A program made the position numbers and the translations under genes. Below, in pieces: positions 1-64,000 of a stretch of DNA of 64,000 nt; position 1 is the first letter of the stretch; every line of letters begins with the position of its first letter. The DNA is from Phyllosticta citribraziliensis (Eukaryota), in assembly GCF_038025025.1 (NCBI RefSeq), contig NW_027117344.1, positions 1-64,000 on the forward strand, read 5' to 3'. Under the pieces are notes generated by a model, which was given only the letters and a program-made list of their open reading frames with translations, ran no database searches and was not told the DNA's origin.

Positions 1-110
1 ACCCTAACCCTAACCCTAACCCTAACCCTAACCCTAACCCTAACCCTAACCCTAACCCTAACCCTAACCCTAACCCTAACCCTAACCCTAACCCTAACCC
101 TAACCCTAAC
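1..110. repeat. Telomeric repeat (CCCTAA)n, about 18 copies; chromosome end
   Basis: Perfect CCCTAA tandem array from base 1, the reverse complement of the TTAGGG fungal telomere. Confidence 0.99.
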
Positions 111-950
111 TATATAATACTACTATTTTACTATACTACTTATCTACTCTTATTACTAAAAATAATAACTTATAAAAATAATATTAAGACTCTAGTAGCC
201 TATTCTACTAGTATATATAAATACTACTAGGCTAATTAGAATTAGATTTTAGTAGTATATATATTAACTATCTTATAAAAGGTATCTTCTATAGTAAGAT
301 ATATACTTAATAGGCTATATATACTAACTACTACTACTATCTACTATAATAATAAAGGCTATAAGAGTAAGATTTATAGTAATCTCTCTCTATAATAATA
401 ATAATAATAATAATTTAAAGAAAGGAAGGTTTTTTTTTTTCTTTTTTTTTTTTTCTTACTTAAAAGAATTTCTTTATATATATAAAAATAAAAAAAATAT
501 TTTTATAATATAGTTTTAAAAATAGTACTAAGCTATTATAGTAAGTAGATATATAACTAGTAGTATAATAATATAATAGTAGAGGCTAAATACTTTAATT
601 TTAAGAATTTAAGTATTATAAATAAGTATAAATTAATTTACTATATAGAAAATACTAGGTATAATAATATAGTTAAAATATAAAGAGCTAGTTAAAAGAT
701 AGAATAAAGAGAGGCTTAAAGAAGTTTAAATTCTAGCTATTACTATACTAGATAGGATTTAGGCTACTATTTAATATTTTATTTATTAATCTCTTTTACT
801 AATTAAATTTTTCTAACTAACTACTTATAAACTACCTATATCTCTACTATTATATACTAGGTTAAGCTTAAATTTATAGTAGAATTTAGTAGTTATAAAG
901 ATTATCTATTTCCTTATCTAAGCCTAATAGGCTAGTTATTTATTTAGAGT
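111..950. repeat. AT-rich subtelomeric block with RIP-like signature (degenerate repeat relic)
   Basis: Very AT-rich, abundant TpA, CpA/TpG almost absent, no ORFs, abrupt return to normal GC near 950; contains (TAA)n at ~393-413 and a poly-T tract at ~429-456. Confidence 0.85.
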
Positions 951-3900
951 CGCTCCTAAGGGTTTTTAAAAGACCGGCCGTGTGCGCCTCTTTCTCTGCT
1001 AATTAATATTCGTGGTGTCTTCGTTAGTCTATCGCCTTATCCCGGGTCGATATACGTCCACTCGAGGTAGAGAAGGCGCCGAGTTGTGCGCTTGGTCCGC
1101 CAGCATACCATTGAGCTGTCATCATTACTCAGTCGTTACCTTGCTCGCGCGGCAAGACGTAGATAATGGAGTGCTCGGATTCATCAGCGAAGGTGTGGCA
1201 CAATTGTCGGTCTTGTCAGCCGCGACGGGGAGAAATTCTCGTCGTGTGAAGGAAGAGGACCGGTCGCAATCGTAGGTAAGGCCATTGTCTGCTGGATAAT
1301 CAGAAGGAAAGCCTCTCAGAGCTTGTGTTTTCAAATTACGTGTCGGAGACATCCAATGGCAATTCATCGTCTTGCGCGGACCGACTTTTGAACAGGAAGG
1401 CCTTTGCTCAATGGTACTTCGGCGGCGTACCGAAATGGAGATTCGAAGCTCTCATATCGACCGGAGACTGATTGGTCGTGCGCCTTGAGGAGCGAGAGGG
1501 AGAGAGAGCAGGCGATGATCGTGACGTGCTTGAGAAGCCGCTGGTTGAGAAGCGTTCGTTCGGCGTCGGCGTAGGCAGCCGCGAGGGAGAGTTGAATCGG
1601 CACAAAGTCCAGGACAATCCTCGCGAATGAAAGAGGTAAGACGGCGAGGGTGGTTCACGTAGATTGATGCTGGAGAAGAGGCAAAGATGGCGGAGGAGAA
1701 AGAGCAGAGGCATTCGCCCGATCGACCGGGCGACCTGACGGACAGCCGAGGGTGACACGGACCTGACCCTCTCCGGACCGGGCCGCACCCCCGCGCCTCC
1801 GCCCCGCCTGCTTGCCCTCCAGCTGCCGCGTTTCACCAACATCGCGCCGCCGTGTCGCGCCCGCGTCTTTCCCTTGGTTGCAAAAGCCCGTCACGACGAC
1901 AACGCCATCATCACTACTACGGTCCGGCCTCGCATCCTCGTCGCTGCTCTCAACACCCTGCGGTGGTCCGACACCAAGCGATGCGCGCAGCAGATCAAAT
2001 CGCTCCCCTGCATCTTGCTCCTCGCGACAGCCGCCGCCAAAGGCCACCGCCGCAAACTCTCCACTCTCGAAAACAAATCCAGCTGCATGCTTCGATGGCC
2101 CACCGTCGGCCCTTCAAGTGTTTTTTTGCACGGGTACCACCCCGCCGTGTCCTACGAGACCCCTCGCCCCCAAGTCGATGAACACTCCAATAGAACTCGT
2201 CCAATGCGGCAAAAGGCGCGACTGGACAATTTGAGGGCCAATTTGGCTCGGAAGCTGATCTTGGTCTCAATCAGTCAAGCGGCTCGTGACTGCGGCGATG
2301 GAAAGCTACCTGTCACGCTGTGGGATGTCCAGCGGCAGTGGGACAGGACAGTCGGCTCTGACGTGGCGAACATCTAGGTATTTTCGACTTGCATGCCCCC
2401 ACGTCTCTGTCTTCTGTTGCGAGCATTTTCATGTCGACCACCGAAGCGTCGCGGTGAGTTCAATGTGACGTTGCCGCAGGACTCCCAAAAGTACCACAGT
2501 TTGGTCATCGCTCTCCGCAGAAAAGTCGCTCGTCCGCACCTACTGCAGCATATGAGCTCAGTTGCTCGAAGCTCAAAGGTGGGCGGAGAATTGCGCCAAT
2601 ACACTCAACATGCGATCAGCCAAGCTCCCCGTGCTCAAAACAGCGACGGTCATCTGTACCTAGACTCGTCTCCATCCGAGCGCAAGCCAATCGCGGACGA
2701 ACGGTCAAGCCCGAGATCCCTATCCACAATGCAAGTCGTCCGCGCTTGTTGTTGCAACCCCACCCTCACGCCCCTCTGCACGACTGCTCCCAATGCTCAC
2801 GCAACCCGCAAACTCCAACACTTCCGGCACATCACCACTTGAGAGTTTTGTGCCATGCGGCGAAATTGGATCTGCAAACGCGTGGAATCAGCAGAGTTTT
2901 GGCGGCACTCTTCTCCTATTACCAACTTGTGTCGACATTACGTTGCAAGGAACAATTCTTGAAATTGATTTACTGCCAAGCTGTCCTTTGACGATGAGCG
3001 AGGTGGGTTTGAACATGCTTACATGTACAATACTTTGTTTGGTGGACCCTGAAGCTAACGTGAAAAGGCAGTTTTGGAACACATTGCCGAGCGCAAGACC
3101 CTGACATTTGTGGAACCTTTATACCGCAACTGGAGTCATCAGCACGCGATACCGTAAATTCGGCAGCCAACTCTAGAATCGTTTCGGTCTTATGCAACTG
3201 CGCTTGAAAGCACGTATCGTATCTTTAGTTTGACTTCAGCGAAAGTGTCTCGCAGCACACCAGCTTTCAACCCAATCGCCCAGTGACCCTCGTCATGATC
3301 AAGCTGACCATGCCGCACCAAGTTTCAGTAACTGGCCTCTTTCTTTATCTATCAGCGTCATTGAGTGGCAGCTCCTCAGCCCAGCCGCAGTGAGGAGCCA
3401 CCATCTTTGACAGGCATCGAGTAGCGTTGAAAACGGACCGCGAAGCAACGATGATAGACGTCACGCTAACCACAGCAGGCAACAGGCAGTATCCGTGCGA
3501 TCCGTACTTGATAGTTCTCGCAGGCCCGTGAACTTTACGGTGTGAGGTAAGTATGTGCTGTCAGGACCACTACTATCATGAGCTTACGCGTACGACTCAG
3601 GATATTGGTTAGTATGTTAAAATTTCAGCTGTGCGCCAGAGTCCTCGTCCTTGCATGCGATTCATAACTTACATCTTCGGTGTTTTCTGGAAGCAAAGTC
3701 TTACCCGCATGCAAGGCACCGGCTAAATTGTTGTGTGGATCTTCTCGAGAGAAGCGAGAGAACACGCATGAGTGGGGCGCCGCCGAGCTCGCAGACACCA
3801 TTGGACATCGAGCGTTCGATGCGATAGCATTGGTTCCGTATCGGTGTGCCGCCGGCGGAGAGCACTACATCCATATTTTCAATTCTTCCCCTGCAGCAAA

Positions 3901-4230
3901 GGATCAACGAGACTAATTTTCGACATGCCCAAACAGGACAAGCGGTCTCTGAATGTCAACATAGGCGGCAAGACGGGCCGCGGAGTGAAGATGCTCCAAC
4001 GGCTTTACTACTGCACCTCTTTACGTTTTGGCCCCCGCCCCCACGTCAAAGTGGCGATCATGATCAAATTTTCTGGATTTGGCACGTTGCTGGTCCACGT
4101 GCCGCTATCCGCTAGAGAGTTCATCGAACGACGGGTCGAAGACGGAAAAGAAGCGCAGAGGGTATAAAGAGATGAGCCGCATCCAAGCGCTCTAATGTAG
4201 GTCCACCGTCGCCCACCAGCTGCCGCCAAA

Positions 4231-6296
4231 ATGCATGCCACGCCGGTCCTCGCGTCTCTTTTGACGCTGCTTTCGCTCGTAGAGTCTCGCCACAATCCAA
4301 TCCTCCCCAGAGCGGCAGAACTCGATTCCGACTACGAGTATGTTGTCGTCGGCTCCGGACCGGGTGGCGGACCCCTGGCAGCCAATCTTGCAGCAGCCGG
4401 CCACAAGGTCTTGCTGATTGATGCGGGCGGCGACCAAGGAGACAATCTTTACGAGGAGGTTCCCGTCCTCTTTCCCTACGCAACAGAGTTCCAGGAGACG
4501 GAGTGGGACTTTTTTGTCACGCGCAACTCGGATCCGAGCATCCAGGCCCAGGATTCGATCACGTCCTATCGCCTCTCCAACGGCAGCGTCTACACCGGTC
4601 TCAACCCCCCAGCTGGTTCCAAGGCTCTGGGAACTTTGTATCCCCGCGCTGGTACACTGGGCGGCTGCTCGCGACACAATGCGCTCGTCACGATTCGGGC
4701 ATTCGACAGCGACTGGGATGCGGTTGCGGAGAGCACCGGAGACTCCTCGTGGAGCGGGTCGACCTTTCAAAGGTTGTTTGAAAACATGGAAAAGTGCGAG
4801 TACCTGCCCAACAGCATCGTTGGCCACGGCTTCGACGGATGGCTGTACACGTCGCTCACATCGCTCCTGACTGCTGTCAGCGACCTCAAGGTCGTCAGCG
4901 TCATTCTTTCGGCCGGCTCTGCCATGGGAATCAACATTGCCGAGACGTTGGTCGGTACGGTTACGGGGCTGGGAGAAGTCCTCCTCAAGGATGTAAACGC
5001 GCCAGGCTCCACAATCTCGTCCGGGCCGTACCAGATTCCTTTGGCCATGAACTCGGCCAATTCGACAAGAGGAGGTGCGCGGGACCGCATCATGCAAGTC
5101 GCCAACGCCGTCAACGCCGATGGAAGCCGCAAGTACCAACTTGACATCAAGCTTGAAACCTTTGTCACAAAGATTCGTTTCGACGACACCACTGCCGATG
5201 GTACGCCGATTGCGACTGGTGTCGACTTCCTTGAAGGCCAGAGTCTGTACCGTGCCGACCCGCGCTGGCAGAGCGCGACGGTCAGCGGCTCCGGAAGCAT
5301 CAACGCTACCAAGGAAGTCATCATCGCTGCTGGCGCGTTTAACACTCCTCAATTGCTCAAGTTGAGCGGAGTTGGCCCCAAGGAAGAGCTTGAAAGCTTT
5401 GACATTCCGGTAAGTTGGACCTGTTTTTCTTTTTAACTTTTTGTCTTTCATGGCTTACCTTTCAGGTTTTGGTCGACCTTCCCGGTGTCGGCGCCAACCT
5501 GCGCGACCACATTGAAGTTCCAGTCATCAGCAACGCCACCAAGGACTTTTCCCTCATCGACGGCTGCACCTTCATGCAAGGCTACCCTGACACTCCTGAC
5601 CCGTGTCTGGAGAAATGGCTCGACGGCACCGACCAGACGAGCAAGGGCGTCTACGCGACCAACGGCTTGGCCGTCGGTGCCGCCATGCGGAGCTCTGCAG
5701 CAACCCAAGACGACCCCGACCTTTTCGTCTACGGTGGCCCAGCAAACTTCCCTGGCTTCTTCCCCGGCTGGTCGGATCTCGCCTTCGGCGACCACCATCA
5801 CTGGGTGTGGGTCTCTCTCAAAGCCAGCACGCTCAACACCGCCGGCACTGTAACACTCAACTCCTCCGACCCGCGCGACTTGCCCAACATTGCTTTCAAC
5901 ACCTTCCAAGACTCGCAGTCCAAGGAGCAGGACCTGCAGGCTTCTTACGAGGGCATCTCATTTGCGCGCCGTGCCATGGACGACTTGATTCCTCTCGACG
6001 GTTCGTTCTCCGAGATCCAGCCTGGCCGTGATAACGCAACGAACGAGGAGGAAATCAAGAACTACGCCTACACCAACAGCTTTGGCCACCATGCTTGCTG
6101 CACGGCAGCGATTGGTGGTGATGACGACGAGGGTGCTGTGCTGGACAGCGAGTTTCGCGTGCGTGGCGTCAGTGGTTTGAGGGTCGTTGATGCCAGTGCT
6201 TTCCCAATCGTGCCTGGTTTCTTCATTGCGCTGCCGACTTATTTGTTGGCTGAGAAAGCATCGGAGGCAATTTTGAACGCCACTCTGACTGCTTGA
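4231..6296 (+). CDS. Secreted GMC oxidoreductase (AA3-like), 2 exons, ~669 aa
   Basis: Signal peptide; VVVGSGPGGG FAD motif; YPRAGTLGGCSRHN; AAGAFNTPQLLKLSGVGP; LRVVDASAFP; intron 5410-5465 (GTAAGT..TTCAG) joins the two ORFs in frame. Confidence 0.93.
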
Positions 6297-6456
6297 TCTC
6301 AAAGTGCAAAGTAATTTAGTTTTTGGCTGTATGAATAATAAATTTCAAACACAATGCTTCGTGTACGCAAGTTCATGTGTAAGTTGGAGAAGAATGTATT
6401 AGACTATCTATCCATGGTATCAAAACCCGCTATGCATTTTGAATCGCAAAAACCAT

Positions 6457-8190
6457 TTACTTGAACTGAACCTGCTCCTTGGGCTCCTGGCAGTAAGGAA
6501 CCGAAGGGCTCCTCCACTCGGGGTTCGCCTCGTCGCCCTTGTCAAAGCTGACAACAGGCTTGAGGAAGCTCAGCCTCTTGCCGTCGAAAGCGCTGTTCTG
6601 GAAGGTCTGGAACCAACCGCTGTCCTCGCGGAGGACATCGCCAAAGACGCGCTTCCAGCCGTCCCAGACAGTGACGAGCAGGTCCAAGACGTGGTGGGCG
6701 CCGCGCATCTCGGCCCACTGGAAGCGCTTTGCGCACTCGTCGACAATGTTGCGGGGGTAGAGACCAATCTCGGGCCTGAGAGCGTACGTGTTGACGGCGG
6801 CCAAGGCGGCATGCGAGTAGTAGCTGCCACCGTGCAGGGCGCGGTCGCGGAGACCGATCATGGCACCGAGGGCACCAAGGATGCCAGTGGTCATGTCGGA
6901 CACGGGCAGCGAAGGGAGCACGCACTCGTTGTCGGGGAGGTTGAGGGAGCGACCGGTGACGTACGAGGAGCCAGCGGCCGTGTCGGCAATCTGCTGCCAG
7001 CCACCACGCTCAGCGTAGATGCCGTCGGGGCCGTAGCAGTTCTCCGAGACATAGACAATGCCCTTTTGGCGCTCGCCAGCCATGCGGAGGAGCTCGTTGA
7101 GGCCGAGGCCGTACTTTTCGAGCTTAGATTGCCTGAAGCCCTGGACAAAGACGTCGGCGTCCCTGACGAGGCTCTGGACGTAGGCGCGGTCCTCGGGGTT
7201 GCGGAGGTCAATGGCAATAGTGCGCTTGCCAGCGTTGAGGGTGAGTTGCATGATGTTGATGTCGACGAGGTGGGGAGCGTTGATGCGGATGACATCGGCG
7301 CCGTACGAGGACAGCACGGTGCCAACCTGAGGACCAGCAATGATGCGAGTCATTTCGACGACCTTGACACCAGCAAGGGGACGCTTGTCGTTGGGGTTGA
7401 AGGGAGGGAAAGCGATGCGAGGAGTCGGGACCGAGTGCGCTTGTTGCTTGACATTGACAAACGGGTGCTTGGCCAGGGCCTTGCCCATCTCGCTGTTGTT
7501 CCATGCCTCGGGAGTGAAGCAAATGCTGCCGCAGAAGCCGTTGTAGAGGTTGTTGAACTCGAGCTCCTCAGGGGACTTTTGAGTGGTAAACTTCTTAATG
7601 TGCTCGTAGGCCTCTTCGGGCGTGTTGATGGGGTCTTCCGGGTTGACTCCAAGCGACTTGAGGAGCGGCTTGGCGTTGAGAGAGCCGTGGACCGAGTACC
7701 AGGTCTCGGGGTTCTTTGTGGGGTAGAGAGCGGTGCCACGGTATTTGAGAGGAGTGTCGACCCAGCCCTGCTCGTAGTTGGGGAGCAGAGGCTTGAGCTT
7801 CTTGGCCCTGGTCAATGCGACAACGTCCTCGCCGTCGACAAAGGCCATGCCAATCGTGGCAAACCAGAAACCGGCTTGAGTGGTGTTGACAGTCACGGTC
7901 CTGTCCTCGCGGGCAGCGCCTCGAATGGCAAGAATCTCGTCGGCAACGACACCGCTCATGGCGTGGAGAGCGGCGGCAATGGGAACAGCCTTGATGGGGC
8001 CAGGAATGACGGGGAAATCGTCTCCGACAAACTTGACCTTGGAGAGGAGCTTCTCATCTTGAGTAAAGCCCGGGGTCTCCTTGGCAATGATTCTGAAGAT
8101 GCGCTCCGTGTCTTGAGGGACAGGCACGAAGCCAGTGTCCGTGTGGGAGCCGGGTCCGTAGACGTTGGGGATGGTAGGGTAATCAGACAT
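6457..8190 (-). CDS. Class III CoA-transferase (CaiB/BaiF family), 577 aa, intronless
   Basis: RPLAGVKVVEMTRIIAGP, YGADVIRI, NAGKRTIAIDL, ADVFVQGFR, and catalytic-Asp-like LPVSDMTTG. Confidence 0.93.
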   Translation of the reverse strand: MSDYPTIPNVYGPGSHTDTGFVPVPQDTERIFRIIAKETPGFTQDEKLLSKVKFVGDDFPVIPGPIKAVPIAAALHAMSGVVADEILAIRGAAREDRTVTVNTTQAGFWFATIGMAFVDGEDVVALTRAKKLKPLLPNYEQGWVDTPLKYRGTALYPTKNPETWYSVHGSLNAKPLLKSLGVNPEDPINTPEEAYEHIKKFTTQKSPEELEFNNLYNGFCGSICFTPEAWNNSEMGKALAKHPFVNVKQQAHSVPTPRIAFPPFNPNDKRPLAGVKVVEMTRIIAGPQVGTVLSSYGADVIRINAPHLVDINIMQLTLNAGKRTIAIDLRNPEDRAYVQSLVRDADVFVQGFRQSKLEKYGLGLNELLRMAGERQKGIVYVSENCYGPDGIYAERGGWQQIADTAAGSSYVTGRSLNLPDNECVLPSLPVSDMTTGILGALGAMIGLRDRALHGGSYYSHAALAAVNTYALRPEIGLYPRNIVDECAKRFQWAEMRGAHHVLDLLVTVWDGWKRVFGDVLREDSGWFQTFQNSAFDGKRLSFLKPVVSFDKGDEANPEWRSPSVPYCQEPKEQVQFK

Positions 8191-8328
8191 GATGAAAATG
8201 AGTTGATGATGTCGAGAAAAAGCGATGGGGAGACGGGTTTATATCTCCCCGCCGCGTATCCAGGAGACGGGTCATTTCGAAAATTCTGAGATGTAAACAG
8301 ATCTGATGCTCGTCATACGGAGAGGCGC

Positions 8329-8376
8329 CCGAGGCTTCAAGGCGGGGAACCGAGCTTCATGCGAGAGACCCCTCGG
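8329..8376. promoter_or_regulatory. CCGAGG (8329-8334) and CCTCGG (8371-8376) motifs in a divergent promoter; FarA/FarB-type sites
   Basis: Two inverted copies of the CCTCGG/CCGAGG core known for Aspergillus FarA/FarB, in the 394-bp gap between the CoA-transferase and dehydrogenase starts. Confidence 0.45.
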
Positions 8377-8584
8377 AGTGTCGATCAACTGATCGCCAAG
8401 AGATAACGGCTTTCCTTCGGTTGCCCTGAGCTCGATGATGAGATCAGGGATGAACAAGCTTTTGAGATTCTCTGCATAAAGTCAATAGCTCGCTGTTAAA
8501 GCCCAAAAGGTCATTTGAAAGCTTCCTGTCTCCAAACACATTGAGTACTTGCACCTTGCCTCCAACAAAGAAAAGTCTTTCAAA

Positions 8585-9544
8585 ATGGCCATCAACAAAG
8601 TTACCATCATCGGCAGCGGTGCCATTGGCTGCTCTTGGGCCGCCCTCTTCCTCGCCAATGGTCTGCAAGTCACGGCATTCGACATCAACCCTCAAGCCGA
8701 GAACCTCTTGCGGTCCCTCGTTTCAGAGGCCCTTCCCACCCTGGAAAGAATGGGTCAGCTGAAGAGACAAGACGCCAAAGCTTCAGACGTCGTCTTCACC
8801 ACCGATCTCAAGGAGGCCTTGAAGGACACCGACTTTGTCCAAGAAAACGGACCGGAGAGGCTCGACTTCAAGCGCAACCTCTTCAACGACATCATTGCCA
8901 ACATCCGGCCAGACACCATAATCGCAACCTCATCTTCAGGCTTGACATGCACTTCAATCCAAGAGGGCGTCAAATCGCATCCCGAGAGATGCGTTGTTGG
9001 ACACCCCTTCAACCCGCCTCACATGATTCCGCTGGTCGAAGTTGTGGGCGGAAGCAAAACATCCGATGAAACCATTTCCAGGACCATGGCATTCTACGAG
9101 GGCTTGGGTAAAAAGGCCGTCCACGTCAAGAAGGAGGTCGTCGGTCACATTGCAAACAGACTACAGGCTGCCGTGGTCCGTGAATGTCTGCATCTCCTCT
9201 CGGAGGACGTCTGCGACATGTCCGACATTGATACCGCCATGTCCTATGGCCCTGGTCTGCGCTGGGGTGTCATGGGTCCAGGCTCTCTTCTCCACTTGGG
9301 TGGTGGTCCAGGCGGAATCCAGCATCTTGCCGACCATTTGCTTGGTCCATTGACGACCTGGTGGGCTCCCAAGGATCCCGTGGTGGACGACGAGTTGAAG
9401 AAGAAGTTTGTCGAGGGCACGCTGAACGAAATCAACGGCAGGACGTACGAGGCCATGGCCAAGCAGAGGGACGAGGAGTTGGTGGCTTTGTTGAATGTCA
9501 GAAGGGAGTGGGACAACTATGCGGAGAAGCAAAAGAGTGCTTGA
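8585..9544 (+). CDS. 3-hydroxyacyl-CoA dehydrogenase family protein (lambda-crystallin/L-carnitine dehydrogenase-like), 319 aa, intronless
   Basis: IIGSGAIGCSWA Rossmann motif, VQENGPERLDFK, ATSSSGL, GHPFNPPH, GHIANRLQAA, GPGLRWGVMGP; ATG at 8585 in AAAATGG context. Confidence 0.92.
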   Translation: MAINKVTIIGSGAIGCSWAALFLANGLQVTAFDINPQAENLLRSLVSEALPTLERMGQLKRQDAKASDVVFTTDLKEALKDTDFVQENGPERLDFKRNLFNDIIANIRPDTIIATSSSGLTCTSIQEGVKSHPERCVVGHPFNPPHMIPLVEVVGGSKTSDETISRTMAFYEGLGKKAVHVKKEVVGHIANRLQAAVVRECLHLLSEDVCDMSDIDTAMSYGPGLRWGVMGPGSLLHLGGGPGGIQHLADHLLGPLTTWWAPKDPVVDDELKKKFVEGTLNEINGRTYEAMAKQRDEELVALLNVRREWDNYAEKQKSA

Positions 9545-10284
9545 TTGAGTTAGCGTCGATATCCAATAATTTCATCCACTGTTCCTCCCTGCAAACCTCC
9601 ATCATGCCATGTATCCACGTGCTTGCGTCGCCTTTGCCTGCTTCGTTTCACCCCTTTCCGCGCAGAGCGTCCAAGTTGGCGTCAGCGCTCCCAGACGCTC
9701 CACGCCGTCGTTTCGGGCCGTGGAAAGGTGCGAGGCCGAGCGGCTGTGCCAGTTGTCGGTGTGCCTGACGGCGGCCGCGTAGCCGTGATAAGATCTTTCG
9801 GATCAAATCAGAGCGACGACGCTTTCGCGCTCTCTGCTCGTCTGTTCTAGAAACGCAATCGTCAGGCGAGGCGGAGATTTGGGCGGGATCGGTTCCTTCA
9901 GGCGATCACGCATGGACAGTGCCAGGCCGGATTCGCAGTGGCAAGGAGTATGTTCTGACTCGCAAGCCGAGGCTGGCGCCAAAAAGGGGAATTCAGGTGG
10001 TGTTGGTGACGACATGCGCCTGGTGTTGAAGACACGGACCGCGAAAATCTTCGAGGCGAGATCTTTTGATAAGATAACTCGGATTTGATCCGGCGCCCGC
10101 CACCACCACCGTCACCGTCGCATCGCGACCATAACATCATCTCGACGGCGAAGACCATTTTTCCTCTGAACCGTGCTGCTGCTGCTCTGGCCTTAATAGG
10201 AGACATGGCGTCCAACGCGTTTCTTCTGCCTGTTCCCATCTCGCACATCTCCAATCTCAACTCGTCCACCACTTTCCATCCACA

Positions 10285-11208
10285 ATGCTCCCCGAAAGAC
10301 GCCTCTACATTCTCGACACCGACCTGACCCGTTGGTCCTCTCGCCGTGGTCGCATCATCTCCACTCGCACCGATGGCTCCGACCCCAGAGTTGTCGTCGA
10401 CCACATCAAAGAGCTTCCCGATGGCATCGCCATTGACCGCGAGCACAACCACATGTACGTCACCATGATGGGTGCTTCCGGCTTCAAGGAAAACGACGGC
10501 TCGATCATCCGCTACAACCTCGATGGCTCCAAGCCCACCACCATTGTTCCTCCCGGCGCAACCTTCACGCCCAAGCAAGTCACCATCGCGCGCCAAAGCA
10601 AGAAGCTCTACTGGTCAGACCGCGAGGGCCTGCGCGTCATGCGCTCCAACCTCGACGGAAGCGATATTGAGGTCTTGGTACAAACGGGCAATACCGAGGA
10701 GGACCGCAAGGACCTGTCGCGGTGGTGCGTTGGCATCGCCGTCGACGAGGAAAATGGCTACTTCTACTGGACGCAAAAAGGTCCCAGCAAAGGCAAGGTT
10801 GGGCGCATCTACCGCGCCAGGATCGACGGCCTCAAGCAAGAATATCCCAGCTCGCGCAAGGATCGCGAGCTTCTCTTTGAATCTCTGCCCGAGCCTATCG
10901 ACCTCGAGCTGGACGTCAAGTCGCAGCTCCTCTACTGGACGGACCGCGGAGATCCCCCGACTGGAAACTCGCTGAACAGGGCGTACGTTGGAAAGACCCC
11001 GGCCACCTCTGGAGGTCGTTCCTCTGTGGGCGAGGTCCTGGCTGTCCGTCTTCACGAGACCATTGGCCTGGCCCTTGACCTCCAGAATGAAGCCGCCTAC
11101 GTCACCGATCTCGCCGGAGGCGTGTACAAGATTGGCATTGGCAAGGAAAACACCAAAGAAGTCTTGTTCGCCGAGCTGGGCGACACTACTGGCATCGCGC
11201 TCGTATAG
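10285..11208 (+). CDS. Six-bladed YWTD-type beta-propeller protein, 307 aa, intronless, no signal peptide
   Basis: Repeated blades PDGIAID..MYVT, LYWSDRE, VGIAVD..FYWTQ, PIDLELD..LYWTDRG, IGLALD..YVTD. Confidence 0.88.
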   Translation: MLPERRLYILDTDLTRWSSRRGRIISTRTDGSDPRVVVDHIKELPDGIAIDREHNHMYVTMMGASGFKENDGSIIRYNLDGSKPTTIVPPGATFTPKQVTIARQSKKLYWSDREGLRVMRSNLDGSDIEVLVQTGNTEEDRKDLSRWCVGIAVDEENGYFYWTQKGPSKGKVGRIYRARIDGLKQEYPSSRKDRELLFESLPEPIDLELDVKSQLLYWTDRGDPPTGNSLNRAYVGKTPATSGGRSSVGEVLAVRLHETIGLALDLQNEAAYVTDLAGGVYKIGIGKENTKEVLFAELGDTTGIALV

Positions 11209-12047
11209 TTTCATTTCATCATCCAGCATTTGTCGGAGTACATTGCATAAAGCGGCGCGGTTCATTTTGTTGCATCTGATACCATTTCTACGAATTCCGT
11301 AATATAAATTTCACCAACATGGCACGTGTTTCTACTTTTAGTGGATGACAAGATTTCCGGCATTTACGCGTCTTGCGCATACATTCACAAAGCACACAGC
11401 TTTCATGTCTCTTTTTCCTGCTGATTCACGATCCTAGTCATCTTTTTCCAGTTCCTTGCGTGTTTACCGTCATGAAAGTTTCGAGCTCGGTTGCGTTTGA
11501 TGACGACAGACAAAGGTTTACGACATTTTGATGCGTCGGTATGACGCCAGTCTTGCACAGAAGGTTTGATGATTCAGAACTTTCATTTCACGTCATCGCA
11601 AACTTCCTTCATCATCGAGGCCGCCTGCGGATCATGCGTGGCAGAGATGCGCTGTACGCAAAATCATCATTGGAATCCCGCTGTTTCTTTATCTTCAGCC
11701 GGCGCGGTAACTTTCACACTGGAAACTTCAACTCGAGAGCCTCGTCATCATGCGTATCACTGACATGGGAGTGCTGCGGATAGCCAGACGGCTCGACAAA
11801 TTCGGAGCGGAGTTGCTTGGCCAAGTCATTCGCCGCGTCAACAGCACTCGCATTTGTCCGTGTTATTCGAACCATTCTGAAATGTTTAAATTCCCGAAAT
11901 CTGCGAGAATGCTTACAGGTAGGCTTTGACAACAAACCAAAGATATGCCGTAGCACTGAGCGACAACCACCATTGCCGAGCCGCTGAGAAACTCGATGCC
12001 ATAGTGGGTGTAGAAAGAAATGCGACAGACCTCCTAGCAATCTGAGT

Positions 12048-12159
12048 GCACTCAGGGAGCATTCATTCACTACTGCACCTGCACTCAGGGAGCAGCCATC
12101 TGCTGCTGCAGCTCCGCTTAGGGAGCATTCATTCACTGCTGCATGTAGACCTCGGGAGT
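12048..12159. repeat. 33-bp imperfect tandem repeat, about 3.4 copies
   Basis: Units at 12048, 12081, 12114 and partial 12147 share CTCAGGGAGC/CTTAGGGAGC..CTGCA. Confidence 0.8.
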
Positions 12160-13086
12160 TTTATTTCTTTCGACGCCCAATGTGATGCTGAGACCGCTTC
12201 TTGCGCTGCATCGTCGTTGCTCCAGAAATCGGACAACTTCTCCAGAATCCCCGACCTATGTCTAGGCCGAGGCGTTGTACGCGTTGACCCAGCACGTGCT
12301 GTGTTGGTTTCCTTTTGTCCACTCAACGGCTGTCGCTCCAAAAGCAGCTTTCGACAAGAGCTGATTTCACCGCACCGTCAAAATCGGTCGCTCCGTTCTT
12401 TGACGTGGTCGAGGATCCCAAATTTGGATCCTTTCCCCCGCCTGGCCCAGAACAAACCCGGATTCAACGTCCTCAATATGCCGACAAAGCCTTCTTCAGC
12501 TGCAAAGATGCTGAAGGAGATCAGGGCGTCAAGAATCAGCCCATGGAGTCCTTGGTGGCTCCCAATACCATCGCCGAGGGAAGCTCCCACCAGTCCGACG
12601 CAATTCGCGGAGCCTGACTCTTCATCATTTGTCAGAAAAGTCGATTGCCATAATTTAGGCACTCATGAATCCCCTTTCCGGCAGTGTGCATCAGATAGAC
12701 AACATCAGCAAGGTGAACGGCGCCGCCAACTAGGAGCCTGTCTCTGGTTCTGTCAACCTGGACTGTCTTGAAGCCACTTATATCGACTCAAGGCCATTTC
12801 CGACGGCGCTCTGGGTGTCACTTTTAGTGAGACTTTTGTCTACAATTCAATTAGGTACCGTTTTGAGTCAAAAACTGTGAGGACCCCTCCAAACATGATT
12901 TCGAACTGACTCAAACTGAAAGCTCCAGCGGACATGTTCGGTCCCAATTTTGGAACGACCTTCAGAAATTTTTGAGTGGCTTCAGTGCTGCACAAATTCA
13001 CCAAATTCGATTCTCTCGACAACTAGTTGCATCTCTTCTCTCAAAACGAACAAATCACCTCTGCCTTGAACTGGAAGCAAAAGAAA

Positions 13087-14902
13087 TCAGACCGCAGCAA
13101 CAACCTTCTCGTTGACAAGCGATATCTCATCTGCATTCTGCGCCCTGCCACCAATCTCCCCCGAGCGCACGGCATCAAAATACTGCGCGTAGAGTTGAAC
13201 CTCGCGTCCCTCACTCCTCGGCTCAAGAGCAAATTGAAACGGCCTCGGTCTGCTAATCAACATACTCGTATAATCGTGCGCCGGGATATCCATGGGACGT
13301 CCTGAATCGTCGAGCTTTTTGGAAAAGTTGAAGGCCCACGCCATGCTTCCCATGCCGATGAGAAACTCTTGCTCGACGAGATCCATACCCATGCAGATGC
13401 GGCGGCCATACCCGAAGGTTGTAAAGTTCTTGATGCTCGGGAATTTGGTCAAGGGCTCTTGAAAGGATGGGTAGGTTGGGGAGAGCCAGCGCTCGGGGTT
13501 GAATGATTCGGGGTTTGGATACGTCGTGGCGTCGCGCGTGATCGCCCTGGTTTGAGTGAGTAGTGAGATTGAGGAAGAGGTGGTCTTCTTACCATTGATT
13601 CGGGTGGACGTGGGATCCTGCGGGGATAAAATGTCCCTCGTAGATGAAGTCCCTGGTCGATTCGTGCGGGATACCTGGTTTGGTGAGCAAAACATTCCAT
13701 TGTTGATTGAATGCACTGACTGCTCGGAGTGACGGGTCTCCATCTCATGCACTCCTTAATCACAGCACGAAGAACTGGAAGATCCGGATAGTCGGAGGGA
13801 CGCGGCATTCGATCCCCACACACGCGATCAATCTCCTCCTGCACCTTTGCTTGCCATTCGGGATGGAGACACATTGCGAGGACGTAGGTGATGAGAGCCG
13901 AAGCCGTCGTGATGATGCCCGCAAGACCAACCATGCCGACAGTGTAAGCTCCTTCAAGCTCATCCAGAGCCTTCGTCGTCTTGTCGCCCTTGTTCTTCCC
14001 CTCGATGAAAGACCTCATGTATGACCTGCAAGTCGAGCCGGCGGCAAGATCTTTGTCAACCTCTCTCCGCAGCTTGATGAAGAACTCGCGCTCGCGCGCA
14101 TGTCGAGCGCACTCTGCTTGTTTCCATGGAGACAGCCAGTGTGGAAGCAGACGCAGCTGCGGCATGATGTTGGGAAGATTGGCCGCTGGAGATATGGCCG
14201 CAAGAAGAGCGTGGGAGTGCAATGTTATTTCGTCTGCAAACCGGACGTGTCCAAAGGCTAGTCGGGAAATTACACGTCCAGTGTAACTTTCAGCGTGCAT
14301 CTCGAGTTCTTGGGGTCTCAGCATCAGGTCCAGGAGGAAATGCTTGCACTCGTGAAAAGGCAGGAGCTGATGCTTGTCCCCTGCCGACTTGGACATTATT
14401 TGGTGCACGAAACGCCTTTGACGTTGCCAGACGTCTACAACCTGTTAGAACCCTCCTGACTCGTCGAGATACGCAAACTGACCATTATATCCCAGCAGCG
14501 GCAGATACTCTGGGGCCGTCTTGCTGGCACCAAGGTTGTTGATTTGAGGCCGATCGGAGAAGGTCTCACTCCTTTTGACCAGAAGCTCATTCGCAATCTC
14601 GTCCGAGGCAACCCACACATGGTTGACTCCAAAAATATTGATCTGGTATATCTTTCCAAACTTATCTGACCAATTTTTGAATTGGAGGTAGCTGTGTTCC
14701 CGTGGGATATCCCATATACGTCCAATGAATGGTATTCCTGGATCACAGTCAGCAGATGTCGACCAAGTGATGTGGGGAGCTGACCTTTTGGACCCGGAAG
14801 CCATATAGTTCCACTCGGCTTGTTGAAATAAGAGCATAAAAGTCTTACCACAGCAATGGCAACACTGATGACGACAAAGAAGGCAAGTATGATGGATGAC
14901 AT
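13087..14902 (-). CDS. Cytochrome P450, multi-exon
   Basis: N-terminal TM anchor plus LPGPKG; I-helix AGIITT; ExxR (KECMRWRP); FNPERW; heme motif FGYGRRICMG; ORF pieces separated by short GT-AG introns. Confidence 0.92.
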
Positions 14903-16178
14903 TTTGTGTCCTTGTTGGCTGATATCGGACCGACGAATTTCAATCGACTTTATACAGCAGGCTCTTCCACACGTTGTGCCCCAATGACACATTCAACATG
15001 CGGAGTTTCAATTTCTCGGTTGGGGTCCAACGCCATTCTGCCAGTAGGATTTACCATTTTTCCAGCTGTGGGGGACATTTGCTGACGTTGTGGTGGCTTG
15101 GATAGTCAGACCAGAGGCACACGCGAAATTGTTGAAGCCTGCCTCACTGCTGAGACTCTGCTCCGTGCAGTTTCCCTTCTCGCAATGTTCAAAAAAATAA
15201 GTCAAAAGATGCTCCGAAATCTCCGTTAGGACCGCAATCCAAGCATATTTGCTCTCGAACACCCAACTCCAAGTTTTCGTCCCGATTCTCCAATCCAACA
15301 GTCAACCAACAACCAAGGCTTTCAGGAGTAATCGGTGCAATTCGCAACGATAGCTCGAAAAGGAAGCGTAGTCACTCCTTAGACAACTTCCTACCCACAA
15401 AATACACTGGCGAATTGTCTCGCAGTCGCACACCTTCACAGTAACCGTATTCAAGAAGCTTCCATATACGTCAATGGTTCAAGCCACTCAGATGGTGCAG
15501 CGCATCCCACCCGGCTACTCCGTAGCGCGCCCTGGATTGATGACCGCGTCAGGATACCCTGGCACAGTTCTCCTCCGCATGCCGTTTGCAGCCAAATCCG
15601 CCTGAAAGACCCTGAACGCGGAATCCCCTCCGTCCCAGCACTGCCCGTGGGATTGCGCTTCGGATGCTGCCGACTCCACCTCTGTCGATTTCTCTCGTTG
15701 TTTCTGTTAGCTATTCTTCGATGGCAAAGATCGCCTCAGGGACTCTCGACTGTCGCGTCACGATGACTCTGCCAACTTCGGCGATTTGTGTCGTTCTTCT
15801 GAGCTTTCCTCTCGAGTGATGTTGCTCAGCTCCTTGAGGATGTGCGCCCCGGCGACCCCTTCGTCTTTTGAGGACTGAAGGGCTGCATGATCTGAGAAAT
15901 TTCCCTAGGACACTCCAATTGAGCGTAATCACACGAGTAAGCGTGCGCTAAGGACTACTCCTGTTGTTGTACAATACTTGCTCGATTTTGGCATCTGTTA
16001 CAAAGAAAATTTTCCATGGCTTCCACAAACATTCCAAATGGATCGCTTGGTACCGCAATCTATTCGTCTGAGGCATGGAGACTCAGGATACAACCTCGAC
16101 AGCAAGATCGACGCTGCGAATTTCACAAATCTGTAAACGACCAGAGAAATAATCACAACCTGTAGTAACAACACAGGG

Positions 16179-18159
16179 CTACACAGAAGCTGCCCCCAAG
16201 GTTGCTTTGCCCTTGATGCTCTTCCATGGAACAAGGGGGCTGACCAGCGTCGCAACTCCACCCACTGCAACGCACAAAATCAAGGCTGTTCGAATGCCCT
16301 CCATATACGCCGTAAGCACGGCATCCAAGTCGGAGCCGTGGAAGACAACCCGTATTTCGGTTGCACCAGTTGAGACGACTTGGGCAGGGTTCAGATGAGG
16401 AGCAATCCTTCGAATGGTACTGATAAGCTCGTTTGCAAAAGCGGACTGGGCGGCGCTGACCATGAATGCTCCACCCATGGTTTGAAAGACTGCAACAATC
16501 AGCTTCTGAAGACATTTTGGTAGACAAAGCTTACATAGTAGCTGGGCCGTAGTGGACGAAATATCCTCTGGAGGAGATAGAGCTTGCGCCGCCATGATAG
16601 GTGCTTGAAAGCAGCCGCCGATTCCCACCCCCGCGATGATCTGGTAGCCGATCCATTTGCCTGATGAGGTTTCGCGTTCCAGCGTGTATAGCAGTCCAGA
16701 TCCGACCGTCGTCAACACTGCTCCGATTGGAAATAGGATCGCGAACTGGCCAGTGACAGTCATGAAGCCTCCAGATCCAATTATAAACAGAGCTTTGATC
16801 TATTAGCAACAACTTGCGATGCCCGGGTTAACTCACTTATAGCGATGATGAGTGCAAGGTTTCGCACTCCACTATTAGCAGCTGAGGTGTTGCGTATCGC
16901 TTGGAAATAGATCGGCAGGTAGTACAACAGGATGAAGAAGGCACCGGCAATGCTGGAGGAGTTAGCTCAGCCAGAAGTGGGTCTCTCAGCTTACAAGAAA
17001 CTAAAGATGCATCCTGTCCAGACTTCCCGACGCTTCAAGATCCACGGCGACAAAAGAGCGCGCGGTCCTTGCCACCACTCTATGAGTAGGAAGAGAATGG
17101 TAATCAATCCAAAGCCGACAATCGTCCCAATGACGTCGGCAGATTTCCACGGCTTTGACACGCCGCCCCACTCGAACGCGAGCAGGAGACAGACGACTGC
17201 GCCTAGGATGACGAAGAATCCCGGCAAATCCATTTGCTTAATCTTCTCTGCCAACGGAGCATTTCGAGCTTCTTCAGAAAGTGCACCTGCGGGACTTTTC
17301 AAGATGAAGATGATGATGGCAACTGCGAGGCCACCGATGGGCAAGTTGATGTAGAAACTGTCGGGTCAGCTTTGTCAAGAAAACGCACAGGGAGCGTTCG
17401 TACCACCAGCGCCATCCGGGACCATCTGTGAAGGCTCCACCAAGGAGCGGACCAACGACGCTGGAAACGCCGTATGTTGCTCCCATTATGCCCGTGAACG
17501 CAGGTCGCTTTTCGGGGGGAACCACAAAAGCAATGATAGTGTAGCAACCTGCCAAAACGCCGGCAACACCAAGCCCAATGATTGCGCGGCCGACAATAAA
17601 GGTTATGGAGCCCTGCGCGACAGCTGTCCATTGTCAGATGGATCTCGAGGACGGGTGGGAACAAACCAGAAATCAAACTGCCGACCTCAAAGACAAAAAT
17701 ACTGACTAAGAAGACCGTCTTCAGATCAACGTATTTGTACGCTTTCCCCCACACCGACTGCGAGGATGCAACGGTCAGAAAGAGGGCAGATCCGAACCAA
17801 CCAATATCGTCGAGCGCGTTGAACTGGTCCGTAACTTTCGGAATGGCCGTAGCGACGATGTTCATGTCCAGGGCCGCGAGAAAAGTCGCGAGCGCAAGTG
17901 CCACAATGACCGACCACAGCCTCCATCCCCTGGGATGGTCCTCCTCGGTGTCGGGAGCATTCGCGGGCGCAACCTGGATGACTGAGTCGTCACGGTGGCT
18001 GGTCACAAATCGAGGCGAGGGTATGCTCGAGGCGGATCGGTATCCCTCGCTGCGCACATCGTCCTTCTCGCTCTTTTCGGTCGTCCGTGTCAGGGTCGAG
18101 TTTTCGCGTACAGGCAAACTGTCGCCATGGTATTTGCCCGGGGCGGAGGAATGTGACAT
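16179..18159 (-). CDS. MFS efflux transporter (DHA2/toxin-pump type), multi-exon
   Basis: LATFLAALDMNIVATAIP, WFGSA, FEVGSLI, GPLLGGAFTD..WRW, INLPIGG, WIGYQIIAGVG; includes a 45-nt stop-free in-frame intron at 16490-16534. Confidence 0.92.
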
Positions 18160-18415
18160 TATTTGCTGGAGAGGTGCGTACACAACAGACGCGCAAAATG
18201 GATGCAAAGCTGAGCAATTCAGGCACAGGTGCCATTCTCATGTCGGTTCTGGATTGCGTTGCTACCGAGGGTGTGTCGGCCAATCAGCTGAGATGGTGAA
18301 TGAAGGGTCTGGCTGAAGAACGGGTTCCAAACAGAGCTCACGCCAGGCCGTCATCCGCGTGTAGCTCTCGAAGTCGTGATATTCTCGTGATATGTACAAA
18401 GTTCCGCCAGTGATT

Positions 18416-19501
18416 TCAGACGCGAGTGACTCCCGGCTCAATCTGCTCGAGGCGCTCTACCAGTTGACTCCACACCTTTTCCGCGAGCTTTTCATTCTCG
18501 ACGCCGGTAACTTTGGACCCAGGCCTACTTGGTTAGCGAGACAAGAGATCGACCTGAGCACTGTACTTACGGTGTGGCTTTGCGGTCTATGAGAAGGCCG
18601 CCGTGGGTCTCGGGTCCAAGTGCAGGAGAGATGGCATGCACAAGGATCCGACCGCCAACCTCTGTGGTTCGCAAAAAAAGTAACGAAACGCCGTTCAAGA
18701 TCTTCCTCTTAAGCCAGGGCATATCATCGCGGAATATGTCGCTCCTGCATGCTCCTGGGGACATGTAATTGATCAAGACGTTGGATTTCTCGCTCAGTGG
18801 GCTTGCATTGGCCAAAGCACGCACAGCGAAGAGAAGCAAAAGTTTTGACGTAGGGTATCTGCAAGCAATCAGCAACAACAGTCATAGTCGTGTCGTTATG
18901 CTTACCGGTCACCCATATTTGCCTTGTCCTTTTGAGCGAGCGCATCAAAAACATTATCGGCCCCTTTCTTCTCCTTAAACTTGGCGAACCATTGCATGTC
19001 GCTGCCGACGAAACTCAGAAGGCCTCGAACGCGATGCTTGTCGGCGCTCTCGCGCAGTTTTGGCAAGACTTCCAGACCGACCAGGACCGCACCGATGACA
19101 TTGACCGTGATGTGGGTCTCGTTCCCTTCGACCGCGGACCAGTTATTCATGAGTACTCCGGCATTCTGGATAACGGCGTCGAGGCGATCCAACGTCCGCA
19201 CGCGGGCGCCAAATTTTTTGACTGAATCGAAGTTGGATAGATCAAGCTCCCAGACCTGTAGACGCTCTGGTGCACAGCCGGTGGAGTCAACAAGACTTTG
19301 GACGGCCGCTTTGCCTTTGTAATTGCTTCTGACGGCGAGAATGACGAGCTCGGCGTTTAGCCTGATCAAATGCTTGACCGCTTCATAACCAAGTCCAGTG
19401 TTAGAGCCTGTCACAATGACGACTTGCCCGGAAAAATCGTCATTTGGAGTAGGCGGAGTGACGAAGAGTTGCGAGTAGAGGGCAGTAGTGATGAAAGGCA
19501 T
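18416..19501 (-). CDS. Short-chain dehydrogenase/reductase (retinol-DH-like), 3 exons
   Basis: VIVTGSNTGLG, IQNAGV, YPTSK catalytic YxxxK, SPGACRSD; last exon ends ..EQIEPGVTRV* at 18416. Confidence 0.9.
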
Positions 19502-19880
19502 GATGGAACCTGGTGAATGGAAATACAACGTTCAAATCGGTTCGCGGTTAGTATTTGAATGGCTATCGCCCGGCAATTCGTGCTTCCGAGAGGCAGACGC
19601 CAAGTTTATTCTAAGCGTGCACCTCGAAAACGTCGTCTGTTACAAAGTCCCATGACCTGTAATATAGTAATCAACGTTTACTAGACCTATTTAGGATTCG
19701 GTATTTATTCTATATCAGTAATCTCGCTCTTTGAATTGCCCGAGAAGATGAAACTAATCACTCTATCAGCAAAGATACCGATAAAGTTCGTCCGTAGGAT
19801 TGTCGACACTAAGGGGTTACGACTAGAAGAATGGCAGAACAATCCAAGGGTGCATGAAAACTGACGACGGCAAATTTGCA

Positions 19881-20999
19881 CTACTTTTCAATCCAATCTC
19901 TCACAACTCCGGCAATCTGATCGCTATTTTCCTCCAGGAAAAACAGATGGGCATTGCCGTATATGCCAACGTTCGTGAGATTCAGATAGTCGACCGAGAC
20001 ACCTGCTTGCCTCAGAAACTCCACTGTGCACCAGTCGTACACTGCGTGGTAGCTTGCCTGAGTTTGCAGAACCAAAGTCGGAATATCCTTGAGATTGGTC
20101 AGCTGCCTCGGTCCTTGCGGGTCTTGAAGTGTGCAATTTCCAATCGAAGGGTCCATGGATCCGGTGGTGACGAGCTGAAACTGACTTTCGACGCTGACGT
20201 TTGCTTGCATTGGGGGATCGTAGGTCAGCGGAGCGTCCGTCAATCCATATTTCCGGGCTGCTCCCTGGGAAAAGACTTGGTCGATGAATGGCGGCCCCGA
20301 GGGCTCAAGAGCGACGAGCCTCTTTACGAGCTTCGGCCTGGCATCTGCGGCAAGCCAAGTCATGATACCGCCCTGACTGTGACCCACAACCGTCACTGGG
20401 CGGCCGATTCGGTCGAGAAGCTCAGCGAGTCCGGCTTGCACCGCAAGCTGTTGAGTTGCAGGGTCGGGCAAGTACGCATTCGGTGACGTAGTTTTGTAAT
20501 ACGTGTCGAAGATGGAATCGCCTTTTGTTCCGTTGCCTGGCCATCGCGTGTGAAGTTGAGCTTGCGGCCAGAAATTGAATTTTTCGGGGGCAGTGTAGCG
20601 ACTGGCAGCATATCGTGCGCCGTACGCCTTGAGAGTATCGGAAGAATTCAGAGGAGTCCATGGACTGCGGGCTCGAAAGGCTTGATCGATGAGGTAGACC
20701 TCGTAGCCTTTTCCCAAAAAGTACGAGGCCCAACCAGGATTTCCATCCGGCTTGTTGAGCCAGTTTGTTCCCGTCTGACCGCCTCCATGAATAAAGATGA
20801 TTGGTTCAGGTTCGCTCGTCTGATTGAAAGCGGGAACCAGATGCTCGACGTAGACTTGGCCTCTTGAGATGAAGTCAGAGGCTTCGCTGACGTACTCTCC
20901 GCTGGTGTAGAAGAATTCCCGGTAATGAGGCGTGCCGAGCCGACTGCTGGAAGCTGTGCCTACGCCAAGGCCAAGGAAAAGTGCAGTGACACCACGCAT
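19881..20999 (-). CDS. Secreted alpha/beta hydrolase, 372 aa
   Basis: Signal peptide, IFIHGGGQTG oxyanion region, GHSQGG nucleophile elbow, GNAHLFFLE. Confidence 0.88.
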   Translation of the reverse strand: MRGVTALFLGLGVGTASSSRLGTPHYREFFYTSGEYVSEASDFISRGQVYVEHLVPAFNQTSEPEPIIFIHGGGQTGTNWLNKPDGNPGWASYFLGKGYEVYLIDQAFRARSPWTPLNSSDTLKAYGARYAASRYTAPEKFNFWPQAQLHTRWPGNGTKGDSIFDTYYKTTSPNAYLPDPATQQLAVQAGLAELLDRIGRPVTVVGHSQGGIMTWLAADARPKLVKRLVALEPSGPPFIDQVFSQGAARKYGLTDAPLTYDPPMQANVSVESQFQLVTTGSMDPSIGNCTLQDPQGPRQLTNLKDIPTLVLQTQASYHAVYDWCTVEFLRQAGVSVDYLNLTNVGIYGNAHLFFLEENSDQIAGVVRDWIEK

Positions 21000-21783
21000 G
21001 TTGGGCAGGATTCAAGGAGCTGTGATGCCCGCAGTCTGGGACTCGGTGGTTAAATGTTCAGCTGGACCATTCTCCACTAAATCCAATGAAGCGGTCTACC
21101 CCGCACTCGTGCGATTGGTGACCACTGCCTCGACAGTCAAGAAGTTGGCCCTGAGATGGAATCTTGTGGGAAGCAGCACCGGCAAGCCCACCGCAGACAT
21201 TAATATCATCCCATGGAATTTTTTCTCTGATCAAAAGACGGCTTCAGGTGCCCTCATGCGGCAAAGAACTTGAAGCATACCATCGGAAGCACGGCATAGT
21301 CATGACAAGTCAAGTATGCTACTTCGCGACCCCACAAAAAATTGGCTCGTCAATGGAAGGAGATGGGCAGCGGTGAATGAAGTTTGTGGGGGCCGCGGAG
21401 GTTTGTCGTGTTTGTCGAGCAGATGGCGGGATTTGCGTAGCGCGCAGGGCCTGAAGATCACTCTGGGACACTAGCCGTGCGGGCTGTATCCAGAATCAAG
21501 AAATAGACGACGACAAAGGCTGCATCATGGAAAGTTGTTGAGCGTGGCGGCACTGTTTATGAACGGCGCCAAGTGGTGGACGCGAGCTGGCGATGCACGG
21601 GCCACAGAATGTTGGAGTCCCATGGAGTCCGGGTCCTCGTCCCTTGTCCCTCCGCACACTGTTTGCTCACCACCACTGCAAAACAACGTCGTTTGCGCCG
21701 CCAATCCTCGCACTACCACAAGCCGCGACCGCCGACAACCGCCCCCGCAATTCTTTCCTCAATCCTCCACTCGGCGCGAAACA

Positions 21784-22630
21784 ATGAGCAGCTCCAAGGC
21801 CAAAGTTGCTGATGCCTGGGACGACGATTGGGAAACTCTCGCAGACGTGCGCTTCCCTTGCTTATAGACGAACGAAGCTGATGCCATGTCAGAAGGATGA
21901 ACCCGCACCTTCAACCGCAGCACCGGCGCCCTCGAAGAAGCTGAGCAAGGCCGAAAGAAGAGCGCAACATGCTGAATTCAACAAACAGCTTTGGCAGGCA
22001 GCGTCAGTGTCTCCACATACTTCGCCTCATGCGCTAACAATTCGCAGCGAAACGCCATCAGAGACCCCCATCTTCGTCGAAGCCAAATCCGAGATTCCAC
22101 TCAAGACGGATTTGAAGCCCGGCATCACGCTGCTCAGTCGGAAGCCACCGCCCAAGCTTCTCACACGCGACCCAAAGACGCAAAACGCCGACGACGATGA
22201 GGATAGCGAAGAAGAAACTCGAAAAAAGAGGGACCAAGAATTTGCCGAGCGGCAAGCAAGGGCGCAGCGGGAGCGGGAGGAGAAACAGCGCAAATATGCG
22301 GAGGTGCGAGAACGGCTGTTTGGCTCGCCAACGCCAGAAGGCTCTCAAGAAAGGTCATCTTCTCGAAATGGTGGGAACCGCAACTTTCGAGCCAAGGGTA
22401 GAAAAGGAGGCGACTCGGACGTCAACTCTTCTGCCGATCAGTCACCCGCTCGTGGTCAAGCAAATCCCAAGAGGCAGCTGTACGACCCCATCAAGTCAAC
22501 CGCATCGCGACCCGAGTCTCTGTCCAGATCGGGAACCCCAAACAACGAACAGCAGCCAATCCGATCGCCACGAGGACCCGACAGCAGCGGAAGAGGAGGT
22601 TTTGCTCCACGGGGACGTGGCTTCTCATGA
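21784..22630 (+). CDS. SUZ/SUZ-C-type RNA-binding-like protein, 3 exons
   Basis: DAWDDDWE N-terminus, ITLLSRKP, EREEKQRKYAEVRERLFG, PIRSPRGPDSSGRGGF; intron 21847-21892 and a second intron near 22003-22048. Confidence 0.75.
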
Positions 22631-23003
22631 GCCGAGACGCATCCACCCAGACAACTTGAGATGCCATTCAGGTCTTCTGGATGGATTGCCATGAGCACTG
22701 CGGACCGAGAATTCACACGCCATCATTGCAGCGACCCGTTCCAATGTACGTGTGCACATTCCAGCGTCATGATGCAAGAATTCAATCTGGCGTATCAGAG
22801 GTGAAGCCTCTTGCTCATGGCAGCCAATGCCATGTTGTTTAGACCAAGCCTTTTTGGAATGTCGACGTCTCCTAGGCCGTGGGGAACTCTACTTATTCGA
22901 GGAATGCATAGCCTCGCTCCTCAAACGCTCTTAATGCTGTCGTCTTCGGCCAACTCGTCTCTCCAAGATTTCCCCTTGTACCTCTTTTGTTTCAAATTTC
23001 ATC

Positions 23004-25979
23004 ATGGGCAAGAGGTTGCTTCTTTGCTTGGTGGCGTTGAGCGGCAACGCCTACGCCGTCGCTGTTCCTCCAGTCATCGACCCGGCGATCCCCTCTGTGG
23101 TCGCCACGCCCGTCATCTCTGGCGCAAAATCAGCAATTCCATCTGCCATTCACAGCACCGTCAGCCATGTTTCGGCTCCTCTTGCTCCCACGTCGACGAG
23201 CGCCATCGACAACTCGACGGCCCAGGCCATTTTTGTTGCGGGCATCCCCAAGTCGGCTCTGATGCCCCTCGCGCAGCTCCTCTCGACAATCGTCAACACC
23301 CTGATTGGGCTCATCACCAAGAACTACGCAGACGTCGTCTCTGTGACCAATAACACGGCGCCACTGGCGACGTCTGCTCCGGCAATCGTCCCCCGCGATC
23401 CCCAACTCGACGTCGTTGGAGTGTTGAACGGTGTGGGAAAGGGCCTTAACGGTGTCATTTCTGGCGTCGCCAACGTCGTGGCCGTCACCCAGACCAATGG
23501 CCTCGGACAGGTCGTCGGCACCGTTTTGGCTGCCGTTCCCTCAGGCGTCAACAACCTCGCTGACGCCATTCCCATCATTGTTCCGGGAGTTACAAACACT
23601 GTCGCGGACGTGACCAACTCCAAGCTCACCAACACCCTGCTGACGAACCCGATTGCTGCCATCCAACTGGCTATCAGCTCGCTCGTTGCTACCCTGTTTG
23701 GTGGAGGCGACCAAAGGACGCTGTTGAACAACCTCCAGACGACCTTGAACAACCTCCTCACGAAGAGGGATGGCGCGCGCGACTTTAAGCGCGAAAAGCG
23801 TCAGGAGTACGCTCCTCCGCCCGATACCCGTGGCCCGTACTCTCCTCAACAAGATGCCACTCCCGCTTCATCTTCGTCGGCATCCTTCTCTCCCATCACG
23901 ACGGGCTTAGGCTCCGCAGATGCCGCCACCCCCGGTGTCATTGCTCCTCCCGACTCGTTGACGCCTCTCCAGGACGTTCCCACTTCGCTGGCAGCCTTGG
24001 ACTATCTCGGCTCCGTCGCCGTCGCGAGTGTTCCCGAGTCAGTCTTGAGCTATGCATCGACTGCGGATCCCATTGCAGAACTTCTCTCGACCATCCCCCC
24101 TCTTGCCACGCCAACCCTCCTTCGCCGCCAGAACTCTCCTTTTGGCTCGGCGGTCGCCAACAACCTCGCCTTTGCCAGCCTCTTGAGCAACCCCAACCTG
24201 AACCCTCTTGCAAACCCGCTCTTGAACCCTGCAGCCAACCCTCTTGTCAACCCCGCGGTCAATCCCGCCGTCAACCCCCTGGCCGATCCCACTCTGGCCA
24301 ACTCGATTGCTGCTTCCGTCGCCAGCGAAGTCGTAGACGTCGCTCAGACTGCCGCAGAATCTGCTGCTGCTGCCGTCACGTCAATTGTGGCGTCGGTCAA
24401 CACCGACATTGTAAGTGACGGCGACTTGTCTTACCCTTCCTGGCTTCTTGAAGGCATCGATCCCTCCGACCCTGCGTACATCGACAGCCTTGACTGGGAC
24501 GATGATGACTACGACGCAGAAGATGGCGGCAATGGTTTCATAGTCTGGAACAACAACGACTACGACCCCAACGACAATGTGTATACTAACTGGAATCTGC
24601 CGTACCTTCAGATTTCGACACCAGTTGAGGAACTGCCTGCGACTTCCGACATCGTTGTGCCCCTCTTGCCGACGTCCGTGGAACCCTTTTCCTTTGCTCC
24701 CACGACGGAGTATGACCTGCCGACGACGCCCGTCACCAACTACCTGTCTTCCCTGAACCCGACCATTGCTTCCGAAATTGCCGCCATTGTTCCCACCATT
24801 TCGCAGGGTCAGGTCCTCGACCGCCGTCAACTGGAAGCGCTCTCGTCGTTTGCCAGCCGCATCCAGCAGGGCATTCCGTCCAGTGTCAGGGCTGCGCCCT
24901 CGGCCATCAACAGCTTGGCCCTCGACAAGGTCACCAACCCTCTCGAGCTTCTTGCCAAACTGATCGGCGCTCAAGCCAGCCCCGCCCTCAACGTTCTGGC
25001 GAGCCAAATCCAAGCTGCCCCCACCGCGGGCGCCGCTCTCGTCGCTGCTCAAATCAGCGCCATCCAGCCCATTTTGGGCGCAATCCCCTCGGCCGTCAGC
25101 TCCGACCTCGCCCAGGCCACGAGCATCGCCGGCCCGGCCCTGGCTCAAGTCTCCGGCGCCCTCGAGGCTCTCAAGTCCATTAACATTCCCAGCGCCATTG
25201 GCGAGGTGGTCGGCGTCGTCACTGGCATCGTTGGAGACGGGACTCAAATTGTCGCCAGCGATATTCCCGCCGTTGTCAACGGCGCAGTGAGCAACCTGAG
25301 CAAGATCCTGCCCACGGTCACGGTGGCCGCCTCGATCGGCAACCCATCCAACCCCGTCGCCGTCACGGTCGCAGCGGCCGTTCCCGGCTTCGCCACGGTC
25401 AGGGCGGGCGCGGGCATCAGTGCCCTCCCCCCTCAAGTTAGTAGTGTTGCGCCCTCGGCAGGCCCAGAAAGTAATGCTGATGATGAGGCAGGCTTGAAGG
25501 AGGATGACGGCAGAGATCTAGGTGGTCTGGGCGACATTTTGTCGTCGCTCGTCCCGTCGGCCGCGTCGTCGTCGCCGATCGCGCAGCTATTGCTGCAGCT
25601 CCAAATTGCCCCCATCTTGTTTTTCCTTCCCATGCTGCTTTCCAACCCCCTGGCGGTCGGCGGCTCGTCGCTGAACCCGCTCCTTTCTTCGCTGTCGTCG
25701 TTGTCGCCCAGCGATGACGATGCCAGCACCTCAGCAACCACTTCGCCCTCTTCGTCCAACCCGCTCTCGGCGCTCTTCTCCTCCAACCCGCTCTCCTCGG
25801 TCCTCGAGTCGACGGACCTGCTGCTCTCGCTGCTCGCCGACTCCAGCTCCGACGTGCTGTCGCACCTCGCGACCAGCCTGACGAGCAAGTGGAGCGAGCT
25901 GTTCCAGCTGGCTCTGCAGGCGCAGGTTGAGGCGGCCAAGCTGGGCGCCGAGGTTGCTGATGTTTTGCTTTCGCCTTAG
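23004..25979 (+). CDS. Large secreted low-complexity Ala/Ser/Pro/Leu-rich protein, 991 aa, intronless, with dibasic Kex2-like sites
   Basis: Signal peptide MGKRLLLCLVALSGNAYA; uninterrupted 2.97-kb ORF with biased codons; KR/RR sites followed by Q; NPxx repeats. Confidence 0.85.
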   Translation: MGKRLLLCLVALSGNAYAVAVPPVIDPAIPSVVATPVISGAKSAIPSAIHSTVSHVSAPLAPTSTSAIDNSTAQAIFVAGIPKSALMPLAQLLSTIVNTLIGLITKNYADVVSVTNNTAPLATSAPAIVPRDPQLDVVGVLNGVGKGLNGVISGVANVVAVTQTNGLGQVVGTVLAAVPSGVNNLADAIPIIVPGVTNTVADVTNSKLTNTLLTNPIAAIQLAISSLVATLFGGGDQRTLLNNLQTTLNNLLTKRDGARDFKREKRQEYAPPPDTRGPYSPQQDATPASSSSASFSPITTGLGSADAATPGVIAPPDSLTPLQDVPTSLAALDYLGSVAVASVPESVLSYASTADPIAELLSTIPPLATPTLLRRQNSPFGSAVANNLAFASLLSNPNLNPLANPLLNPAANPLVNPAVNPAVNPLADPTLANSIAASVASEVVDVAQTAAESAAAAVTSIVASVNTDIVSDGDLSYPSWLLEGIDPSDPAYIDSLDWDDDDYDAEDGGNGFIVWNNNDYDPNDNVYTNWNLPYLQISTPVEELPATSDIVVPLLPTSVEPFSFAPTTEYDLPTTPVTNYLSSLNPTIASEIAAIVPTISQGQVLDRRQLEALSSFASRIQQGIPSSVRAAPSAINSLALDKVTNPLELLAKLIGAQASPALNVLASQIQAAPTAGAALVAAQISAIQPILGAIPSAVSSDLAQATSIAGPALAQVSGALEALKSINIPSAIGEVVGVVTGIVGDGTQIVASDIPAVVNGAVSNLSKILPTVTVAASIGNPSNPVAVTVAAAVPGFATVRAGAGISALPPQVSSVAPSAGPESNADDEAGLKEDDGRDLGGLGDILSSLVPSAASSSPIAQLLLQLQIAPILFFLPMLLSNPLAVGGSSLNPLLSSLSSLSPSDDDASTSATTSPSSSNPLSALFSSNPLSSVLESTDLLLSLLADSSSDVLSHLATSLTSKWSELFQLALQAQVEAAKLGAEVADVLLSP

Positions 25980-26555
25980 CCCCCTTTGTCCTTTTCTCCT
26001 TTTTGCTTCGGATGTTGTTGTTTTTTTGGTGAGCATGTTGTTTTGTTTGGTGGCACGAAAGAGTAGGTAGAAAATGTGTAGACTATGTAGCTGTAGAGGT
26101 GGGGATGGAATGAATGTAATGATGAGTTGCAGATTAGATTGGTGCTTGCAGTGATGTGCTTGCCTCGTGTGTGATGAAGCGAGACATGCACTCAATTCAT
26201 CGATTTAACTGTTGGCCAGCAAGACCCTCCAGCGTTCCGTCGTATCCTTTTCTTCCTGAGTGCCAACAGAAACAAATACACGCAGTTGGACAGGCAGACA
26301 CAGGCAGGTGAATTTTAAGCTTTACTGCCACTGCATCAACATCTACCATCAACCCATCCCATCAACTCGACTCGACTGCCTTGGTTCTGCCAATTCAATT
26401 CGATTCAATTACCTTACTTGTTGGTCTGAACGATCTTTCTTTCACGCGCAATCAAGCCGAGCCAAGCCAAGAAGTCAAGACAATCAGCAGGCAGATGCAC
26501 CGGTACCAACAATAATGCCTCCCTTCCAATCTTCCTTCTTTGTTCCAAAATACCA

Positions 26556-29113
26556 CTACTGCCCACCACCGGCTCCCCAGCCCCGACCCTGCGGCGCAGC
26601 ATGATTGACGTTTGCACCAGGCAAGGGCACGGCCGCAGGCAAAATTTGCGTCTGCGAGTGGTGCTCGGGCGTCTTCTTACTCGGCGGGGTCAAAATGGGT
26701 GGATTGGCGCTCGGCGCGAGCGGCGCAATGGGCGGGAGGATGGGAGGCTGGGAGGAGGGGCCACCCTGGCGCTGCGCGGGGGGCGTGCTGTCGTGCTTTT
26801 CGGGGGAGATGCCGCCGGCGGCAGCGGGGAGCAGGTGGGAGGAGCCGTGGATGAACTGCTGGGACGGAGGTGAGTGCTGTTTCGGCTGCGAGGGCGGCGA
26901 CGAAGCGGGCGCCTGCTGCTTGACGGGCGAGAAGGAGGGCGTTCTTGTGGCCGACGGGGGAGGGTACGCGGGGTTGGGGCTGGAAAAGGGAGGGTTGAAG
27001 CGGTAGCCGTTGGGCTGGAACGGCGACGAGTTTGTGGTGGGCTTTGACGGCGAGGGTGCGCCGTAGCCGGCAGACACTGGTCGGTTTGGAGAGGCGTAGT
27101 TGGGATGTTGATACGAATGGGCATATCCAGAGCCTTGGGAGACTGGACGACTAGGAGACAGTGCAACCTTGGTGACATGTCCATTTGGTTGCATCGGTTG
27201 CCAGTGAGGATGGTTGCCCAAGAAACCACCCATGGGAGGAGGCGAAGCTGCCGACTTGATGGGACCGGGCTGATGGGAATAGTGAGGCGGTGGAGGAGGG
27301 ATCTGGGGAATTTGGTGATGGATGCCGGGGGGACCCAAGGTTTGGCCCTGAGGAGACAGACTCGGACCATTCATGAGGCCATTCGTGGAACTTTGCTGCG
27401 GTTTAGGGCTTGCTTCATAGGCAGCACCCAGGTGAAGTTTCAGAGGGGGAAGCTTGGGACGAGATGCGTCCTCTTCCTTGCGCTTGCAATCGCTGCAGAC
27501 AAAGTGAAAGTCGTCACGCTCGGCATCTTTTTGAGCGATGCCATGGCACGCACTATGTTGCCAGACGCTGCACTTTTCGCACGCAATGCTGTGGGAGCCG
27601 TCGTCCTTCTTTTGTCAGCAAGCAGTCGAAGTCGTGTAGGTCCAACTTACGACATTCTCGCCGTGGACGCCGCACACGGCACAGTCAAAGACCCAATTCT
27701 CCTCCTCTTGAATCCGCTCGAGCTCCTTCTGCCGTCTTTGCATCTCGGCCTTGAGATGGCGCTCCGACAGGCGGGCTTCGTTCTTCTCGGCCTTTTGACG
27801 GTCCTCTTCGAGCTTCTTGAGCTCCTCCTCGTGCAGGATGCGCCTGACTTCGCGCTCCTTGAGCCGTTGCTCGCGGGTCATCATTCGTGACTCTCGATCC
27901 TTTTCTTGCTTCTTCTGCCGTTCCTGCTCCTTCTTTGCCATTTCCAAGTCTGCCAAACGCTTCCTTTCAACCTCCACAACAGCCTCTTCTTCCTTTTGCT
28001 TTTCCAATTTGCTCGCAATCCGGCTCGAGCGTTTGGCGTGAGCCATCTTCGCAAGATTCTCTTGTTCTCGTAGCTTCTTCATCTCTTGAGCCCTTTGTTT
28101 TTCGGCCTTTTCTTCCAAAATCGGCAAGACCTCGCTCTGCAGACGCTGCGCCAAATCCTTTTCGTTTTTGTCCCGACCCTTGCGGATTGATTCGACAAAG
28201 TCGGTGTATTCCTCCAACGTTACGGCAACACACTCCCAAGTCATGCCACCAAGTGTGTCCTGATCGTCGACTTCATTCTCCTCCTCTGCCGCGCTCTCGG
28301 ATTCGGTGGTTGACAACCGCCTGCGCTTGCTTGCACGTGTTCCGCGCGCCTTTTTCGGTTTAGGTTTTGTTTTGGATTTCGTTCGGGGCGGCGGCAGCGG
28401 CGGGGCAGAGCGACGATATAAGCGGTCGTCATCGAGGAGGAAGTATGTCCTGTCGTCCTTGTCCCATCCGTATTCTTCGACGCGCTGCGGTTGTTAGACA
28501 GACAGATGGTAGTGACATCAGAATATGCTTACCCAACTGGTTTGTTGCCGTTCGGTCAGACCCATCTTGTCCTTTATGCGATCCGAATTGTTCAGTGTCC
28601 ATACGGCGAGTTGGTGCAAGACGCGAATCTTGGTAAAGGTGTCCATGTCGTTGAACTTGACGGGCTCCTCTTCGACGCCAAAGGGGTTCCGGTGAGGAGC
28701 TTTGGCGACGTACTGGCGGCGGGCATACTCGTCGAATATCTCGGGGCTTCAAGAGGTCAGCGCATGCAGGACGAGAGGTGCGATATACTGACGTCAGTCC
28801 TTTGTGCGAGGAGACGTATTTCAAAAGAGCCAGGCCGATTTCAGGCAGGCGTTCGGAGGTTGTGGGTTTGAGACATTCTTCCTCGAGGACCTGGAGCGAG
28901 TCAGCATGAATCGAGGTGGGTGCGGGAGTGGAGGCATACGTCAATGTCAATGTCTTGGCTGATCTTGACGGCGTCACCAAAGATGTGAATGTACTGGTGC
29001 AGGCAGGCAAACTCCCACAAGTTGCGCAATTGCTGAGTCTTGGAGAGGGGCAGCGGGTCGGGTGGGGGGGCCTCGGGCTCAACGTCGCGGCGGGCGCGCT
29101 TCCTGGCGGGCAT
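26556..29113 (-). CDS. PHD-finger chromatin protein, RSF1/CECR2-like (DDT/WHIM-type N-terminus), multi-exon
   Basis: NLS PARKRARR; LRNLWEFACLHQYI; GWDKDDRTYFLLDDDRLY; coiled coil; intron-split PHD (CAVCG..IACEKCSVWQHSAC..FVCSDC); Pro/Ser-rich tail. Confidence 0.85.
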
Positions 29114-29350
29114 GGTGACCAGAGGAAGCGTGCCTGGCAGGACGCGTCGTGGTCGATCCAAGGAGTAAGGATGTGAAGGGCGGCGAGCAGAGGATCCAGC
29201 CTCGTGGAGTCGAGTGGGGAGGGGTGGAGTGGAGCAACGGCGCGGAGGTGAGGTGTGGCGGTGTCGGCGAGGAGTGGTGAAAGAGGATGGGGTTGATGCG
29301 GCGGCGGTGGTGGTGATGGAAATTAATCGTCACCCACGTCGGGAGGAGGA

Positions 29351-29425
29351 CAGGCACAGCACAGCACAGGCACAGGCACGGACAGGCACAGGCCTCAGGC
29401 TCTCAGGCTCTCAGGCTCTCAGGCT
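29351..29425. repeat. Microsatellite cluster: GCACA(G)-type repeats and (CTCTCAGG)n
   Basis: Directly visible in the intergenic gap between the PHD gene and CCH1. Confidence 0.8.
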
Positions 29426-29992
29426 AGTGCGGCGAGTAGGGCTGGAAATGCTTGGCGCCAGCTGATTATGTAACAGCCTGCCGACAGCACCACCTGCACC
29501 TCACACTGGGACTGGGACTGGGACACCACCCGGACACACCCTGACCCTGACGCCGCTCAAGCTTCACGTCGACACCAGAAAAACCCAAAACGCAGAGACC
29601 ACCACTCAGGTTGTGGGTTGCCCTCGTCCACCTCCAGATGCAAGTCATGGCGACGGGGGTCCACAGCTGGAGTCTGGGCCTATCATCTGGTTGCTGTTTC
29701 ATCCATCTCCCGTGCCAAGCCATCACAAGCAGTGGAGTGTAGAAAACGACGGCCGCTTGACGCTTGACGGCGCGCCCGTGTGGCTCAGTCTGCAGAGGCC
29801 TGCTATTAATATGCGCTGCGCGCGCGGAGCAGACCAAAGGGGATCCCGTCCTGTGGCGCGGCGTCGAGCGCTGGGTCCCTGAACTGAATCTTGACCCGCT
29901 GGAGCTTCGTATGCACATGGAGTGGGACGCGATCGCCGTCCACCCAGTCCTCTGCTAATCCTGACCTGAACAACCACCAACGCCTTTTTCTG

Positions 29993-30030
29993 CCTCGTCC
30001 TCGTCCTCGTCCTCGCCCTCGCCCTCGTCC
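29993..30030. repeat. (CCTCGY)n hexamer microsatellite in the CCH1 leader region
   Basis: CCTCGT/CCTCGC tandem copies. Confidence 0.8.
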
Positions 30031-30310
30031 GCCCACTCTTCTCCTCTGTCGCTCTTCGTCGCCCTCCCACCTACCGCCACCGCGTCCTCGTCGTACATCC
30101 CCCCGTCGCTCGCTCGTCCGCTCCAGTCGCTACCACGCTCCACCTGGCCAGAGACCCCTCTTCGACCTCCCCTCGTCCCCTCCGCGCACAGATCCTCCGA
30201 ACCACCGTTTACCCCAGATTGTCGCAAATCCAGTCGCCGCCGGCCCAGATGAAGCCCTAGAATCCTCCCACGACCCCTCCGAACCCCTCCTCCGTTTATT
30301 GTTGTTTGCC

Positions 30311-33300
30311 ATGGCCGACCAGGATGGCGCAAGACACCGTCGAAACGACTCGACACCTCAGGCAATACCTCTGCAAGACTTGAACCGGCCCCCTGACAAC
30401 GACGATTCCCCTACGCATCGGAGGACGCTGAGCGAGCGCGGACGCAGCCTGTTGAGAGGACGCGACTCTCAGAATGCCAGGTATGCGCCGCTGAGGGAAT
30501 CCAGCCCGCCCAGACAGGACACCCGACCAACACGACCAAGCTTGACCATTGAAGGATTGCGCCCCAGGGAACCGAGCGCATTGAGCGAGCCAGGCCAAGT
30601 CCAGAGCTTCGCCGGTCTGTCGTTCCAAGACAGCACCCGTCACTCCGAGCCCTCGTTGATTCAGACTGGAGATCCTCGCAGCCCTCCAGTCTGGCTACAT
30701 CCGAGCGAATCCACCCCGTACATGTCCCGAGTTTCCGAGGAAGAGCAATCTGGAATATACGATAAGCATCTGTCTCCCACGATTGGCCAAGAACCTACCA
30801 CGCCCGCCACGCCGACTGGCCAGGGTCGGTCGAGTTTTCAGAGTGTCAATTTCTTGACTCCAGAGAGGACGTCAAACAGACTTGGCGATGACCTCAACCA
30901 AGCAGAGTCCGGGCAGTCTTTGTCCCCCAATCTTGGAAGATCAGGGTCGGGCGGGCGCATCAGATCTTTGTCTCCCGTCGAGTCTCCGCTGAAGCGAGCT
31001 GGTACCATGATGCGCAACATTTCGCAGCGTGTCGTCAACTTGTCCAATGAAGCCGATCTCATCGAGCGAAGCATCAAGCGCAAAACCTCGCAAAAGGACA
31101 AGCCGCTGAATGAAGGGGACGAAGTAGATGAGCAAGACTTTGGCAATGATGGACCGCCGCCCTCGCCAAGATCTCCAATGTCGCCCCGTTTCCCACCCTC
31201 TCCCGTCGAAAAGTCCCCAAGCACGAGGGTGACGCCGGCACACTTCAATTGGAAAGTCCATTCAAATCCGCTACGAGGCAAGTCGATGGGAATTTTCCCG
31301 CCTGGCAACTCGTTGCGCATGAAGCTTTGCGACATTCTCACGCATCCTGCAACCGAGCCATTTCTCCTCGTTCTCATCGTTACTCAGACGGTATTGCTTA
31401 CGATTGATGCCGCCCGGGATGTGTACCAATTTCCTCGGCCTACGAGGTGGGGTGACAGCTGGATCGACTACGGCCTCTTGACCCTGTTTGTCTTTTACAC
31501 GGCCGAAGTCATTTGCCGCATCATCGTGTCTGGCTTCATGATCAATCCAGTCGAGTACAGCACCATCAATCGGCAGATTGGCATAAGACAGGCTGTAATG
31601 GACAAGGGCAAATCTCTCTTCAGCGGACCGGACCGACAGCCCTCGGTACGAGGACAGCGGCCATCGTATCTCTCGCATCAGCCGCCCCTGCTGCGATCCT
31701 TTACTGCGGCCACTTTGGATCCCGACGACCCCGCCAACATTCGCCAGCAGCAGCGCGTTCGTCTTGCGCACCGAGCCTTTTTGCGTCACTCATTCAATCG
31801 GCTCGACTTTGTTGCCGTCGTGTCGTTTTGGATAAGTTTCGTCATTAGCGTGTTTGGGCTAGAATCGACCAGCCATGTCTACGTGTTTCGCATGCTTAGC
31901 TGTTTGCGTATCCTCCGCCTCCTGGGACTAACGAGCGGCACGACGGTATGATCCTTGCAAGCAGTCTTGTGCCTGGCTAACTCGTTTAGGTAATTCTCCG
32001 CAGTCTCAAGAGAGCTGCGCCACTCCTCGTCAACGTGGGTTTCCTCATCGGATTCTTCTGGCTTCTCTTTGCCATTATTGGTGTGCAAAGCTTCAAGTCG
32101 AGTCTGAAGAGAACCTGCGTTTGGGTTGATCCCACTGGGCAGCAAGCAAACTACACCAACTCTGATCAGCATTGCGGTGGCTACGTAAATTCAACAGGCA
32201 ACGAGCTCCCGTGGGTCAGCGCTTTTGGACTCCCTGGGGCCAGCTCTCACAAGGGCTATCTCTGTCCTTATCCTTCAGTATGCGTCGAAGGAGAGAATCC
32301 ATTCAACGACACCCAAAGCTACGACAACATCTTCAACTCGCTCGAGTTGGTATTTGTCGTCATGACGTCCAACACTTTTTCAGATCTCCTTTACGACCTG
32401 GCAGATAGTGACTATCTTGCGGCAGCCTTGTTCTTCGCCTGCGGAATCGTCGTTCTAGCCCTGTGGATGATGAACCTGCTCATCGCCGTCATCACCTCGT
32501 CGTTCCAAGTCATTCGTGATGAAAGCAAGACGAGTGCATTTACCGCTCAGCAGCTCGACGAACCTTTGAGCGACGAAGAAGAAGAGGCAAGGCCGAGGCA
32601 GCGAACGAGTACGGTACAGCGTGTGTACCAGAAAAGTTCGCCATTTTGGATCCTCGTCATTGTCTACGGTCTTATTTGCCAGGCCATGCGAAGCGCAGAC
32701 ATGAGTGATGATCGCAGGAACCTCATTGACGCATCGGAGACGGTCGTGACTCTCCTGCTGCTGATCGAAATCGTCTTTCGAATCATATCCGACTGGCGGC
32801 ACTTTCACTACTCCAAGCGCAACATGTTTGACCTGCTCCTGGCAATCGTCACGACTGTGATACAAATCCCGGCCGTCAGAGCAAACCACGAAGCGTATGC
32901 TTGGATGACCGTCTTTCAAATCCTCCGGATCTACCGCGTCGTCTTGGCCGTCAAGTTGACAAGAGACCTGATCCAAACCGTCCTCGGAAACGCAAGCGGT
33001 CTGCTCAACCTCATCTTCTTCGTGTTCTTGATTACGTATCTTGCATCGCTCTTCGCCACGCAAATCTTCCGAGGCGAAATTCCCCAGCAAAACGACGGCG
33101 AAACCATTGAAGTCACGTTCAAGACCCTCTTCAATGCCTTTTTGGGCATGTACCAGCTTCTGTCGAGTGAAAATTGGACCACCATCCTCTACAACGTCAC
33201 GACGTTTGAAGTGGGACACGACACTGCGTGGATCGGAGCCGCATTTCTCATCATGTGGTACATTCTTTCCAACTTCATCGTTCTCAACATGTTTATTGCA

Positions 33301-36300
33301 GTCATCCAAGAAGGTTTTGATGTGTCTGAAGATGAGAAGCGCCTGCAGCAAGTCAAGGCGTTTCTTCACCAAAAGGAGCAGGGTGATGGCACCAGCGGCA
33401 ACTTGTCCCTTTCGACCATCTTCAAACTTGGCCAGGCCTCTGCGCACAGGAGAGATCCTCTCGACTATGGAACGGCGGCGACGGAAATGCTGCTCAAGGA
33501 AACCGTGGTCCGCGACTTTCTCGACGAGCCAGAACAGCCCCTTTTGGCTCACGACGGAAATCAGGCGGAGCATGCACACCAGGATCCGGGAGTGCAATCG
33601 GGCCTCATGTCTCGCATGTGGAGTTGGTTTGTCAAAAAAGTTTGGCATCGCGAACCGAATCCTTTTTACGCCCGCCTGGAATTCTCCAAAGCCTACGCAG
33701 ACCTTGACCCGCGAGAAATGGCCAAGGAACTCGTTTCGGCAACCGAACGACGGAAAAAAGCACAGCGCGAGTATCTTCAGAAGCATCCCTTGTACAATGT
33801 CTCCCTGTTCACCTTCAAGCCCCACAATCCCATCAGAACATTCTGCCAGCGCATCGTCGGACCAGGTCGAGGAGACGAGCGCATCGAGGGTGTGGCGCCG
33901 TCGATTCCGGTCTGGTACGCATTTTCGGCGTTTGTCTACGCCGCCATCGTGGCCATGGTGCTTCTCGCTTGCATCACCACGCCAGTCTACCAAAAGGAGT
34001 ACTTTGACGCCAACGGATATTCCGACCTCAACTGGTTCGTCTACACCGACCTTGGCTTCGCCATCCTCTTCACCGTCGAAGCGTTGATCAAGGTCATTGC
34101 CGACGGCTTCTTCTGGACTCCAAACGCATACTTTCGCAGCTCTTGGGGATTCATCGACGGCGTCGTGTTGGTCACTTTGTGGATCAACGTCGGCACCCTT
34201 TTGATGCACGAGTCCTCCATTTCGCGTGCCGTGGGCGCTTTCAAAGCTCTCAGAGCGTTGCGCTTGCTAAATGTCTCGGACAGCGCCAGAAACACTTTCC
34301 ACCACGTCATCATCAGAGGCGGTTGGAAGGTCCTGTCCGCGCTCTTCGTCTCTCTGAGCTTCCTGATCCCGTTTGCTATTTACGGACTGAATTTGTTCAA
34401 CGGCCAAATGTACTCGTGCAATGACGGCGACTCGGGCATTGTGAACCTCGAGGACTGCGTGGGCGAGTTCAACAACACCGTTGCCAATTGGCCAGTGCTC
34501 TCCCCCCGACAGGCATCCAACTCCTGGTACGACTTTGACAATTTCGGAGACTCGCTCTTCATCCTCTTTACGATTGTCTCCCAAGAAGGATGGATAGACG
34601 TCATGTGGTCCGCTCAGAGCATCACGGGCAAGTTCAAGCAACCCGAGGACTTTGCATCCCAAGGCAACGCCGTCTTCTTCGTCGTCTTCAACTTGCTCGG
34701 CGCCGTCTTCGTGTTGACGCTCTTCGTCTCCGTCTTTATGCGCAACTACACTGAGCAGACTGGTGTAGCGTTCCTGACGACCGATCAGCGTTCATGGCTC
34801 GAGTTGAGAAAACTTTTGCGCCAAGTTGCGCCGTCGAAGAGACCTTCTTCTACGAAACAGCGTGAGTCGTGGGAAGAATGGTGCTATCGCCGAGCTGTCC
34901 GCAAGACGGGACGTTGGCAAAGGTTCGTCACGTTCTTGCTATTGGTGCATTTGCTCCTGCTCTGCTTGGAGTACTATCCGGAACCATGGGCCTGGGAACG
35001 CACGAGAGACTACATCTTCCTGCTTCTTACCGCACTCTACATGGCCAATAATGCGGTGCGCATCGTTGGTCTGACGTGGGCGCGGTTCCGACGCAGTGCC
35101 TGGGACATGTATGCACTTGTCTCGGTGACGGGCGCCTTCACCACCACGATTCTGCTCTTGACAAACTTTGAGAATCGGACCTACGTACAGCTCCACAAGT
35201 TGTGTCTGGTATCAATTGCCCTGCTGCTCATTCCTCGCAACAACCAGCTTGACACGCTATTCAAGACTGCCGCAGCATCCATCACGTCAATTGCAAACTT
35301 GCTGGCGACGTGGTTCGTGCTGTTTCTCGTCTTTGCGATTGCCATGACGCAGGCCTTTGGTCTCACTCGATTCGGCGAACAAGAATCAGGCAACGTCAAC
35401 TTCCGAACCGTCCCGAAGGCTCTGATTCTGCTCTTCCGCATGTCCTCTGGAGAAGGATGGAATCAAGTCATGGAAGACTTTGCCTCGATCGAGCCACCGC
35501 TCTGCACGGTTGGCACACATTATTGGGACGGAGATTGCGGCAGCGCTGAGTGGGCGCGCACGCTATTCATTCTGTGGAACATTCTCAGCATGTACATCTT
35601 CGTCAACCTGTTTGTGTCGCTCATCTACGAGTCTTTCTCGTACGTGTACCAGCGCAGCAGCGGTCTCAGCGTCATCAGCAGACAGGAAATCCGCAGGTTC
35701 AAGCAGGCGTGGGCAGAGTTTGATCCGAATGGCACTGGATTTGTGCCGAAGGACAAGTTCCCCAGGCTACTAGGGGTAAGTCGACCGCATTGCTTACAGA
35801 CATTTCTGACAAAAGTAGGAACTCTCTGGCGTTTTTGAGGTGCGCATCTACGACGGCGACTTCACGGTCGGCCGCATCATTGAAGACTGCAGCAAGCCGC
35901 AACGGCATAATAGTCTCCCAGTCGGAATGAGGGAGACGCCCGAAATTGATCTCGACAAGCTCAACGACAGGCTTGCAGATCTGCCGATCGACGAGATTCG
36001 CAAACGCAGGGTCCGCGTCAACCGCTTCTACGAGGAAATCCTCAACGGAGCGGATCCGGACCGCGGCGTACAATTCACGTCGCTTCTCATCACTCTTGCT
36101 CACTACAAGGTCATCAACGAGAACAAGAGTCTCCGTCTTGAGGAATTTCTCCGGCGCAAGGCTCGTCTGCAACGCGTCGAAGAATCGGTACAGCGCAAGA
36201 CGGTCATTGGCTTTTTCGACACGCTGTACTGGTCTCGCCGCTTCCGCCGCGCTCTCGAAGCCAAGAAGGCTGGTCGGATGGTGTCGGTGCCGCAATTCGA

Positions 36301-36865
36301 ATTCACCATGGTCGAGGACACGGCGTACCACGGCGCCACGGGTAGTGCCGCGCGTACGCCTTCGCCAACACCATCCCTCGACCCGCTCAGTTTCGACGGA
36401 CCTGCCTTTGGCAACAACTACTTTGACGGACGTTCCGCCAGCCCTCCGGGTCATTACGACGGCGGGTCAATGCGCAGCAGCAGAGCAAACAGTATCCAAA
36501 AGACGCCGGTGCAGTCTCGCGGAAACAGCATCCAAGCGAGTCCGGTCAACTCGCCGCGGCACTCGCCTGTCGACAATGCCGAGTGGCAGCTCGCGGCGGC
36601 TCTCAACCTGTCTCGGCCGGGCACTCCAAGCAACACCACGGCAGGAGCAGCGGCCGACAACGGCGAAGGCACGAGCGCCAGCGCAGCAGCAGGTGGCAGC
36701 GGACTTGGGAGGTCGACGTCGGGTGCCAGCGAGGGCGGACGGTCGAGGCCGGACAGCGACGTCAGCGCCCAAGACGTGCTCGACGTGTTTGCCAACAGCG
36801 CGTGGGGGCAGAGCATCCGCAAGAGCTTCTCGCTCAAGAGACCCGGATCCGGGTGGCAGTCGTGA
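30311..36865 (+). CDS. CCH1: High-affinity calcium channel pore subunit Cch1, 3 exons
   Basis: Four-domain channel with S4-like FRMLSCLRILRLL and FKALRALRLL; pore loops TSNTFSD/SSENWT/SQEGWID/SGEGWNQ (N-E-E-E); EF-like WAEFDPNGTG; introns 31946-31989 and 35776-35818. Confidence 0.96.
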
Positions 36866-37594
36866 GAGAGCGATTGAGACGCGACTCGTTTCCAGCCTGC
36901 GCCAGACGACGCGCCGTGACGACAGCCGCGGCTGTGTAGCCAAGCAAGGACGGACGAAGGCCTGCATGCATGCATGTCGTCAACCAAGCGGGTGGCTGCC
37001 GCTGTATGTATGCAGCATCCCTGCCCGTGCCTGCGACGCGCAACCACCAACGTCGACTCGTACCGTGCCGTGTGCCTTGCCATACAATTGAAGTCAGCGG
37101 CTGTCGCCGGTGCGACGCACGTCGCCTTTGTCGGTTGCGCGAATCCACACGAAATGGTTCGGCTTCCTGCCGGACCACGTCGGTTATCTCTAATATTTTT
37201 CTTTCATTTGCTTCATTCATCGACCTGGAGTTGGAGTTGGAGAGAGGCAAATTCACGGAAGGTAGGGCTGTCGGTCAGGGCCGTGCGTTGGTTTGCGCGT
37301 GTATCATCATTCAGGAAGTTGTGAGGGCAAAGCTGAGTGAGGGGTCAAGGGCATATTCTTCTTTTTTGGGATTCTCTTTCTTCAGCCTACTGCAGCCAAG
37401 AGGAGAGGGACGCGGCGGCGGCGGCGATGGTGGAAAGTGGAGGACCTTTTTTTTTTCATCTTTTTTTGATAGAGGGATAGACTGCAGGCAAGCAGACAGA
37501 CAGGCTTTCATACCTACCGTACCCTCGGTGCGCTTGGCATACGGTGTGGGTAGGTAGGTAGTCTGACACGGATAGAGCGAGTACCTAGGCAGAC

Positions 37595-37595
<1 letters not shown>

Positions 37596-37628
<33 letters not shown>
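37596..37628. repeat. (AGC)11 microsatellite
   Basis: Directly visible. Confidence 0.95.
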
Positions 37629-37632
<4 letters not shown>

Positions 37633-39121
37633 CGGCGGCGTTCTTCTTCCTTCCCATTCGTATTTCAAGACGGAGAATACAAAGACGATTGTTCACCAGT
37701 CTAGACCGACGGGAGTGAGGTGGCCATGTCTTGAGCACCCACCAGGTGTTGCAAGGACCCCTGTCGCGGCGGCCGCGTTTCAGACGGCCGTGAGGCTGCG
37801 CGCCCTGCTTCAGGCCCTTTAGTCGATGCCGGCGGGGAGCGGCGAGATGGGCGTGCCGGGCGGCAGCGAATAGGTGAGACGCTTCAGACCGACTCGACTG
37901 TTGATACGTATTTGCGCAGGTGGGTACCTTCGGTGCTGGGTAGGGCTGGAGGCGGTGTGTGGGGGCCGTTGGCTGGTGTCCAATGTCGTGTTCGAGTGCG
38001 AGTCCAGCAGAGGGAGATGTTAAGTACAATTTTTTCCCCGTTGTCGTTGTTGATGGCGTCGTCGAGGGGAGTTATATTGCCACCCGTACCCCTCGCTCCG
38101 CCAATCTATTGCCCATCCAACCGCCGACCTACCTGCACCTACGTAAAGACGCACTTAAATGCAGCCCTCCCTTGGTTGCCTCCGTCTCAACTGCTATTGC
38201 GCTCGGCTTGAGGCGTCACGAGCGACCTGAGTCTGTGGCTTCGTCATCTGCCTGTTCATTCCTCGACAATCAACAACCTCCGACGGCACCACCACAATCC
38301 TCATCAACACCCCACGCATATCCCACCCAAAGAAGCCCCCTCACGTTGTGCAGCTTTCCTGTTCCTGACGCAGGGAGATCAGGCCCCGTTTTTTTCTCAT
38401 TCCTGTCCATTTTTTTATTCCCTCCAGTCAAAAATCTCCGGCCGCGGCTTTTCCTGTCCCTGTCCCGTCGCGCTCTTTTTCTCCACGGAACAAACAACAT
38501 CAACAACAACAAGAAGACGCAGAAAAAAAAATCCTCCGACGGGCCTGCTGACCCTAATCCTGCGTCCCGTTGCCGTCGTTACTGGGCCGCAGCCACCTCC
38601 GCTACCACACCACTGCTAGCGCCCGCTGCGTGCTTCACCTTCTCGCGACGGCGGCCTTTTTTAAACGTCAGACTCCCGCCGCTCCACCACGTCCTCATCA
38701 TCATCCTCCTCCTCGTACTTCTCGTCTACGAGCGCCAACTGGTTCTGCCTGCTTGGTTTGCCACTCTTCTTCTCGCTCCCGGAAAGCGACTGGAGCGCTA
38801 CCCACCTGCGTGCCGGAAGCCATTGACTTGGTCTTTCAGCAACACGTCCGACCTCACTTTTTTCTTCCTGCCTCTCTTCTCAGTTGCGAGATTGGATCGC
38901 ATCATCGCCTCAGCGGCACCGCATAGTCACCTGCCTGCGTACCTGACGATTTCTTCCCTGCCTGTCTGTCTCCTGCCGTGGGACCTGCGTCCAACAGAAG
39001 CAAGGACTCGCATCTCTAATTACCGGCCAAACCAAACTGAACCACACCACACGTACCTACCTACCTTGCCATCCACACCCTCCCACGGAAAGGAGAAGAA
39101 GCAAAAGACAGAAAACAAACA

Positions 39122-39925
39122 ATGGCACCCGCACGCAACACGCGCCACTCGTTCCGGCTGCCCTCGCTGCACCGCCTCAACACCAAAGACATATCCGCAC
39201 CACCGGCGGGCAAGACAACAACGGCAACGGGCCCCTACCATCCGCTCGCCACGCCGCCGCTACCAAAGACGCCGCCGCCGCCGAACGCCCACCATACGCA
39301 CCACGCGGGGCCCTCGTCGACCGACGTCTGCTGCACCTCGCCAGACTCCGGCTCCAATCCGACCCTCTCCCCCAGCAGCACCGTCTCGACCAGCGCGTCG
39401 CCCTCGTCGTTTGGCGTGCCGTACGCGTTGACAGCGGCGGACCCGCAACACCAGCACTACCAGCTGCCGCACGGCAGCGGCGTCGCCGCGTCGTCGTCGG
39501 TGTCCTGCGCCGAGGCCCCTCCAGCAGCAGCAACTTCACTTGCACAGTCTCCGCCATCCGCAGCTCTGCCCCACGCAAACACAAACGCAAGCACCGCGGC
39601 AGAACCGCATCCTCACATGCACCCCTCCACAACCTACACCAACACAAACACAAACAACCCGCGCATCCGGCACCTCCTCCAACTGCGCCGCAAACACAGC
39701 CGCATCGACATCGAGCGCGAGATGGCCGAGGAGCGCGAGCGCTACGGCGGCGGCAGTCGGCGCTGCTCGACCGACTACGTCGACGGCGTGGGAGCGGGAC
39801 CGGGACGCAGGGCCCCCGGCGGTGGCGGCGGCATGCTGGATGTGTTGGAGCCGCGGCCGCGGCCGGGTCCGGGGGTCAGGGGGAGCGGCGGCATTGGCGG
39901 CATTTTTGAGGTGCTTGATGGGTAG
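39122..39925 (+). CDS. Hypothetical low-complexity protein, 267 aa
   Basis: ACAATGG start; GC-rich codons; short motif-like islands RHSFRLPSL, LRRKHSRIDIE, VLEPRP, GGIFEVLDG in a disordered background. Confidence 0.6.
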   Translation: MAPARNTRHSFRLPSLHRLNTKDISAPPAGKTTTATGPYHPLATPPLPKTPPPPNAHHTHHAGPSSTDVCCTSPDSGSNPTLSPSSTVSTSASPSSFGVPYALTAADPQHQHYQLPHGSGVAASSSVSCAEAPPAAATSLAQSPPSAALPHANTNASTAAEPHPHMHPSTTYTNTNTNNPRIRHLLQLRRKHSRIDIEREMAEERERYGGGSRRCSTDYVDGVGAGPGRRAPGGGGGMLDVLEPRPRPGPGVRGSGGIGGIFEVLDG

Positions 39926-40237
39926 GACGGGGGAGGGGACAGGGGGAGTGCGGAGCTGAGCTGAGCTGTGTTGACGATGGACCACCTTTTCTTTTCTCTT
40001 CTTTTCTTTTCTTCCCCAGGCGTGCGTTGAACCTGTCTGGCTGGTGCCGGGAGTCGAATGGGACGAGATGGGACGCGGATGCGTAAGACTGGATTGGAAG
40101 AATGGAAGGAGGCGTACACAGAGAAATGCAGAGGAAGAGGGAGTTCGGTCTGGGGTGTCAGTTGCCACGCACCACAGACAGACGGACGGAAAGACTTTCA
40201 GATGAGCGAGAATCAGACGAAGAGGGCAGAGATGGAC

Positions 40238-40271
40238 GGACGACGGACGACGGACGACGGACGACGGACGA
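40238..40271. repeat. (GGACGAC)n heptamer repeat, about 5 copies
   Basis: Directly visible. Confidence 0.9.
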
Positions 40272-40944
40272 GCAGAAACAGAGCAGCCAGGCGATAGACA
40301 CGACACGGCAGTGTCCGTACGTAGTAGCATACGTAGAAACGCTGCGACACAGGAAGACTCAGACTCAGACTGACAGGACGGGGCAATCGAATTGAGCAGA
40401 CGAAGATTCTACACCTTTTCTCTTCTCCTGCTACTCCCCTATGTTCTGCTTCCCCTGTCCTCCTTTCCATTTCTTGCCATTTTTCTCTCCCTCTTTCCAG
40501 CCAGCTGTTGGCCAATCAACCAAAAGGCAGCGGGACATCTTGGCGCAGAAATCCGGACCGCACAAGTAGGTATCAAGAAAGACTGGCGGCAGTGACAGAA
40601 AACACACTCACGACACCGCTAATTGTTTCATGAACCAACCAACTGCCATGCTTCAGCTTTCTCCAATCCTAGCTGACTTATCCTAACGACCCAAACCCAC
40701 GCCGCCGCCGCTGGCAATACTGCTGCTGCACTTCTAAACCAATCCACCGGCACCGTCCAACAGACACGCAACTCCGAATCCAAAGTGTGCACAGTGAACT
40801 CAGCGCGACTCGCCCTTTGACGACGACGACGCCATGGCGCCCGCAAAGCAGACAAGACAGGACGGCTCTCTCAAGTACATATGGCATGCCCATCCCACGC
40901 CATCAACAAAGCGGCGAGTTGCCCCTGTTCCGGCACTCACGCAG

Positions 40945-42964
40945 CTATGCCGGCAACGACGTGTGTGAAATCTGCATCTCGTCCAGCATCTCCAACTTAT
41001 CCTCACTGGGCCCCTTCTCGTCAAGCGATACCTTCTTCTCCGCTGGCTTTCCTTCCGCTGGCTTTTCTTCCGGAGCGAGACGAATCTCCTTTCCTCCCGG
41101 AACGAGACGCATCTGGACTGGACTCTCTGGCTCTTCCTCACTGGCCTCCTTCTCGTCCAGCATGATTTGCTTTCCTGCGGCCTTTTCTCCCGGAGCAAGA
41201 TGCAGCTGGTCCGGACTCTCCGACTCGTCCTCGCGGGCATACTCCTGCTCGGCCGAAATCTTCTCTTCCGCGGCTTTGTCCTCTTCATCGAGATCGAGAC
41301 TGCTCATCGACTTGGGTTTTTCGACGTCATACGCTGACACATACGCGCTGTCGCGGCTGCGATTTGCCTGCGAGTGCGGGCGATCTTTTTCTGCGGAGGT
41401 AGTGTCGAGGAAGTTGTGTTTTTCGGTCGGACGCTCATCCTGTTCAGCGCCAGTGCTCTCCTGCCGCGGCTGCAGCTCTGGGCTGACAAATGACTGATCC
41501 ACAGCCTCGAACTCGTCGGCGGTGTTCAAGCTGTGAACGTCGCTGGTCGACAAGTCCTCCTGAATGGGAGCCATTATCGCCCTTGCCGCACGCTCGGCGT
41601 CGTCGTGGCGGCAGATGGGGCAAACAGAGACGATGCTTGGGGACCGGACATCCACGTTTGGAGTAGTCATCATGCTCGGTTCCATAGAGTATGTCAAGCC
41701 GTGAATCGCGCATTGGTATTCGTATTCAGGTCTCGGGACGATTCTGATGGGCGAGTAAGACTGCACTGGAAAAGGCTCTCGGCCGATGCGGACCGTGGCG
41801 GTAAATTTGAGCTTGTGGGTGTGCTGTAGGGTGTAGGTTACGAAGTCGGGGGTCGAGGACTCGGGGATAGTGATCATGATTTCCGTCGTCCGTTGCTGAA
41901 TGGGAAACAACACGCCCCGTTCGTGTACTATTTGCTTGTCTTGGATGCGTCGCTGTCCTTTAGTGAATTTGTACCCGGCTACATCTCTGTCTCATGTAAG
42001 TACTTGACGAATCGAGTCTAGGAGTGTCTTACGTGTGGGACTCCAGTACGATCTTGGCGTTTTCTAAATTTTGTACGGGCATCAAAGCCAGGTCGACGTC
42101 GCTTCTTTCTGATTCAAGTTCCAGACGAAAGGGATGCTTTCCGCCCGTGACGAACACAGGAGGGAGAGTGACTATGGCAGTCAGCAGAGAGAAACCAGTG
42201 TTTACGAATGACCGACCGGTTGGAACAATAACGAGCCTTGGCTCGAACCAATTACCAGGACAGATGCGCAGCAGCCTCTCTTTAAACGAGTTGATACCGA
42301 AACGCCAATCGGAGCACCGTCGTGAGACTGGGTGGAGTTTGAACGTCGCTTGGGGCGCCAGAAACGGGATGGGCTCTGACCCTTTCAAGCCCGTCTGAAG
42401 CTCGACGAAGTCCCGGTGTTCAGAACGACCTTGACCATCGGCACGCTCACTGATGACCTCGGCCCTGACAAAGTATTGGATAGATCCGATTGCATTATCC
42501 GCCCCATTGCCTTTTGTTACGCGGAAAGTAGGTGGGAGAGGTAGGGAACCATCAGCAAGGCGGTTGATCTTACGAGAAACACTGCAAAGGTCAGCGAGCG
42601 GCTTCTCGAGGAGAAGTGCAACACACTCTTCGGCACTCGTGCATTCTGGAAACTCCATCTGAAATGGATCGATGCAATTGTTGTTGACGACCAACTGCTT
42701 CTTATGGCGGAAGAGGTATGTATCACTCGTGGGGCTGATGTATCGGCCGCGAAATTTGAAGCCCCAAACCGGAGACTTGGTTTCGCATACTCCTGAAAGC
42801 TCAATTGTAGCAGAAGAAACGCGTGCGTTTGGTGGCTCCAAGACAATCTTGCCAGATACATTGTCACCGGGATGAAAGACTTGGTCTGTACCATTGAGGA
42901 TGTCGATCTTGACGGCGCGTAGACTCTGGGACGAGGTTGTCGAGGTCATTTTAGATGGTGCCAT
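40945..42964 (-). CDS. Arrestin-fold-like protein with acidic repeat tail, 2 exons
   Basis: VFHPGDNVSGKIVL, LPPTF, GSIQYFVRAEV (arrestin-N-like); TPDFVTYTLQHTHKLKF (arrestin-C-like); 46-nt intron 42032-41987 joins ORFs 42029-43111 and 40945-41913 in frame. Confidence 0.7.
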
Positions 42965-43848
42965 GACTGAAGATAGTAGGGATACGAATGGCGGGTTGGC
43001 GGAGCCGAGGCGTGGTGCAGGCATGAAGAGGAGACGCGCAGAGGTTGAGTGACATGTTGACAATGAGCGGCGACTCTGGCAGCCACAGAGCGAGGCAAGA
43101 GCCTCCCACATCGGAGCCAGCTCCAGATCGTGGAATCGCCATCTGCGAGATCCACGATACAGCCGTCGAACGCACTTTCTGTTTCAATAAACGTGTCATG
43201 GCAATCTCTCCTCATTGATTGGCGAGACAGTTTCGAGATCTTGAGGTCAGCCTTCACATTGGCAAGTTTGTCCAATCAGTGTTCGTGGGGGCAAGACGCG
43301 GCTGAGAGAGGTAATCAAGGCGAGCTGTTTCATTGCGGAGGAATCTTGTCGATTTCTTGTGGCACGAGAGAGTTTGCCGATGAGAAGATTCTCAAGAAGA
43401 GTGCAGTGTCGAGGTTGAATGCATGAGCGGAGGTGGTGGTTGTTCACCGAAAGCGGTGAGGATAATTCTGCCGGCACTTGGAGCTCCGAGCAATGGGCGG
43501 AGATGTGTGAGAGTGAAAGCCTGCAGCATAGTCCAATTGAAAATGCGAGCTCACTGGGGATATTCAAGAAACATTGAGGTCAGACTGTTGCCAGAAAATT
43601 CAGTCGTGTCGACTTCAGCTTTGGCCGCACGGCAAGCACTTTGAACGCGTCCCGTCGCGTCCCACATGGTCGACCCGCATCACCGCCCGCGACTTTCTTC
43701 CACCCCTCTGGCACTCTCCCCTCACCACCTCTCCCACTCTCCTCCACCAAAAGACGCCCGTCCGCTCCTTGCGCCCCGACAAGCCCGCCAACGCATCGAC
43801 ACTCGACAAACCGTCACCATCTCTTCCACATCGCCAATCGCGCCCACC

Positions 43849-44768
43849 ATGCCCGCGCGCAAAAGCACCGCCTCCGTCGCCGACGACGAGTCCGGCCTCA
43901 GCGTAGAAGTGAGGGCCCACGACGCTCCCCAACGACCGGACTCCGCTGACACAACACAGGACCTCAACCTCCCCAAGACCATGGTCAACCGGCTTGCTAA
44001 GGGCGCGCTGCCGGCCAACTTCAACGTGCAAGCCGTCGCGCAATCCGCCATTTCCAAGAGCGCCACCGTCTTCGTAAACTACCTGACCGCACAGTGAGTC
44101 GACGCGGCCCTTCATCGAGAGCGAGGGTGCTGACTCGACGCCAAACAGTGCCAGCGACATTGCCGCGCGGCAAAACAAAAAGACCATCCAGCCGAAGGAC
44201 GTGCTCGACGCCCTCAAAGAGCTCGAGTTCGAGATGTTTGTCGACCGCACCAACGACGAATTGATAAGTACGGCACCCAATCCTCGTATTCTGGCTTCAT
44301 CTGACGATCTCGCTTGCAGAGTACACCGAGATCCAGTGCACGAAGCGCAACTCGTACCGCCGCCGCGTTAAGGACGAGAAGCGTGCCGCAGAAGGGGATG
44401 TCGGCGGTCCCACATCCGGCGCCGGCACCGTAGGACCGGACGGCAGCATCATCAGCGTGGGCCCGGCGGACGAGGATGGCGCAGGGCAGTCGTCCATGGC
44501 TGGCGGACAATTATCAAACACACAACCATTCTCGAAGCGCCCACGGTTGGATCTCACCGAGGACGGCGATCAGGATATGGATGGAGACGAGGGAGAAGAC
44601 GAGGGAGATGAGGAAGGGGAGGATGAGGATGGCCAGGATGAGGACGAAGACGAAGAGGAGGATGAGGAAGGCGAGGAGGGCGACGAGGGCGATAGGGAAG
44701 ATTTGTTGGAGGAGAGAGAGGACAGGGAGGAAGGGGACGAGGCAATGGAGGGGGAGGAGAGTGATTGA
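43849..44768 (+). CDS. DPB4: Histone-fold protein, DNA polymerase epsilon/CHRAC subunit Dpb4, multi-exon
   Basis: DLNLPKTMVNRLAKGALP..AISKSATVFVNYL, KKTIQPKDVLDALKELEF, long acidic tail. Confidence 0.85.
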
Positions 44769-45048
44769 CAAGATGAACAAGACACCTCCCTTCGTGGCAT
44801 CGGAATTGGCGTTTAAAGGCGCAAGAGAACCTGGGACCGGCGGCGACTGCGGCGCAAGTATTGATTCACGTCTGACTGTCTTTTCTCGTAAACAAAACAG
44901 ACGAACATCCTTTGACATTTCTGCCATTGCTTCCAGCCTCTTGATCTACCAGTGCCCGTCTCAGTGTGCTTCCAACACCATCTCAAGACGCCCTAACGCC
45001 AGATACCCGAAACGACCGATTGATGCATCCTCATCGCATGAGAGCCTC

Positions 45049-45750
45049 CTAAATCTCCACTCGCGTTCCCTCCAGCGGATCCCCATACCTCGCCTTGACC
45101 ATGCGGTCGCGCTCGACGAACGACTCCTCAGCCTTATACCAGTCCTCCTGGCTCTTCTTATTCTTCCAGGCCCAGCCCGGCGCATCGGCCTCGCGCTCCC
45201 ACCTGTACCCGCTGGCCGCATGCACGCTGGGCGCCACAACCTTCGCGCCATTCGCGGCTGCATCGCCCAGGTCTCCGGCCGCCGCAGAGGACGAGGACGC
45301 GCCGCCGCCGTTATTCAGGTCGAGTGGAGCTTTGCCTTTGCCGCCGTCGAGCGAGAGCGCCGCGCCCGAGTTCGCCGTGTAGTACACGCGCTTGCCGTTA
45401 GCGTTGATGGTCGTGGCGTCGACGGGTCCGCCGAGCACGGGGGCGCCCTGCGAGTTGGGCGGCGACAATTCGGCCGTCTTGATGGTGTTGGCAGCGGGGG
45501 TGGAGGGAAGTGGTACGCCGCCGCCGTCAAGGAGGTTGGTCGAGTGATCGTTGTTTTGGGCGGTGTTGGTGGATGCTGCAGCGGCAGCGGCTGCGGCGAC
45601 GTCGGCGTCGGCGCCTGGGAACAGATCGTCGGAGACGCTGCTGCGCGGCGACGAGTGCATCGTCGAGTCGCCGTCGGCATCTGGATGCGCTTGCTGTTAG
45701 GTTGGAGGCTACTTTGCGGGAGTGGTGTGAGGCCGAGACGTACCGGACAT
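45049..45750 (-). CDS. Hypothetical protein with Trp-containing C-terminal motif
   Basis: ELSPPNSQ and PGWAWKNKKSQEDWYKAEESFVER..YGDPL; probable micro first exon ATGTCCG|GTACGT giving MSAHPDADGDSTMHSSP. Confidence 0.65.
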
Positions 45751-46157
45751 TGTGGATGACTCGGGCTCGATTCTGGCTCGTTTGGGGGATGGGGATGAGT
45801 CTGCTTGGTCCGCCAGTTTTGCAGAGGCAGGCGTAAAGATGGTGTGGTGTGTAATATGGTGCGGTATGGTTGAAGTGTTTGGATGTGCGAGAGTATGAAG
45901 CAAGGATGGCGGTGACGTTTGGCGGTGGTGCATCGGGTGTGGGTGCCGTGTGGCGCCCGCCGGGAGCTGCCGTCCGGATACCGATGGCGCACGGATCATG
46001 CGGGGTGCTCAGCCTCAGGCAGACCCTGTACTGGACCGAAAGAGGAAATCAGACATGTTCGAGGATAAATTAGTTGAAAATATGTACATACTCCGAGTGT
46101 TGAGAAACAGACAATTTAATAACTCCGGTCCATGCAGCCCAACGCCATCAACACCCA

Positions 46158-48042
46158 CTACTGCTTTTGTTTCTTGACAGGCAGACTGGGTACTTTGAAG
46201 CCATCTTGGTCCTTCTTGCCCTCCGTCTTGGTGCCCGCAATCTGCGTAAACGTTCCGCCGCTGAACCACCTGTCCTCCTCTGCTTTCCTCTTCCTATTCA
46301 TTTCCTCACGCACCTTGGGATCCACCAGCTCCAAGCCTTGCACTGGAGTAAAAGCAATCGTTGAAGCAGTGCCGGCAGTTCCCACTCCGGTTGACCGCAA
46401 GCCATGGCCCTTGAGCACGCTGACGTTGCCGGCCGGACCTCCAGACCCACGGATCGTAGATGCAAGACCACCGACGGGCGTTGCACCTCCCCAGCCCGGA
46501 TTCTTCTTGCTGAGCTTGGCCTTGGTACGTTGGTCGATCTGGGTTGCGCGGATGCGTCCATCGTTGCTCTGACCAATCATGCCCATGCCCTTGGTGCCCT
46601 CGCCGGCACCATAACCCACCTCTGACTCTTCCTTGCCAAAGGCCATGCGGTTCTGCGCCTTGCGGAGCTCAGTCATGGCCACTGCTTCCTTGGCCTTGCG
46701 GACGCGCTTTCCACCACGCTTGCGCGATGGCTTGTCGTCCGGAATGGGAAGAGCACGGACACCCTTGTTTGGCGGAGGTTCAGTGAGCTTGTCCAGACGA
46801 TCGAGACAGTTTTGGCGCAGCTCCTCGCCAGTGGACCCGTCGGGGCTGCTGTGGATGCTGTCCACGCGCGCTGCAAGGACCACCTTGGCCGAGACGATGC
46901 GCATGGCTTGTTTCTTGAGATCTGTAGGGATGTTGCGGATGATGGGCGAGTTGTAGAGAAAGCCCTGGTGTCGAACACCGACATTCGTCGCAAATCCAGT
47001 GCCAGACTGCTTCTTGGATCCAAGCGGTGCCAGATTACACGCAGGTGTCTTGGCGAGACCCTTGATTCCTCCGGCATAATTGATGAGCTGAGCAGCCGTG
47101 AGAGAACCAATCAGCGCCGTCAGATTCGGAGCAAACATGTTCATGCGAGATTGGACATATTCCGTCAGAATCCTCTTGGCCTTGTCCAGCTGAAGCGTCA
47201 TTTCGCAGGCCTTCCTGACCGTGTTGAGCTCCGACTCAGACAGCTCGCGTCCTTGTGTCGTCGTGGCTTCGACAGTAACAACCATCAAAGACGGTCCGTC
47301 CAAAACCTTGCTCAGAGGTTGACCGACAACGTTGTCCGCAGAGTGCGAAATGCTTTTAATGTGATCCATGGGGCCATTACCGATAATGGCCACCGTCTTG
47401 GCATAGTCCAGCGGATTGGTGATGAGCGTCTCCAGTTCCGGAAACCGCACGGAGTAGTGGTCCCGAATGAACTTGTGGACGAGTATTATTTCGCCATCAA
47501 TCGACGTGGAGAGTGTATTCGACTGGGTGAGGAGTTTGTATTCCGGGTTGTCTTCGATCGAGCCGATATTCTTGGTTTGCTTCTCGGGGGGAAGTCCTTG
47601 ATAGTAGGCAATTTTCTGGAGGACCGCTTCGTCAGGACTGTGTCTCATTGGATGTAAACAGGTAGAACAAAACGTCAGCGGGCGTACTAACCTCGAGTAC
47701 TGGCTCCAGCGTCTTCATGAGACCGGCAACGCTTCGAACATCGCTCACCCCACCAAGCTGCATCTTCTCCACCCTGGCTTTTGTTTCCTCCTCATCTTCT
47801 GGTGCATCGCGACCATCGTTTGTGTTGTCGCCATCCATGAGCGCCTGGTCATCTTCAACCTCCTCTTCGTCGCCATCGAGCTCCATTCCTGCCTCGTCTC
47901 CCACGCGCTTGGCAGCGTTTCCATTCTGACCAAGTGGTGAGGCCGCACCATCATCCACCGCAAACTCTTCTTGCTTCTGTTCCTCGTTCTCGTCTCCAGA
48001 GTCCTCAAAGTCGTTCAGAAGCTCGTCGGCGAGCGTGGCCAT
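46158..48042 (-). CDS. PRP31: U4/U6.U5 tri-snRNP splicing factor Prp31, 2 exons
   Basis: MATLADELLNDF; HKFIRDHYSVRFPELETL (NOSIC); Nop domain; SRKRGGKRVRKAKE; FTPVQGLEL; intron 47691-47616. Confidence 0.96.
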
Positions 48043-48336
48043 CGTGCAGTTGGATGTGAAGTGTGACGGGTCGGGTCGTGGAGCTCGAGCGAGTTGCTTG
48101 GTCTGGATTGCAGTTGTAGGTTGGACAGTTGGTTGGGTGTAAAGTTGAAGAAAGTTGGAAAGTTTGGAGGCAGCTGCGGACGGGACTCTGCGCACGGACG
48201 TCATAGCTCGCAACGGTGTTTCTCCGGCAAACTTCCTGGCCGCTGGAGCTCCAACTTTCTCGTCCCCAAACACAACACTTATCAGCTCTTCATCCTCGAT
48301 TCGATACTCTCTCTCTCTCCACGCACATCCGCCGCC

Positions 48337-50402
48337 ATGGAAGCCTCACGCGGCCCTCCCAGGGTCAAGAACAAGCAGGCCGCGCCCATCCAAATCAGCG
48401 CTGAGCAGCTCCTCCGCGAAGCTGTCGATCGCCAGGAGCCATCTTTGCAGGCTCCTACGCAGAGGTTCGCCGACCTCGAAGAGTTGCACGAGTACCAAGG
48501 TCGCAAGCGCAAGGAATTCGAAGACTATGTCCGCCGCAACAGGATTAACATGAACAATTGGATGCGCTATGCGCAGTGGGAACTCGAACAAAAGGAATAC
48601 CGGCGCGCGCGGTCCATTTTTGAAAGAGCTTTGGATGTGGACTCGACCAGGGTCCAGCTATGGACTAGGTACATTGATGCTGAAATCAAAAATCGCAACA
48701 TCAACCACGCGCGCAACCTGCTTGATCGTGCCGTCACCATACTCCCGAGGATCGACAAGCTGTGGTACAAATATGTGTACATGGAGGAGATGATTGGCAA
48801 CATTCCCGGAACGAGACAGGTCTTTGAGCGGTGGATGAGCTGGGAGCCGGATGAGAATGCTTGGAGCGCGTACATCAAGCTGGAAAAGAGATATCAAGAA
48901 TACGAGCGGGCACGGAACATCTTCGCGCGCTTTTGCCAGGTGCATCCTGAACCACGAAACTGGATAAAATGGGCACGATTCGAGGAAGAATTTGGCACCA
49001 GCGACCTGGTTCGGGACGTGTTTGGACAGGCGGTGGAGACTCTGGGCGAGGAGTTCATGGACGAGAAGCTGTTCATGGCTTACGCACGATTCGAGGCGCG
49101 GTTGAAAGAGTTTGAGCGAGCGAGAGCGATTTACAAGTACGCTCTCGACCGCATGCCGCGTTCAAGGTCGATGAACCTCCACAAGGCCTACACTCAGTTT
49201 GAAAAGCAATTCGGAGACCGCGAGGGCGTCGAAGACGTTGTGCTTTCCAAGCGGAGAGTCCAATACGAGGAGGCCATCAAGGAGAATCCCAAGAACTACG
49301 ACAACTGGATCGACTTGGCGCGGCTTGAAGAGTCGGCCGGTGACGTAGAAAAGGTCCGCGACGCCTACGAGAGGGCCATTGCGCAAATCCCGCCATCGCA
49401 AGAAAAGCGCCACTGGCGGCGGTACATTTACCTCTGGGTCTTTTATGCGCTTTGGGAGGAAATGGACAACAAGGACGTCGAAAGGGCACGCCAAATCTAC
49501 AACGAGTGCCTGAAACTCATCCCGCACAAGAAATTCACCTTTGCAAAGGTGTGGCTGCTCAAGGCTCAGTTTGAGATTCGACAAATGAACCTCCCGGCGG
49601 CGCGAAAGACGCTCGGCCAGGCCATTGGCATGTGCCCCAAGGACAAGTTGTTCAAGGGATACATCGAGCTGGAGCTCAAGCTGTTCGAGTTCAACAGGTG
49701 CCGAATGCTGTACGAAAAGCACATTGAGTGGAATCCAAGCAACTCGCAAGCATGGATCAAATTCAGCGAGCTGGAGCGCGGACTCGACGACCTTGACCGC
49801 GCCCGCGCCATCTTCGAACTCGCCGTGGAACAGGAGACGCTCGACATGCCGGAGCTCGTCTGGAAGGCATACATCGACTTTGAGGAAGAGGAAGGGGAGT
49901 ATGAGCGCACGAGGGCGTTGTACGAGCGCCTGCTGCAAAAGACGGACCACGTCAAGGTCTGGATTAGCTACGCCCACTTTGAAATCAACGTGCCAGAAGA
50001 CGAAGACGACGAGGAGGCACCGATCAGTGAGGAGGCCAAGAAGAGGGCGAGAGGCGTCTTCGAGCGTGCACATAACAACATGAAGGAGAAGGGGCTCAAG
50101 GAAGAGGTATGTCCAAATCCCTATGGAGTCTGTTCAGTGCTAACCAATGTACTCAGCGTGTCGCCCTCCTCAATGCATGGAAGTCATTCGAGCAAACGCA
50201 TGGCTCATCCGAGGATCTCAAGCGTGTCGAGGAGCAAATGCCCAAGCGCGTCAAGAAGAGGAGAAGGCTGGAGACTGCAGACGGTGGAATGGAATTCGAA
50301 GAGTACATGGACTACGTCTTCCCGGCCGACAATGCCGGCGAGGCCAAGCTGTCCAAATTGCTGCAGTCTGCGGCGGCGTGGAGAAAAACGGGAGAGAATT
50401 GA
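48337..50402 (+). CDS. CLF1: Crooked-neck/HAT-repeat splicing factor Clf1 (Syf3), 2 exons
   Basis: [20 protein letters not shown]; many HAT repeats ([10 protein letters not shown]); [23 protein letters not shown]; intron 50107-50156. Confidence 0.96.
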
Positions 50403-50644
50403 AGTGGAGCCTGGAGGTAGACTTCTGTCGGATGTTGTTGAAATGGAGGCAGTCAAACAAGTGAAGTGACGAACTGAAGTGATTAGTTTGTTTATCCCGA
50501 GTCTCGACCATTCTGGCCAATAGCGGGGCAGCCGAGGTCCAGCGGGTAGGATTGCCATCGGACCTCCGGCGAGACTTGGGGGACCAAAAGTAGAATCAAC
50601 AACACGACTATCTGAACATTGCGCCGATAATTACGCCCGTACGC

Positions 50645-51687
50645 ATGTCCGTCTTGCGGAATCATCGGCCACGGGTGTGCTCCGCCCTCTCTGCTACTCT
50701 CTTCTCCAACCCGCAGCCTCTCCGACCTCAACACCAGCGCATCTTTTGGCGGAGCAGCCCTCGATTGTTGTCCACCCCACCACGACAAAGACTCCAAAGC
50801 ACAATCGCCCGTGAGCCTCACCCTCTTTTCAGGGGATACGCCACGCTGACAATTGGACCCGCAGAAGCCGCTCACGCAACACCACCGCCGCCGCCCCGCC
50901 GCCGCTCCCTCCTCTCCCGCATCGCCATCTCCCTCGCCGCCGGCACGCTCTGCTTCAGCCTCAGCTTCCTCACCATGGCCGCCGACGCAATCCCCACGGC
51001 CGTCGAAGTCTTCAACCCACCGACAGACGCCGAGACGCTGCAGCTGTGGCAGCCCGACCCCGAGTCGCGAGCCGGGCAACTGGAGGCAGAACTGCAGGCG
51101 CACCCGCTCGTCGCCGCGCTGCGCAAGGACGCCGCGCTGTCGGAGAGCCGGCCGCACATGCGCATCCCCGCGGCGATGCGCGCGAACAATTTCACGGGCG
51201 GCACGCTGCTCAAGGAAGACATGCTGGAGGTGCCGGCGCTCGTCTTCGGCGCGCGCGACGGCAGCCGCATGGTCAGCATTCACTACGTCGGCCGCGCGCT
51301 GTGCGGGCACCCGGGCATCGTGCACGGCGGGCTGCTGTCCACGCTGCTCGACGAGGGTCTTGCCCGCTGCTGCTTCCCTGCGCTGCCGAATCGTATCGCT
51401 GTCACGGCGAGTTTGAATGTCACGTTCAAGGCGCCGTGCTATGCGGACCAGTTTATCGTCCTGAGGGCCGAGACGACGCGGGTGGATGGCCGCAAGGCGT
51501 GGGTCACGGGGCGTTTGGAGACGCTGGTGGATGAGAGTAAGGGCGAGACGCCGCTCGTGCTGGATGAGGCCGAGGCGCTGTTTATCGAGCCCAAGGGCGC
51601 CAAGGTGAGTTGGTCTTTTTTCGTGGCGGTGACGCTGGCTGACTTGATTAGCACATGGCCAAGATATATACCGAGCCCCGGGATTGA
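50645..51687 (+). CDS. Mitochondrial hot-dog-fold acyl-CoA thioesterase (PaaI/THEM4-like), 2 exons
   Basis: Arg/Ser-rich presequence, TM segment, CGHPGIVHGGLLSTLLDEGLA, VTASLNVTFKAP; terminal exon HMAKIYTEPRD*. Confidence 0.88.
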
Positions 51688-52239
51688 GTTTGGCCTGCTG
51701 TTTTCTGATTCCTGTGCATCACTTTGGCGAAATGGATTAGACCTAATCATAGACGGCAAGACAAGATTTTCTTTAGACGTTGGTTGTCGGAAAGGGTCGG
51801 CAGTCTTCAAGAGATTAGAATTCAAGACCTTCTCATTGCTCCTCTTTTGCGCCTGGTTTGGGTTATAAGCCTGTGAGGTCCCCCACTACGCACTCGCTTC
51901 ACTTGCTCCGGAATGAGCAGCTACTCTGACCAAAGCCATGTCGTCATGCATTCTGCTCCTCCAACTTCAAATCGCAAGCACCCAGATTTGCCAAAGGCCA
52001 AAACCCCTCCCAGAGCTCCCCATGCACCCTTTGTGTCGTTCTGCCCTTTTATTGTCCATCCTTGATCGAACGGTGGTATTGTTTTCGTTGGTAGCAAGTA
52101 CTGTTGCTTTGGATGTGATCTTGTCACCCTTGTCTTGAATTAGTCTTCAAACTCTTCGACACTCATATCCAATGTTCGCACTTACTCAGTAGTCATGGGA
52201 GAGAGCCCCTTTGTTGCTTCCCGTCTTTCAACCACAGTA

Positions 52240-52596
52240 TCAGAATTCCCACTGTTCACTTTGGCGGACCTGGTCCTGAGCAAGACGCTGGCCAATGGTG
52301 TTCGCCAGGCTTCTCGCCATGTCCCGAGCGAATTCCGGAAATGTAGGGTCGGTTGCACTGCGCATCAAAGTCTCGACGTCGCGCCGCATCGACACCCGTT
52401 CCGCCGTGGTCAGAAGTCTTGTTGAGAGGAACACGCTCGTAAGGCTTGAAAGCTCCCTGCGCGTCAACGTGGTAGCGTTTGGAGCCTCCGTCGATGTGGC
52501 AGCTCTCGAACCCTGTCTGGGCGGGAGCATCGTAGAGCTCGCAGCCTCCCTGCGCGTGGGAGGATATTCTTGCTGTGCACGTTCCCGTGAAGACAT
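52240..52596 (-). CDS. Possible small orphan protein, 118 aa
   Basis: ACAATG start and helical-looking C-terminal half; no recognisable motif. Confidence 0.35.
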   Translation of the reverse strand: MSSRERAQQEYPPTRREAASSTMLPPRQGSRAATSTEAPNATTLTRRELSSLTSVFLSTRLLTTAERVSMRRDVETLMRSATDPTFPEFARDMARSLANTIGQRLAQDQVRQSEQWEF

Positions 52597-53877
52597 TGTA
52601 TGCAGGAGGCCTTCAAGCTGGATGAGGGGTTGGAGTCAGGGTGGTGAAAAGGTGCGGAGAAGGGGAGGAAAGGTTGCAACGCGTGGGCGAGGTTTTTTCT
52701 ATCTACTACTCTGTGTGGTGGGCGACGGGGAAAGGTGCGCCGTTGTCATTTTCAATTGTGGGCTGCACATTGACATGGCGCATCGATGCTCTTTGAAGAT
52801 TCATGACATGAGTGGTGGAACTTTTCAGAAGATGCCTCTTGCTTGAAATACTGGAAGTGATTTCGAGAGTACGACTTGGTTGGCATCATTTCTTCCGTGG
52901 ACTTCATGCTGCCCTGAAGCCAGGATTCTGAAAATTAGCAACGCCGAGGGTGGGAAGAGGAATTGCCGCTTGTAAATTCGCAGTGTCTTTTGAAACGAAG
53001 AGATATCTAACCTTTTGGCAAGAAAAGGACGTGCAGGTGGATCACTAGAGCATTCCATCTTCGATCCTGGCCACCGCCGCTCTTCGTTTGCCTGAAAAGC
53101 TGCCGTATCTATATCCAAGCAAGAAGTGATGCTTTGCTCTTGACACAGTCAAGTTGGGAAAAGGCAGAGGTGTCACGAAACAAAGAGTTTGCTCGCTCAC
53201 AGTAGCGACCGGCCTGTTGAGAGATTGATTGCCGTCGACGAACATCGACGAGGAGTTCCTCCAGGACAAGATCGAGAAAGCCGAGGATCGCCCAATCCAA
53301 TATTGTCCAAGAAATGCTTGAGCTTCAGCTTGGTCGACCGCAGGCCTTCGAGATTTGCATCGCCCCAGTACAATCTTTCAAGCCATCTGGGCTCCAACAA
53401 GTTTTCCGCGTCGATGGTCTACGGCTGCACAAAGCAATGCCACTCCGCTTTGTCAAGCGCTGCCTGGTTTACAAGTGAATGGCCTTTGACAACTGAAGAC
53501 ATGCTTAGTCAGACAGTTGCGTCATTCCTGCTCCGCAACCTAACTCCAGGCTACGATCAGTTTTGCAGCCATTGCAGGCAGCCCACAATAAACAAAAGGG
53601 GACGCTGGTCCTTCAAGAGACACCGGAATCCCGAGACTCCCCCTTCACTGTCTTTGGATCAACCTCTGGGTGAGCGGGGGATTCTCGGATTCCGGCTTCT
53701 TTCGCATCCTGGGACCCTGGATAGATGCTTTGCATTTCGTCAGAGTTAGGCAATGAAAGCTCAGATCAAGTGTTCGAGAGTCTCTGACGTACCCAGGGCT
53801 CTCTGGTTCTTCTTCAGAGCATTTGCCCAAAATGGACCGCCTCTCCTGATCGTAACACCGACTCGGAGCATTGCAAC

Positions 53878-55016
53878 ATGAGCACCATCTTCGCAATAAA
53901 TTCATACACGCCACCCCAGGTCACGGAGCTTGTCTCCAGGGCCGGGGCCGTCAAGGGTCGCATGAATCCTCATCGCGTCTTTCTCTCATCAGTCAGCGCA
54001 GGATGTCTTCTCTCTTTCGCGAGTGCTTCTTCTCTCATGGCCAATACTTCTCCATGGGTAAGTTTGATTCATCGCATTCCGACTTCTTCGCTGACATTTT
54101 GAAGCTTCAAGAAAATGCACCTGGCGTTGCTCGCATTCTCGGCGGTTTCGTGTTTCCATACGGGTAAGAAAGTTTTGTCAATATTTTTGATTGAATCTAA
54201 CATTTGCAGATTAGTTTTGTGTCTTTTGACCGGAGCTGACCTTTGCACGAGCACGTTCATGGTAAGCAGCATATCCTTCCCTCGCCGGGAGCACTCATCG
54301 AATATTCCAGTTTACCACCGTGGCCACACTGCACCGCCGGCTGCCCGTAGTCCGAATGCTGCTCCATTGGTTCATTTGTTTCTGGGGCAATCTTGCCGGG
54401 GCTCTCTTCATGGTCGCCATCATCTTCGGATATGGCAACGTCTTCGGGACCGACCCGTACAAAGCAGAGGTCATTTCGAACGCCACCATGAGACAAGTAA
54501 CCCCGGACTGGCACATGATTTTCCTGCGCGCCATTGGCTGTGACTGGCTCGTGTGTCTGGGGTGCTTCTTTGGTATGCAAGGCCGCGACTTGGCCAGCAA
54601 GATTGTCGGCATTTGGTGTCCCATCTTTGGCTTCGCCAGCCTCGGACTGGACCATGTAGTAAGTGTCCCCGCAGCCCGTTGCTTCGGAGCTAACATTTCA
54701 GGTCGCAAACATGTTCTTCATTCCAATGGGCATCTGGGTCGGCCATCCAGATATCACCGTTGGACTGTACATTTGGAAAGGCATCATCCCGGCGCTGCTT
54801 GGAAATATCCTTGGCGGCGCGCTATTCTGCGGCGCGTACTACTGGTACACGTACTTGTACGATCAGGAAGAGATGTTGGTGGATGGAGTGCCGTATCAAG
54901 AGCACCGTGACGAGGAGTCGGGTCTTCACAGCAATTCGGACGAGGGAAAGGATACAGATGCGCAGAATGGCTCTATCTTGAGCGACATGCGGCGATTGAG
55001 GGGGACCAGGGCGTGA
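53878..55016 (+). CDS. Formate/nitrite transporter (FNT family), 5 exons
   Basis: FLSSVSAGCLLS, VFPYGLVLCLLTGADLCTS, FWGNLAGALF, RAIGCDWLVCLG, GLDHVVANMFFIP, LLGNILGG. Confidence 0.93.
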
Positions 55017-55179
55017 AACTTGGATCCATAGTATGGGAAGGAGCCGTTTGTAATGTAAAGTCCAGAATTTGTCGTTGGAGTTGTTCCGCTAGTCCCCGCA
55101 TGAGGTGAATGATGTCGTCAGGCAAAGTCGTTGCCGCCTCTCTGCCTCACGTTCGACGTCCTCTCCACAACAACCCAAC

Positions 55180-56067
55180 ATGTCTGTCAAGCGCGCGTAC
55201 TCCCCCGACGCATCCGAACAAGTCTTTCGCTCTTCCTCCATCACCGACCGTCAATCTATCTTCGTCGCACACTTTAGCCCCACGCTCTCTGCGCGCGCGC
55301 TCCAGGCCCATCCGGACTTCAAGTCGGCGACCCATCGCATCGCTGCCTGGCGCCGGCCCTCGACTCAGCGCTCCGTGATTGCTCAATCCCAGCGCATTCT
55401 TGACATTGGCCATGACGATGACGGCGAAAGCTACGCCGGGAAGAAGCTGGAAAAGCTGCTGGACGGGCTGAAAGTGGAAGGGGCCGTATGCGTGGCCAGG
55501 TGGTATGGCGGTATAATGCTAGGACCTGCACGCTTCGACCACATTGAAAACTGCGCTAGACAGGCCATTCACGCGTGGCAAGCTGCTGCGAGCAATTCCG
55601 AGCAGCAAAAGAGGCAAAAGGTGGCCAACACAAAGCTCAAGCAAGAGTTGGAGTGGATGCTGGCGGAGAGGGACCAGAGTATCCAGGTATTGAGGTCTTT
55701 GCTGGCGGAAAAGAGAAGGGCTGCTTCCAAGGATAATGGCACTTCGCAGCCGGCTGCGGCAACGTCTGGCAAGGCCATGGACTATTCCAAGATGCCGGTC
55801 GAGGCGCTCCGGAAGCTGGAAAAGGCTCGAGATGCCACCATTTCGTTCATCCTGAAAGAGATTGACAAAGTCGAGGCTGAGATTTTGGCAAAAGACTCCG
55901 CCGTTGAATCTGGGCCATCGTCCAAGGGCCACGAAAATGCCACAAAAGATGCACCTGCAGATGTCGATTCGACCTTTGATGATTCCCTGCCTGAGGATGC
56001 GTTCATTGAGGCAGCCAAGCTGGCAGAAGAATCGTCTAAAGCACAGGCCGACATTGAAGACTCGTGA
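55180..56067 (+). CDS. IMPACT/YigZ (UPF0029)-domain protein lacking an RWD domain, 295 aa
   Basis: ITDRQSIFVAH, ATHRIAAWR, DDDGESYAG, VARWYGGIMLGPARF; C-terminal coiled coil. Confidence 0.85.
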   Translation: MSVKRAYSPDASEQVFRSSSITDRQSIFVAHFSPTLSARALQAHPDFKSATHRIAAWRRPSTQRSVIAQSQRILDIGHDDDGESYAGKKLEKLLDGLKVEGAVCVARWYGGIMLGPARFDHIENCARQAIHAWQAAASNSEQQKRQKVANTKLKQELEWMLAERDQSIQVLRSLLAEKRRAASKDNGTSQPAAATSGKAMDYSKMPVEALRKLEKARDATISFILKEIDKVEAEILAKDSAVESGPSSKGHENATKDAPADVDSTFDDSLPEDAFIEAAKLAEESSKAQADIEDS

Positions 56068-56506
56068 GCAGGACTGCCTTTGGAAATGTCAAAGGTGAGC
56101 AAGAGATACGTGAGATGGTTGTGACACGTACAGAAGCCAGATTTCGGCCACAACGAGCGTCTTCCTGGACTGCGTGGCAGGGCAGCTTTGTTCTCCACGA
56201 GCCAGGGGCTCACCGATGCTGTCTCCTTGATTGCTGCAGACTTGGTCAATCTTTGGCTTGCTGACGCTCAGGAAAGGTTCCAATACTTTGTTGATTGTTG
56301 AAGACGGCCCAGGCATTAGAGTCGAATGTTGGAGAAGAGCCTTCAAAGGCTGCTCGCCGAGACTTTGTTCGCCGAGGCCTGGTTATCCCCAGTGCGGATG
56401 ATGGTTTTCTTCCACCCTGTCCGTCAACTCAACGAAACCAACTCCACTCTACCACGCAATTCCTCGCACCCCACTTCCAAAGACTCCCTTGATCTCCGAC
56501 TTGACC

Positions 56507-56971
56507 ATGTCGAACCCTGTGGCGGAGACCGCTGAGATGCCTGAGGTGAGCGCAGTTACGGAGATACCGCAGAAGTACTCTTCTAACCGCGAAAAGAACG
56601 AAGTCGTCCGAGAGCGCCACTCAGAGCCCCAGGCTACGGCTGGAGATCTCCACACCAGGATGGAGCGCATGTCGGCCGAGATCAACGATCTCCGCAAGAA
56701 GAACGACGACCTGACAAAGGATTACGAGAAGCTCTGCGACATGCACGACGGCCAGGTCGATACCAACGCCCAACTGGTGGAGCTGATCATCAGGATCGCT
56801 ACCGCAGCCGGCGTACTGCATGTCGACTCCGATGAAGATGAACCAAACGATACTCTCGTCGAAGACTTGAAGGCGACCGCCAATTATACATGCGATGCCA
56901 TCAACTCAATGCGCCTCGAGCTCGAAAGTTTCGATGCCGAGATGGCCGGCCCCGAGCCGCAGGACAACTGA
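56507..56971 (+). CDS. Orphan coiled-coil protein, tandem family member 1
   Basis: RMSAEINDLRKKNDDLTKDYEKL and QLVELIIRIATAAGV motifs shared with neighbours; probable in-frame intron 56546-56596. Confidence 0.65.
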   Translation: MSNPVAETAEMPEVSAVTEIPQKYSSNREKNEVVRERHSEPQATAGDLHTRMERMSAEINDLRKKNDDLTKDYEKLCDMHDGQVDTNAQLVELIIRIATAAGVLHVDSDEDEPNDTLVEDLKATANYTCDAINSMRLELESFDAEMAGPEPQDN

Positions 56972-57617
56972 GTCACAAAATTCGACGAATCGCACCTCAT
57001 AATGCTTTCGATTGCCTGAGGGTATTGTTGAAGATTCGAACACGACCGAGGTGTCTTCGATGGGACGAAAGCTGCTGGATCAGGCAAAGGAGACCAGAGG
57101 TTTACGAGAATTGGACGGCTTCGGGTCAAACAATTGGCCGCACGTTCTCGTGGCATCACCAGGGTTCCATCGGGCAAACGATGAGTGGCTCAATGTGCTC
57201 TTGATCAATCAAACTCTAGCTCTTCTATTTTCTTTGCGGTCTTTCCTTGAAGTGTCTCCTCGCGTTCTGACTGTAGTTCTTTTCCGTCGCCGCAGAACGA
57301 CAAGCATTCTGCCAGCAAACGCATATAATCTGACTTTTTTGACATTTGGTATTTCTCGCTCCAGGCTCGCTTAACCACATGCGCTGCGTCTCAAGCGAGC
57401 CCAGGCGTCGCCGTGGTGTCGTTTGCTGCTGTTGTTTGCCGCTGCCCGATTGGGCTTAGTGCAGGCGGTGCGCCTCCCTCCAGTTAGTCCTCTTTCCCTT
57501 CTGCTCTACGCAACCATTCCCACTCCACCTTCCTCTCTCGCCTGCCCACAATCCCTTCAAATCCTCTACGACAGTCAAGATGTCGGACCCTCAACACGAC
57601 GCGGCCCAGAGCAAGTC

Positions 57618-58199
57618 ATGGATGCTTGCGAAGAGCCAAAGGTGAGCGCATCCATCTTACCTCCGTTTGCCCTGGCTTCGCTGACCACTTCGCGTGAATA
57701 GATGCCTCAAACTTCTGCTGCCGAGCAACCAAAGACTGAAACTGAGGATGTCGAGGCTGAGCTCCGCAAGCTTCGCGCCGACAAGAGGGAGCAAGCGCGG
57801 AAGGTCGGCAAGCTTGAATCCACCGTCGAGGACAAGACCAAGGCGGCCACACTTCTTGCAGAGCACGTTAAACAAGATGTCGAGCGCGACATCTCGCAGC
57901 AGAAGAAGACGATGGAAAGCCTTGCTGCCGCCGGCGACGCTATCGCCAACCTCGCCAAGATCGAGATCGAGCCAATGAAGGCTGGAGCTTTTGTGATTCC
58001 GAAACCCAACTTCGACGAACCCAATTTCATGGGAATGCTCACAGACGCCATGAAAGAGAGAATTTCCGAGCTTGAGTCTCTAATCAAGCAACTGGCGAAA
58101 ACAGCTGGAGTCACGGTTGATGAGAACAAGAAAGAATGGGAATACATGGCAGAGCTCACCCAGCAGGCTGCGGACAACATTCTCCGTATGAAAGAGTAG
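57618..58199 (+). CDS. Orphan coiled-coil protein, tandem family member 2
   Basis: Exon MDACEEPK, intron 57642-57701, then ORF with VEAELRKLRADKREQARKVGKL and ELESLIKQLAKTAGV. Confidence 0.65.
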
Positions 58200-58699
58200 T
58201 TTGGCTACCTGGAGCAAATCTCATCTCTCTACTTCGGCTTTCTCACGAGTTCGTCGGCATCGATCAAGTCCGCTGAGGGCGCAAGAGGTCTCGGGACTAG
58301 AAGGAATGGCTGTCTCTGGAAAGTACATCATGGCGTGGGCCAAATGACTTGCTCAATATCCTCGAATCAAGCTGCTTCCATTAGGGCTACCCTTTGCTCC
58401 TTGTTGTCTCAAGTGTCAGATTACTCTAGGTCACCGCACCCCCAACAAGCACATTCAACCTGGCTCACTTTTCCCTGAAGCACTTGGAATCACCAAGACT
58501 GCCTGGAAAGGAGGCTTCGCTGGCCGTGTCGTTTGCTCCTGCTGATTTTCACTACTTCACGCTCCTGATTGGGACTTGAGCAGGTACTGCCCTCCTCCCC
58601 TTCTAGCCCTCTTTGTTCGACTTAATCTTCCTCACTCCACCACCACGTACAACAAATTGTCGCCCATTCTTAGTTTCTTCCTTCGCCACGAGATTTAAG

Positions 58700-59639
58700 A
58701 TGCCGGACACTCGCCAAAGCCCAAACGTGAGTGCACCAACGACCCTTTTTCCGCTCTAGCCCCGCTGACCACTTTCACTTTGCGTATGAATAGATCGCTG
58801 AAGCGACCGCTGCCAAACCTCCTAAGGCCTTCTTCAAACGCATGGCAGCCGAGATACTCAAGCTTCGCGCTACAAACAAACAACAGTCGGAGAGGATCGT
58901 TAAGCTTCAAGCCTTAATTGATCTGCAGGACAAGAAACTTGACTTGTATGACTTGACCCGGGCGGAGCTTCCTACCGACCTCGATCTAGACCAGGCTTGC
59001 GAACGTGTCGGGGGAGCTGTAGCCATTTTGGGGGATATTATCAAGATGGTACGTGCGTCTGCTCCCTATCATTGCTCCGCTCGCACTTGTTCCTGACATG
59101 TGGCCGAGGCGCAGACTTTAGCAAACCCTCTCCGCACACGGAGTGATCCCGAAATCGACCTCGAAGTCGAACAAATGTTGAAGACTTTTATTACTGAGAC
59201 TTCGAAGAACATGTTCAAGTCTTCCGTCAAGCGGCTGGCCAGAGCTACGAGAGTCACGAGCGAGGAGGAGCATAAGGGCTTGGTTGAGCTCATTACCGCG
59301 GCTGGAGACCATATGGAACATCTTTTGATCCACGATGGGCAGACTCGTACCATGATCGCACAAATCGGCAAAGAAATTACCGTTCGTCACCAGAGGCTTG
59401 CTGCTCAACAAAAGGAGCTCGCTGCTGAGCTAAAGGAGCTTTCCGCCCACCAAGAGCAGACTGCCCCCAATCCACAGCAGCTTGCCGCCTACCAAGAGCA
59501 GACTGCCCCCTATCTACAGCAGCTTGCCGCCCAGGAAGAGGAGCCGGTCGCTAATCACAACGAGCACGTCGCTTCCGGGAAGACGCCGGCTGGTAACAAG
59601 GAGTCCTCTGAACCACGCAAGAGGGCTCGACACTCTTGA
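58700..59639 (+). CDS. Orphan coiled-coil protein, tandem family member 3, 3 exons, ~268 aa
   Basis: Introns 58727-58793 and 59049-59114 join the ORFs in frame; RMAAEILKLRATNKQQSERIVKL; GLVELITAAG; C-terminal PRKRAR NLS-like. Confidence 0.65.
59445..59540 (+). repeat. 42-bp coding tandem repeat (AHQEQTAPNPQQLA / AYQEQTAPYLQQLA / AQEE)
   Basis: Two near-identical 42-nt units plus a partial third. Confidence 0.85.
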
Positions 59640-60441
59640 TCTCGACTTCATCTCCACGCCAAGCTCAGCCTTCCAAGTCGTCTGCTTCTCTGTGATGCCA
59701 TGGCCGTTTCAGTCATCTTCCCGTAAACAGATGGTTGCCGCGAAACTGTCTTCCGCCAAGTCAGTGGAGGGTACCCAAAGGTAGCGTCACTACAATTTTC
59801 TTGCACTTTTGCACTTGAAAAGCATCCATCGAGTCCGCTGGAGGGTGAGGGTTTTCAGTTTGAACAGAAGGAGCTTATTTCACTGAGGAGTACGTGTGTG
59901 TTGGCGGTGCGCGGTTCACGTTGCTATTGATAAAAGTTGCATTCGCTGGAGTCGGAGTGCAGGAAGAGAACGGGTCTTGTCAGCTCAACCAAACCTCAAC
60001 GATGAAGATTCAGTGTCTTTCCCATTTACTTTCGCTCGTTTATGCTTGACTTCTTCGTCACGCGTCATTTGTTCTGCCCAGAGACAAATGACTCCCAAAT
60101 CCAAGGCGTTGGCTCGCGTCTTGCTTCAGATCGGGCTTACTGCACCCTCCAACAGAGCCGATCATCGTAATACTTGGAGTTTCATTCTGTTGGCATTACG
60201 TTGTTGGTTGTCCGAATTCTGCGCGATTGCGACGACTACACGCAAGACACGGCACATGATTGGCCAAAGCGTCAACAACAACCTTTGCGATAGTAACTTT
60301 CGCGAAGCTCGTCGCAATTTCCCCCATGATCCCACTTACCTACATATTGCGACAGACTATGCCTCCTTCGCTCCGTTGCGAATTCTCCAGCGTCCTCGCA
60401 GCAAAAGGCAAAGCCGTCAACGCGACCTCACCGAAGCGAAG

Positions 60442-61013
60442 ATGGGCCAGACATCAGAAAGACTGAGCGTAAGTACATCCGTCGACGCGTGTCGCATGAC
60501 TTCAAGACTCCCGCTGACCTCGACATCCAGGACGACTCCGCTCGATCCGTCGTAAGTCCAGTCCGCGACCCCAAGCAACGGCACTCTCGACAGCCAGCGG
60601 CACCCGCAACCAACACCATCGCTAACCTCTTCGACCCAAAGGAAGCCGCCGCAGCCCTGACATGGTGGCGCATCTACGGGTCGCAAGTGCCCAAAGCCAG
60701 CGCCAGCGCCGACGGCCGCGCCAAAGCCGCCTTCGCCTTTGCGATGCAGCAACAGGAGCGGATGCGCGCCGCGCTGGCCCGCATGCAGAGCGAGCTCTAC
60801 GAGCTGGTCCAGCATGCCGTCGCGGTGCACGACTCTCTGCCCGGCACGCAGTTTGAGAGCGAGATTGGCCGGAATGTTGCGGAAAGGGATGGGCAGTTGA
60901 AGGCGCTGAACACGACCATGTGGCTCTGTTTTGCGTTTTTGATGTATTTGAGGAAAGGCGGCGGTGTGCCGGTGGATGAGGAGGTCGAGGTGGATGTTTG
61001 GAGTGATGTGTAG
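60442..61013 (+). CDS. Orphan helical/coiled-coil protein, 2 exons
   Basis: AAGATG start, 27-nt exon, intron 60469-60530 (GTAAGT..CTGAC..CAG) in frame with ORF 60489-61013. Confidence 0.6.
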
Positions 61014-61287
61014 CCGGGCTGTTCTCTGGCAGAATTTGGCTCGCTTTTCTTTTGTCATGGCGATGATACTCCTAATGCCTTATATGACAGTCCAATTGAA
61101 TGCTCATTTATGTTTTCGTTGTGGGTTCTCTCGACGACGTCAATGACTGCTGTTGTTGCATGCTCCCGATTGGGCGTAGCGCGCGAACACCCTCTTGCCT
61201 TCCTCTTCTGCACTCAAAGAACCTCGACTCTTCCACTGCTTGAACAAGCCTCCGCCTCGTCAATTTGTCTTCGCGCGACTCAACACA

Positions 61288-61800
61288 ATGGCACCGGCTC
61301 AAAGTGCGCCGCCGCGAGCGCGAAAACGAAAGGCGACTGCTCACACGGCGAGTATCTCACCTTGCGTCGTTGGTCCTTCTGGCCCTGCTGACCTCAAGGT
61401 CTAGACAAAGCCCAAGCGCCGTAGCATCAAAGCGAGTTCAGCGAAAGACCACCCGTCGATCGATCGCATGGTATGAAGTTTCCAGGGCAAACGCAAGTCA
61501 ACCTCGGAGCTAATCGCAGTTTCAATCCAGAGAACCACCAGAGCCAAGCTCTCAGAGAGGAAGCAAACTATTGCCCAAGCGAAGGACGCCCAGAAAGAAC
61601 TATCTGACATGCTCATCCAAACTGAAGCCGATGTCGCGCTCCTCAAGGAAATATCACATAATCTCTCGCCGTGTTCTCCAGTCTCGAGGTCTTACATACG
61701 TTGTAAGGAACAGGTCGCTAGGTTGAAAGACCATTTCGATACCATCACTGCCCACATCATCGACTTCGAGGGCTGGATTGCGGACTATGAGTCTCAGTGA
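61288..61800 (+). CDS. Orphan basic/coiled-coil protein, 3 exons, ~131 aa, GC-AG first intron
   Basis: MAPAQSAPPRARKRK; introns 61348-61404 (GCGAGT..CTGAC..TAG) and 61471-61530 give a continuous frame to the stop at 61800. Confidence 0.55.
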
Positions 61801-62102
61801 CTGCCGACTTTGCCCTTTTCCAATAATCGTTTTGCATGAGACTTCAATTCTACTAGGCACACGGATGAGCTTGTCGAATTGACGTGATGGCTGAGAGGGC
61901 ATGCGCTCAAGTGCATTGCTACATCAGCATCCAACATATACCCAAGGCTGCATTTTTCGGAGGAATATTGGGACAAACGTGTTGACATGAGGCGAAAGGG
62001 TTTGCTGGAGCGGAAAGATGTATGAGGAGACTGGCTACATGTCAGAAAGAAGCGACCCTCTAGAAATCTCTACTTGCTCTCAGACCAGATGCTCTACATG
62101 CA

Positions 62103-64000
62103 TTACTGCTTCAGAAAAACTGGCATCGAGTCCATGTGACAATCAACGACAATCGTCTGGCCCCCGTCGAATCCAACCGAGTCTTGACCGTTGAACGTCT
62201 TCCACTGGAAGCCGAGGGGCAAATAAACTGATCTGCTCTTGACACCCGCATGCAGCACCGGCGCCACAAGCAACTTGCTGCCAAACATGTACTGATCCTC
62301 AATCTCCCACGCCGTCTCATCCTCGGGAAAGTCGTAGAACAGGGGCCTGATGATGGGAGTGCCCTTTTCGTGCGCCGCCTTCATCAAATGTCTCGTATAG
62401 TCGCGCAGACTTTCCCGAATCTGGAGATACTTCTTGCAAATGGCGTACACCTCTTCGCCGTACGACCACACCTCGTTCGGAGCCCCGGAAAGCATCCATG
62501 CGCCACCCGTGTCTCCCTGCCGAGGCTGCTTGGGCTCTCTGTCACCGTGCATGCGCATGACGGGACAAAACGTCGCCCACTGGAACCAGCGCACAAACAA
62601 CTCGCGAAACGCCTCGTCGGTCGTGTCGCCGCCGTGGAAGCCGCCAATGTCAGTCGACCACCACGCGATGCCGGCCATGCCCATGTTGAGGCCGGCGGCC
62701 AGCTGGCAGCGGAAGCTCTCCCAGCTGCACGCAATGTCGCCGCTCCAGACGAGGGCGCCGTACTTTTGGCTGCCGGCCCACGCGCAGCGCGCCAGATTGA
62801 CGATGTCCGTCTGCCCGCTCGCACGCATGCCGTCGTGGAAGGCGCGGGCGTAGTCGCGCGGGTAAATGTTGCCGATCTGCAGGACGGGGCCTTTCCAGTA
62901 GCGCCAGATGTCGAAGTCGTAGATGGTGTACTGCGGCTCGGCTTCGTCCAGCCAGAAGATCTTTATGCCCTTGTCCCAGTAGTTTTGCTTGACCTTGTCC
63001 CACAAATAGGCTCCGGCAGCCGGATTCGTAAAGTCGACGTATGGAGGCTGGCCATTGATTTCGTAGGCGGTGCGGAGGCCCTTGTCGGCGCGGATGATGT
63101 AGCCGCGCTCCAGCATCTCGGGGTAGTTCTCGCACGTCTTGTCGACGGTCGGCCAGATGGACACCATGAGCTCGACGTCGAGCTGCTTCAGCTCCTCGAC
63201 CATGGCGGCCGGGTCGGGCCAGTACGCCGGGTCAAACTTCCACTCGCCCTGTTTGGCCCAGTGGAAGAAGTCGACAACAATGACGTCGAGCGGCAGGTCA
63301 CGCCGGCGATGCTCGCGCGCGACCTCGAGCAGCTCCTCTTGCGATTGGTACCGCAGCTTGCATTGCCAAAACCCGAGGCCGTACTCGGGCATCATGGGCG
63401 GCGTGCCCGTAGCAGCGGCGTAGGCCTCGACGATTTCGGCCGGCGAGTCGCCCGCGACGATCCAGTAGTCCAGCGCCTTGGTGCTGAGGGCTTCAAACGA
63501 CATGATATTCTTTCCCAGCACGGCGCGCCCAAGGGACGGGTTGTTCCACAGCAGCCCATAGCCCAGGCTTGATACTGCAAAGGGCACGCTGGCTTGCGAG
63601 TTGCGCTGAGCCAACTCCAGGTCGAGCCCCTTCAGGTCCAGGAACGGCTGCTGGTACTGGCCCATGCCGTAGATCCTCTCATTGCGGTCTTGCGATTCGA
63701 GCCGGTACGTCAGGTGCCAGTCGGTCATGCCCAGGTGCGGCTTGAATTCCCGCGCCTCGACACTGAGGGCGCTGCATTTGGGATCCTGGAGGTCTTTGCG
63801 GTTGCGCTGGTACTCTTCGAGCAGGGTCTTGCCGGCAGCATTGGTGATGACTAGCTTGCCCCGCGAGCCGATGGATGCTTGAATCTTGTCGTTCAAAATG
63901 TGTGCTGACGTCTCGTTGATGCTGATGGCGGGAGCGGCTGCAATGGTCGGGACCTGGTCGAGAGCCCAGTCTTCGGTGGGCATTTGAGCCTGCTTTGTGG
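62103..64000 (-). CDS. Glycoside hydrolase family 31 (alpha-xylosidase/alpha-glucosidase-like), 5' end outside the window
   Basis: YGMGQYQ, GFWQCKLRY, DVIVVDFFHW, nucleophile WLDEAEP, acid/base WSGD, DIGGFHGG, PVMRMHG. Confidence 0.93.
   Translation of the reverse strand, partial: TKQAQMPTEDWALDQVPTIAAAPAISINETSAHILNDKIQASIGSRGKLVITNAAGKTLLEEYQRNRKDLQDPKCSALSVEAREFKPHLGMTDWHLTYRLESQDRNERIYGMGQYQQPFLDLKGLDLELAQRNSQASVPFAVSSLGYGLLWNNPSLGRAVLGKNIMSFEALSTKALDYWIVAGDSPAEIVEAYAAATGTPPMMPEYGLGFWQCKLRYQSQEELLEVAREHRRRDLPLDVIVVDFFHWAKQGEWKFDPAYWPDPAAMVEELKQLDVELMVSIWPTVDKTCENYPEMLERGYIIRADKGLRTAYEINGQPPYVDFTNPAAGAYLWDKVKQNYWDKGIKIFWLDEAEPQYTIYDFDIWRYWKGPVLQIGNIYPRDYARAFHDGMRASGQTDIVNLARCAWAGSQKYGALVWSGDIACSWESFRCQLAAGLNMGMAGIAWWSTDIGGFHGGDTTDEAFRELFVRWFQWATFCPVMRMHGDREPKQPRQGDTGGAWMLSGAPNEVWSYGEEVYAICKKYLQIRESLRDYTRHLMKAAHEKGTPIIRPLFYDFPEDETAWEIEDQYMFGSKLLVAPVLHAGVKSRSVYLPLGFQWKTFNGQDSVGFDGGQTIVVDCHMDSMPVFLKQ

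Follow-up and report, generated by a model that had tools for sequence, protein, structure and literature searches.

Here, we propose that three neighbouring genes of the citrus-associated endophytic fungus Phyllosticta citribraziliensis (g1, g2 and g3) encode small intracellular coiled-coil proteins, putatively binding proteins, that are restricted to Phyllosticta and have arisen by tandem duplication, with g2 and g3 under episodic diversifying selection. We hold this reading, the best we can offer, with moderate confidence. The array and its upstream flank lie in the window, by which we mean the whole 64,000-nucleotide stretch of DNA analysed, and are laid out as follows.

55180..56067 (+): IMPACT/UPF0029-family gene, 295 aa, with a C-terminal helical extension (PF01205, E=1.4e-18); the array's upstream flank
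56095..56276 (+): GT..AG intron starting 28 nt past the IMPACT stop, spliced joint in an X1 contig
56365..56506 (+): g1 upstream/5'UTR module, homologous to that of g2, its ATTGG (reverse CCAAT) core degenerate
56507..56971 (+): g1, 137 aa, exons 56507-56545 and 56597-56971, intron joint in X1 and X3
57329..57579 (+): g2 promoter/5'UTR, CTGCTG..CCCGATTGGG (reverse CCAAT box) and a pyrimidine-rich leader
57580..57978 (+): ancestral g2 start ATGTCGGACCCT, now out of frame, opening an overlapping 112-aa ORF after splicing
57618..58199 (+): g2, 173 aa, exons 57618-57641 and 57702-58199, joint in X1; exactly record P0001
58257..58306 (+): 3' motif common to g2 and g3, recurring in the g3 3' region at 59822-59873 (score 40)
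58512..58699 (+): g3 promoter/5'UTR module, homologous to that of g2
58700..59639 (+): g3, 268 aa, exons 58700-58726, 58794-59048 and 59115-59639
60442..61013 (+): g4, orphan, 139 aa, exons 60442-60468, 60531-60551 and 60642-61013, both introns confirmed in X1
61147..61287 (+): g5 promoter module, a pattern match homologous to those of g2 and g3
61288..61800 (+): g5, orphan, 131 aa, three exons predicted, with a basic N-terminus and a predicted GC-AG first intron

A preliminary description of this DNA had placed three co-oriented genes at 56507-56971, 57618-58199 and 58700-59639 and had given them a common early intron donor. Both points are borne out, each of g1, g2 and g3 having a phase-0 first intron that opens GTGAG(C/T)GCA. 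That description had missed two further co-oriented orphans, g4 and g5, the second of which carries the family promoter module. In public contigs from runs X1 and X3, which are presumed to be RNA and were used for splice joints and bridges only, GT..AG joints fall at 56546-56596 (X1, X3), 57642-57701 (X1) and 59049-59114 (X1), with no joint among these contigs for the first intron of g3. By their spliced joints, g1, g2, g3 and g4 are transcribed, spliced genes. Splicing of 56095..56276 creates, in translation, an ORF of eight codons that begins with the ATG at 56086, and the joint shows that RNA runs from the 3' end of IMPACT toward g1. Contigs (X1, 56273-58386; X3, 55635-57199) also span the intervals between IMPACT and g1 and between g1 and g2, as assemblies that cannot show single molecules; each gene has in addition a promoter module of its own. 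Contig depth is unequal among the genes and X3 does not cover g2, but neither depth nor holes can rank expression. The array lies ~57 kb from a telomere.

The case for duplication is clearest for g2 and g3, which are homologous at the level of protein, first intron, promoter and 3' motif. Their proteins align with a Smith-Waterman score of 101 (genome-wide E=0.0014), which none of 2000 shuffles reached, whether full, heptad-preserving or local, their promoter modules score 75 (0 of 4986 natural windows), and the score of their 3' motif was reached by 0 of 1000 natural windows. These alignments identify g2 and g3 as tandem duplicates of one whole unit. The pairwise protein scores of g1 are not significant (36 with g2, reached in 504 of 2000 shuffles; 42 with g3, in 129 of 2000), hhalign gives it a probability of only 2.5-9%, and the match between the upstream DNA of g1 and g3 is not significant. 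A profile of g2/g3 relatives alone scores g1 at 18.8 bits (reached by none of 1015 natural ORF pieces and by one heptad shuffle in 1000), a value to be read beside the 17 bits that a selected bacterial coil obtains on the same profile, and the upstream DNA of g1 and g2 scores 51 (of 4986 natural windows, none reached this in one direction and one did in the other). This one promoter match and the profile score support g1 as a more distant family member. Homology far beyond coiled-coil bias is thus established for g2 and g3; for g1 it is supported by profile and not by pairwise alignment. The two motifs described earlier as common to the three genes were found as claimed for motif 1 in all three and for motif 2 in g1 and g2; that of g3 had been mis-registered, the true counterpart being MFKSSVKRLARATRV, with GLVELITAAGD aligning to the following helix.

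Beyond these three genes, the profile gives g4 2.2 bits and its upstream DNA is not significant, and the g5 ORF is unrelated to g1-g3; with alignment and profile tests negative, both were rejected as protein family members. The g5 promoter module scores 48 against that of g2 (0 of 4986 natural windows) and its first intron is weakly like that of g2 (1 of 72). Genome-wide, the promoter pattern has five matches, and the two beyond the array look like chance, one lying within coding sequence and the other having no similar gene downstream. No further copies of g1-g3, or of g4 or g5, were found in the genome. An origin of the family from the C-terminal helices of IMPACT was rejected, the similarity not being significant. 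Rfam gave a single chance match over 54900-62300 (E=0.45), and the conserved upstream block is therefore not a catalogued ncRNA.

The preliminary description had also set the array in a genome showing RIP. We find no RIP in the array, its composite index (-0.79) being equal to that of the rest of the window, with values per unit of -0.46 to -1.1 and a positive index in 1 of 63 1-kb windows; RIP-like sequence is found only in the first 1.4 kb, beside the telomere. RIP was accordingly discarded as the driver of divergence, the duplicates showing no signature of TpA excess with CpA/TpG depletion.

In an hmmsearch of 1.84 billion representatives, eight matches were obtained at E<=1e-3, of which six are Phyllosticta-named, one is an unnamed Logan protein and one, the Paenibacillus protein P0009 (E=5e-4), was dropped as a coiled-coil false positive; among the representatives searched, relatives of the family are thus confined to Phyllosticta. 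Synteny in P. citrichinensis follows from consecutive accessions (IMPACT KAK8167088, g2 ...087, g3 ...086), and in P. citricarpa and P. paracitricarpa from accession order, with gene models for the array varying between assemblies. The IMPACT-family gene itself is 93-95.5% identical to P. citrichinensis records. A scan of JGI metagenomes with g1 gave 113 pattern matches, none of them confirmed, and the supplements of Buijs et al. 2022 held no relevant row for five protein ids among the rows listed (two of the five files contain selected orthogroups only).

As the preliminary description had it, no known family is recognised: Pfam scans gave no family above cut-off, only sub-threshold coiled-coil matches, and no HET, NACHT, NB-ARC, PNP, patatin, CHAT, nuclease or kinase domain in the proteins of the locus. 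The PDB sequence search (best E 0.13), Foldseek (nothing at E<=0.001) and the ESM Atlas (top feature score 0.90 for g1, to unnamed bacterial clusters; 0.75 for g2, with structure rows at TM<0.5) returned nothing credible. AF2 models of moderate confidence (pLDDT 69, pTM 0.29) are all-helical and match in layout. In g1, which is acidic (net -21) and exactly record P0003, helices are predicted at 28-65, 69-83 and 98-129, with ~60 middle residues of g2 missing; g2 has a helix at 19-94, a hypervariable loop, and helices at 117-143 and 148-172; and g3 is a g2-like core with a C-terminal extension containing a 42-bp repeat (59437-59540, 2.5 copies). The best fold matches (Z 7.0) are tied generic cytoskeletal and chromosomal coils over residues 15-99 only, with the C-terminal part of g2 barely covered. 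A complex prediction for g1 with g2, in which alignments were not used, scored 0.08, which speaks neither for nor against binding.

The copies differ strongly in how fast they change. Against the sister species P. citrichinensis, identity is 124/137 (90.5%) for g1, 89/173 (51%) for g2 and 96/219 (44%) for g3, and it is 93.2-98.5% for eight control genes, a biased set given that only genes clustering at 90% are comparable (eight of twelve clusters were recovered, and eight of the 20 ORFs looked up were absent from the collection). The g2 promoter is ~93% conserved between the two species, and 45 of its 52 pseudo-codons are unchanged. Unconstrained simulation requires d ~0.3-0.35 for g2 and ~0.4 for g3, where the upstream DNA of g2 implies ~0.07, and at d<=0.2 the lowest identity in 300 runs was 56%, with the caveats that the genome-wide neutral distance of ~0.1-0.2 is read from 95-98% protein identity, that the promoter itself may be constrained and that the g2 and g3 sequences compared as orthologues may be paralogue replacements or alleles of ancient origin. 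In a relative-rate test on g2, one lineage has 6 unique residues and the other 26 (P=0.0005), and identity in g2 is 37/45 at the N-terminus vs 11/45 in aa 76-120. By these comparisons, g2 and g3 have evolved at an estimated ~2-3 times the plausible neutral rate, with g1 slow and the promoters conserved, and neutral drift is an unlikely source of their divergence beside the conserved g2 promoter. The claim of a lineage-specific, fast-evolving, locally duplicated array is upheld by the Phyllosticta-only matches, the whole-unit homology and a pace faster than that of the controls.

What, then, might these proteins do? A unit of ~1.1 kb, comprising promoter, gene and 3' region, has duplicated in tandem downstream of the IMPACT-family gene, and its products are predicted to be coiled-coil proteins that are soluble, intracellular and without enzymatic activity. 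Oligomerisation would fall to the N-terminal coiled coil (motif 1), the helix-turn-helix at the C-terminus (motif 2), which ends A-x-T-A-G-V, would form a second constant element, and the variable middle (aa 76-120 in g2), which g1 lacks, may set the binding partner. On this model g1 would retain the ancestral binding job under constraint, and in g2 and g3 episodic diversifying selection would have favoured a changed choice of partner. In the P. citribraziliensis lineage g2 is probably turned down by an upstream ATG that is out of frame.

One could argue instead for birth-and-death decay, in which dispensable duplicates drift under relaxed selection, hidden paralogy or gene conversion inflates divergence, g2 is on its way to becoming a pseudogene, and g5, behind its duplicated promoter, is either a young ORF or what is left of a decayed copy. 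We consider this unlikely, if the least so of the alternatives. It is favoured by the inconsistent gene models of the array across assemblies and by the state of g2. The start at 57580, described earlier as shared with the other genes, is out of frame after splicing (exon 1 from there is 62 nt long, where the sister-species protein has 21 codons in frame), the X1 contig shows no difference or gap in this region, and the in-frame ATG is that at 57618. In addition, the g2 stop lies ~8 codons ahead of that of its orthologues, homology continuing through the TAG, and the tail has drifted. Decay fits poorly, however, with a g2 frame that three lineages keep open at identities as low as 30%, with divergence beyond the neutral simulation, and with change concentrated in the middle region of g2 beside a well-conserved g1.

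Rather less probable again is a non-enzymatic allorecognition locus of the het or greenbeard type, at which g2-g3 haplotypes would be ancient and balanced, and unlike alleles would form mismatched oligomers after hyphal fusion and so block fusion or kill. Coding divergence between near-identical flanks resembles the narrow footprint of Aspergillus fumigatus het loci (PMC11138114). A relative in run X4 has flanks ~90-95% identical and a g3 93% identical (44 differences in 606 nt), whereas at the protein level the g3 annotated in P. citrichinensis has an identity of 44%, which would make two very different g3 haplotypes at similar depth; a burst in one lineage explains the X4 haplotype equally well. 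The g2 of P. citribraziliensis is also closer to the protein of the distant P. paracitricarpa (41%) than the sister-species g2 is (30%). Speaking against allorecognition is the lack of HET, NACHT, NB-ARC, PNP or patatin domains at the locus, the nearest HET match on the contig, among the 29 matches listed, being ~305 kb off at 366,946. Het-like action is compatible with such a lack because domainless het alleles exist, one A. fumigatus hetB allele being a short protein without predicted domain (PMC11138114). Records within species are also identical, for g2 and g3 in two P. citribraziliensis annotations and for the g2 core across citricarpa/paracitricarpa records (small, possibly clonal samples), and no within-species allelic classes are seen in the few annotated assemblies.

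The preliminary description had suggested a conflict system, an idea that rapid asymmetric change with conserved flanks supports indirectly. A more elaborate form of it, improbable in our estimation, is an enzyme-free self/non-self or conflict cassette, in which a CCAAT-box promoter unit would be re-used for interchangeable coiled-coil 'specificity' proteins (g2, g3) and the unrelated g5 ORF, with deep haplotypes across Phyllosticta and a read-through link to IMPACT. IMPACT acts in Gcn2 control, in the Gcn pathway.

It is highly doubtful that these are fast-evolving structural coiled-coil proteins whose homology outside the genus is no longer detectable. Candidate classes are synaptonemal-complex central elements, kinetochore or spindle-pole proteins and proteins of septal-pore type, and the products are indeed small, all-helical and endowed with a long coiled coil that matches cytoskeletal and chromosomal folds, but all fold matches are tied at Z<=7.0, and 44-51% identity between sister species, length changes at either end of g2 and a repeat extension in g3 would be extreme for structural proteins. 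Least probable is a poison-antidote meiotic driver cluster working like Spok, Spk-1 or wtf. Orphan genes duplicated in tandem, their fast and asymmetric evolution, proximity to a telomere and the reported heterothallism of P. citribraziliensis (PMC9073689) would suit one, but the array has no nuclease or kinase domain such as Spok has (PMC6660238), no repeat or RIP context and no dispersed copies, and it keeps a fixed syntenic position among core genes across the genus.

As it stands, the array is one more genus-restricted tandem orphan family. Its members form a compact natural experiment, one 5-kb locus holding a slow copy (90%) beside two at 44-51%, with promoters near-unchanged and a fifth unit (g5) that keeps the promoter with an unrelated ORF. 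This makes it a good test case for fungal orphan genes that escape homology detection without RIP. Were the deep haplotypes balanced and able to trigger incompatibility, they would make up a new class among fungal allorecognition genes, one without domains.

The array can be compared with several known systems. Neurospora LSG clusters include the homologous trio NCU00529-00531 (Wang et al. 2023, PMC10684091), and like them the array consists of genus-restricted, domainless genes in locally duplicated, clustered paralogues near a chromosome end. Unlike them, as there described, it has no nearby HET-domain gene, lies among core genes and shows no RIP or repeats; the search of 1.84e9 representatives found no sequence relation between the two. 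Spok proteins (~700 aa, with PD-(D/E)XK nuclease and kinase domains, moving between loci; Vogan et al. 2019, PMC6660238) share an N-terminal coiled coil, duplication and diversification with the array, whereas g1-g3 are 137-268 aa, all-helical, without enzyme domain and fixed in place. Fungal polycistronic or read-through units are enriched in tandem duplicates in Agaricomycetes (Gordon et al. 2015, PMC4503453), and the array is similar in that contigs bridge IMPACT, g1 and g2 and that a spliced joint lies in the 3' region of IMPACT; these are assembled contigs only, from which a single transcript cannot be read. The A. fumigatus loci hetA-E are het loci under ancient balancing selection (Auxier et al. 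2024, PMC11138114); as there, coding sequence in the array is strongly diverged and the flanks are conserved a few hundred bases away, whereas the array has no death- or NLR-type domain and its divergence is seen between species only.

The three co-oriented coiled-coil orphan genes form a real array, and the local duplication proposed in the preliminary description is borne out for g2 and g3 at the protein, upstream, intron and 3' levels. The array, its upstream neighbour and the next two orphans downstream are as follows:

55180-56067: IMPACT/UPF0029 gene, flanking the array on one side
56507-56545 and 56597-56971, plus strand: g1, 137 aa
57618-57641 and 57702-58199, plus strand: g2, 173 aa
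58700-58726, 58794-59048 and 59115-59639, plus strand: g3, 268 aa
downstream of g3, co-oriented with the array: g4, orphan of 139 aa
after g4, co-oriented with the array: g5, orphan of a predicted 131 aa

GT..AG joints in contigs of two public runs taken as RNA-type, X1 and X3, cover five introns: that of g1 (both runs) and, in X1, those of g2, the second of g3 and both of g4; the first g3 intron and those of g5 are predicted. The g3 acceptor at 59114 is backed by a joint and is two codons shorter than the public g3 model P0006. All eight modelled introns of g1-g5 (56507-61800; five joint-confirmed) are in phase 0 and the first exons are very short (24-60 nt), which perhaps points to one ancestral unit shared by all five genes, g4 and g5 included.

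The g2 and g3 proteins match with a score of 101, a value never reached by three kinds of shuffle run 2000 times each (E=0.0014 genome-wide). Their upstream DNA scores 75 (0 of 4986 natural windows as high), their first introns are homologous (0 of 72 intron-like strings as high), and a 3' motif is common to both (0 of 1000 as high). Judged by sequence comparison, g2 and g3 are certainly paralogues, and because upstream DNA, first introns and 3' motif are also homologous, the duplication took in an entire unit of about 1.1 kb. The claim of a three-member family stood for this pair; for g1 it failed in pairwise protein tests (g2 score reached by 504 of 2000 shuffles, g3 score by 129 of 2000) and held by profile and by g2-type upstream DNA. 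Profile-profile tests of g1 are weak (2.5% and 9.2%); g1 scores 18.8 bits against a profile of five g2/g3 sequences, as high as none of 1015 natural pieces and 1 of 1000 heptad shuffles, and its upstream DNA aligns with that of g2 as far as the ATG (0 and 1 of 4986 natural windows), with no significant match to that of g3. The helices predicted in g1 (28-65, 69-83, 98-129) and g2 (19-94, 117-143, 148-172) would correspond if about 60 middle residues are absent from g1, which very probably belongs to the family.

The array's promoter module, an upstream CCAAT-box block (reverse, ATTGG), recurs at g5 (against g2, 0 of 4986 natural windows), and three of five genome-wide matches to the promoter pattern lie before g2, g3 and g5. 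Pairwise and profile tests found no similarity of the g5 protein to the array proteins, and for g4 neither a significant module match nor protein similarity. An ATTGG core upstream of g4 (60257-60273) lines up with the array promoter core in a multiple alignment, its pairwise score being not significant.

Some earlier readings are revised here. The ATG at 57580, taken as a shared start of g2, is the positional homologue of the g1 start, yet it is out of frame with g2 and opens an overlapping 112-aa ORF. The P. citrichinensis and P. paracitricarpa proteins have the corresponding start in frame, and the RNA-type contig crosses this region with no gap, so the change is real and specific to this lineage. 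The g2 stop lies about 8 codons ahead of that of its orthologues. Motif 2 (the shared C-terminal motif) of g3 had been read in the wrong register, as the g2-g3 alignment indicates, and the supposed RIP context falls away, the array bearing no RIP marks.

An X1 contig spans 56273-58386 with both introns removed, an X3 contig spans 55635-57199, and an intron at 56095-56276 connects the IMPACT 3' region with the g1 leader. The bridging contigs and this intron suggest that read-through or overlapping UTRs link IMPACT, g1 and g2; assembled contigs do not prove single transcripts. Read-through is known in fungi and enriched among tandem duplicates, according to the available part of PMC4503453. In the stretch 56086-56297, the intron begins 28 nt past the IMPACT stop, with the same donor as the g2 intron (AAAG/GTGAGC), and its splicing yields an 8-codon ORF. 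The long g1 leader carries upstream ATGs, so g1 is probably translated from a shorter transcript of its own. At g5, an X1 contig across the 5' part is unspliced, and an X3 contig connects the glycoside hydrolase gene, on the minus strand, with the ORF (61452-62200), so that antisense overlap is possible.

The window covers the first 64 kb of contig C7, in a genome of 31.35 Mb and 22 contigs. An ACCCTA telomere repeat (x18) opens the window, AT-rich DNA of RIP-like character extends for about 1.4 kb behind it (1-1500), and genic DNA starts at most about 4 kb from the contig end. Ordinary core genes surround the array, whose other flank is the glycoside hydrolase gene, presumably of family 31. 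Elsewhere, adjacent ORFs of 319 and 307 aa (8585-11208) correspond to a single 643-668-aa protein in several Phyllosticta records, possibly a spliced fusion or read-through model, and an acidic 310-aa ORF with internal repeats (40945-41877, minus strand), having no Pfam match or exact public record, is possibly another orphan.

The array proteins are identical to records named P. citribraziliensis, one of which is possibly the window's own source and then non-independent. Word-based protein searches gave 2, 3 and 1 proteins. When 1.84 billion representatives were searched with a profile (E<=1e-3), 8 matched, six Phyllosticta-named, one unnamed (Logan) and one a Paenibacillus coil, dropped as a coiled-coil false positive. 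By accession order, g2 and g3 of P. citrichinensis directly follow IMPACT, and g2 of citricarpa/paracitricarpa lies in one gene series with other window genes. Searches scoring the best candidates only found no extra family copies in the genome.

P. citribraziliensis is described, in the available part of PMC9073689, as a citrus endophyte with P. citrichinaensis (citrichinensis at NCBI) as its nearest relative. Identity to this species is 124/137 for g1, 89/173 for g2 and 96/219 for g3. The collection contained 12 of 20 control ORFs, 8 of them with a P. citrichinensis counterpart at 93.2-98.5% identity; this control is confined to genes above 90%. In the P. citrichinensis g2 model the over-extended N-terminus is translated promoter region, and its 45/52 identity to the window implies a distance near 0.07; for g2, unconstrained simulation required about 0.3-0.35, and for g3 about 0.4. 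The changes in g2 fall mainly in residues 76-120 and, by lineage, on the P. citrichinensis branch (unique residues 26 vs 6, P=0.0005). Contigs of X4, an unspliced run with another organism label, hold one haplotype that matches the locus over its length at about 90-95% identity (g3, 44 differences in 606 nt) and a deeper, more distant one that aligns to 61236, through the g5 promoter, with 855 unlike letters across the g5 ORF (61236-62082). Promoters therefore persist longer than ORFs. One X4 haplotype has one unit fewer of the g3 42-bp repeat (59437-59540; joint 59469-59512), and a minor contig skips 58958-59743, losing most of g3.

Compared as proteins, the g2 and g3 orthologues have a divergence that could equally reflect positive selection, ancient alleles or replacement by paralogues. 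Apart from coiled coils, the array proteins match no known domain or fold (Pfam, PDB sequences, ESM Atlas and fold searches) and have, by inspection, no apparent hydrophobic signal or membrane segment. We lean, by a modest margin over even chances, towards binding proteins acting inside the cell, in which a constant coil would oligomerise, a variable loop would set specificity and a C-terminal helical pair would form a further part, g2 and g3 passing through episodic diversifying selection. Decay with hidden paralogy is unlikely, and allorecognition with balanced haplotypes a little more so. The narrow divergence footprint resembles that of the A. fumigatus het loci (in the available part of PMC11138114), but no het-type domain turned up in Pfam scans, and on allele classes the two divergent haplotypes and the identity of the few records within species point in different directions. 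Fast-evolving structural coiled coils are improbable, and meiotic drive is the most improbable of these readings.

Literature searches, at the level of listings, turned up no paper on the g1-g3 family. Comparison with Spok, in the available part of PMC6660238, led us to reject the array as a Spok. Within what is available of PMC10684091, the array is analogous to Neurospora's clusters of lineage-specific genes, but those clusters have HET neighbours and the array does not. The family itself is undescribed, though it is of a kind already known.
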